64,000 nt of DNA from Trichoplax adhaerens (GCF_000150275.1 NW_002060960.1:758469-822468), one strand, 5' to 3'. Positions 1 to 64,000 are shown, counted from the stretch's first letter. The notes: a model not told the origin generated them from the sequence alone. Numbers and translations are program-made.

Positions 1-87
1 TGTCCTTAGATATTCAGCATCTGAAATCTCTGTATTTGTTATCATATCATCATTACTCTGGACAATGACAGTATTGGTAGTATGAAC
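1..87 (-). CDS. Possible exon of a gene running off the left edge (HTTNTVIVQSNDDMITNTEISDAEYLRT...), product unknown
   Basis: Pyrimidine-rich acceptor (ttttcttcaag) on the - strand followed by an open frame to the window edge. AEYLRT loosely resembles the first TPR helix (VESLRLAG) of the neighbouring TPR gene. Confidence 0.25.
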
Positions 88-3000
88 TTGAAGAAAAATA
101 TAAAATGAAGACAATAATTGTTCATTATAATTTCTTTTTTTTCTGAGCATGGGAATGATTACTTTTGTAATATAGCTATTGACACATATTAAAAATGCGA
201 ATTATTCTTTAATTTTTAATTATCGGAAATGCATTATGAAAGATTGTCTTTGAAAAGAATCAAAACAATATCCGAATATTTATATTTTTATCTCTGTGAT
301 TTATTTAAGACGATCGACATTTGTATAAAAAAAGAAAAGGAGAAATATACAGCTATAATAAACAACTTGAAGAACAAAAACGATCTACTTCATAAGATTG
401 ATAATTTATTTACCTAAGCGCTTGATTGCTCATTGCTCGACTATGGATTTAAAATCACTAATAGAATCTATGTTCGTTATACTTGGCATTCTGTATGGAC
501 GTACACTTTTTACTTTATAATTACAGGAATCCTTATTGTCAGGAATTGATTTTATTTCCTACATACTTCATGTGACCTTCTATTCATTAAATATTATATA
601 ATTTAACGAATAATAAATTAAACTAATTTTCAGGATAGATTTGCTCCGGCTATACTAAACAACACCGCCAGTATAGACAATTTTATACTTTATAGTATAA
701 TGGACTGGAATCTATTTGTAATTTATACTTAATTAATTGATTGACGGATTGATAAATTGAAATTGGTTTAAGTTTATTGAAGTAAATCAATGCCTTTGTT
801 AAATCTTGCCTTTGATTTCATTTATCATACAATTCTAGTAGTTTACCAGATAATAAAAGTATTTTAAGATATTTCATATTAAACAATTCATATATTTACT
901 TTCTTTGTTAACTATATTGGATGTCGAAATTGCAACATCTGACTAGCACACTCTTCAACGATAAATTTGGCAATTCATGTAATAGTGTCTTGTACGAGTA
1001 AACTGCTTCAGACTCTTGAGGAACAAATTTTTATTTGCTGAGCAAAAGGAAAAAGAAACCAAAAATATTAGAATAGAAGAGAATAAAGGTTCAGCTCGTA
1101 AAATTTGGAAGGAGAAATCCGAGGACGCAAAATGTACTTAGAATTAGTGCATTGCTAATAACTCAACTATAAACAGGATTGTGCCGAACGCGAGCACTTT
1201 ACTTTCATTTCTAACGAAATACCCTCTCCCTATAAAATCTGAAAAATAACCGTACAAGTACCGTATAGTATGGATTTTACTGAAGTAAATTAGTGTCCTA
1301 TATAATTATAAAATGTCCTATATTCAATTTCATGATATAGCGAATTTAATTTCTATACATAGATACTAGAATCAAGAAGATACACACTAGTTACGGTATA
1401 ATTACAAGCGCCAAAGCAGAAAGACCAACAGGCAGGTTTACTTGCAGCTATAGCCACTCTGTTAGCAGGCTAATAATATGTAGCCTTCGAATGCCTCATT
1501 ACGTATTAAATGTCACTTTTCTGATTCATTATTCTACAGAATATAAAGCAATTAAAATAATAATTGGCTTATGTCATCATGCAATGATTAGAATTGAATA
1601 AAACGCTGTATGCAGTTTCCATTATTACATGAGCAATTTGACTTCCTGATAAAGAAGCCCTTGTTCTACGTACTGATTTATGAATACTGCGAGGAGCAAT
1701 AGTCTGTAGTGTTTAATTCGTGGGCAACAAATAAAATGATTCCACGCTAATGCTATGTAATATGTAATTATAACCATAGGCTATATTATATTCGTCCACT
1801 GTGGTACATTCGCAGTTATCATAGAAAGGACATTTCTACCGTACGCAGAATAAGATTGTGTTATTATGCTATAATTTAATTAGCTGTTACTTTAGCTAAA
1901 GAAATCGTGATATTTACATAACTGATATAGACTGTCAATACCGAGTCAATTGCTAGCAAATCGATCGATGATAAAGCCTAAATATATTCAATCGATTATA
2001 TTTTAAATTTTTAATTATTATAGGTTTCAATTCTTTTTGAATAGCCGTTTTCGTTTGCTAACTTATAACCTATTCATTTAATACTTTCATATATCATATG
2101 TACGGACAATCCTTTTTTCAAATACTGCATTGATGATTGATGGTGTAAAAATATGAAGTCTACTATCTGTGATTCCACCTAATTAGTGCGGTATAAGTAT
2201 ATATCTAATTGCGCAATGTAATTCACGATTACATTATCCGACACTGTAATTATGCATATTACTATATATCCAAATTGATCGATTAATAATTATATAATTG
2301 TAATGTGAGTCTTTTAATTAGATAAAGAGAGTAAGAGTAGAAATAGTTTTCAATCGGAAGAGTGAATAGAAGAAGAAGTAGAGAAGTTTCCAATCAAAAT
2401 GGAAGTAGGAATTAAAATAGACAGCGTCTCTCTCTATTGTTCTTCATTTTGGCATGAATTTCGCTTAAATTTGTCTCCTATGCTAGTCTAAAATAGTATG
2501 AACCTTTAATACAGTTGCTAGTATTAGTTTAAATGGCGATGCATAACAGATCATATGTTAATTAGGCCTTGCTTAGCTATACAATAATTGTACTATACGC
2601 CGTTTGTATAAAATAGACGTTTGTAGCTCAACCTCTAAATCAGCTTAGGATTAATGTTATAGAATTCTATAAAAATAATTCAAGTAATACCATAAACATA
2701 GGTTACTAGTACATAAGGATAATTCAATTCCTTAATCTATTACTTTACTATTGGAGAGGTTAGAAATGATGAAGTTTATCGTAACTGTGGCATCGATTAT
2801 AACTCACTTTCGGTATATTTGAAAAATTATCCGATGAAATCTAGGTACTTTAATATATTATTTTTTTTCAAGTAATGCAATATTAATATAGCATAGGTAT
2901 TTATTTTGCGTAATGGTACCGATTTCCTTATCTTTATACTACTACTTCTGCTTATTTCTTAGAAATCTCAATAGTGCAGTATATATTGGCATCAAAATAA

Positions 3001-5305
3001 TCTTCATCATCATATACTACTACCATACTAGGTATGGTCTGCTTGTCACGTAGTGCAAAATACCCGTAGTATTTATGCCTAGGGTAAATAATACTTTCTA
3101 CAAAGAGACATTTGGCCAAGAGATTCTAATGTACGCAATCTAGCTAGAACTCTATGTTGAGGAATTTTACGGGTTTCCATGGGTTCTACCAAAATCTATT
3201 ACTATCATTACATCTAATGCTACATTAAAATGTAACGCATGATACTATTCTGTACACTATAACATCGCGATTCCTTATTATATAGCTCAGAGACCTATTC
3301 ATGAAAGACTTCAATGCAACTTTTTAAAGACTATAAAATTCCCCTATTTGCATTCCAAAGCTGTGTTTTAAATGGAGATATTTAGCGATACTGATCATTA
3401 AAAAGTAAATAAAATGAAGGTATTACTTATGCTGTATATACAAAGAGTCACTTACTTGCTACTGATAAATCAATAAGCAAATTAAAAGCGAAATAGTTTC
3501 TCTGCGTCCATAATTATTTAATAGTGATATGCTAGTATACCTATGTAACGAATAGCCTTACTTAATGCTAGTTATGATTGCTATAAGTTATCAGATTAAT
3601 TCTATACTGAACTTCGTTGATAAACTGCGAAACGTTGTAATGATTTCGTTTTGTTATTGATTAATTTCTAATGTTATATAAGTACTGTAGATTCGCTATC
3701 CCTCTCGAATGAATCGTAAATTCTAATATCTGTGACTTATTGTACTACTATTATTACTCAGTTTAAAATAACAATAAAGGTTGTTATTTGAAACATTATT
3801 AAGAATGAAAACTTCGTTACACCCTATTATACATACAGATTTAGTACTAGCATCTGACGGCAACTCTGATTCCACTGTGATCACATAATATCTCAAAGTG
3901 ATCGTAAAAGATCCGTAATAGTATTACGGTCCATCATTACCGTAAATAAAATATATTTATTCATATTTTTATCTAAAGTAGAGTTGTGATATGTTAAATC
4001 TTAATGGATTTCCATTAGCGACTCTGACGATTTAAATCATTTAATAAGAGCAGAATGTTTAATAGAGATTGTCACACTTGTTACTATGAGTTGTTAAGTA
4101 ACAAGTCCAGTTGATTTGTTAATTGGAGTAAGAGTAGTAAGCTTTCAATATTAATTAGCAAATATCTATTCTATACTAATTTTCATAAATGCATTGTATA
4201 CAAAATCAAATATATCGTAAATAGGAAGATGTTATGGCTATGACTGCATTTTAGTGAAATGATATCTTTAAGTAGCATTAATCTAAATTTTAAACGTTTC
4301 AATGTCATCGCAGAGCGAAGCATAGTAGCTTAGCCGATATAGATCATTTTATTTATCGGTATACAAAATAAAAATGCTATTAAAACAACTATTAAAATTA
4401 ACAGTATTAGCAATACAAGCGAGAGATATCAAATATAATGATAATCTCGATATGTAGTGATTGAAACTTTACATGGAAATATGTTTTTTAATAAACCCCA
4501 GAATAGATGCAGGTGTATGCGGTTATGATGTCATTAAATACAATCCAAATAGATCAATATGCGATAATTTCGAAACCAAAAATATGAATTAATATGATCA
4601 TCATATGAATCAAAGTCAGTATAAATTTATGTGTATAAAGTTTATTAACTAGTGAGATATATATGAAATTACTAGATGATAAGATACAATTTCAAATTTC
4701 TTTCAGTTTCGTTCTCAGCAAAGGATTTGCCTTCGTCACTATTTAACTTTAATCTTGATTTTGGGATATGACAGAGTGTAAAATTCTTTACTCTTTTCAT
4801 ATTGAGGGGTGTCGACATCTTTGAGTAGTACGACAGATTTTGATAGCTTTACACGCTTGTGTAATCTTTTAAACCTTGGGCGTTGCACAAGAAATCGGCT
4901 ATGATATTGACTGAGTACGTTTGTCTAAGATTGTAAAGACAAAATTTCATCAATGTAATGTCTTTTATTCGATAATTCAATCCATAATATGGGCTAATTT
5001 ATAATGTAATTACTATTTTCACTGAAATATGAATCTATTGAAGAGATGATCGCTATCCTTGCTTAATAATCCTAAATTTAGTTAGATACAAACTACATTG
5101 TTTAGCTTAATTTGTACATCAACCTACATCGCTTCTTCTTTATATCACTATTTTTCTCTTGCGTTTTTGGCGAATTGCTCGATAAGGATGGGATATTATC
5201 TTCATAGGTTAAAAATATGATATACTTCATGAGTAATATCGAGCAATCTAATCATGATTTTACTCTATAAATCACATTGAAAATAGTAATTGTTTCAATC
5301 AAGCT

Positions 5306-6850
5306 TTACTTACTTAATGATACTGACGGAAACAATTTTGGTTTGCGGCTTGATTTGCTATCGCTTCGAGGTGGCAATATATTAGCTTTATTGAAAATGC
5401 TAGAATGTCGACGATTACTTGTTTCGCCAGAGACGATTCCTAATTGATGACGGATTTTGGAAATGTTTTCACGGGTAACCAAAAGTGACGAATGACAGTC
5501 TCCTAAAATATCACGCTTAATTTCCGCGGCTTTCTCGCACATTTCCAATGCATCTTTCAACCTGCCTTGCATATAGTAAATAGATCCAATGCAATGATAT
5601 GAAATCGCTACTTCGAGAGCATGTTGGCCCAATAATTTTATTCTAATATCTAAAGCCGATTGATGAGATGATAAAGCAATGTCACAGTTATTTTGTTTCA
5701 AGTAAACATTTCCAATTTCGTGATAGCTGTCAGCAACTTGTAAATTTTTTTCACCTAATAGGTTTATACGCGTATTTAATGATTTATTAAACATCTCTAT
5801 TGCACTTTCATAATTTCGTAAAGAGTAATAAATTTTGCCAATTTCATGGCATGAATGAGCAACATCTAAGCTGTTCTTGCCCAATAAATCGATTCTGATC
5901 TTTAATGACTTCCTATGCATTAACAGTGCATCCTTATATTTACGCTGGCAATGAAGCACATTGCCAGTTTCAAAATAGGCTTGTGCTACTTCTAAATTAT
6001 CCTTGCCTTGGATTTGCTGGGCGAGATTAAGTGATTTCTGATGCATGGTTAAAGCGTTGTCAAAATTTTCTTGTTTTAAATAAACGTTTCCAATACAATG
6101 ATAGGAATCAGCAACAGGTAAATTGCTTGTGCCTAAAATTTCAACTTTAATATTCAATGATTTATGATACATGGCAAGTGCATTGTCATAGCGTTGCTGA
6201 GAGTAGAAAATATTGCCTATGTTATGATAGGATGCAGCAACGTATAAGTTGCTGTTACCTAGTACTTCTAACCGTATACTTAAAGCTTCTTGAAAAAGCG
6301 ATAAAGAAGTCTGAAAATCATCTTGTAAGTGATAAATTTCACCAATGTTTTCATAGCAATCAGCTACTTCTAAATTATTTTCTCCTAACATTTCCAGCTT
6401 CAGTTCTAATGATCTTTTGTAATCTTTCAATGCTTTAGTATACATGGCCGTCATTTTCTTCATTTTGCCTCGACAATCGTAACATTTTGCTAATCGCACT
6501 TTATCACTTAGTTTACGAGCTAATTTTTCAGCTTGATTACAAAATTCCGCCGCTTGTGCATGACTATGTTGTTCACAATATGAGATTGAAATATCGAGAT
6601 AGATATCACATTGTGCTTCGTCTGCTTCAATGGTAATCTGATAGGAACCAACTATGACATCAAGTGCTTCTGTATAAGTTGATCTTGCTTGCTCGTAATA
6701 GCCTTGTTGAAATTGGCGTCGACCAGCTAGGCGTAACGATTCCACTTTAGTAATAACTTTGCTACTATTAGCAACAGGATCGACGGTGGCTATCTTAGTT
6801 TGACTGTTAGAAAGAGATGGTTTAAGATATTGACTATACTCGCCTCCCAT
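5306..6850 (-). CDS. TPR-repeat protein with ~10 TPRs in a 42-aa period (kinesin-light-chain/nephrocystin-3-like TPR type)
   Basis: 514-aa ORF with a 42-aa periodic unit LGxNxLxVAxSYxxIGxVYxxQxxYDxALxMxxKSLxIR, seen as 7 regular repeats plus ~3 N-terminal ones. A donor A|gtaagt at 5314/5313 and a phase-matched 72-nt exon at 5128-5199 suggest the real C-terminus is spliced. Confidence 0.9.
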   Translation of the reverse strand: MGGEYSQYLKPSLSNSQTKIATVDPVANSSKVITKVESLRLAGRRQFQQGYYEQARSTYTEALDVIVGSYQITIEADEAQCDIYLDISISYCEQHSHAQAAEFCNQAEKLARKLSDKVRLAKCYDCRGKMKKMTAMYTKALKDYKRSLELKLEMLGENNLEVADCYENIGEIYHLQDDFQTSLSLFQEALSIRLEVLGNSNLYVAASYHNIGNIFYSQQRYDNALAMYHKSLNIKVEILGTSNLPVADSYHCIGNVYLKQENFDNALTMHQKSLNLAQQIQGKDNLEVAQAYFETGNVLHCQRKYKDALLMHRKSLKIRIDLLGKNSLDVAHSCHEIGKIYYSLRNYESAIEMFNKSLNTRINLLGEKNLQVADSYHEIGNVYLKQNNCDIALSSHQSALDIRIKLLGQHALEVAISYHCIGSIYYMQGRLKDALEMCEKAAEIKRDILGDCHSSLLVTRENISKIRHQLGIVSGETSNRRHSSIFNKANILPPRSDSKSSRKPKLFPSVSLSK

Positions 6851-7609
6851 AGTAATAGATTAAAGAGTAATAGTGATTTAATCAAGGATAAATTTAGTAA
6901 TGACTCAGCGATATACTCTCTCGTCAATTTCCTTGGAAAAGTGTCGTTCAATGTAAGTTACCGCTATAGCTATATAATATTGCAAGCGGCTTTATTACTA
7001 CTACTCATATTGATTAGACAAATAACGTTACTAAGAAAATTTGTTAGTTATCCTTCTGGAAAAGAGGTCACGGGTTATTTAGCCTATTTACTCTGTTGAT
7101 TGAGAAGCAAACTCTTTTTGTCATTACTCCTACTGAGACAGCAACAATAATTGGATGCCGCAGGTGTTACCGACGACCATTGTTCCACCGGGAATAGGAC
7201 ATAATATTAATGAAAAGGAACTATAGTTAGTTTATCGTCATTCAATAGAGTCTCTAACGTATCGAGAATGATTTATATGGCAAAATCGCTTATTTTGATA
7301 TTCAACAAGGTTATAGTGATAGACTAAGTTCGCAGTGATGGATAGGTTGAATTTTCGGCAACATATCGTTCTTTAATCATCACTTGGACCATGTTTGTTG
7401 TTGGTCTATTTCACGACAAAGTGATGATAGTATAATACATGACCTATAGGTCTATGAGAATTTTTATTTACTTTAAGAACACGATTTAAACAACGGTATG
7501 CTTAATATAAGTTACAATGTCATGTTGTGTACTTTTTATTTCAAGTAATGACTTTTAAAAAATTCTTATTTACTCAAAGTGCATAAAAAATAATCCAATA
7601 ATAACTGCA

Positions 7610-9180
7610 TCGTTACGGTTAGCTGGTAATAAGGCGCCAAAAAGCATCTAGATTGAATGCTATTTCTTGATTTATAACATTATCTTCAGGTGTTCATTTA
7701 ATAGTATACATTAAAATTAGACTAATTACATTGTTTGATCTAATTTTCGTACCAGAAATAAGAAGTAGATTAATTCATTGATCAAATGATATAGATTTTA
7801 TTATCTATTAAGTTAGGTTACAATGAGTCAGTTAGTTAGAAGATACATCTCAAAGCCTACTTCTACTCTTTACCATAGTCGAAAAGTGCAAAGTATCATT
7901 AGTTTTAGATTAATGGATAATGATTTTCACTGCAGTAAAAAATAAGAAGTACCATAGGACACGAAAGTGGTCTCATGACTGCGTTAAAATTTTAAAAGTT
8001 TGCATACCAAGTACTCATTATCGATCATTAAGCATCGCTATAGTTAGAACTCTATATTTTTGAGCTTAGAAGGAAGAGCTTGCTGTAGGTAAGACTGCAT
8101 AGTTAGGATAGTTTTTTCGGCAATGACAGCGAAATCAATTGATGTCAAAGCAGACATAACGCACCTTATCGTCCATTTTCATATAATTAATATATAAATA
8201 AGAACAACTTGCGATAAATCAACTTAAAGTTAATCGGAGAAACATTTGCCTTTTAAGAGCTACAGTATCGAATCCTTCCCAACTAATATTAGTCATCAAT
8301 CATTGACAGCCATTGGTATACTCTTGGCTTGGAATATAATATAAATAGTTCATACTAAAGCGGTCAATACGGACAACTGCTATGATCATATGAAAGCAAT
8401 GCTCTTACCTAGCGGTTGATAAATCTTCAGTTTTATTGTTCTTCAATGGTATGTCTTAATTATAATTTGTAGGTATGCCATTTCTGCTGTATCTCTGTAT
8501 TGTTTGGCATATTATGGAGGATAAATAATAGCTTTAGTAATGGATTCTCCTTTAAATTGTATTTATGAATAATTCATTATTTTATACCCTCAATTGTGTT
8601 TTAGGAATAACTTTTAGAATCTTAATTGCTCAATGGTGGACAACCATTAATGCAATCTTGTTATGACTTTTAATTCGGTCCTAACATCCTGCTACCTATT
8701 GAACTGTTCTATAAGATTTGATACATCTACTAATAGAAAAGTTGATGACGATTCCATGGAGCCAATTTGAAGCGATGACGTAATTTCTCTATCCTTAATT
8801 GATAATTATAATATACTGCATAATACACACGGAAGTGGGATTTTGTGTTTTGGTCAGGATGTCTGAATTGGGTGCATTTCCCCAAAAAGGGTGTATTGAT
8901 AGTTTACGACAATATGAATGAGAGAATACGACCTTACCACGCTTAATGACATGTTTACCATTAATATTGCTAGTCTGATGGAAATTAGGACTATTGAAGT
9001 ATGAAGAGTCACTGGTAATAGTAGAATTTAAAATGCTCCAGTTTACTTCTGTATTGTTAAAATCTGTCTCACTAAGTAATTATATATACGTAAATAAATA
9101 CGAGTTTAGATCGATGACTGAAGATAATACCTAGTTCAAACTACCACGAAACGGAATATCGTGCTTTGCATAAATGGTCA
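7610..9180 (-). pseudogene. Fragmentary or decayed multi-exon gene, possibly CUB-like
   Basis: A clean phase-1 exon at ~8938-9063 (cag|...|gtaag) encodes FNNTEVNWSILNSTITSDSSYFNSPNFHQTS, resembling the CUB N-terminal ITSPNYP motif. Further exon-like blocks lie near 8409-8455 and 8224-8282, but frames cannot be joined without stops. Confidence 0.25.
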
Positions 9181-11309
9181 TGTATCATGCTAATAACTGT
9201 GCTACATAAACCCTATAAGCAGACTAGGCACACTTAAAATCTACTGTACTGTAGGCGGTTTAGGAAATCCTTCAATTTAGTACACGGTAACGTAGTACTG
9301 TATATACATCATTAATTGCTCATGGGCCCTATGCCTACACCATCATCATCATGGTCCGTCCCTGTTAATAAAGATAATCTATTAGAGACAACTTGCCAAC
9401 ATGAGTTACTGGTACTTATCAAAATTCTGATGCATACAGAATTAATAATGATAACTATTTGCTCTATTCATCACAACAGCTAAAATTGATTTAAAAAACC
9501 CGTCGACTTATATTGCTCTCTCTATATTTTAATGCTATCTCGCATAATCGATATGTTTTGGTAAATTCTACAACATTGATCATAGTCCTTAACGAAAATG
9601 ATTTAAATCAATATTCTATACTGTTATCCACTCAAATTTTCAGCGGCGAACTAGTTCTATGAAGTTGAGGGTCAGGAATTGTGATCGAGAGTATCGCGAC
9701 AGTGAGTATTGCGGCATTTTGTTTTAAGATTGGCCTCTGTGTATTGTATACAGATACGTTCAGTTAAAATAACATTACTGGTATATCATGAGAAGGGGGA
9801 AAAAATACTCTGTCTACTAGTTGGTGCCGTACTTTCTCAAATTTACTTTATTTCCTTGAATTGCATGAGTAGTTGGCTAAAACTGAAGTCAAAAGATTAG
9901 AGTATGATATTTTATCTGTGGCATACTATGCATTGATCCATAATACGCGTATACGGTATACATGCTACGTTGAACACAACATTGTACAATAGCAATGCCA
10001 ATAAGGGTAATCAATGAGAATTCATTTAAAACACTTTTGGAGCAACTTAGTATCTGCGTTAATACTTGGATTCTATAACAAAGACTGCGCCAAAATAAAA
10101 AAATAAAAAATAAAGATGCATCTTTGTGCTTTAATCTTATTCGCTGTCTAAAAGAACATAGAAACGAAATAACTAATGCTGATAAAACAACCACTCTAAT
10201 TATTGGTTGATGGTGTCTTTGTTATGCAACACTGTCCTGAGCAAATATCCTTGTAGTGATATGAATCTACTTCATCATTTTTATTTTATTTACCGTCATT
10301 TTTAAATGTTCTATGCGATATTTATAGAATTAATCGACAGTATGCTTTATTAAGCGAATTGATTATCATCTTAACATCAGTGAGTCATCACTGATGTATC
10401 AAGAGAATCATTCAAAATCTATGTACTGTTGTACATACGAATACTTCACTGATTGTTCTTCTCGTGTATCTTCTATCTACTGTATGTCAAGAATGGCTAC
10501 AAAAATGAGTACTACGACTGCGTACGGGAAGTAACCGGGACTTTTAAGACGACTTGTCAAAGACTGTATTCGTCTTCAAAGTCCCTGGTACAGTCAAGTT
10601 GGAGAACAGATCAATTCTAGTGCTTTAGTAGCTGAATCTATTCAGTTGGATAGATGGAAAAGCGAATGCAGTCAGCTATGATAGTGCATTACTGCATTGT
10701 CAGGTGATGTTACTTTCTATAGCATGGAATCACTTCCGTCAGATTGCCAATTCTACGTCCCGGATGTTATTGCACGGATCACTATGACGTTCAATTGAAA
10801 ATAGTCCAATTATTGTAATAGAACTGAATGTTCTATCTTTCAAAGGCCATAAACTCAACTATTCTGAGAATCTTTACGGATAAAAGCCAATACTAATGAA
10901 TCCAAAATCAATCATGGGTATTTAAAATTGCAGAAAATTTCAAGTCCTCGCTGTATTGCGCCGCAAGAGTCGTGTTGATCAACAGCAATCATAGAGTATC
11001 GATTATAATTATAATTTATTCTCGATCGCTGAATATTGAATATGGGCAAACGATCTCGCTAGGCAGTAGGCATGCAAGATCGGCTAGCAGCAATCTAGCA
11101 AACTATTGAAGAGAAGCTAATCGATTGTAGGCATTTCTCTATCCTGTAACAATCGTTTACACTCCTTGATAACTATTACTAGACGGTATGCAATCCATTG
11201 GTCTATGTCAATGAGAAGAGTAAACGATGTTGCCGCCATCTTTGTTGTCGATGATTGCCCACTCATCAGTATCAGTTATACGAAGGCGGAGGCATTGCGT
11301 GCGTCGCGT

Positions 11310-12060
11310 TGTACTCTATGAAGTACAGTACAGTAAAACAACTGTCTATGTAGTGTACTGTACAGTACAGTGTACAGTATAATGTACAGTATGTACTCTA
11401 GTCTAGTACACTACTGTACTGTAGGGACGAGTTCGTTGTGACTAGGGACGATGACGAGTCGCTATTGGGTCCATTCACGGTCATGATACTGTACCGTACC
11501 GCGTCATACCGTACCGTTCTGTACCGTACCGTGCATCTCTCCGTGGCGAATAAACAAACACTCAATTCTTCGACAAGGGGCTTGGATTGTCTTGCACAAA
11601 CTGGTACGGAGAAGTCAACCTTGATACAATCGTTCTACGTCCTGCTACGTTGTTTATAAAGAGTGACGACCACATGAACGTCACCCATTACCTACAGTAC
11701 TGTACAGTGTACAGTACACCGTCCCGTACAGTGTATCGTCTACAGTACAATGGACTGTACACATGGCTTGATTTCTGTACTGTACAGTGTACAGTACACT
11801 GTACAGTACACTACATGCATTTTCCAAGTACATACGGATATTGTAGCGAGCGTACCATGGATTTGTAAGAGAAATGCGCATTCTAGTCTATGGTCGTATT
11901 GTACAATCGCGTCAAAACAATTTACAGTACTGTACACTGTACAGTGTACATTCTAAGGTACAGACGCACAGTACAGTACAGTTCACTCTACCCCAAGTCA
12001 CTCCGGTCACTAGGACTCACCTCCATATAGGGGTGTACTACACTCCACGGCCACAGTCAA
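11310..12060. promoter_or_regulatory. TACAG/CTGTA (TGTACA, AGTACT) palindromic array in a GC-richer island upstream of the CUB-receptor ATG
   Basis: Dozens of GTAC-centred units, including the perfect 20-bp palindrome TGTACACTGTACAGTGTACA at 11931-11950 and (TACCG)n at 11488-11532. The array ends ~150-220 bp before ATG 12207. Confidence 0.55.
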
Positions 12061-12206
12061 CATAACATCAGCACGTCAAGCGGCTAACGTGTATTCCTAG
12101 GCAAAGATTAGCGAAAAAATCCAAAGCAATCCCAACCAGCAAACTCATTGAATTTAGGCTAAATTGATTGAATTTTCACAAACGGCTAAGGCATTTCCTA
12201 GTCAAT

Positions 12207-15200
12207 ATGGCGTTATTTCTAAGGATTTGCCTATTGCTTGTACTGGGCGTTGCTGGGATATCTTGTAAGTAATATTCATTTCGTAATTTGACATAGTCAA
12301 GTTAAAAAATTCATACAATCTTTTAAAATTCACTGCCAAGTTGGTAGCAGTGCAAGCGAACCAAAACTCAAACCAATGCCATGTTCAATGGAATAGTTAT
12401 TATTAAAATGCTATTGATTAATTGAATGTTTTTAATGTTCTATGCCCAAGAACCATTCTTATTTTACTACGTTTTGACTTGGATTGAGTAGAGAATAGTT
12501 GAAACGATAGGGTTCAGTGATGCTTGTAATCTTGTCAAGTTCAAGTGAAAGGGGTCGGGTCATCTCTCGCTAAACTCTAGTCAGTTTCAGCCTTGCCTCA
12601 TCTTGACAGTTGTTGGCATGAAATTAAGTTAGATGGCGTAAAATTGCATCAACTAAATTAATATCATAACATAGCGACAAACAGCCATAGTTGTCGTTTA
12701 ATGAAGAAATGTTCATTGATGGTAATTAGGCCTTCTCAACTTGATCCAATTTCTTCCATGGTGGTTCGTATGAAAATGAATCGAAGGTTTAAATTGTGTT
12801 GACCAAATTCATATCATAACGTACTGATAAAACAGCCGATCGTTGTAAAAGAAATATTCATTGATGATAAGGGTCTCAACTGGGCCTCTAGCTTTCTCCA
12901 CTGGATGTAATTTCTTTTCACCAACATTTTCTACAACTCATTACTGTACATACTCGATTCCTAATCTAACGCCAACATGATTTGGGAAATGACTACAACG
13001 ACTACTGAATACTCTTAACATTGCAACTGTTAATTCACGTTTAATTTCCAAACTAATGTTAATGTTACTATTCAATCTGTGGTAAGTATGATAAGTCTGA
13101 ATTTTTCATCCAACAGCGATTGGAAACGTAACGGTTGTTACTCCACTTTACACTGTACAGCACACTGGTGTACAGTACAGTACATGAACGCATAACGGTA
13201 GCGCATAGTATACTATGGAGTATGGCATAGAACCGGTGTTTAAGAGGCTAGCTAATGAACCAGCATAAAAAAATCAAAATTTATAATTAGATGTTATTTT
13301 TCACTCAAGCTCATTAGTGATTCGAAAATGCTTTAACGCTGTCAACGAAATTGACCATTAGCCTTATTCAGTTCACGATATACTGCACTTTACTGTTTTG
13401 GTAGTAGATTTTTAATACGGAAACGGATAGCTATAACAGATAGAATTGCTAAGGGTGACTAGGTACCCGTGCACCGTACACTTTATTAATAATGAAGCCA
13501 TCCAAGGTTTACCGATCGACCGTAGCAAGGGTAGCTTATCAAGCTCCGTATGAGCGTCACTAGCGCTATACAGTAGTCAAGCTAATATCGAGCAGACTAT
13601 AAAGAAAAGCACAAATCTTGATTTCTCCTCTCTCTCGATTATATCTTGGATAAGTAGTAACTTGCCAAGTAATCCAGAATAGAATATGACTAATGATAAT
13701 TGATTATAATTAATTATTCACTCTGTTTTGAGATTAATCTCAAAAGTTTGTCTACAATAATCAGGATCATACCTGTGTGCATAAGTTAGATAGTTTCTTT
13801 ACTCTTTCATCATTGATATCGTATTAATTTTGATCAAATCTTACTAACCAGAAATTATTAAGTATTTACATAGGCATTGATATTACTGCTATATGGAAAT
13901 ACGGTAGGCTAATTAAATTTGAGATTAATATTGTACCAGCATGCTGTGCTACTGGTGCCAAAAACCAAATATTTTTAAGAAAGGTACTATTTTAGAATGC
14001 TTGCAATCTCCGATTCAAGTTTATACGGTACAGTGTATCTCGTCGATAATGATGTGTAACTATGAGTCGATAAGAGTATAGCACAGTATACGGTCAAGAA
14101 ATTTCATTTATCATTATTCTGCCACTAGCGCTTTGCAATTAAAACAGTCTACATTAAAAAATTTTGTAACATGACTCTGTTCTTATCGACAATGAATACC
14201 TCGTATATTCTACAGTGATGGCTTTATTCCGCGAGCGAATATTAATTCGACAACTCAATAAGACTTGTTTGTGATTTGCATTAGCCTAATTGTCATGACT
14301 ACATATTTCTAAAAATTTTACTTTGAATTTGAAGTAACTCAACTAAAAATTGCGTAAATCTATCGGATGGGTATGTTTAATATTTTATTTGGAAGGAACA
14401 TGCTACACTTGAGTTCATGGTGGTTTATACATATCCATAAACATCGTTTACGCAAAGAATAGTAACTGAGTAACTCTCGTGATTATCTGCTAGTAGATAT
14501 AATGGATTTAAGAGGTGATTTTTCAAAGGGATTGGTTGTAGTGTAAGTAGTATAGTACAGACGACTAAAGACATAAAGAGAGCTTTGCAATATTTTGACA
14601 TTTCAGTACTATGATAATAGGGACTTATACGAGTATAAACGTACTACTGAGAATCCTAAAATGTAAATTAGCTCACGCACAGTAATGGTAAAGAAACCTC
14701 TATAGATTCTCTAAATTTATGCTGAGAATGTAACGGTAGCCATGTTGATATCTCAGCGGATGTGACAATATGCCCTATCTCTATGTACGATATTTTTCAA
14801 TATTTTAACCATAAACTATGGATAGATTCCATCAAAAGTTTTGATAGTGACGGTAGTAATCGACCTTGTTAAATCTATATTGCTCAAATCATTCCTTAAT
14901 CCTGACCTAGAGTCCTTTCTGTACTGTACTCTACAAGGGTATAGTACATTCGGCAAGGCTACTAGAAAAAGACCAGTAGTAGTCTATGGAAAGCCGTTGC
15001 ATACACTATGGCACAACCTCCATCGATAGCCATTACGCATCACTCAATGATGAAGACAATTTAGGGAAAGAAATGTAATATAAGCTTACTACAAAAAACG
15101 CCATTAGTCCAATGTCATTTTAGTAATAATTGTTGGGGGAATGTGGTTATATTTTTTTGTTATTTGGTACTGCTATTGATACAGCTTTCATGAAGAAAGT

Positions 15201-18200
15201 AATGACAAAAATAAAACTTTTAGATTTGGATATTTTTTCAGCTTTATATTTCACCTTACTTACCATCGTGTTCTTTTCTATTTATAATTGTAGGTCAAAT
15301 TGTGAACATTTCTCAAAGTAAGTCGACATATTCAGTAGTGGTATATTTATTTGCAATTGAAAGTTATTTCGACAATCAGCTAGAATAATTCACGTTTTAC
15401 TGACATTGTCTAATGATGCTATCGTAGCGTCAGAAATTGATCGGTCTTTTTATCCATTGTTAGCATATATGCTTTTCTTATAATCGATAACGTCTGTCGT
15501 CAGAATAAGTAACATTAATTATTCTATTTTAAATTTCAATTGTTCAAGTTTAATTGAAATTAGTACCGTATCAACTACAATAGCATAACTGTTAGTTTAG
15601 ACTTGAGTAATGACTCTGTAGGCTTAACCTATACTATAATTAAATTGGTTGCCTTGTAGATCTAATCTAATAGTTTCTCGATACGTTTGTAATACTTATT
15701 TTTAATAATGTGTATTAGCATTTTATATGCCGATAATAATTTTAATAGTAGAAACATTAGAATATTTGTTAGTATTTAACGGCTTCATGATTTACTCTTA
15801 TTGGGTTGATTGAGTAAAGGCAAGCTTGGAGAGACTGTAAACTGGTTATTATTTAGTTAAAGTAATAACGTTATAGTTTATATATAAATCACTGTCACAA
15901 CCCATATACTGTGAAAGTATGGAAAGAATTTTCTGTAGTTGCCATCGGTGCCTTTCTAAATGACAATCCAGTATAATTCGAAAATTTTCCTATGATAAAT
16001 AGCTCTTCTTGTAGCAGTATGACGTAGTTTAGTTAACTATTGGGCTGTTATATATAAACTTTTACTCTTCTGCAATTTATTTTGTCGATTGCAATGGTTA
16101 GCGATAATAACTTCATCCAGATTTTCTGTTCGTTTACTTCTAAATTACTGTACTGTACTTCCGTTAAAGTCTAGTGGATTGAGATGCGAGAGATTAAGCG
16201 TAGTTATGTTAATTTAAGGTAACTTACGAGGAACGTGAGTACGCTTATGCGGACTTATCTAACCTTATGGATTATATCTGTGAAATATTAGTACTGTTTT
16301 CAACGTGAATACGCTAAATATGAAATAGTAAATATATATTTTTTAGTGAAGCATTTCACAACTCCTCATAAATTAGGTATTTATTTAATTAAATTCTATC
16401 TCAATTCTGGTTGTACTTTACACTTTACACGATACATGCTGCCATAACTTCAGGAAGAGATTATCGATAATTTTAAATGATCGTTAAATGATGATGCAGA
16501 TGTGGAGTGGAAAGGTCATGTTACTGTAGGAGTAATAATCGGATACATTTACTAATTTGATCAATAGAATGCAATATGATTGGTCCGTTAACTAATTATT
16601 ACCACAAAGACTCTGATTTGAGTGGAATGATCGAATTGAATGGCAGTCGTTTCGTTAAACCGTGGTGTTTCTGGCATTTTCAGACAGGGTAGGTAATATT
16701 ATCGATTTCTGGTAGCAAAAATTCAAGTAGCCAATTTGTCATGTAATTGAACGACGGTCTAATATCTACATATATTGTTTTCAAAAAATAATGAGTATTT
16801 TCTGATTGTTCTTGCGCATTTATTAAACCAGGGAAAATATTATGCTGACTTTTTACTTGCGTGATCTGAAGTTACCGTCCAATTCATCGTTGGTAATTGC
16901 ATCGCAAACATCATCTAAATACGTTGTCTATAATAGCTTAAGTAACGGAATTTCAGAACCCGTGGAGTCGTTATTTACCAACAAATTTTACGTTAAATTT
17001 TACAACAATAACACACATAAGTATTACAGCCCTAAATTCAAGCTTCATTTTGGTCCTTATTTCGGTAAGTTTCTTAATATTTCTAAATTTACTTACGCTA
17101 TTAAATTAGGGAGATACTTTATTCAGATCTTATATTATACTATATTGATAGAGTGCAAATCTATAGTAGATATACTTTCGAACTGATGCCTATTACTATA
17201 ACATTTTTAGATATATAAGCTTTATTATTTTTCATTTTGGTGGTTGCTATTATTTAAATGTAGGTGATACTTGCTCGCATGCAACAACATTCCAATATTC
17301 ATCTGGGCGGATTAATAAGGGATATGGTTCTAATTTCCCTTACTGCGGCTGGACGATCAAGGTGCAGCCAAGTTACGGAATTACAGTCAAGTTTAATAAA
17401 ACTTCAATGATCGGCTTTCCTTCGAATACATTTGTTAAATTTGGTGTAACCATCCCTATCGGTAAATTTGATCGCAATGGATTGAATTAATACCAAATAA
17501 ATAATTCATTTTATAGTTACATAAATTCTGTAAATGCGTATTTGTAAGGCTAATCTCATTCGATGCAAATTATGCAATTACGAGTTTAATATGATGGTGC
17601 AATCAATATTGCAAGTCTTTGTAGATACCGTAGCTTATAAAGGTTTAAGCTTAATTCTGAAAATTTTTTCATGTTAAAGATGTTTAATTAGTGTGGCTAT
17701 TATTCCTTACAGATCTAAAGAAGTACGTCAATTATTTTGGCTCTGGTGATAGCATGCCTTATAACTTGAGTACGATATCTAACGTCGTTTGGATAGCTAT
17801 TACGAAATCGAACGGCATGCCGCCGCTAAGGAATACTACTCTTGCCTTCAGCTGGTTTTCAAAGCCTAAAACAAGTAAGTCAATCATTATTGATGCAGTT
17901 GAATTCTATTGACGTATGTCTGCGTTATAAAGAAAATCTTATAGGAAGATATATAATACCAGTTATGTTTGCTTAGGTTGGAGATTATAATGCATTTTAC
18001 CTAGAGTATTATTTTTTCATTTCTGACAGATATGACAAGTTATCCATCGTATATGGATCATCATGCAAATTTTGGTAAGTTGCAAAGAAAATGCATAAAA
18101 CTGATATAATTACATACTGATGTTGTTAATAAAATGTATCGGCGCAATGATTTTAGATCACCCCACTACTGTAGCAAATTGGGGTACTGTTATGAGTACC

Positions 18201-18651
18201 ACAACTCCCAAGAACAACAATCATTCAACAACATACTTTAGTTGGACTGTTTCTTTCGGATTATGTTTCGCTTCTTTCTTTCTTGTTATAACCGTCGTTT
18301 CATGGTATATTCGACAGCGGCGACTACAAGCTTTACAACAAAGTTCTATATCTTCGCGTCGTTTTTCTCGTGATCCGGTGTCTATGTCACGTCCTCCATC
18401 GACTGTAAATGAAGTAACAGGTAATTACGATCTATGCAATATTTATCACTAAAACGTAAAGTATACCATTAATTTATTCAGCTATACTATTGATAATGGT
18501 AACAGGTTAAAATAAATGGATGTAATAACTTATTTTATAATCTTTGTTGTATAGTTCCGCCGTCATATGAGGATTGCGTTCAAGCTAGAGGTGGCGCTTC
18601 AAAAGATCAGATAACTGGTGATGAGGCCTTGCCTGATATACAAACGTCAAA
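12207..18651 (+). CDS. Type I membrane protein: signal peptide, 2 CUB domains, Thr-rich stalk, TM helix, cytoplasmic PPSY motif; 3' end lost in the gap
   Basis: Phase-consistent GT-AG exons: 12207-12264 (MALFLRICLLLVLGVAGIS), 13874-13903 (optional), 15294-15317, 16610-16688 (SGMIELNGSRFVKPWCFWHF), 16832-17064, 17264-17461 (CSHATTFQYSSGRINKGYGSNFPYCGWTIKVQPSYGITVKF), 17713-17874, 18030-18074, 18157-18420 (TM WTVSFGLCFASFFLVITVVSWYI then RQRR), 18555 to gap (VPPSYEDCV). Confidence 0.8.
12640..12900 (+). repeat. Diverged direct tandem duplication, ~150-bp period, in intron 1 of the CUB gene
   Basis: aaattaatatcataac...aaacagcc...gaaatgttcattgat...tctcaact (12655-12741) recurs as aaattcatatcataac...aaacagcc...gaaatattcattgat...tctcaact (12805-12881). 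Confidence 0.7.
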
Positions 18652-19329
18652 NNNNNNNNNNNNNNNNNNNNNNNNNNNNNNNNNNNNNNNNNNNNNNNNN
18701 NNNNNNNNNNNNNNNNNNNNNNNNNNNNNNNNNNNNNNNNNNNNNNNNNNNNNNNNNNNNNNNNNNNNNNNNNNNNNNNNNNNNNNNNNNNNNNNNNNNN
18801 NNNNNNNNNNNNNNNNNNNNNNNNNNNNNNNNNNNNNNNNNNNNNNNNNNNNNNNNNNNNNNNNNNNNNNNNNNNNNNNNNNNNNNNNNNNNNNNNNNNN
18901 NNNNNNNNNNNNNNNNNNNNNNNNNNNNNNNNNNNNNNNNNNNNNNNNNNNNNNNNNNNNNNNNNNNNNNNNNNNNNNNNNNNNNNNNNNNNNNNNNNNN
19001 NNNNNNNNNNNNNNNNNNNNNNNNNNNNNNNNNNNNNNNNNNNNNNNNNNNNNNNNNNNNNNNNNNNNNNNNNNNNNNNNNNNNNNNNNNNNNNNNNNNN
19101 NNNNNNNNNNNNNNNNNNNNNNNNNNNNNNNNNNNNNNNNNNNNNNNNNNNNNNNNNNNNNNNNNNNNNNNNNNNNNNNNNNNNNNNNNNNNNNNNNNNN
19201 NNNNNNNNNNNNNNNNNNNNNNNNNNNNNNNNNNNNNNNNNNNNNNNNNNNNNNNNNNNNNNNNNNNNNNNNNNNNNNNNNNNNNNNNNNNNNNNNNNNN
19301 NNNNNNNNNNNNNNNNNNNNNNNNNNNNN
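18652..19329. other. Assembly gap (N run)
   Basis: Continuous n characters. Confidence 1.
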
Positions 19330-20069
19330 CGTTGGTTACTTTTATGGTTAATTCTATATTGGTCTTTGGCTTCATTAGAAATTACGGTAGTTTGCGTCCC
19401 CATGAGTGGAGATTTACGGGATTTATTTACAATAGCATAAGGCAGGTTAGCGCTTAGACCAACTGTATGATAACTATTTGACAAGTTGTTCTGTATAAGA
19501 ACGTATAAAATAAATGTAAATTAAATTAATTTGTGTCACATTTAGCTTTTTTATGTTGTAGTATTAGTCATCTACAATTGCTATGTTAACAGGCATATTT
19601 ACATTGCTAAACTCAAACCGACGCCCTAAAGTATTAAGCGTAATCACTGTTGATTGATTTATAAGGAATACTCCGCTAGTTTATTACTGCAATCAGTATG
19701 ATAGCGAATCTCCTATCTATAATTTTTGTACCGCTATTCATAGTGCATATAGGATGAGGTGAAAATCATTCTGATACTACTAGCATAAACGGCAATTTAG
19801 GAAATGTACAGTACAGTATATAGCAAGTTAGGCAAGTATGAAAAGGTTATTTTTATGCTTGAGAAATCACTATATATTCCGTTATCGGTCTCTGATTATA
19901 ATTATGCCGATAACGTAGTACTATACCCATCAGACAGTGGCAATGATCTAGTCTACATATCAGAACAAGCATAAAGAAGCCTTTTATATGTTTGTTTGGC
20001 AAACTTTTCAAGATTGGATCCTTAGTCTTTAGCCACAGGAGCTGTATACGCGTATCTGTAACAAAGCTG

Positions 20070-22700
20070 ATAGCATGAAGCAATTCATGTATTCGAGAAA
20101 TTACTCAAAATTCGATTATCAGCCCATGATGACAATCATCGTGATATTACTGTTTCGTACGGAAATCGAGGTTGTGCATGTATCTAAAGCTCAGGGTAAT
20201 TATAGAAACTATTTGTCTAATTACGAAATCACTCAAAATTCTATTATTAGTCCTTGGTCATAATCATTCTCATGTTGCTGATTCATAGTTTATAGTATCT
20301 TTGGCATTCCCTGTCATGATACAAGCTTGTATAATAATAAAGCTATTTGTATACCTGAGAAATTACTTGACATTTGATTGTCAGTCCATCATCATAACCA
20401 TTTCGTTCTTGCTCGTTCTTGTAACAATCTAGGAGATACATGTACTGTTCAAGGCAGGCATGAAGAGGTTATTTCTACCTACAAAATCCTTAAAATTTGA
20501 CTATCAGTCCTTGATCGCAATCATCCTGATATTGCTTCTTCTAATAGCTATGTAGGATTTGTTTATAAGGGCGAAGGGGGATGCAAAATGAGGCTGTTTC
20601 AGGGTATGAGAAGTTACTTAAATTCGATTATCAATCTTTAGTCACAATCATTCTCATACCGTTACATTCTATGTCAATATGAATTTGTATATTCTGATCA
20701 AGGTAAGCATGCAGAAGCCTTTTGTATTCACGAGAAATGACATAAAGTTCTACTGTCTATGCTTGCATCCCATGACTGTATTAAATCGGTATATCATCAT
20801 AAGAGCAGTTATGAAGAGGTTATTTCTATGTGTAATTCACTCAAATGCAATCGTCAGTCCTAGAGCACAATCATCCTAATGTTGCCAAGTCATATAACAA
20901 TATTGCTGTGGACTATCTTAAGTAAGAAAAATGTGAAGAAGCTATTTGTAGTACTAAGGAGTCACTCAAATTCTACTCGGACTCGGATCGTAGACATCTC
21001 CTTGTTGCTTGATCTCAACGTAGAGACGGGGTATGGACATTTAAGCAAGGAAGAACAGTCTACTTCTATGTATGGAAAGCTACTTCAAATTGAAATGTCG
21101 GTCCTTGGTCACAACTATCCTTATGTTGCTGGGTCATCATATAACAGTATTGATGCAGCTTATTAAGCGATCTAGGTAGATATGAATAGGCTATTTCTAT
21201 GCATAAGAATCACTCACAATTCAATCATACGCATACATGAGGAAGCTATCTGTATGTACATGAAGTCACTCAAAATCCGTTTTCCATCCTTGGTCATAAT
21301 CATCCTGATATTGTTGCATTGTATAATGCCATGGAAATTATTTACTGCGATCATGGCAGGTATATCCATTTATCCTATTTCTATGCTAAAGAAATCACTC
21401 ATAATTTGGCTGTCAGTCCATGATTTCAATCATCCTTTTAGGGAATACCTATAGAAATTAGGGTATGCATAAACGGGATATTTTTACGTATGTATAGAAA
21501 GCAACCAAAATTTCAATTGTCAGCCCGGGATCAAAATCATTCAGTTTACTACAACATATAGCAAGATTAATCTTGCCTATACTATTCAGAATATGCATGA
21601 ACATTATTGAGCAAGCAATTCGTAAGTATGAGAAGTCATTTCAATTCGATTGTCAGTTTTTGTTCACATTTATTCTCACATTGCTGCATAATATTACGAC
21701 ATTGGTACGGTGTACATTTGATTAGGAAAAGCCTAAAAGACCATTCCCATATACGAGAAGTCGATTAAGATTCGATCAGTCCTTAGCCACAATTAAACGA
21801 TGTTTCTGCATCTTAGAGCCGAATCGGAGTTATATATCAGTATCGGGGCAAGCATGAAGAGGTAATATCTCTGCATGAGAAATCATTCAAAATTCAGTTG
21901 TCAGTCCTTGATCATAGTCATACTGATACCACCGCATCATATAGCAACATTGATATAGTATATGACAATTAGACAAAATATGAAAAAACTACTTTGATTG
22001 ATGAAAAATCTTTCAAAATTTTATTATCAGTCCTTGATTATGATTTTCTAATATTGCTGCATCACCTAACAATATTGGTGTAGCCTATAATAATTGTAAT
22101 TAATCAGAGTAAATGTGAAAGGCCATTTTGATGCGTAAGATATTGCTTAAAATTTGCTTATTAGGTTGTGATGGTAAATTTTCCCAAGTTGCCACCTCAT
22201 ATAATAATAATATAGGAAAAGTGTACCATAATTTTGGCAAATATGAAAAGCCAGCATCTATACTCAAGAAACCCTTCAAAATTCGATTATTAGCTCCTTA
22301 TCACAATTAATCCCATGTTACGGCATGACATAGCAACATTGCTTCTGCTTATAATGATCAGTGTAAGTATAAAGAAGCTATTTCTATGGTTAAGAAGCCA
22401 CTCAAATTCAATTGTTAGTCCTTGATTTCCTCCATCCCGATGTTGCTACATTATACAAAAATCTAGAAAAATATAGACTGAAACTAGGATAGGATATAAA
22501 GAGACTATTTACATATATCGGAGATCACTTAAAATTCAATTAATGTTCTTTGATCACAGTCATTTCGATGTCATACTATCATATAGCAATATTGAATTTG
22601 CCTAGAATGGCTTAGGCAAACATGAAGAAGCAAAGTGTATGCTTAAGAAGTCACTCAAATTTCGGTGGTTAATCTGTTGTCATTATCATACCAACTTTAG
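20070..22700 (+). pseudogene. Decayed TPR tandem array, ~21-22 units of ~126 nt
   Basis: Recurring nucleotide unit ...aagtcactcaaaattcgattgtcagtccttggtcacaatcatcctgatgttgct... about every 126 bp. It translates piecewise as EEAIxMYEKSLKIRLSVLGHNHPDVAxSYNNIGxVY (e.g. HEAIHVFEKLLKIRLSAHDDNHRDITVSYGN at 20074; QVATSYNNNIGKVYHNFGKYEK at ~22185), with stops or frameshifts in nearly every unit. Confidence 0.9.
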
Positions 22701-24479
22701 TGCATCTATAGTGAAATGTGAAGATAATATAATTTTTATAGTTGTGTAATTATAGTTGAAATATTAAGTTTTCATATAATTAATTACTTCTATTCGTTTA
22801 ATTAAGTGTGAGTAAGATGTTCAAATTAAGTTTATGTTTCATCAATTCTACGGTTATCTTGCAGTTAAAGTAACATAGACAGCATTAAAATAAAGGTAAG
22901 GTTCGATACAGTTTAATTCTACCCATATGTTAAAGTTTCAATCAAAGCCAGTGGCTTCAAGATCAGAACTCATATAAGAATCTATTTATATTTTAAAGCA
23001 TCAATTCTCTAAATTATTCTACTAAATTAATATCGTTTGAAGAGTATCGTTGATATTTAAAGTTAGTAGCATAGATTAAAATCGAATAAATAACATAAAA
23101 ATACTACAGTCGCCATATAATGGGAGTTTAAGAGGATATTATTCCGTTATAGAATTGAACGAGTTGGTAGTTTACATATTTAAAGCATATTATTCTATCA
23201 AACTGCTATAGCAGTACTGGTAATTCATCAAAACCGTTAATAGAATATGCTCATTCCTATTAAATAGCATCAAATATTTATAGGTAAAAAAATTGCCGCT
23301 TCCACATCTGCCTTGCAGTTGAAATTAACCATACACAAGCTTAAATTTGAAAGTCCATATTGACACTATTTACTAATGTTGAAAGCAAAATTAAAAGAAT
23401 TTCATGAACAAAAGTGTTTGGTATTGAAGAGGATTTAACCTATGAAATAAAGCTTCGATTCCTAAGCACTATATTACTACTATCCATCGATGATTAAGCG
23501 TTTTAAGGATAGTAATATCGATTAAGATCTGCGGAATTGAATACCAGGATGAGAAAATAATAGTAAGGTAGAGAAATCATGACTACTGATTCAGCTAGAT
23601 GCTATCATTGATAAAAAGAATGTTTTTATCTTTTTCGGCTCAATTACCTTCCAGTCTACATAAGCAAAATGAATTATTTCAATAAATTTTCAACTAGTAA
23701 AAATTTCTTGATGGTCGATTTTGATGAATTATATGCTTCAAGTGTTGATAAAATATTATACAATCATTAATATTTTAATACTGCTCAAGATAAACAATAA
23801 TCTGCTTGATTTTGCAATCTCTCCTTCCGATCGATCGGATATCATTGGATAATTGGTTTAAATCCATATTACTGTCAATCTTTATAGTTAGAATAATATT
23901 TCTATACATATAAATTAATATTATTGTAAGTAAAGACACATTATCTGTATATCCGGACTAGGTTATTTGTATAGAGAGAAAGATTATAGGCATCGTTTTT
24001 CCAATCTATCTTTAGATAATAGATGATTGCATTCAGGCTTAGACCAGGTGATTGCTATGGACAATAATAGCCATATATTCAATTGAAAAGAACTTCCGTT
24101 TATCGTTGTCCATTCTCGTTATTGACATATTTTAGTTATCTATTTTAATAAATATTCAACTAGCAATAGACAATAAACCTTTGACCTATCCATTAGAACT
24201 ACTTGCGACTATTTAAGTTTTAGTCAACTTACGTCATGATCCGAAGAGCAATCGTTATTATCATTACTATTTTTCTAGTAGAAAGGTCAGAATGGCTTAG
24301 GAACAATAGTTAAGAATGTTATTAATTAAAATTGCCACTGTGAGTTAAAGTATTTAAATTAAAATTAAAATTAAACACGCAAGCGGTTGAGTTACTAATC
24401 ATCCTTTCTTCCGTGCTGGTTTGAAGATGATCTGCTCCAATCGTTGGTAACTGCCAAGTTGTTAACAATTATCACCACT

Positions 24480-26430
24480 AGCTCTGATTCTGATGAATAC
24501 TTTTGCCCTAGAGGAGTTCAATACGTGAAAAATCCTTTACATTGGAATTGAAAATCACCTTTTCCAACATTAATATACTGTCTTAACTCAATGAATTATT
24601 GATCGGTTAGATTTCGTAGTTGCAGTTGTTGATATGAATCATGAGTATTAATCTATACTCGATATTCATGTTAATCCATTTCTTCTTTTAATTTTCTTCC
24701 ACGATTTTGTTAGGTTAACTTTTACGAACTCAAATTTAGCCCTTAGCAATAGTCTATATGGATAGAATTTCATAATTATGGTAAGTAAATTGATCGGATA
24801 GAATTTGATATAAAAATTACTTTGATACTATGATTGGATACAGTAACATTATCAAGATAATCCACGATGGTGCTAGGCAATTTTAAGTTAAAATTGTGCT
24901 GGTATGCGGCCTCTTAGTCTCCCATCTAGGATATTATTATAACTATACTAGAGATCGCGATAACTTGATGATATTGGTATCATATTAATTGATATATCTC
25001 TTCAAAAGAAATGATTGAAAATAAAAGATTGATTTCAATCCATTTGCCCTTAATGATACAAGAAAGGGATTTATTCTTGTCTTGGTAACGCGTTTTTTTG
25101 ATTAAAAATGACTTTAATTTAACCATAGTAATAAATCGAAAGTGAGATCTGTAAACCTTAATTAGGTGCCAATATCATTTACTGTCGATAAGTATTTTGT
25201 TTTCGAACATGATGATATTATCGGTGATTCGGATTAGAATCATTAATTAATTTCCTGACAAGAACGCTATCAAATTTTGAAAGAAATCAAATCAGCAAAT
25301 AGTTTCTGAGTTCAATATGTGATATTGGATTATGCCAATGATAGAGTGTATATTTATGCATTAAAATGGCCTGAAATCGTATAGTTCATTCTTAACCTAA
25401 CTACAGTTTTTCGGTTATCGTTTTATGAAATTTCTTTAAAATCTAGCCTTAATATTAATGCCTGTTACTATGAACGAATTCTAGTATAGAAGAAAACAGA
25501 ATTAATGGTTATTGCTTGCATCCTATTTAGGAAATATAAGTTTCTTGCAGTCAGTAAACCGTACTGGATGATAGTAATTCAAGAAAGAAAGAGTAAAGTT
25601 ATAACTATCTTAGCCCATGCATTAAAGAACCAGTTATCGCTGATTTTAAGATTAAAGTAAATTTAATAATAAGAAAAATTTCTACTCGATATTATTATCC
25701 AAGTTATATAAAACACACCTAGTAAGAAGAAAGCAATAGCAGGAGCGAAAATGAAAAGCTGATTTTTCAACGTCAAAAGGAATAAAATTCTCTTCAAACT
25801 GTCTCCGATATTGGAGATTTGGAATAATTCAATGCAATTTTTTGTTATGAGTATTCCATAAGATATTATTAAATCTATAAAGTATCTTCAAAAGACTGGA
25901 GGTTCTAACCTATTGGACCGACTGATTATAATTTAAATCGATAAATCAGCTTTCGTAAATCAAACTGATTACTTGGATGCCTCGTGGAATTGACACTATC
26001 AATAACGATTTGGCAAACAAATTTTGTGGATATTTCTTGCAACATACCAGTGCGTATAATACCAAACTGTTAAAAGGATCAAACAAGGTTATAGGTCTTT
26101 ATTTATTTATTAAGGATAGGTTGATTTCCATCCACTAACTTGTTAATCTCATCAATAGCAATCTCTAATCGTTGATTGGCTAAAAGTTATATCCTATAAA
26201 ATCGATTTTAACAGCCAAATTAATTCAATAAAGAAGAAATAGATTAATACTTATTCTTGGTCTATGCGTAAGAAGTGAATGGAAGCTGTGCTTACGTAGT
26301 GATTTCTAAATATTGAAGAGTTTATTTACAATTAATGCAAACAGCCCCCAAATTTATTATTACTGGTTGTGTAATTGTAGAGGATTTAATGTTGTGAATA
26401 GAATTGAGAAAGTTGATTTCTGTTGAAGAA
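24480..26430 (+). pseudogene. Probable decayed leucine-rich-repeat coding remnants
   Basis: Short stop-bounded frames with extracellular-LRR wording: IGYSNIIKIIHDGA (24833), FGLESLINFLTRTLSNFERNQISK (25228), ILEIWNNSMQ (~25808), IDKSAFVNQTDYLDASWN (25937) and YWLCNC (~26361, LRRCT-like). Confidence 0.4.
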
Positions 26431-27127
26431 TAAGTGATGTAAGATATTTTTTATTTTAACTTCACGTCCCTGTATTCTGTTTCTTGCTTAGTCTACATTA
26501 CAATTTTGTTAGATAAAGTACAGTAATCGTTATTTATTATTCTTCCATATCAACAGCGTTAGCAAATCCTCACTTTGGATCCTCAATTTTGCACCTTGCG
26601 AAATTGACTAAACTTTATCGGTCGTAATTATTATTAAACTATAGGAAATTGCTCCTCAAGAATTTAGTTAATTTATTTATAATAAAATAGGAGTAGATAA
26701 TAGAAGAGTTTTATCGTATTCATTTTTCGAATGCAAACCATTTCTCTTTAATTAAGCAACTCTTCTATCTTGTTGAAATTATTTGATCATTGTCATCATT
26801 GATGAATTTATAATCTATTAACGACTAGATTTCGTTAGAATTATTTCATTCTATCTATTGAATTTGTGTATCTGTTTAGCAATTACCAGGATTGATTTGC
26901 CAGCATCACATCAGATTACCGTTATGATATTGGCGTATGGTCCATGTTGTCAATTTTAAGCCATTTAGAGGATCATCGTTGCCAGCTCGATTATTGTAAA
27001 AATTTATAATTGTATCATTTATCTTCTTTTATGATTGTAAATTCACTTAAACTACAACAGCAATATTGAGATTAATTTAGGGGGTATAGTATTATTGTCG
27101 TTATCAATATCAAAAACAAGATTGAAT

Positions 27128-28207
27128 ATGACTCTAAACTGGAGCAACACTGAACTCAAGCTGCAAATTCATTCTAATAATGAAACTACCTTAACAACAG
27201 ATTTACCTACGATATTTTCTATCCCGCCATCAACCATATTGACTGTTAATTGTGTAATGGTAGTGTTGATGTTATTAAGCTTAATATGTAACCTACGTAT
27301 CATCGACGTTTTAATACGTGATCGCCTTCGTCAACGACATTATGATTACTTTATCATTAATATTACTTTATCGAATATTGTCTTGACCTTTGGTAATTTA
27401 ATCTATTTTATCGTTTTATTAGTAACATTTCATCAACATTTTGGCATTACTACTTTGTTTTCATTTTGTAAATTTATCTTAGTAATACAGTTATTGCCTT
27501 ATTCAGTTCATATGATTACATTGAGTTTAATTAGTTTTGCGCAACATCGCCGTTTACGCCATCCATATCGTAATCGAGTTTCGACTCAATTTATTACTTC
27601 TTATACGATACCATTAATATGGATTATTAGCTTAACACTGGCAATGCCTATTTTGCCTCTATCTGATCCTAAAACATCATCATGGTTAAAATATCATCAA
27701 TATTATGGCTTTTATTGCTATATTACTACTTTTATACCGTCGTATCGGCGTATTTACTTCTCAATTTACGTTACTGTAGCCTTTATCCTACCAATTATTA
27801 TGATTATCTATAGTGGTTTAGATGCGTTGTATATCTTCAACAAAACAAGCATTACTATGCCTGTTCACTATCATAATTCTAATCATGAGCTAAATATGTC
27901 CTTACATCGTTGTGATGGCCGTAAGCGTGAATATCTAAAAATATGTAAAAAAATTATTGGACTGCCATTAATCTCTTGTTTAGCAGCTTGCCCACAGGCG
28001 TTTTCATTCTTTTATATGGCCTATACGACCCTACAAGATACTAAATCTCCGACTGACCACCACCAAGTAACCAATCAAGGATTATACTTTTACATCAGCC
28101 AATTTATTATATTATTTAATTGTTACTATCATCCAGTCTATTTCCTTTTGCACGATCAAAAACTACGTCGGCGTCTTTGTTGCCTTTGCTATTATCTTCG
28201 TCAATGA
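27128..28207 (+). CDS. Intronless rhodopsin-class (class A) orphan GPCR, 359 aa
   Basis: Seven hydrophobic segments; N-terminal sequons (NWS, NET); N1.50 (ICN); C3.25 (FCK); W4.50/P (IWIISLTLAMP); P5.50 (FILP); P6.50; P7.50; C-terminal CCLC. First ATG is at 27128 (the ORF track starts at a TTG). Confidence 0.9.
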   Translation: MTLNWSNTELKLQIHSNNETTLTTDLPTIFSIPPSTILTVNCVMVVLMLLSLICNLRIIDVLIRDRLRQRHYDYFIINITLSNIVLTFGNLIYFIVLLVTFHQHFGITTLFSFCKFILVIQLLPYSVHMITLSLISFAQHRRLRHPYRNRVSTQFITSYTIPLIWIISLTLAMPILPLSDPKTSSWLKYHQYYGFYCYITTFIPSYRRIYFSIYVTVAFILPIIMIIYSGLDALYIFNKTSITMPVHYHNSNHELNMSLHRCDGRKREYLKICKKIIGLPLISCLAACPQAFSFFYMAYTTLQDTKSPTDHHQVTNQGLYFYISQFIILFNCYYHPVYFLLHDQKLRRRLCCLCYYLRQ

Positions 28208-30924
28208 TCACGTACAGCTTGATCTAACAAAACAGCTATAGCCATTGATAGAGAGATGATTTAATTGCAACTATAAAAGCTAGTAAGCCTTTTCTAGTTA
28301 ATTAAACTAATTTTTCCTCCATCTATTTTTCCGACATCATACTCCTATCAGATTAATATCTATAATTTAAAAGGAAGAAAACAATGATAATTTATACTTT
28401 GGCTCAATAGTGATGTAAAGATGTTGCTGCTCAGACTTTCTTTCTTACAAACAGAACAGTAAAACTACGTGATTTAGCTATAATACAATGTTTTATTTTT
28501 TGGTTATTAAGGCAAGTTTCATTTCTAATAATTAGTTTGCTTTGTCTTTGTTAGTTGGAGGGAAAAATACGTTCAACATTAATTTCTAAAGTATTTTTCT
28601 TGACATCTGACAGTATTAGTAAGGTTGATGTATAGCATACTAGCCGTACTCAGTAGTTAATTTATCTTTTAATCGGACTATTAGGCCACAAGTAAGCTAA
28701 TTAAGAGCTTTTCATCGCGAAAATTCTGTGATATTCTTGTTTATAATTATGAATCATCCTCTATATGATCACAACTAGCGGTGAATTAACCTTTGTAAAT
28801 ACTCATATCCTTATGGTAGAATAGAATGTTTTACTTTCAAGATACAGTATATCTGATAATATTATTCCGCAACAGTGATAATGTACGTCTCTGGTTGTCC
28901 AGAAGTCGATTAATTTCAAATCATTGATTTCTTGTTTCAGTTAATTGCTGCATATGTCATGATACACGGTAGCAGTGGAAGGCTATCTAGTTACAATATT
29001 TATCTTGTTCAATTGAAATACTGTATATAAAGATGTATAGATATATCAAGGATAAAAACAATAACGAACTCCTTGCTACTGTTATTGATACCAATAGTAA
29101 TAAATTTAATACGAGATTTTTATAGAATTATAGATCATTGCTTAATAAGGCTATTTATAGATTTGACGAGGACAAGATTTAGGCAGCTTTGATAATCTGT
29201 CTAAAGAAGACTAATTAAGCTGGTGGTAGTAGCATAGTCGAGATCTACCGTACTGTTCTAGTCGTTGCCGTATTCTTTCGTTTATATGAGTATTTTTAGG
29301 GAATTAATAGCATAGGAATATTTCAATCAGGGCCTGAGAAATATTCCTTTACCGCTCTTCTGTTAATATACGAGTATAATAGGCGCATTTAAATTTCAAT
29401 GCAGTAGAAATTTTCATTGATGCTAAGTGTGAACGTTAACAGATGTTAGAGAACACAAGTATGCAATATCAGAAAAACATTTTCAGGCCATATAACTTTA
29501 TAGTACATAACCTTATAACTTCAATCGATAATGACAGGTTACTGTATGTAATAATACGTTAATTAAGCGTGTGGTCTGTAACCAAGCTACCAAGTACATT
29601 TTCTAGCTTACAGTAGAGCTCTTAGCGTTAACATTGTTATTAATATTATATTACGAGTAAGTATTACCCACTATCAAACTCGTATATTGCAATCAATTCC
29701 ATTTCTATTGAAAGCCGTTATAATCTCGTATTTTGACAGTTAGTAACGATAGTACTGGATGTATTAAGTGTTTGATATATCAGCCATTAGCATGGAGTTA
29801 TATTTAATTAATCAGTCATAAATCACGCGATTGTCTTGCATTACTCAGTGCTCCTTTTACATGAAAGCTTTTACTGCCTTTATAATTTTGCATGTCAAGC
29901 ACATTGAACGGAGTGGATCACAGCAAAGGTTGTCCAAGAATTGATAAGCAGTTAGATATGACTATTGAGTGTAGTGTCCAAGCGTTATTCCTTTAAATGT
30001 ATATTGTATAACTTACAGCTCTGACTTACACTGTCTTTATAGCAGCGCTACAATCTCAAATTAACAGCAATTTAAGTAGACTTAAATTAAGGTACAAGCA
30101 CAGTATTTAAACAACGGCATTCTCATAATTTACCTTGGATCACTTGTAAAGTGTTCGGACATTGAATAGATAATGACAGTTATTGGAAGTGCGCAGGCAA
30201 TAGATCATGTATTACAGCAGAAATTTATTTAAAGTAATATCGCTGTTAATCAAATTAAAAATCAGCTGAATCCATATTTCGAATTGAAGATGCTGAATAC
30301 CAAAAAAAGGAATAAAAAAGGGTGCAAATATATCGAAATTATACTTGTAATGCTATAACAGATTTTTTACGAATAGAATGCTAGTAGTACTGTTACTGTC
30401 TACTGGTATATTCTACTTGATGAGGTAAGTTAACACATTAGACACACATTAATATGACCAATGGTCCAATGTTGTATGCATATAAAATAGAATTCTGGCA
30501 GTTACTGCTTTTAGAAATAGGTGAGAACATGTTTCAACTCTGAATCGTATAATAATTAATGTACTGCTAATGATTGGGATGCTGTAAACATTCAAGTTAT
30601 CATTACTAAGAACTAAAGCTGAGAGATCATCACTTCGATGTTTAAAAGCAGGTAAATGATATTTACAATTCATTCATCTACTTTGAAACTCCGTTACTGA
30701 CGCGAGCATCAGTCTGAAATAAACGTTATGTTTACTATTAAACAGAAAAAAATGACACAAAAACGTAGAAATTGCTAAACCATATTAAAGTAAAAGTCGC
30801 ACTAATTATAATAAATACAGTAACTGAGATGACTCCAACAGTCAAATTGGATATATATCTACAAAGGGTGAATACAGTATGAAGAAGGTAATACTTGATC
30901 AGGATATGCTATGCTATCAGTCTA

Positions 30925-32871
30925 TTACACAGGTCTCATTCTAGCTGCTTGCTCTCTCACACGCTGTTCGTATAATACTCGGTTCTCCCTATGAAAAGAT
31001 GCAAATGTCATGATAATCGTAGGGTATCGTACATAGTATGCAGTAATATCAACCAAAATTAGCTGTATTCTACTTCAAAATTGAACAAGACTAAATTGTA
31101 TATAAGTCCGGTATCAAGTAAGTGTCTTTCTATCACTAAACTATTTTCGATTTACTAACTTATAGGCTGTATAAGCTTCTACTTGTGCTGGATCATTTAT
31201 GTTCGGTTCGTTGAGTAAGTCTTGAATTCCAAGTAAGATCTTAAAGCAGTAAAATAGAACAAAACATGATATGCAATAGGGATATAAGAATGTAATTGTA
31301 AGAATGATTGCATTAAATTAAAGCATATTTGGGTTGTGTTGCATGACTCATTCTGGAAAATTGAATAACAAGTTACAGTAAAGGTATGAAAAGGGTAAAT
31401 GACACAAATTAAAGACTATTTGGTTAGGATTGGCTCTTATAATGGCTATTAGATACATCTTACTTGTTTGATTGTAACCGACGGACGCCAGTCCTTGTCT
31501 TCATCTAATAAAGATAGGCAGACTGTACCAGAAGGATACACATTTGGATGAAATAAAGCCGGATCAAATTTACCTATACGTTTTAATTGCAAGAATCAGT
31601 AGCGATCTTTATGGCTCGAATCTAACTGCTATACTGTAGATGGATTGTAATGGTGACATTTTTTTTGAATAGACTTACATTTAGGTGGAGAAGATGGATA
31701 ATCTTCTTTGAATATCATTTTTAATTTGTAGTAACCTCCGTCCCAAGCAGTCTATCAATAGATTTAATGGTAACGTTTTAGATATTGCGTGACAGGTTAA
31801 AGCACTAGAGTATACAAATTAGTCATCAAAGAAGATTTATTTGGATGAATCTACTATAGGTGAGGCAACTTACCCCTTTCTTGCCAGGAATAACTGTGGG
31901 ATTGATTCAAAGAGGCATTCATTATATATGGAAGAAAATTAGTAAGAAATATACATTACAAGTTGATGTCATGACGATTATGCTAACAGGGTGTATGACA
32001 TAGACATTCAGTTGACATTGCTTGGATTGCTACGGCCACCTCATTATGTCAATTGGTGGCATTCTACCGAGGTATTTGATAATTGAGTGCAATATTCAAT
32101 TACTTGCGACAGACTCGCAATAACATAAGCAGCCTTGCAGGCTTGAGCTATTTCTTACCGCATTCCCAATTCATTAAATCCAAGGCACCATCAGGACCCT
32201 TCATGGGTCGAGCAACAAATCCCTAAGATATGATAAAAGAAGTGTAGGCATTACTTTCTATCCCTGGTATCCTATCGTTGTTTATTCATACGATCATTTG
32301 CATGTAACAAAGCAGATTTGATCTACCATTTAACTAGCTGGTTATTGCCATCATGATTATCTAGACCTAGTGTGTATCGTCCTATGATGGCGTTGATGAT
32401 TGTAATTCATCAGCAGCAATTAGGTATACAGTACTGTATTGATGTCGGTGGTCCATGCTATCGTATCCCCACATAAAGAGAAGCTGCTATTACTACATTG
32501 AGTCAATTTCTAAAGCATATCAAGACAAGAGTCTATTGGAGGATGATAGACTATCGGTCTATGCGGGTCGATTTATATCTGCTTGTCTACTACGAGTAGT
32601 CTAGGAATTAGTCGATCATAGATCTACTCGTCCGAAAGTACCAAATTAAGAGCTGCTAGCCGATGTCAAGACTACACCATTCAATATGAATTGTAGCCGA
32701 TTCACTACAAGTACGATGGTAGTTCTGCACTCAAATGTAGAATACTGTCATTTCATCATGATAACAACAAAACGAGAAGGAATATTTATCCTTTCCATCA
32801 CTTACAAATGGATGATCTTTACGCCATAATTTACGCTCTGTACTTAGTCTTCCAGTCGCAATACCAGACAT
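30925..32871 (-). CDS. UBE2I: SUMO-conjugating enzyme UBC9, 158 aa, 7 coding exons
   Basis: Exons 32871-32806, 32222-32159, 31893-31874, 31751-31679, 31573-31464, 31239-31160, 30988-30925 give [124 protein letters not shown]... with the catalytic Cys intact. A 5'UTR intron is likely at 33044-32881. Confidence 0.97.
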
Positions 32872-33129
32872 GTTGGAGCGCTAAAGCAAGAGGATAATGA
32901 CGTCAATCAGTGCTAAAATAATGGACAATTGCAAGAGAACAACCAGAATAACTGGATAATACTGTTGATATCTTCTAATAGCTCTAATAAAGCATCCTTG
33001 GCGATAGTCTACTACAATCGAGCACCTAGAAGTGCAGAATTTACCTCTTTTGCCTAAGTTGAAAAAGTGGCATCGAAAAAAAAAGCTGGCAGATTGATGT
33101 GGTCCTAAACGGGTCCCAATAAGTTGCCC

Positions 33130-34785
33130 GCTGAGTACAGTGTACAGTGTACAGTACAGAACGCCTTACAGTATGTACTGTACTGTATCACAGGTCCCGT
33201 GACCAGAACGATGATCACATGACTCAGTGTACAGTACTGAACACCTCTTGTTACGGTACTATGCACTGTACACTGTACTGTACACTGTACTGAGTAACAG
33301 TAGTCTATTTTTGCTCATATTGAAAGCTATAGAAAGCGCTAACGCCATTACCGAGATGAGCCTTGACTATTGCACACTATTCACACGTTGATCTTATACT
33401 TGATGTTGAGGCATCGTCCATAGGCAGATCAATCCATGGACCACTCAATCCCTATTTTTCATGATACTGCCCACACCAGGCAGAGCAGAGACGGCCAATA
33501 GGCCACCCTTCCACTGTAAACTACTTTATTTCATATTTCGCCCTACGAAACGCGATATAATATCACTTTTCAATCTACAAATTGCCCATCGCTGGCCAAC
33601 ACTCTACCGTTTTAATATGCCGTTGGAGGAAGTTGACGGTGTACAGTACACAGTCGAGCACAGTACTGTACAGTACTTACTTTGTACTGTACAACTGGAC
33701 AATCACTCTTGGATGGACAGACATTTCCGACCTCATTGCGCCAAAATAGCATGTCAAACACTGGATTATGAAAGTACTTTAGTATGCAGATGGTCGATTT
33801 TGAATGGACTGATTTTTTCCAAAATTAAGCAATATTACGCTCAATGTGATGATCTGTTTGTTTTACGGATTTACTAGCGTCTCTGTAGTTAGCTAATTAT
33901 AGGATTGCTTGGACTGTTGAATTGCAAGCTTAGCAGAGCTTAACAGCACTAGTTCTGTTCCGTCCTAGATCAGTATAGGTACTGTTTTGTACTGTACATA
34001 AAGGTGGTGAGAAAACAGAAGAAAGGTAGATCTTCACGTGTAAGCAAAGCTGCCGGGATCTCGCTTCGGTAGACTGAGAGCATACATAAAAACAGTCGCT
34101 ATCGTTACCGCTAACACTGTGACTAAGTTCTACTTGGAGACAATTATATGAGATTGTCGACGCTATTAGAATTAGTGCCAGTGATTTAGTAAAGAGACGC
34201 GGAAGATCCATGCTAGGTAGCCATTTGAGCGATATTGATGGCCTCCTTGGTTAAGAAAAGTCCGTCTACCTGTCCAAGTCGCTACAGTATCTACTGTACA
34301 GTCCACTAAAATGTACAATACTGTACACTGTAGAGTCATGGACTATTCAATAAGTCGTCTAATTTAGCAGCATTATTTTCGTCTCAGATATTTTAGTAAA
34401 GGTATAAATGAAATTTATTGCTAGATATTGGTATAAGCTAGAGTATTCGCACATTCATTTTAGTGACATTTTTTTTCCAGTTCAAGTCAGTCTCTAGTCG
34501 AAATTAGAAGACGCTGTACACTACACTACAGAGTACGGACTGTACGGTAGAGTACTGTCGCCAAGTGGAACATGAATTGGTGTTTCGTATGAGTAACCGT
34601 GAGTGGAATGGAACCGTATAAAACCCATGGATCATATGTCATCCATGGGTCACACAGTCAAGGCTCCCTCTCATCCCAGAGCACCGACTGGATCTTCTTT
34701 TGGTACTGTAGTCCTTGGTACAGTGTACAGTACAGAGTACTGTAAAATGGCACTGTAGAGAGTTGGCTAAGTACTGTAAAATAGT
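33130..34785. promoter_or_regulatory. Divergent UBC9/RINT1 promoter region with several TGTACA/AGTACT arrays
   Basis: Head-to-head genes with ATGs at 32871 (-) and 34937 (+). Motif clusters at 33131-33300, 33638-33692, 34283-34333, 34514-34558 and 34703-34778; E-box-like TCACATGA at ~33215. Confidence 0.6.
33930..34211 (-). CDS. Candidate small secreted protein (93 aa unspliced, 54 aa if the 117-nt intron is removed)
   Basis: The ORF starts with a signal-peptide-like MDLPRLFTKSLALILIASTISYNC. It has an in-frame, phase-matched intron candidate G|gtaacg (34108) to a polypyrimidine tract plus cag (33992). A TACAG array lies directly upstream. Confidence 0.25.
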   Translation of the reverse strand: MDLPRLFTKSLALILIASTISYNCLQVELSHSVSGNDSDCFYVCSQSTEARSRQLCLHVKIYLSSVFSPPLCTVQNSTYTDLGRNRTSAVKLC

Positions 34786-34936
34786 TGGCCATGGATTGGA
34801 AATAGAGGTAGCCCCTTTTTGGGGTTTTACTACATGACCAGTATAGCTTCAATGAAGCGTTTGAAGCACTAGAGTGCAATACTTGGCTGGGTGTACTCCT
34901 CGGCCATAGCTCCTGGTTGACAGCTGCACCGTTGCC

Positions 34937-37900
34937 ATGAAAGCCTGGGACATGGAGGAGAATATTGCCAATCAATTCTTGGATCAACTCTTTTCCGATC
35001 ATTTGCAGCAGTTTTTGAATGGTATCGATGCAACACTAAAGGAAAAGAAACTTGAATTAGATGCTCTAAATACAAAGGTATCTTGATGTATTGGCTAGAC
35101 ATGAGCTATTGACAAATCATACTAGACTAGATGAAGGTGGAAGCCGAGAGTCAAAGCTTTGCCAGTTGCACATAGGAAGGCAAGCTAGCGACGTGTAGAT
35201 CCGTCAAAATGTGCCAACTTACTAAGCGATCGAGGCAAAGAAAAGTGCCTCCAGAGATAGAGTATTTCTATTGATTAGCGAAGCGTAATGGACCAATGGA
35301 AGCAGAAAGGAGTAGTAGATCATGGGTGCAAGCTTTGATCCTCTTCTCCATCTTTGATTGAAGTTACAGTAATCGATGATAGAACAAGGCCCATCGTCGA
35401 TGGAATAGCGTAGATACCAATAAATTGGCGTAAGGTTTTATAATCTTTTCCATTTTGTCTTTTATCAATGATAGAACAATGCCATGATCGATGGCAGCGA
35501 TGAAAATTTAGTCCATGCTATGCAAGCCTGTGATAACGCAATCATGCAAGGTCATGATGCTCGAGATGATTATCAACAATTGTTACGTAATTGGCACCAA
35601 TTACAACAACATCATCAACATCATCTACAACAAATTGAAAACTTAATGAAACAAGAAGAAACTGCCAAGCTTAAAGCATGCTATCTTACCTGGATACAAC
35701 GTGTAGAAGGTATAAGGTGAGTGGATGGACGATAGCAATCGCGTTACGGTGTAATAGCTTGACAGTAAAATCTCCTTGTCATACTCGAATACATACTTAT
35801 TGATGCCATCTAGTAAGCAAATGATCAATGGCCTTCAAGTAGCGTCGTTACCTGATGTTCTAGATGCCTTTACGTCGTTGTTGACCATCAATCAACAATT
35901 ACAATCAACTTCATGCCAACATTTACTAAAATATGTTCATCAAACAATTTCCTACTGGCATAAAATATTAAGAAAGATTCTGCAAAGGTAACCAATTGCT
36001 GTTGATCGGTAACAGTATCTGTTATAATACTTAATCCATACCTTATTATAGACTCTTGCAATCAAATAATTGCCAATAAAGACATCAGTCAGGATTTTAT
36101 CAAATACGAGAGCGTATTGATGCTGACATTGATCATGCTCTTTCAATGGATTCATTTTCAATTATAGAGAGTTTGATGATGTATTAACAAAGATTCAGTG
36201 GCCCTTTCTTTCCGTTCAAATGACTTCACCTTCGCTTGATAATCAGATCGATTGCAAGCAACAATTGGAAAAGTTATTCTCCTATTTGCTAAGACTTCAG
36301 TTACCGTATCTATTCCTATTATTAATTATCCTCTATTTTAGTTGTAATCATAAGTTGATATAGATGTCCACTTGTACCAATAATTAATTATTTCGTAATG
36401 GAATAGAATCCTAGCGATAAGCGTATTAAAGTATTCTTCACTCTTTCATGTTATACTAAAAAGAGTAGCGGCTATAATCCAATTTTTTGACAGATAGTGT
36501 TCCCTTCGCTTGACATATTACAATCCTTAACAATATTTCCATGCAGTGAGGCGATGAGTGAAAATCAGTCCTCCTCATCTTTACAACCTTACAAACCGTT
36601 ACTTGCCCCAATAGATTTACTTGTTAGGCCACTAAGGAAAAGATTTCGATTCCATTTCTATGGTAAAAAGCAAACGAACAGCATTGAAAAGGTAATAAAT
36701 AGCCTTGTTTCTGCTGAATGGATTATACTGCTACAACATTATACTGATTGATTCATGCATTGCGATATTTTTTACAGCCTGAATGGTATTTTACTCAAGT
36801 TTCGAATTGGATTCGCGATCATTCGCAATATTTACAATACACTATTCAGCCCATTTTGAATCAAAATAATTTCGAAAATGTGGATGCTCGGGTATGTATT
36901 ATATGGATATCGAAAAGTTGATTCTATCCAATTTTAATAACTATTATCTCCTTTTTTAGATCGAATTTATTCGAGGTCTAGTAGTCGTACTAGTCGAAAA
37001 AGTAACATCGGATATCCCTTTACTGTTATCGGATGACTACTGCTTCTCTCATATTATCGACGAACTATTGCTTTTTGAAAATGAACTACACAATAAATAT
37101 TATTATCCTATTGAATTGCCTTCTTGCATCGCCGCTTTAGAAGATGATTCTGTCATCGATAAATGGATTTCATTAGAATGGAAAAGTAATAACATAAAGT
37201 ATTATGTCTTCTTTATCACCATCATCATTAATAAATAAATACCGTAAGATTCTAACTTTTTGGCACGATTATTTTTCATTCGAGATGGGAAGGAGAAAAT
37301 CAATGAAATTATCTCTTCAGCAACGGCTTGGAGACCAAAATATAAAGATGTCGCTCAGGATTGTGATACCTCTCTAAAATTTCCTGAAGCAACAGAAAAT
37401 ATCTTAACTATGCTAATTTTAATGAAAGGTAAGCGTGATATTCTTATCGCAAGATTTGGCTGTAAATATTGTATTAAAGTTTTAGTAGAAACTGCCGGTT
37501 AGGTTAGCAGTACTAAGTGTCACGTATTCTTACCCTCGATTCATAGAACGATATAGCAAATTGTCTAGCACGTCTTATATGATGCAATTCGTTCGGATGC
37601 AACTAAGCCTTCTTGACGAATTATATGCCAGATTTGTTGAATTAACCAAAAATGGCCCAAAACAATTACTAGATCAGGACTACAGTTACATTTTAAATGG
37701 AGTCAATCATTTAATTGGAGTGTTAAAAAAATGGAGTGATCAATGGGTATAACGTATTCCATGTAAAATAATTTCTTTTAATTTATAAAAGCATCCTCTG
37801 CTACTCTTTTACTTCTATTGATGATAGACTATTTATCTTCAGTTTTTCCTGGATTTATACGCGAAAGAGGTGAAGCTCAGGAAAGGTGATGTGAAGTCGT

Positions 37901-39042
37901 TAGAAGATGACAGTAATGAATCAGAAGTGCTGAAAGAAAATAATGATGCGGTTGAGGGTACAATATTCGATGGAATTATTGGACTTTATAATATTTTACT
38001 TGACGAAATGTTGAATAAGTTGGGCTTAGTTGTCATGCAAATCATAAAAAAGAACGCTAAACCTTACTGTAAACAAAAGTAATGCTGTCTATACTTTGTT
38101 TAATAATTTAAAAAATTGAGCAATGTAAAGACCATGTATGCTGTACGTAATATTATTCTGCTCATTTCTGTTCACAGATGGTTATCTATGCAGTCCATTC
38201 GTGGGTCAACTTTACAGTTGTCACCTTCCGCTTGTGATATGTTGGTTAGCGTGAGGGAATCACTGCAATATTATCAAACCTTCCTCGATAGTTCTATCTT
38301 TTTAAAGTTTTGGCAACGATTAGCGCAGGAAATAAATGAACATCTCTATCAGGAGGTAAGAATTTTAAAATTGAAACAATTACATATGCATAGCTGTTGG
38401 TTGTTGAGATATCTATTGAAGTGCTAGCAATCGATTACTAAAGCTATAGTCGGCTTATGGAGGGTTGAATATTTGCTAAAAGTAACGATTGCTTCGTCTT
38501 ATTAATTTTGATGCAAAAGTTGGTTGTAAGTAATCTTTTTAATGAAAATGGTGCCAAACAACTTGAGTACGATGTCAATAAAAATCTATTCATTCTCTTT
38601 CGGGAATACACTCATCGGCCAGATAATTTTTTTAAAGAGTAAGTTCAATTATTTAAATACATTTGATACAAAACATAATTGTAATAGTCTACCCCTTTTA
38701 CTAACAGTAAACAATCTTCATTATCACTTATAACTAATTTATGGCACTAGTACAAGATAGCCTTCGTTTATAATTTGAAGAGGAATCTAATTTTATGTCA
38801 TTATACTCTGTTATTTTAGGCTTAAGGAAGCTTGTGTGTTGTTAAATTTAAATAGTGGATCGGTAATGCTGTTACAAGAAATTCTACAATCAGCCACGAT
38901 GGATTTGGATGATAACGATATTTCTGCTAGCAAAGCTAGAGCTTCCGCTGTTGCTGCTCTAAATGAAATTGGTATTCATCGCATGGAACTGCTAACTGCA
39001 TTACAAATTATTCAACTTCGTATTGATTGGCCCAAGTTATAG
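34937..39042 (+). CDS. RINT1: RAD50-interacting protein 1 / Tip20 (NRZ/Dsl1 tethering complex subunit), ~759 aa, 13 exons
   Basis: Phase-consistent exons 34937-35077, 35475-35716, 35814-35987, 36168-36305, 36547-36691, 36778-36891, 36960-37185, 37285-37428, 37547-37746, 37843-38078, 38178-38355, 38520-38638, 38820-39042. Signature motifs: IQWPF, [60 protein letters not shown]. The start could alternatively be ATG 34952. Confidence 0.95.
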
Positions 39043-40079
39043 ATACTATATTTAAATTCATTGCCCAATAACGTTTTCATTACCTCTAGGAATTAAAATA
39101 TTTTTAACAATTCATACAAACTATCTGAGTAATAACCCTGAAATTCAGGGTAAAGAATTTTCATTGCAAATGATTTATAAATTTTAAAAATAATGAAATC
39201 CTTCACAAAAGTTTTCTGGTCTGTAAATAAAATAATATTCATTTATGATACGACAACTATACGTATTTCGATTTCGTTACACGTTTCATACAGTACTGTA
39301 ATATCAAATAATCATATTAATTTACAATTAATATATTTTTGAAAGTTATCGAAATTTTAAATAATCTGGATCGCATTAGGTTAATAAATGGACGTATTGC
39401 AGTATATATGATGTGGTCATTGCTTCGTTTGTTGAAATCGTTAATATGTGCACCTACTACAATTAAAAGCTTACATTTTTTAGTCGAATAATGGGTATGA
39501 ACTAGCACATTGCAGGTACCTAGCATCAAAACTTGCAGGCTGACAATAATAATCTTTCTATTATAATGGTATTAATTCAGATATGGTAGCATTCCATACT
39601 GTTACCTCTACATATCCATTTAATTAAAATTTACATAAATATCAATCCAAATAGACTTTTCAGACTATAATTACAGTGAATACTCTCATGTAGAGTTAAC
39701 CGAAGCAGCTTTGTTTTAAGCAAAATGGCTTATCAACTATAACATTCTATTTTATATATTTTACAATGCTACATTATATTACCTCATTACTACATCACCA
39801 GATTCCATAACTTCAGATATCCACGACTATAAATAATATGAATTGTGACCACTGGAAGTATAATTGTATTACTAAAAAGAGAGTAATAGAGAGTAAAGTG
39901 TAGTGATAAATTGAAGATGTTTGTACTAAGTGGAAGCTAGAATAGGCCTAAGATAGTCTAATTCAATATAAAGGTAGGAGAGTAAAATTATCGTTAGCTT
40001 ACGATCAATACTGATAGTATGCATATAGAAGGAGGAGCAAGATACCTGAGCAGCTGGTATAATCAAGTCTTAGTAGCGG

Positions 40080-41860
40080 AGGAATGATTAGCTTAGAAGG
40101 ATTCGTTCCCAAATAGTTATGCTTAGGTTACAAAAAATTGTAAAAAGAACTACTACATATCGATTCGAAATTCTTAAGCAATAAACTCATCAACTACTAA
40201 TAGATGAAAGTACAGTAGTTTATTTGGGCTGAGAATGGTCAATTCTTAGTATTGACGGTAATATTTACATTTGAAGGATTAAATTGCGTAGTACCGTTGC
40301 TAAAGCTGCATTATTACTCTCGGATTCAGCATTTGTTCACGTTTGTAGATCTGCGAAGGTAACTTTGACTTTAGTTATATTGCTTGTTCCAATTTTATAT
40401 TCTTATTATATCAGCTAAAATTAAAAATCTTTTCGTGATTGCTAAAACTTAGCTCGAGAAAGAAGCTACTTTCAGTCCAAACTTAACGTCAACGTAAATT
40501 CTTTCTAGCCCCTTGAATGGTTTATGTGAAATGTAAAAAATTGATCAACAGGCGTTTATCTGAATTCCTGGCAAATTTAGAAAGCCGGTTATACTAATTT
40601 TGAAAGTAGATAGCTGTCTAATTCTCATTTTTCTATATGAATCCAAAACGCTTATATACGTTATTAAAGAAAGCTTAGCCGATATTCTACGTTATTCCTA
40701 TATAAAAATTAGGGGATAAATTATAAATAGCTAATGAGAAGTTAATTATTTGGAAATAGTAAATCATGGCTAGGCAAATTTCTTTAAACAAAAAACAAAA
40801 AAACAAAAACCTACCGAAAACTTTTTGATAAAGAAGAAATTCGATTATACCTGGCAGATACATTCTAATATAAGAAAAAGGAGAGATTAGCTATTTAGTA
40901 AAAGCTCAATCACGTATTCTCGTATGCCAATTTGATGTGTAAACTTATACTACGTTTTTTGTGTCCATATTAACCGATTTCGATTAATAAACATTCATTG
41001 TGATTAGAAAGATTAATTTTTTATCCCAGTTTTTGAGTACTTGAACGCGAGAAAATTTTTAAAAGTTTGGAAACTCTTAAAATTACAATGAATAGTAATT
41101 AAATTTCTAAATGCAGGTTTATTTCATCCGTATTCTGACTCTTTTAAAATTATCATCAATCACATAAAATTACTACTTTTAGATAAGTAAATGAGTTACC
41201 CAACTTTCGCCAGCTTTGCGGAAAATTTGTAATTGAGATTTGCAACCAGGCGATTACTATTGAATATTTGTAGGTATTCATTTCTAGTTCAGAGACTGGC
41301 GGCATTTTTATCCAGATTTGACGATTTAGTACTATTGGAGTGCCATGATTGGCATTTATTTTACGACAAAATTATTATCAACTTTTTTATCGAACGATGA
41401 TTTGGTAAATAAGAAGTATAGTTTAGAGGGGGTTGTAACCATATTGAGTTTCAAATTATGTATGGTATACAGGTACAGCATACCTAAAATGTAAATTTTA
41501 ATTTAAAAGTTTTGCCTCAGCTCAAATGGCCTATTATGTTCAAGCACTTTGTGTTCATTTCTTCGTTATACAGATATTAAGCTACCATCAATCTATCTTG
41601 AATTAAGTATCTAAGATCCACATCAATAAATTTCGCGGTAGGGTGTTAATTTTATTCCTTACATGAAATCAAGGACGCGTAATATATTGAAATAGATGGT
41701 AATCTCCAATGAAAGTAATTCAGTCACGTATGTTAATAAAAATTATAACAGGGCATTAGTGTCAGTTTGTGGAGCTTTCTGTCTGATCATTGATGGCGTA
41801 CAGTTTTCACAAGATACCAAAATTCTCGCCATACTAATTTTGGAAGTAATATATCTTTTT
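40080..41860 (+). pseudogene. Decayed LRR exons
   Basis: ILSIDGN/TFEGLN across a frameshift (40242-40284); KEATFSPNLTST*ILS (~40459); DSFKIIINHIKLLLLDK/NELPNF...IEYL (41117-41270, after a tgcag acceptor); CGAF...KILAILIL (41768-41845). All fit the extracellular LRR consensus LxxLxLxxNxIxxIxxxxFxxL but are broken by stops or indels. Confidence 0.45.
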
Positions 41861-44800
41861 AACGAAATTTATATTACATGTCAGATGCAGTAAATATTTT
41901 ATTGAATTTAAAGCTTACCAAATACTAATTTCTAGTTTTAGTTGATTGATTTGATTGAACTATTCTACATAATCGTGTATATTATATGTAAGGTTTCCTG
42001 GCATTGTTATTTAAGTCTTACTAAGCATTCATCGAATCGGTTTATCGTCGTATTGATTAAATCTACCCTTTGATTATAATATAGAGTTATCAATCAAAGC
42101 TTGGCATATCGTTAGATTTTATCCTCAATCAATCACGTAGTAAAGTTATATAGAACTGTTACGACCTAGTTTGTCCCTTAGAGAATTGGTATAAAAAATA
42201 TTAATCGAATGTATTACTTTGAACGTTTTCATATTTGTTAATAATACTAGTTTTAAAGGCATAATTTCAGACAGGTATTTGCTGCTAATTATCTTACAAT
42301 AAATATCTTGCAGCTGATATTCAGTTTTCGGCACTTTCCATTATACGATTGGCTTGCGTGGCCTTTGTATGCTAATGAGAATGACTGCATGAAATTGATC
42401 ATAACAAGACGATCTTGTGGTAATATAATCGGTAACTACGTCTGAGGGTATGGTATAAAAGTGAGCTTAAATAACCACTAGAAAATTCCAATAACCAAAG
42501 TTAAAGTATATAATATAAATTGTTTAGAATGAATTTATGGGGCTATTTATCTACATGATTTTTCCAAAGACTAAAGTGACTGTTAAGAATTTTCGTGCAT
42601 CTAAATAGTTACTCAACTAGGCTATTTCTTTTTCTTTTTTTATTTGAATTCTTGATAATATAATAATTTACACTATTCTATTAAGATGTGATCATAAATT
42701 GAATTTGATCTCAAACAATCATACAATAAGCTCGCGAATAGATAAAAATTAAGATCGGAAAGTTGCTTAAATAAGGTTAGCTTATTTATTCCTTTCCGAT
42801 GATCAGATCAATAGAAAAGAATGTTCGATGTATATTAGAAATTCAATCTATAAAGTCTATATAATGTTCTAGATATTTCAGAGTAATATTATAATTGAAA
42901 CGGACTTGTCTTACTAGATTAACATATATTAAGCTATACTTAAGATATGCTCTTACAAAATGTATACCTAGTTTAAAAATGGATAATCCCATTATGTGAT
43001 TTGGTTATGTACAATTTTACATCAAAGGAACTAAGCCCTGCCGATTAATTTTCATCACTAGATGAGTTATATGTACCCTATAATTGGATATCAGTAGTAT
43101 CAAAGTTATTGCATAGAATTTATTACGCTGAACTCTGCAGTAAGATGGTAAACTAGTTTTCTATTATGTAAAAATTAGACTACGCTTAGGAATAACTTTG
43201 TTTTGGATAGATAGCGAAGGAGATCTAATAATTATACTAGCGCATATGTTAAAAATAAAAATTAACTTCAATTAAACGGCAAGATTTATATTTTAATTCT
43301 TTTGATGTGATTTAGATAGCATATGATTCTAAGATCGTTATTTGGAGAGTAATTTCAGCGATGATTTATATTTGCATAGATTCTGAACTATGATATATCA
43401 TGACTTACTACAGTAAACTAATTATTTTATTACTGTATTTTATTTATTAAAGAAGAAGAATAATTAGCGCTGCTGATGATCTTATTTATTTCTTGACGAC
43501 ATAAAAAAAAGCTTACAGTCAATCGGTGGTATTTCATCACAACGAAATGATTATATGATGTTGAGCTATGATAAATAAATGATCTGACAGTCACAAATTT
43601 ATCGGAATATGTTTAGTAAAGATTATCTAAGGCTACCTTTATCGTAATATGGATTTTTGTCAGTCTTTGACGTAAATTATTCTCAGAAAATGAAAGATTC
43701 TATCTTAAAATTTACTGAATATAGTCATTAAATAGAAATTAACAATAGTTCTCAGAAACTTATACGCTTTCGAAATCGCATATAATTCTGTCAATTGACA
43801 TTAACGCATCACTGATATATATGCTCTACATTCAGCATTCATGAAATGACAAGCTTATAATTCTTGCATTCAACGTCTAAATCTCATTATATTACGACAT
43901 ATTGCTAACTATCGTAATCGCTGTTGCTTACTTTATTTAATACGAGTAGCATCACTTTACTATCATTTTTAAATTTACCGGATATGATACGAATTTATTA
44001 AAATGATATACTGATTCGAAGGATTTCTATGTTAAATTTTTACTTTTCTTCCTTTACGTAATCATGAGAATTACTGATATTGTTCTCATTAATCATCACC
44101 TTTACATTTATGTTCTATTATTCGATAGTGTATTATCTCACATTACTTCAAATTTAATTGTGAAAATGTTTTCATTATTGGCATAAAGTAATCTTTAGTA
44201 ACTACGAATCTCTTAACATTTTGAGCATAGACAATATGTCATTAATTTGATCTTATCTGTTCATCCTAAAAAAGAACATTCAGTGTTAACATGATTTCAG
44301 TAAAAATGATCAGATCTACGTTAAAAATTCTGTTTTCTAAAGTCGATAAACTTTCTTTAAGGATATTAAGTTAAACTTTATTGAAAAATGATTAACTTGT
44401 TTACTAAAATTTCAGGCCATGTATTTTGAGTATTCGTCAGTATTCTTACTATTTGAACAGAGAGGATATAATTAAAAGAGAATAAATAGGTCAATATTAT
44501 AAGTTGATATGGCTGACTGCTTCAAAATTTTTAAGGGTTATTGGAATTATGACAAATCCCATTATCATATATCGTATTTGATGCAATCAATACTGCATTA
44601 ATTCAAAATCTCTCTTAGTTGTCAATACTTTTATAAAATTTGCAAATACTGTATTTTAGCTAATATTTATTACCGGCCAATCGATCAATATTCAACATTA
44701 TATTTATAATTATAGTTTATTCGGCCATTGCTTTAACTAAAGATAGCTAGGCTTTTTATTCTTACTCTTATTTTTGTCTTTTACTCCGCCTTCCTAAATT

Positions 44801-47800
44801 GTAAAACTTATTTTTTGTTAAGGGAATTCTATATAGAGTCACAGTAGATTGTGAATATTGTTCATATCATCATGAAATAACCAACAAATAGTTTATATGG
44901 TAAAGGAAGAAAATGAAAATTTGTAAATAATACATGCCTTGAGGATATCATTCGTCAGAATGATAAGCCTACGACTACTAAAACTGTTAGGTTGATATAA
45001 ATTATTTACATATGTCAGAATTTCTCCGAATATTATAAATCAGTAACGAAATAAAGTATAGAAATTTTTATGTAACTAAAATCATAATATTAAGGCCTAA
45101 TTGTTAATTTACAGCGTGATGATATTAATAGTGTAAACTCATAATCGTGATCTGCATTTAAATTGACCTTGGTGCATTGTGTGAATTTCTTTAGCTGTAA
45201 TGCAATAAAGTTATCATTTAATCAAACTGATTGGGCATCGGTACTTCTTAAAACAGAAATTCTTTTAGTTAGATGTAGAGACTATTGAATTTAGATAATA
45301 AATTTCGACGGAAATATATTTCAATTGTTAGCATTAAAATTTCGATGGTAAAGAACTGAAAATAATTTGGCTCAAGAAATGTTTATTACTAGTATTACTA
45401 AAATACAGTTGGTAGATTTGATACATTACTTAGATTCATGTCCTTTTCGATTTTTATTTAAGCAAAAATCTATTCGGATGAGCTATATCGTGCGCATACT
45501 TTAAGGTGGATCTTTATTACGAAATAACAAGATTGCATTAATAATAATGTGCAATAGCCGATAACAAAGAAAAACAGAAATTTTATATCTTTCTGTCTGA
45601 AAGCATATCCAGGTTGATTAATCTATTTGCAGCGTTTTACCAGAAAATCTTTCTTACTGTTTTATCGTATTTCTTTAACTACTGGATTGTTACTCTTTGA
45701 ATAAATAGCAAGAACAATTATTATTTCAATTTAAATATCAAAATTTCAGTTATTGAGTCCGTAAGTTAATAATTTATTATTATGATAGGGTCATTATTAT
45801 GATGACGATAAACATTCGAAATATCTTCAACAGAAAAAGAGGTAGTTTGCTTAATTATGTTTATCATCTCAACTTTATAAAAATAAGAACTATCATGTAC
45901 CGTACAGATTCAATTATTAAATTCTTTTTATTCTTCTTTCACTATTTTCAAAGCGGATACATTAAAACGTTTAGTATTGTAATATGACTGTCAAAATTTC
46001 ACTTTTGCGACAAGGTAACGTGCAGTAAAAGTCTATAAGTAGCTACTGACTTAAACGCCATTTTACTTAACGTTAAATACACACAGCAAAGTACTGTAAA
46101 GATGAAACTTTTATTAGCAAAGATACATCGATAACTTCTTACCACACTTCTCAACTCAAATGTTCCCGTTTATATAGGAACCGTTTAATTTGTAAACAAC
46201 AACAGTATTATTATTATACCTTACTAGGAGAAACATCTCGAACTGAGATATTCCTTACATGGCTTTTCTATAAGTAAATATTTTGAATCTCTTGCTCATA
46301 CTTAATCTTAATCTAAGCTCGTAGGTTGTCTAATTCAACTATCATCAACTAGAACTTGAATCATCCTACTGCTATCTATCACATTATAACAATCAATATC
46401 AAATATGTAATGAACTATTAAAAACAACATCCACGTTAAGGCATTACTTATCGTACCTAGAACTACAAATATAGATATTTTCCATACTAGCTGCTACTGT
46501 ACTTATTAAACTATCCTAATAACAAGGCAACACCGTAACAATGGCACATTATTGTGTTAAGATAACGGCTTTGTTTCGTATGGCAATGCACGTCGTTTAA
46601 CTACGCAATATTAGTAAAAGATACGTTGAATTCGTATTTATATCTAAGCCCAGTTACAGTTTTAGTTTTTATTCCTGAATATATTAATATGACAATCAAG
46701 TAGATAATTGACTTTGCCTTAACAACTAATGAAATAGATTCGAGCGATTTCATAATGATTATGCTGGATACCAATTCCATTCTATGAATACAAGGTGCAC
46801 TAATTATGAAGAAGAAATAATAGCGATTATCTGTCAATCAAGAAATGAAGCTTATTCTTCAATTCAAGTTGATTCTTGACTGTATTGATTATTATTTATT
46901 TTTTTGCAAAATATATCAAGGCGGACGTGATGATCTTTACCTGTTTATCTTCTAAAAATACTTGCCTTTTAATTGATAGTCATTTTATAATACTTCCTCA
47001 TTATTTGCGCTCCTGTTTCTCTTATTGCATAGGTATAAGGCCACTTTAATAGGTTGTAGTAAATAATTGAAATACAAATTAGTGTCTACGATTAGCCTAA
47101 AACGCTTTAACCTTTTTTGATATACCTCTTGAATTATTAAGATTCACAGTAAACAAATCATAATAATACATAAACATCTTTAGCTTCAATACTACCTTGA
47201 ACAGCTGCTAAGATTTAATTGATAAAAATGATAATTGTAACTTTAATTTGATCTTCTATTAGCTATACAAATGTCGAAATTGATCGAATAGAGATTTTAA
47301 ACATAGATTAAGGGTAAATATCTTGAATACATTGATATCTATTTATTAGTGATAGAATTTAAATTTCGATTAGTAAATTCTTATTGCCGCAGTCATCTCG
47401 TTTATATGAAGCAAATATTGCCTAACCGAATTTGTATCATTTTAAAGCGGTATTGATAATGTAGTTGACTCTTTCTTTCCTAGTTAAATTTATGACCAAT
47501 CGCTTTCTTGATGATTTGATATTATTATGCAGCAGTATTTGACTTTTATTACTTGATATTTCACAGTTTCGCTACTGTATCTCCAATTTACTATTGTATC
47601 GATATCAATGCGAATCTGATAAATGATGTATTATCTCTTGGATGTATACTTAAGGTGTACTTCATATTCTTGTTCAGATTACAAAACCTCTCACGTAGTA
47701 ATATCAGAAAGTATATAGGATTATTATTAAATATTGCTTTGGATGATTGTGAATTATTATTGACTACCGCATTAAAGAAATACGATCTTCGCAAATCATC

Positions 47801-50800
47801 CTTATTTTCATTAAATTGTACTTATTACAAAAAATTGGTTTATCAGTCAACAATCTTTAAATTCCAGGAATTCAGTCTTAGATTATTCGCGTGAAGACAT
47901 ATCTTGGTTTAGAAATGTAAGCATGAAAATTTAAATTTTAGATAGCTTATCGTCATTAGCAGATTATCACTTTAACTCCTTTATTGTGCAGTAATTACAT
48001 AAGTTCAGACGATCATTCTCATTTGCCGTAATGTGAATAATAAATGAAATTTTATTTTATGGCAATTTATAAGCTGCTATATCTTGATAATAAATTTACT
48101 ATCTCTTGGCTATAATTTTGTGAATTAATAATGAAGGTTTAAGGATTTAATTTTCACTACATAATTATGTTTTGAAAGTTTGCTACACTAATTATAGACT
48201 AAGTTTCTATTTACATAATACGATAGGAAAAATCTCAGAATTTCTTATCTTTTTGACATAGAACTTAGAGAATTTTAGTCAGTGATGATGCATTTCAAGT
48301 CAAGTCGCAAAATAAATAAGTACGGAGTATTAATAATCATCGATTATAAATTCTCATTTTTTGCGATGTGTTTTAGTCTTAACATTTTTCTTCTCGTCTC
48401 ATTCTGATTAAATGCATTAAACAAGTTATTATTTATTCCGATGACTATATCTATTAATTTGATGGGGTAGCTAAAGTGATGGTAGTAACTGATGTTTAGA
48501 ATGCATTAAAGTTTACTTGACTTGATTTGGTATTATACTGTCTGAATTAAATTCTAACGCCAGTTTTCTAGATAAGAATGTATATCTTCAATTTTAAGGA
48601 ATAATTTCATAAATTTCAAGCAAAACTTGGCTCCATAAAAGTAGCACACTAATGTGAAAATACACGGGTAAATAAAACCGCAGATAAAAAGAACTCATTG
48701 ATTTATTCATCTGCAATGGGATAATCATACAGGAATAATTTTAATCCTTCCAACCGTATTAAACGAAACAATACTGTTAAATGATCGCCTAAATTGCGCT
48801 AATTTAAACTATGAAATTGAGCTGTCACAAAACAGCTTTGCAACAAGATAACGTAATACACGATCAATAAGTCAATTCCTTAAACCGCGTATCAAGGAAC
48901 GATATCTGCACTATCACAAACACTTTTGCTCTACTAGCAGACTACACAAAGACTTAAACGCCTTGTATTTTACGTTAAACACAAAGTTTGAGAATCCACT
49001 TTATTACACGATATACTACATTTATATACTCTTCCGCAATAGTTCATGAGTCATAGTTAGTACAATTAACTTTGGAATCATTTACTGAATTAGATATTAA
49101 TTTAAGCTACTGCTCCCTTAATACAGACAGCAGTATTTACGAACATAGACATCTGATGACTAATACAGAACAGTCAGATTACGATATGTCCTATCACGGA
49201 ACATTTCCACGATAATTTACAACCTACCATAAGTCAGTTATAATCACAATGATTCGAACTGTAAGTAGATAATTTGCATTCCCTATTATAACTATTAATT
49301 TCAGTATGTGTATCTATGTCACTGTCATAAAAAGTCCGTGCTGTATTAAAACACAGTATATCCAAATTAGAAGTTAACTAAATAAGGATAGGCTAACAGA
49401 ATTATCCTAACAGTAGATATTTCTACCATAATACAGTATATAACACTGCCACATGAACTCTGTTCTATGCCCCCAGAAATTAATAAAATTTATTTTCTGT
49501 TATAAAATATGATTAAAATTTGATAAAGAAATGTATGGTGGTCAGTATTTTTCCTGATCCAGTTAATTATTCGATATAAAATCCTCTACAATAGTTAAAT
49601 ATCGTTTTAATATTAAATTTTACTCCAAATTTCAGGTAATTTCAAAATTTTAGTAACTTTCATTTATAGCTATATTTTGTCAGTTAGGATTTCGAAATAA
49701 ATTTACCTCAATATTTTACACTTAATCAATAATCCATGAATAGCTGTTTTGATTTACTAGCATACGGGTAAAATATTGCTATAAAAAATTAGCAGAAGTC
49801 AGTTTAAGTTAATTGTAAATGTATGAGCTAGATATACATATATATATAACATTGTTCTAGCTGAATTAAATTTTCAATTATCAGTTATACAATTTTACGC
49901 CAATTTCCCAGAGATAATTACTATTATATGAATTTATATCGATAGAGCTGCATGAAATAATGTTAATCAGCAATCTAGACTCGCGTGATTTATGATTATA
50001 ATAATTTGAATAGTGAGAATATTCTTTCTATTAAAGGCTTATCTTGGTTCCATTTTCTTATTTTTTCTTTATTCTGATGTACGATGTATCTGAAATCGTT
50101 AAAGGATAAATACCACGTATCGCTCACGTATATATCTTACTTAAAGATGATCTGTTATGGCTCATACCGGAAATGGCGTTATTATCGATGCCGGTAGTTT
50201 ATCATCCGGATACAATATTAACGGCTTTCGTGTCATAGTTATATCTGTGTGAAGCTGCATTATACTTTCTTAACATTCCATAAGCAATTTCATCTTTCTG
50301 TTTCTACTCTATTGATTCTAGGCAGAAAAATCATTATTTAGATCCAATATTAACGAAAATAAAGCATATATGCACAATTAATGTATAATCTAAGAGCTAG
50401 GTGTATGCTTTCATTCAATTTAAATTTCATTTGTGATCTGTTTATTTTTGACACGGTCAAAAATCGATTTATTACATCGCGTGTTCTGTTTCCCAACTAA
50501 TATGACCTTGTTACTGAGCAAAGCACCGTACGTGCTAATTAAACAGATTTTGTTAGTATTTAGCAGCTAATGGATCATATTAATAAAAACTATACTAATC
50601 TTTTAGAACAGTCTTATCCCTGTGTGACCGTAAGTAGTATAGAGCTACCACAGGTGTAGTGGAGCAAGGCATAAGTAATCTATTAGTTTAGTGTAGTAGT
50701 TCACAACATAAGTTTGTGACAGACCGATTCTGATTTTTTTGAGTCTTTTCAAATATCTGTAGCATTCCTAGCATTACAGCTGACGATGAAATCGTAAATT

Positions 50801-53800
50801 GCCTCTAAATTAATCAAGTTAAGATTTAGACTTTCATATGTTCCACCTGTTCTTTATTTCTCACGGGAATTTTAACTAAACACAACGTCGAAACTATGGC
50901 TGAGATCAAAGTTTTATTTTAGTGCTCAACACAGTTACTATGTATCAATTATTTATCTTGCTGTATGAATAAGGATAAATAACAACGTTCTGTACCTTAA
51001 AAATTAACTTAAAGAATCATTTGAACTTGTCAATGTCCGGTATTTGTTTTGAAGATATTGAATAGATCAATGGATTGAATCTCGCCATTCAACATAAAAT
51101 TTAATTAAGATTCTGGTAGTTATTCTTCCTGCTGTCTTAATGCAACTATGACTACGATTTAAATATTTAACGTAAACATCTGATGCAACTTAAAACTAAA
51201 TGTAATGTTGTTATTGGTATAACTAAACATTGTAAGGTTGCGAGGCCTGCAGTTATCTCGTTTTGCTACCCATGGAATTTATATCTTATTGCTACAGTTT
51301 TACCTCCTTTTCCTTCCTAACTGTGAAGAAACGATAGTTATGGAGACCATTTAGTGTAAGCATACGTAGCTAATTAAACTAGCGGCTTAAGAAAACATTC
51401 GACATAATAGACGGGTTGTAAATGAAATATAATATACTACTAATGACTTTGTAATGTTCATCATTTTCATTTCTAAGCTACAAAGGATTTATGTATCTTT
51501 GCTCTTCATTTTCTCAAGTAACGACAGCTAAATGACCCTAATAATTCGGAGTTAATAGTTTATAATAGTTTAAGCATTATACAGAACACAACAAAACAAA
51601 AAAATTATACAACAAGGACCAGCTGTAGTAATTCTGGTTATCATTAACGAACTTAAGAAAAATGGTAACTTTACGGGAAAGTATGAGTATAAGACATTAT
51701 TGCCGTAGTATGTGATTTAAGGCTAAGAGTACATAATCCATTATTAACTTTGGACTATTTGTCAAACGTTCAAGGCCAGAATTTTGAAATTTTCACATTC
51801 TTACATTTAGTAAATGATTAATTGCCATTCAATGGTGTAGAATACTGTCATTATGCTAATTTTAAAATACGTATAATGCTGATGACCTTGGAGTTGTACC
51901 TTAAAATTGTTTAATGCTTCATTGCGGTACGTTGCTTAAATGCTGATAATCTATTTCATATTCAATTCGATATGTCTAATTGTGGTATGAGTAAAGTAAA
52001 GGAAAAATTAGCGTTAGTGATAGCTTAAGTATTCTCATCCATCAATAGACTTAATAAATAACTCTTTATGAAAACGGTAATTGGATTAATTAAATCAGAA
52101 ATGAATATATTTTCTATCATAATACGGAGCAATTTCCTGTAAGAAAATAGAATGCTGTTGTAAACATTTATCACCCAATGGATCGTGTAGATTAAGTATC
52201 CCAGTTCCGAATATAGTATGACCTTCATTTTGCCTATTTCATACATACACACACCTAACTGGAAAATGGTAAAAACTAATTAACTAATGGCGCTCTAGTT
52301 CAGAACTGTGTAAGTATTCATAATATGCAAAAGTATAGCAAATAGCTAGTCGATCGAGAAATTTATTTATGGCTTATCGGTAATATGAACATATAAGCAA
52401 GTGTACAAGTGTAAATAGCAAGGCCCTAGCAGCTATGCTGAGAGATATATGTAAATATTGCTGTCGATACAGATTATAATTATTTATCATCTCTGTTCAA
52501 TTTTTATGGATCCACCATAACAACAGTGACTTTAGCGGAAGAATGTTTCCTCTACGCTTTTGACAGTGTCATAGCTGTCTAAGTGGTTATATAAACTATC
52601 TAGAACAACCTTCCTAGATAGACTCAAAAGAACGGTCGCAAAAAGTACCGCTTACTTTAGGTTACGACTTTATTTTAGTAGTTCTTACTAGCAATCTATA
52701 ACAAAAAGAAAAAGCAAAAACTACCAACAGCAACTAGCTTTTATACTTAGACTTAGAATAAGATGGCATAAAGCAGGTGAACAACTGACATTCAATCGAA
52801 AGAGGTCAGTGCCGCTATAGCTTACAAACATGACAGATTGTAACTTAGCCAAACTGCATTATTAACTTAAGTACTACAAGAAAAGATTACAATTTAAAAA
52901 ATATAGCTCTTAGTATGAGCTAGCAAGAATTCCTGTCTGAACATTTATCTTATCTAAGGCCATTTAATATTACTGACAGAATTCCTATTACATCCGCTTA
53001 ATGACTCAATCGGCATACGTATCTTAATTTATAGACTTACATGATCATGATGAAAGAACTACTAAATCAAAACCTTAATATCGGAAATGTATTTACGTAA
53101 CAGGAAGATTATATTCTATTAGTCGTCTACTTTCATCTATAGAAACCTTAAACTGTCTTTGTAAGCTTGAGCATATGACTGATATGAATCAGTTTGAGTG
53201 TTAGATTTACGCTTTTAGCATTGTCTACAATCTTTAGAAGTTGAAATTCTGCCATTATCAATACTAAAAGAATTAGGTTAAAGGTCAAATGTTTTATAGA
53301 CTGGCCGAAACGAACAGACTTAAATTAAATTGGCCAAGGATAGATGTATCGCAGACTATCGCCGTTATTATTTTTATGCTTTAATATTGAATTTGTCTTC
53401 ATTTCAACAAAAATCTAAAATCTACGAGAATATCACTTATAAACAACTGGCAAGAATCGGCAGCCCAGGCAATTTTTGTAAGATGTTTAATTTTACATTT
53501 TACAACTTGCGCAGCAGCCCGACAAATGAACGATTAAAACAACTTTGACTTCTGTTATAGCAACTTTTCTTTTAAAAATGCTATGAGACACCGGCATTCA
53601 TTGATTAACCACCGATTTAATTTTTCCCTATATAGCATCAATATCTGCAAATTCTAATCTTAGCTTACGATAATAGCAATAATATTGACCGTCAATATCA
53701 AATATAGTATGGTGTAGCATGTCTGTGTTACCCAATCCGTTGCACTTGATAAAATACTGATAGCAACTAATTTATTATGACCATGTTTGATTTTATTTTA

Positions 53801-54842
53801 ATGGCACGCGTCTTCCTTGGTTTTGTGCTAAAGTCTGAGAATAGAAGCAATTGCTGCAGATTGTTTTAGCTTAATGTAGCTTTGTAAAATCTTTATATAC
53901 ATACCTACCAATGTCAACTTTTAATAACTCTATAATTACAATGAAGATTCAACCGTATTCTAAAAAATCAAAAATTTCATAATACATGGATCAGCAATCA
54001 AGATTTTCTTATTGATTCAGATCATGGAATTTTCTTAGAATAAGGTCAGATGATCGCTTTGGATTGTATTTCCGACTAAAATTCTTGATTATATTAGGTA
54101 CCAATGCCCTAAGATATTCAATTATTCTATAAAAGTAATTACTCTGATTACAATGGATCTGACACTGATAATGATCCACTTTTCTTGTCAGTTTTCAGTA
54201 ATTTCCTGTTTACTTTAATACGGAAAACGTGACTCTTAATTTTAAGCGACTAAGTTAATTAATTTCAAGATGATCGAAATAAAATAACATAGCGAGTGAA
54301 GACATTTTCCTGTTTATATTTGTAGCTGCTCGTCAGTTTTTGACAGTAGTTGGCCTGCTGTTAATTAATCTATTCAGTGCTAAATTTGCTAAAGCTGGTT
54401 CGTTTTGAGTAATTTTATTAACGTAATATTTCATCGAGATTTCAGATATGAATTTAATCAAGAATGAAAATGCTATTGAGACTGATTCTTTTATTGTCAG
54501 CGGATTATTAAAGATTGTAACCTTGACTGATATTATTGTATGATTCTAATTTATAGATTTCCTACAATTTATCGGAATATCTATAGGGGAGCAGCATCAA
54601 CTTTATAACTCTGAGCTTTCTGACTTGGCAGTATTATCCTCTTTCTTCGTCTTTTAAAATATTCGTTATTAATTCTTGGAATAAAACCATTGCTGTTATC
54701 CTATTAAATGTATTGCAAAGAACTGGATTAATCACTATTCCTTTATAGGGTGGGCTGTATAATTAGCCTCAGTTCTACTTTATCAAACTCATAATAAAAT
54801 AAACAATTTAAAGCGAAAAGATCTCAACGCCATTCTATCATC

Positions 54843-56096
54843 ATGAATATCACACCGGTATCCAATCTAGTTTCTGTTAATGACACACAAGGTAATCTTA
54901 GTCGATCGGATAGCTCTAATACATACTACGCGATTACTACTGTTATGATAACTTTAATTAATGTATTTGGAATGTTTGGAAATTGTTCAATCATTCTTAT
55001 TATTCGAAAAAAAAAAGAGCTACATACATTACCTTACTTTCAGATTAGTCACTTATCCATTGCAAGTGCAATTTTTTTCTTCACGTCGTTTATATTTCAA
55101 ATTATCAATCGACATTATACAAGTTTGTCAAAATCTTATCAAAATGTGTCGTTCTCTACAAATTATAATTTGAGTGAGAACTCTACCTACTTGCATAACG
55201 TCTCCAATTTAAGTGTTGCATCGTATACGAGTATACCATATTGTCAAGTTTGTGTCTCCATTCTTCTTATTTCTACCAATGTCATTACTTTTATATTAAC
55301 CTTGATTAGCGTTGGACATTATCGAGCTGTCATTTCAATGCAAAAGCAATGCATGACATGGCGAAAATTATATATCATAATCAGTATGATGTGGTTATCC
55401 GCTACTGCAATTTGTTTGCCTTATACAATTTTAGTCATAAGCACGAACACTCGTAATAAAATTATTATATGTGAATTCAGCACTTTTGAAAGTTTGCAGT
55501 CTTTTATTTCTGCTTACACTTATACTCATGTTATATTATGCTTTATCTTACCTTGTATTATCATCTGTTATTGTTATGCAAGAATTATGTTTAAATTGTA
55601 TCGTCAGCATAAAAATCGAATTGAAATTGTATCACCAGGTCGACGTGCAACTTCACAATTTCATTATTATGATCGGCGACAGAAATCAATCGTTCGAACA
55701 TTTGCAATCACAACGATACTCTATATTTTATGTGTATCTCCATATTCGGCATCATTTTTGTTGATAACTTTTCCAAAACCTACTGCTGAAAATACGGATG
55801 TAACCAGTAACTTTACAACTGCAGGATGGTTTTCATCACAGACAAGTACAAATTTATCACTATTGAATAGATCGGCAATATTCAAAGCAATAGGAAAGGA
55901 AAGTGAATCGGGAGCAAGTGATGGGATATTTTTTGCGATGGGTTGCATTTTCCTTTCTATTTTATTTGCTTGCATGCCAATTATGTATGCTCGTTCGCAC
56001 ATCAAATTGAGGAAAATTGTATTAAAAATGGTAAGATATCCATGCCAAGTTGGGCGAACAAAGCAATTGAGGGTAGCTGAATTTCGTCAGATGTGA
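54843..56096 (+). CDS. Intronless rhodopsin-class orphan GPCR, 417 aa
   Basis: Seven TM segments; GN in TM1 (GMFGNC); C3.25; W4.50; FILP...CYARI in TM5; CVSP in TM6; PIMY in TM7; N-terminal sequons. Confidence 0.92.
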   Translation: MNITPVSNLVSVNDTQGNLSRSDSSNTYYAITTVMITLINVFGMFGNCSIILIIRKKKELHTLPYFQISHLSIASAIFFFTSFIFQIINRHYTSLSKSYQNVSFSTNYNLSENSTYLHNVSNLSVASYTSIPYCQVCVSILLISTNVITFILTLISVGHYRAVISMQKQCMTWRKLYIIISMMWLSATAICLPYTILVISTNTRNKIIICEFSTFESLQSFISAYTYTHVILCFILPCIIICYCYARIMFKLYRQHKNRIEIVSPGRRATSQFHYYDRRQKSIVRTFAITTILYILCVSPYSASFLLITFPKPTAENTDVTSNFTTAGWFSSQTSTNLSLLNRSAIFKAIGKESESGASDGIFFAMGCIFLSILFACMPIMYARSHIKLRKIVLKMVRYPCQVGRTKQLRVAEFRQM

Positions 56097-57402
56097 ATTG
56101 GAAAGTCAAAGCTAACTAACAAGTATTTACTATCAATTTGGATTGTCTTTAATTGAATTGGCTATTTCCTATCACTTTCGTGAAGACATTTACAGGTCAA
56201 TATAAATTGAAAGGTTTTCATTCGACCAATGCAGTGCACGAGTAAAGTCCATCACAAAAATAAAGCGAAATCAAATGGAAACATTTAAACATTAATGTTA
56301 TGACCGTCATTTCTTTTCTCAATAATACGTAATGCCAAAATTGAAAATTGTTTATGTTTGAATAGATATGTTGGCAATGGGTAAATAGAGGGTATTTTTA
56401 TTTAATTTTGTAATTGTGTCGTCAGCCTTATTTCTCTTACCTGATCTTGCTTTAATTCGAAGTTCATGTAATTGTAAAAAGTATCTTAAACTCTCGTAAT
56501 GGTCATGATTTATTATGATTAAAATTTCTTGGCTGCATCACGCAAGGCCAGTGATGTTATGATACCATTATCTTCTATTCCATCGTGGCCATAATTTATT
56601 ATAGCTGAGATTATTCCAGTACATTAGATAATGCCAGTGGCATTATCCTATAATTAAAGTATAAAAACGATACGATTCTCAAAACCAGCCTAATTCCTGA
56701 ACTTAATGCATCATGTAATCGAAAACATGCTCATGTAAAGCTCCCTTACTTATAGAAGTTGTAAGATGTCGATGTGATACTTTCCTGTAATAAAATTAAT
56801 GCAATCCAAATGTGATTTCAATAGCAAATAAATTGTCCATTTTAACAGCTTCCTCGTGATATTCTTCTGTTTACTATATTTATATTTTGAATCTATCTTA
56901 ATTTTCTACTACATTACTTTATGCAGCGTTGTTAGATCTTCAGATCTAGGTAATTGCTGGCACATGCATGCTCTAAGTATATTGAATTATAGCAGATAAG
57001 CAATGTATGATTATCGTTGTCAGTTTTATGCAGAATTTTTATTCATTAAATATGACAATAACGTAAAAAAGTGTGCATAATGAGAACGAATTAGCCATTA
57101 AATTAAGTTGTACAATATTTTGTGATTAAATGGCTAAGTAATTTGCGTCTTTAAATTAAATAGTAATCTTAAAATACCTAGTATTAAATGTATAAATTTC
57201 GAATAAATTGCTGTATTAACGCTGTTCATCAATTAATTCGGTAAAATAGTATTTGCTCTTGTCAAGGAGTAGATCATGCAAATAATAACCACGTTAATTT
57301 TAGAGTACGAATTGACCTAATTAGCGATGTTTTTATGTCATTTAATCCGTCTCAGCCCATTGTATGTAATAATTTGAATTGGCTATCTAACAAATTACTG
57401 AA

Positions 57403-60400
57403 TTAAATTTGATCAATGTTTAATGCTTCATCAATTTTCTTAAAAGATTTCATGACATCTTCTCTAAAAGCCATGAATTGTTCTGTTAAAAATTCAATTC
57501 TAAAAAATTTAAAAATACGATGTTGAATTTGAATCCAAAGATTATTTAAGATATGATTCAATGTCCTTTATTGTTTGCAACTTCTTATCTTGTTAATAAA
57601 TTATGCTTTAACAGAATAAATTGATTTAGAATTTAAAGCGTGCAAGTACCTGGCACTAATAATAACTAAACTTAAGAAACCTCGCACCTTTTTTCTTGAT
57701 TGCCTATTCGTTCAATTGCTGATACAAATTTGGGATCCGCTGATGTAATATCAGATTTATTAATAGCACTGGTAGACTCCATGTTCTTATTATCGGCCTA
57801 AAGCGATAACATATACGTATTTCTGTGAGTTTATAGCTCGACTGGTTTAACTAATGGCCCACAGTATTTGCACCATTATTTCTAGTAGAGTCTAAACTAA
57901 GCAATAATGAGGACAAATCGTATTTTCGTCATATTTACCTGGTTCAGTTTTTTGGTATATTTGTCCGTGTGGCCTCGCTTATAAAAACGATTTCTAAATC
58001 TTAACGGCAATGTCCTTTCGAGATCATCCAAATATTCTACGCGCGATGATAACAATCGAAATCCTGCTTCTCGCCTTACTTTATCAATATCACCGACAGC
58101 TAGACCAACCTATTAAAGATAATTAAATATGTACGTTACCTGTGATTTCAACTTCTTAAAGCAGAATCGTCATCATAAATTTACCATTAAATTCGTAAGG
58201 ACGATAGGCATCAAAAATATAAATATCACAATCATTACTAATGCTGTAACGCTTTTAGGAAGCGGAATTTTATTTTTTTGGATCTGGCTCATCCAGGAAT
58301 CAGTATATTCCATTTCACCAATCATCATGTTAAGGACTGTAACTGTGCTAATGGGGATACTGTAATAGGTCGACTGAAGGATATATGAACAATAAACAGG
58401 CAATTAGTGATGTAAGAATATAATCAATGACATAAAATATCGATACACATACTGAAATTCAATCTAAATATGACTTATAATAATTATGTTGAGTCTGTAT
58501 GTATTAATGCAAACTTGTGTTGGATTTAATGTGTAGAAGCTAATCCCGAATGCCAAGGCCAGTATAAAGACGATTCCCGATATCTGAAATTTGTAAGTGA
58601 AGAATCGGTTATAATATCTAGATACATTTATACTTGACTAAAATTAACACTAGCTTTCTAACTAACAACAATAGATTTAAAAGTTAAGTAGGAGGAACTT
58701 GTCTAAATAATTGGATTCAAATATCATAATTAAAAAATTCAGATGAGAAACAAACTTTTAATACAGTCGCCATGACGGATTGTAGCATTAATATGTAGAT
58801 GCCAATGAAATCTAATCTGAATTGTTATGAAAATATTATTTTACCAAAAGAGATCTATTTTATATTGAAATGGGGAAAAAATTAATCATACCTTTCCATA
58901 TGGAATAATAAATTGACATAGGCTAAAAATATCAGTATAGTATAGATATTGAGGACATTTTCATAGTTTGCGATGTTTGTAGCTGCCAGAAGCAATGAAT
59001 AAAGGGCGATATCCAAGTAATTTGAAAACGACTTGAAATAATTTAGTCTCTGAAATAGTAAGAAATAACAACATGGCCAATTCATCACCTACCGTATGTT
59101 TTAAAAATATTAAACTATGTTGAAGATAGTAAGGTGGATAACTATTTTATTGTTGCGATATGATGCGATAGGTTATAGTTCAAGCAATTTATCAGCAACA
59201 AGTTTATTATAATCAGATAGGAGTTTTCGAAAAAAGTGCTTGTTCTAAAACATAGGAGATCAATGTGCGGTATTGTATTTATCGTACACCACTATTTACA
59301 TGAAACGTTACACTTCTATTAATGTCGAAAATTATAAGATGTTGGGCATCTTCACAAATACAGAACATCAATTTGCATAGACTTTGTAATTACTTAACGA
59401 CTACTATTGCTTATTCACAATAGCTAATATTGCGAATCAGCAATCTACTATTGTTAGCAAAGCTATAGGATCTATTATTAAATAACAAATTATATTAACT
59501 AAAGTGTTAGCGGCAATTCACAAAATCAGGCATTTTGCTGAATACCTAAAGCATTTCAGGTATTTTGCAAAGTAATTGATTTGGCAAATTGCCGTTAAAT
59601 GATATATGACTACAGTAATACTTAAACAGCTAAACTATTTATAAACCGTACATCTAATATAACTGAGAATGTTTATTCTATACGAAAAATATGGAATATC
59701 CTTCATTTCCGTTATTGAAAGCTATCTTATAATATAATTTTTTACTTTTTTTACCTGATGAAATAACTGGTAAGCTTCTAATACCACATTTATGTATGCA
59801 AATACCGTCATACATGTTTCCATGAATGCATAAATTGGTGTATCCTAAACGATTAATTTACGGCAAATAATGTGATTCTGATTATAATTGTAGTTGCGAT
59901 ATTATTAAATTTATGGGAACAGAAAGGATGAAACTTTGGATTTACATACTATTAGCGTAGCTTTCAGCAGTATTTTAACACAATGCAACTTACAAAAATC
60001 GCATAATATTTCTTCGGAGAGTCTGGAAGTGGCTCATATGTTGTTACCAAATCGCTTTGTGTAGTTGGTGGAGCATCAGTCTTGCTAATTGATGCAGATG
60101 GTTGATTAGTGCTAGATACTACTTGAGAAGGTGTAATATTAGGATCACTTAACGCCTTTCCTTGACGTTTACGCGCCATTAGTGATGAATCGATTGAATG
60201 AGATATCGATGGACGAATGAGGTTGGTATCTGATCCTTTAGAAGGCTGAAGATGATTATCAGAAATCGATGAAGATAGCCAATCAGGTGCAAAAACTGAC
60301 ACTAAAATAAAAAAATGTCAAATGACGTAAATTAATTGATGGAGATTTATTGAATCGGACATCTTCTCTTCGCATAACGCCCGACATTATGTTGATAACT

Positions 60401-63400
60401 TATGTGGAATACCTACCGGAATAAAGGTCTTGGCTGTACGAAGCATCTACCGTAGGTGTAACCGTATAGACTGTACTAGATATACCAGTTCCAGGCTTTA
60501 ATCCTAGACCACGAATTGCTTCTCTTGGCATATAGTATACTCTATAGTCTTCGGCAATAATTCCATAACATGATAGGCAAATTAAAAAGATTAGATATAC
60601 ACCGAGGTTGATGTAGTAGAAGTATTGGCCAAATTTTCGCCTAGGATTTGCAAAAGAGGGTAATCGATCAGGATTCTTTTAGAAAGTGACATAACTACTG
60701 TTATGTTACTGTAGTGCAGCCCCAAATATAGCTTAGATTATTATTATAAGACTGTACGAGAATAACTTAACTTGTAAGCTAGAGTGTAAGATTGTGTAAG
60801 AGTCTATTGCGATTTAATGGGTAAGATAAGATTTGTTACAGTAAAAGCATTCTGTAACTAATCGTATATAAATCGTGAATTTTGCTGTAATAAGTAGATT
60901 GTCAGATAGTCAGATAGTCCTTGGTAAGTTAGACGAACCTAACTTCTGTAATAAAGTGAAATTTGCAAGAAACTGTAGTTCTTGATTTATTGTTTTGAAG
61001 ATCATTTTATCACAGTTACATTAGCTACGAGCTATGTATCCGTTTACAAAATGTTTCAATAAAATTGAATATAGTATATTCTTAATTTATATGGTATATC
61101 TATTATATGAGAACTTTTTAGTAACCATTTATTATAAAATTCATGATAGCTTCCTAAATGGATTTCTAGTTTCAAAAATTGATTAGTTTATAATCATAGT
61201 TCACTTCACCTACCACTTTAATTCTCGTAATTTTTCTGCCAACGGATGTCTTAATAGACCTACATTTTTATATTCCATCATGGTCTAAGCGATAAAATTT
61301 AGATATTAATTCCTTCTTCGATGAAATAAATGAATTTGATTTACTGTAACTCTAAAGAGGGAAATTATTTACTCTTACTGCAATGCTTACAAAGAAGTAT
61401 AGGGTTAAATAATACTGAACACATGTTGCGATCAATTTTGTTATTTCATTTCGAAGATTATTTTAAATGTTTCAAATTTATTAGAATTTCAGAATCGATA
61501 TGATTTATTCAATGCGTACCGAAAAATTATTTGGTAATCTTAGCAATAATAAATGCTTACAGTTAACGCGTTATTATTATTTCTCTTTTTTAAATGCTGT
61601 CCCTGTAATTCAAATTCAGGTCCAGGGTCTACCAAACTGAAATCATAGGATGTTTCCATTTGCTAGGATATAAATAAAATATTACACGACATAGTTAGCA
61701 TATCTAGCAATTAATATCGTGTATTTCTTACGATTTAATTTCTAATTTGGTCTCTGATATTAAACCTGACATATTACTTTTGCCATTCCAATTTAAATTT
61801 TCGAAAGACCAAAGTAATTTATTAAAATATTTTGAATTCAATTTTACGCCATGCAGACTCAAATCGTATACGTTAATTTTAATTATAATATTTCGAAATG
61901 GATTAAATAACGCTTCAATTTAACAGTGATGGTTAACTACCTTTTCAACGCCATTCTTTGTTCTGACTATATCTCTAACGTGAGTTTCAATGCATGAATC
62001 CATGACTATCTAAGTAATATGAATCAGTGCACAAAAACATTTCAAACATTAAAAAAATTTTAAATTTATAGTTACCTTTCGGGAGCCTTAACTATTAATA
62101 TTTTGAGCTATTACCTTGGCTACACTAGGTAAGTGTCTTATCATGTACTGCATAGTAGTTATCCCGTCTTTATTTACATTTAAGAGTAATTGTCGTCCAC
62201 TATAATCAAAGTAGATCGAAAATATGAATGTTATGTAGGTGAACAATTTAATTATAGAGAATTTAAAAAGAGATTTTGCTTCTTCGAACAATAATATCGA
62301 AGGCAGTTATTAATTGAGACTGTAATCTCTATAATTGCGATTTATACCTGTACTACCTAAAATAGGTATAGAATGAAGAAGTAATCATAATTTTATGCTC
62401 ATTGCTTACTATTTATGCTTGAAAAGGATTATAGCAACCATTTCTTGTCTATGTTCTATGGCGTAATCTAAACTGGTCTTCTTATTTTCATCAGTTGCTA
62501 AAGTATCCGCACCATAATCTACAAGTAGCTTTGCTATTTCATGAAATCCTCTGGCGGCGGCTGTATGCAATATCGTTTCCTATAACATTTTTTGGCATCA
62601 TAACGCATGAAAATAGTAATTGATAATAAGGGTCATGAAAAAAAAGTAAATTGCGAACAATTTTGAAAGTCTTACTCATTAACTATTAAATTAGAAATAG
62701 AAAATAATGTAAGGCCATTATCTTAACATAATCAATCTAATAAAAGTGTTATCTTATACTAAGAACAATGATTCCTACCCCTTTAGAATTTGCGATATTT
62801 GGAGAAATGCCATGATTTAATAACAGCTCAACAATACTTGTGTAGCCCTTATTGACCGCAATTTCAATCGGCGTGATATAACTGCCGTCCCTAATCGCAA
62901 GCAATATATGGTGCTTAATTAATCGTTGAAGAACGCGAAATGACAATTGCCTACGATGAATGATCACTCATACTTCTGCAGTACTGTACAATAAATTTAA
63001 GTTAATGGCTAATAATTATACTTGAATCTTCATATCGGCTATATGGAAAATTAGAAATATTGGCAGAAAAAATGAGGGCGAGCTTACCGTTTCGCAGCAT
63101 CAGCACCATAATTCAGCAAATACTGAATCGCCTCAAGATGACCACTTATCACAGCAACGTGCAAAGGCGTTCGTGATCTATCACCAATGCTGTTGATTAA
63201 AGAGGGCCCATTTTGGCATATTACTTGAATTGATTGAAGACTGCCACTTCTGAAGTAAATAGAAATACAGAAATATTCTAATAGAGTAAATCATATACTC
63301 TTAATTATTATTTCTTGTAAATGATCAGTTTTTGCGATATTAAATCGTTTTAAATTTTAGAAAGAGTTTCTGGTAATTTGATTATTTGAGTTAAGATTTA

Positions 63401-63607
63401 GGAGTAAAATTTGCATGACAAGTTAGAATAATTTTTTTCTGACGTAGTTAAATCAGTCAGGCAATAAGCAGTCTCTCATTTACTATGATGTGCTAGCTCT
63501 CATCTTTCTCTTATCAAAGCATACCTGCAGGCTAAATGTAACGGGCTGTTATCATCATCATCGACGACGTCGAGATTACCGCCTCGCGAAATTAAGAGCC
63601 TTAATAC
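57403..63607 (-). CDS. TRPA-family (TRPA1-like) ankyrin-repeat cation channel, at least 776 aa; 5' end unresolved
   Basis: Eighteen phase-consistent exons: 63607-63525, 63249-63088, 62890-62779, 62579-62410, 62199-62115, 62009-61941, 61662-61561, 61284-61214, 60640-60417, 60301-59994, 59844-59755, 59049-58892, 58816-58756, 58583-58515, 58373-58185, 58109-57939, 57797-57688, 57499-57403. Ankyrin repeats (SPLHLAC, TPLHVAV, TILHTAA), LLRHPLAEKLRELKW, six TM segments, pore MMIGEMEY, S6/TRP-like PIVLTNLMVGLAVGDI, and a C-terminal coiled coil. Confidence 0.93.
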
Positions 63608-64000
63608 CTACTTATTGAAAATGTAATGAACTTTCTCAAGACCAGGATAATTTGTCATGTATTACCAGAATTTCTTAGTGTGTAATGGCTAAATAAATCG
63701 TGCTAGTCATACTAAAACGTATTACGGATATTAAAATCAGCCTTGATTGCTATTGCAAAATCTGGAGTGATCAGATGGCCTGTTCGCTGTAAAGCGTTAT
63801 CATCAAGGCCAGCATACATAAAATTTATAATCTAGCCGCTATTTATATCACATTAGAACAGCAATGTTAACGTTAAATATAAAAGTACATCTATATGGTA
63901 ACTTAAAGGGCCACATTCACCGAATTATATGCACCTATGATACAAAATGTAATCAAAAACTGAGCGTATACAGAATCTAGAACCTCATAACTTCCGGATT

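Follow-up and report, generated by a model that had tools for sequence, protein, structure and literature searches.

What lies between the first two transmembrane helices of this channel gene, and is it a special device of one gene or something more general? The gene is on the minus strand of a 64,000-nucleotide stretch of the Trichoplax adhaerens genome (the window; positions are counted from its first letter). The original prediction described it as a TRPA-like channel with a mucin-like, extracellular S1-S2 insert of about 150 amino acids on an unskippable exon.

Its TRPA-like character held up. The gene is predicted to encode an intact TRPA-like channel, sharing with TRPA1 of human and Drosophila (PDB 6V9V, 7YKR and others) an N-terminal ankyrin array, pore helices with S6, and the helix that follows S6. 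Homology was searched exon by exon, and the joined protein was used only for frame, hydropathy and composition. The last ankyrin-repeat exons in the window (62412..63290) match Pfam Ank families in three exon pieces, with E-values of 4e-10 to 4e-7, and motif pieces located by regular expression carry the array about 3.5 kb past the window end, to about L034:3500. A rough count by regular expression only gives 14-17 repeats; the N-terminal array of TRPA1 has about 14-18. The exon for the pore helices and S6 (58185..58373) matched TRPA1 in nine of nine PDB hits with E up to 1 (best E 1.2e-5) and aligned to human residues 891-959; it also has weak Pfam matches to Ion_trans and PKD_channel, below the curated cut-offs. 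The following exon, encoding the TRP-like helix (57939..58109), begins V-G-L-A-V-G-D-I. Its best nine PDB matches are again TRPA1 (human residues 957-1000, E only 0.012), in an alignment contiguous with that of the pore, and the TRPA-type helix G-L-A-V-G-D-I is present where a canonical TRP box would stand.

An eight-exon model of the transmembrane domain, all on the minus strand, is open over 423 amino acids. Hydrophobic peaks correspond to S1, S2, S4, S5 and S6, with S3 below the cut-off. Between S2 and the pore the model includes an exon for the S2-S3 linker, S3 and S4 (58892..59049; R-L-N-Y-F..N-Y-L-D..), a 61-nt S4-S5 linker exon that brings the S4 and S5 exons back into one frame (58756..58816), and the S5 exon (58515..58583). 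For the S3-S4 exon the only matches were to polycystin-2, where S3 begins, and they were not significant. With phmmer, neither the S1 exon nor the S2 exon on its own had a meaningful PDB match; a profile built from 20 S1 exons weakly matched S1 of TRPV6 and Drosophila TRPA1 (E 0.08-0.4). In the model, S2 carries E-x-x-Q and S3 carries N-x-x-D. The S2-S3 calcium site of human TRPA1 has E and Q in S2 with N and E in S3; any correspondence between the two sets of residues is tentative. Exon by exon, the matches favour TRPA1 over other TRP classes.

Three minus-strand exons, here called A, B and C, span the region from S1 to S2. They join in frame through GT-AG introns, and their translation reproduces the predicted peptide. 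Exon A (60417..60640; 224 nt, frame offset 1) encodes a pre-S1 RKFG motif, the S1 helix and 45 residues at the start of the loop, among them the motif R-E-x-I-R-G-L that is common to many paralogues; its residues 1-65 match paralogue S1 exons by tblastn. It leaves one base and ends in phase 1. Its main donor, CCG/GTAGGT (the slash marks the exon boundary), has the top crude score, 10.1, on a hand-made, rough consensus weight matrix that was not trained on the T. adhaerens genome and is indicative only. Intron A/B (60302..60416; 115 nt, GT..AG) has a T-rich tract upstream of the acceptor and cannot be read through because it contains in-frame stops; the junction is canonical (CCG/GTAGGT...TTTTAG/TG). 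Exon B (59994..60301) has the expected 308 nt, entering in phase 1 and leaving in phase 0, and its 102 whole codons encode loop only. A candidate alternative acceptor, shifted by 6 nt, is at 60295. It is followed by intron B/C (59845..59993; 149 nt, GTAAGT..TTTAG), also with a canonical junction (TTT/GTAAGT...GTTTAG/GA). Exon C (59755..59844; 90 nt, phase 0 at both ends) encodes the last 4 loop residues and S2 (..N-V-V-L-E-A-Y-Q-L..) and matches paralogue S2 exons by tblastn.

Exon B looks coding, on its open frame and codon periodicity. When sequence was simulated with intron-trained composition, 2 of 5000 runs (4e-4) produced an internal AG..GT exon that was open, in phase and 308 nt or longer; with the composition of the region itself, 26 of 5000 did. 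The codon-position chi-square is 38.5, a value reached by none of 3000 null samples, compared with 4-7 in intron segments. GC3 is 0.22 against 0.46 and 0.51 for GC1 and GC2, and overall GC is 0.40 versus 0.30-0.32 in the flanking introns. From the sequence alone, we infer that exon B is included in the mRNA.

Whether the exon is always included is a separate matter. With its main donor in phase 1, exon A needs exon B to stay in frame; plain skipping produces a frameshift. To this extent the exon is unskippable, as was claimed, but a weaker donor inside exon A (60449..60451, minus strand; ACG/GTAGAT, last exon base 60451, GT at 60450-60449, phase 0) could bypass it. Splicing from 60451/60450 to exon C is in frame through an open junction and gives a loop of about 39 amino acids that lacks exon B. 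Exon B might then be an alternative cassette, with the main donor yielding a 152-aa loop and the inner donor the short one, and thus two forms of the channel. We consider this unlikely. The score of the inner donor, 5.9, lies inside the range for donors modelled in paralogues (2.7-10.5, on the same crude scale), and among the modelled paralogue loops the shortest, that of L017, is also about 39 aa. Against the cassette, the main donor (10.1) is much stronger and only 34 nt downstream, and the matrix behind these scores is a rough consensus untrained on this genome.

The loop itself, bounded by the last residues of S1 (..CYGII) and the first of S2 (IYAFMETC..), is 152 amino acids long, in agreement with the predicted length. 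It lies between S1 and S2, and so would be extracellular by TRP topology. It was described as Ser/Thr/Pro-rich and Cys-free with a central basic cluster, and it is: S+T is 26% (compared with 11% in the rest of the 423-aa model), S+T+P is 36%, there are no cysteines, and the net charge is about -2. Exon B, likewise Cys-free, contains the basic cluster ARKRQGK and the one N-x-S/T sequon of the loop (NIT), fewer sequons than most paralogue loops have. The loop contains no hydrophobic segment (maximum KD19 0.44), and exon B matches no Pfam family, PKD_channel included. AlphaFold2 modelled exon B without secondary structure (pLDDT 57.5, pTM 0.12) from a single sequence, a setting in which many orphans score low confidence, so that the model indicates disorder only weakly. 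Together with the lack of Pfam matches, cysteines and hydrophobic segments, it suggests that the loop is disordered. For a loop that is extracellular, long and apparently disordered, a glycosylated "brush" is plausible.

"Mucin-like" is too strong a term. The segment resembles mucin-type PTS domains in being extracellular by topology, enriched in Ser, Thr and Pro, without Cys and predicted to be disordered. However, Tandem Repeats Finder detected no tandem repeats in 59700-60700, and exon B reaches only 28% S+T and 39% S+T+P. Mucin domains are hundreds or thousands of residues long, far longer than the 102-152 aa considered here.

The wider gene family changes how the loop should be read. The genome contains 31 further matches to the pore exon, mostly in tandem arrays, and S1 exons were examined for 20 of these paralogues. 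In all 20, S1 is followed by a tail rich in Ser, Thr, Asn and Pro and poor in Cys (41-113 aa to the end of the open reading frame, 0-2 Cys, 1-5 sequons). A conserved stretch, R/K-E-x-I-x-G-L, adjoins S1, and beyond it the tails cannot be aligned. Modelling direct S1-to-S2 junctions in the paralogues gave loops of about 39-111 aa, mostly about 50-60 aa. The S2 motif N-x-x-[KREL]-E-x-[YF]-Q occurs in 14 of 21 genes scanned, including the exon-B gene. Two paralogues on contig C1413 (L013 and L014) share the exon layout around S1 and S2, and paralogues of this type are 45-55% identical in the S1, S3-S4 and pore exons, with the conserved loop start followed by the S/T/N/P-rich, Cys-poor tail. They differ in that the tail is within the S1 exon itself and there is no counterpart of exon B. 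Long S1-S2 loops appear to characterize the tandemly expanded TRPA-like family as a whole, of which the exon-B gene is probably the extreme and not a unique member. The idea of a special device of one gene gives way to a family trait of variable length. It had also been asked whether comparable loops are already common and described in non-bilaterian TRPAs: they are common here (20 of 20 paralogues), but literature searches covering placozoan TRPA and non-bilaterian TRPA with long S1-S2 loops turned up no paper that describes them.

Exon B itself has no detected relatives. Within the same genome it matches only itself. By tblastn against the 20 paralogue loci, nothing was found inside any S1-S2 interval; the sole match below E 1 (L016, E 0.47) is upstream of the S1 exon. 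BLASTP produced no alignment with the long loop tail of L014. A phmmer search found no homologues among 1.84e9 representative proteins, a blank that covers cluster representatives, is no proof of absence from other placozoans or from existing gene models, and is limited by exact look-ups of a neighbouring single-exon 7TM open reading frame and of the Met-started exon B frame, which were also blank.

The explanation that we consider probable is that exon B is a genuine coding exon and that the loop is a disordered linker of the family type. The tail of exon A and exon B would together form a 152-residue extracellular S1-S2 linker at the outer rim of the S1-S4 bundle. This gene would owe the longest version in the family to an extra exon that it alone gained. 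Most likely the segment serves passively as a spacer or shield that carries glycans, and its sequence would be only weakly constrained. Instead of working as a dedicated gating module, it may affect how the channel folds, its expression at the surface or how accessible the sensor domain is.

Human TRPA1 provides the closest known comparison. Its S1-S2 linker extends from about P742 to D763-771 (about 22-30 aa), contains two sequons, influences gating and expression, and is a toxin-binding site despite being short (PMC5281607). The placozoan linker is likewise predicted to be extracellular and has a glycosylation sequon but, as predicted, it is far longer, and part of its 152 residues comes from an exon of its own. 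The vertebrate linker starts with P-G; the placozoan loop does not. The placozoan gene also belongs to a large family and is not a single-copy orthologue.

The effect of the human linker on gating (PMC5281607), and a segment that appears extracellular, long, flexible and rich in Ser, Thr and Pro, could be taken to indicate a dedicated module. The insert would then be O-glycosylated and tether the channel to mucus or matrix, allowing it to be gated mechanically or osmotically, or it would gate the channel on being cut at the dibasic KR. We judge such a module improbable. All 20 paralogues have similar loops, and their unrelated sequences and varied lengths argue for weak constraint. The segment has no repeats, and no adhesion or lectin domain was identified with Pfam. 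Neither tethering nor protease gating at KR finds support. As to the protease, the basic cluster is conserved in no paralogue loop and the furin motif is incomplete: RKR lacks Arg at P4. A furin or prohormone-convertase site at RKR was rejected on these grounds.

There is also a slim chance that exon B is unexpressed, a fortuitous or decaying open frame within one long intron, with S1 and S2 joined in some other way. This would fit the absence of any predicted protein containing exon B among the 1.84e9 representatives, the lack of a paralogous counterpart, and the closest paralogues, whose S1 and S2 exons seem to be spliced directly together. Opposed to it are the chance probability of such a frame (4e-4 to 5e-3), the strong codon periodicity that is absent from the introns, the elevated GC, the good acceptor and donor, and the phase of the best exon A donor, which does not fit exon C.

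In TRPP and TRPML channels, the S1-S2 ectodomain is a conserved domain of about 200 aa that folds and contains disulfides. That the insert is a small folded ectodomain of this polycystin/mucolipin type is very unlikely: only its position, as a large insertion between S1 and S2, is comparable, whereas the placozoan segment is Cys-free and of low complexity, with no Pfam match, homologues or predicted secondary structure.

TRPA channels are polymodal sensors. A speculative reading, to which we give little credence, is that the non-alignable, glycan-prone loops are diversified, environment-facing specificity elements of a large repertoire of TRPA-like receptors, and that exon B is a recently born, O-glycosylated arm with a role of its own. 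If so, this long arm could sense or bind mucus, biofilm or matrix. On the preferred reading, as a linker that is most likely a disordered spacer, exon B alone is of modest consequence, although it may illustrate the addition of a private, orphan coding exon to a channel that is otherwise conserved. The family is of broader interest. A paper on thermotaxis includes no TRPA in its list of TRP channels identified earlier in Trichoplax (PMC10498350). The genome of this nerveless animal appears to contain TRPA-like genes by the dozen, with long, sugar-prone S1-S2 linkers that are unrelated to one another in sequence, and this linker diversity points to what may be an under-described axis of variation in the TRPA channel family.

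The TRPA-like channel is encoded by a multi-exon gene on the minus strand of the AT-rich window (GC ~30%). The gene starts beyond the window end and extends to ~57406, with ankyrin exons reaching ~L034:3500, in the sequence 3.5 kb past position 64000. Direct reading and translation place three of its exons in one reading frame via GT-AG introns of 115 and 149 nt: the S1 exon (exon A, 60640-60417), which leaves one base; a loop-only exon (exon B, 60301-59994), which enters in phase 1 and leaves in phase 0; and the S2 exon (exon C, 59844-59755), which begins in phase 0. The peptide quoted in the original prediction was matched exactly. The loop separating S1 from S2 is 152 residues long and lacks cysteine, confirming a long and Cys-free insert. 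Its content is 26% Ser+Thr (36% with Pro), and it carries a single N-x-S/T sequon and the basic cluster ARKRQGK. A second in-frame acceptor occurs at 60295, 6 nt into exon B (60295-60301; TTTTAG/TGTCAG/TTTT); its use would remove two residues (S-V).

Several other features were identified nearby. An intron in the ankyrin region contains a tandem repeat (L034:2533-3171; 91-bp unit, 6.9 copies, 74% matches) whose units begin GTAC, and which may be related to the GTAC arrays at 33131-34785. Upstream of the gene, outside the window, is a single-exon 375-codon open frame (L034:7999-9123, minus strand) that encodes roughly seven hydrophobic stretches and has N-x-S/T sites toward its N terminus. It looks like a rhodopsin-type GPCR, and its exact sequence was absent from the protein collection searched. 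A small separate contig (C738, 1851 nt) has 97-98% identity to the 3' part of the channel gene (56935-57312 and 57737-58527). This contig, probably an allelic haplotig left unmerged, stops short of exon B.

Database searches were run exon by exon. Three upstream exon pieces matched Pfam ankyrin families (E 4e-10 to 4e-7). The pore/S6 exon matched only TRPA1 chains in the PDB (best E 1.2e-5, human residues 891-959), and the nine best PDB matches of the next exon, which starts V-G-L-A-V-G-D-I, were also TRPA1 (weak, E 0.012), with the aligned residues 957-1000 directly continuing the pore match. Once the remaining splice junctions were resolved, including those of a 61-nt S4-S5 linker exon, an eight-exon transmembrane model of 423 residues was open throughout. 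It has hydrophobic peaks where expected for S1, S2, S4, S5 and S6, with S3 under the cut-off, and no hydrophobic segment within the S1-S2 loop, where the 19-residue Kyte-Doolittle mean peaks at 0.44. When a profile was built from the S1 exons of 20 paralogues, its top PDB matches were weak ones (E 0.08-0.4) to S1 segments in TRPV6 and Drosophila TRPA1. The exon following exon C opens with an S2-S3/S3 motif common to polycystin-2, a match that is not significant. Given the exon matches, the hydropathy model and the S1 profile, it is reasonable to take exon A as carrying S1 and exon C as carrying S2, and by TRP topology the loop faces outward.

A search of the whole assembly (105.6 Mb, 1414 contigs) with the pore exon returned 31 further matches, 22 with E <1e-5, most of them arranged in tandem, ~11-14 kb apart, on contigs C1413 and C1410. 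TRPA-type matches lie at ~0.56-0.65, 0.84, 1.46-1.50, 1.94, 5.36-5.69 and 6.93 Mb on C1413 and at 6.78-6.85 Mb on C1410. By these matches, the genome holds a large TRPA-like expansion. Among the best 20 of the 31 loci, all 20 have an S1 exon with an R-x-F-G...N-L...Y...F helix followed, in unbroken frame, by a Ser/Thr/Asn/Pro-rich tail. In the 18 loci where the motif anchor worked, the tails run 41-113 residues to the frame end, with 0-2 Cys, 15-36% Ser+Thr and 1-5 N-x-S/T sequons. Best in-frame direct S1-to-S2 junctions, modelled for 13 paralogues with a recognisable S2 motif, give loops of ~39-111 residues, most ~50-60, the longest (~111) in the C1413 paralogue L014. The loops align only at a motif, R/K-E-x-I-x-G-L (or F-K-G-L), found ~15 residues past S1 in roughly half of the paralogues, in an alignment of positions 60490-60639 with the paralogue S1 exons; here the loop may make a structured contact to the sensor domain. 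Since such tails occur in all 20 paralogues, a long, sugar-prone and variable S1-S2 linker is a family trait. The insert is not a singular invention; the channel gene described here sits at the long extreme of a family-wide pattern.

What is private to this gene is exon B. In none of the 20 paralogue loci did tblastn match it in the S1-S2 interval. It had no similarity to the long L014 tail, only a self match in a six-frame search of the whole assembly, and no phmmer match among 1.84 billion representative proteins.

The exon had been called unskippable, and plain skipping does cause a frameshift: the main exon A donor (60417/60416) is in phase 1, so direct joining to exon C is impossible. On a rough, self-made consensus matrix this is the region's top-scoring donor (10.1). 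However, an internal exon A donor in phase 0 (ACG/GTAGAT, GT at 60450) could be spliced to exon C in open frame, leaving a loop of ~39 residues. Its score is below that of the main donor (5.9 vs 10.1) but falls inside the range of donors modelled in paralogues, so an isoform lacking exon B may exist, although we hold exon B as an optional cassette to be unlikely.

The label mucin-like is too strong: exon B lacks tandem repeats, and its 28% Ser+Thr, compared with 11% in the rest of the transmembrane domain, is enriched but below mucin grade. For cleavage at the KR, the R-K-R lacks the Arg at P4 of a furin motif, and the paralogues have no conserved basic cluster in the corresponding position. 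The sequence observation was correct; the special mechanisms built on it find no support, and a specific tether or protease gate is improbable.

An unexpressed chance frame is likewise improbable. The stop-to-stop frame of exon B spans 117 codons; on the minus strand between 44000 and 64000 the only other frame above 100 codons is one of 121 codons, downstream of the channel gene at 55724-56086. Simulations of the 572-nt interval from exon A donor to exon C acceptor were scored for an open AG..GT internal exon in the required phases and 308 nt or longer. With composition trained on introns, 2 of 5000 sequences contained one; with the exon-inflated composition of the interval itself, 26 of 5000 did. 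The base composition of exon B shows a strong three-base period: C makes up 41% of second and 8% of third codon positions, and GC is 0.46, 0.51 and 0.22 over positions 1 to 3. No null sample out of 3000 drawn from non-stop codons came up to its chi-square of 38.5, and 306-nt intron segments gave 4-7. Overall GC of the exon is 0.40 vs 0.32 and 0.30 in the flanking introns, and a long T-tract precedes its acceptor. Frame length, simulations, periodicity, GC and splice signals combined make a chance origin unlikely, and exon B is very probably a real exon.

TRPP and TRPML channels have large S1-S2 ectodomains that are folded domains. A folded, polycystin-like ectodomain is very unlikely here: exon B contains no Pfam family even at E 1, no cysteine and no hydrophobic stretch, and AlphaFold2 on the single sequence predicted no secondary structure (mean pLDDT 57.5, pTM 0.12), a weak result, as orphans often fold poorly without an alignment, that agrees with the composition.

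The S1-S2 linker of human TRPA1, which begins at P742-G743 and has residues 748-763 modelled, carries two glycosylation consensus sites and is flexible in the cryo-EM map; it binds protoxin-I and influences both gating and expression (PMC5281607). Trichoplax TRP channels identified previously, according to a thermotaxis paper, are TRPM, TRPML, TRPP and TRPV, with no TRPA (PMC10498350), and our literature search found no description of placozoan TRPA loops. We consider it likely that the exon B segment is coding, extracellular and disordered. Somewhat less firmly, we favor an overall reading in which exon B is translated and lengthens a disordered, glycan-bearing linker peripheral to the S1-S4 bundle. 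Next to S1, its conserved stretch probably packs against the sensor domain in the manner of the human linker, and the variable tail, under weak sequence constraint, might serve as a spacer or shield; we hold this functional part with lower confidence. Of greater interest than this one insert is the wider pattern, in which an animal that has no nerves carries dozens of TRPA-like genes whose outward loops are hypervariable.
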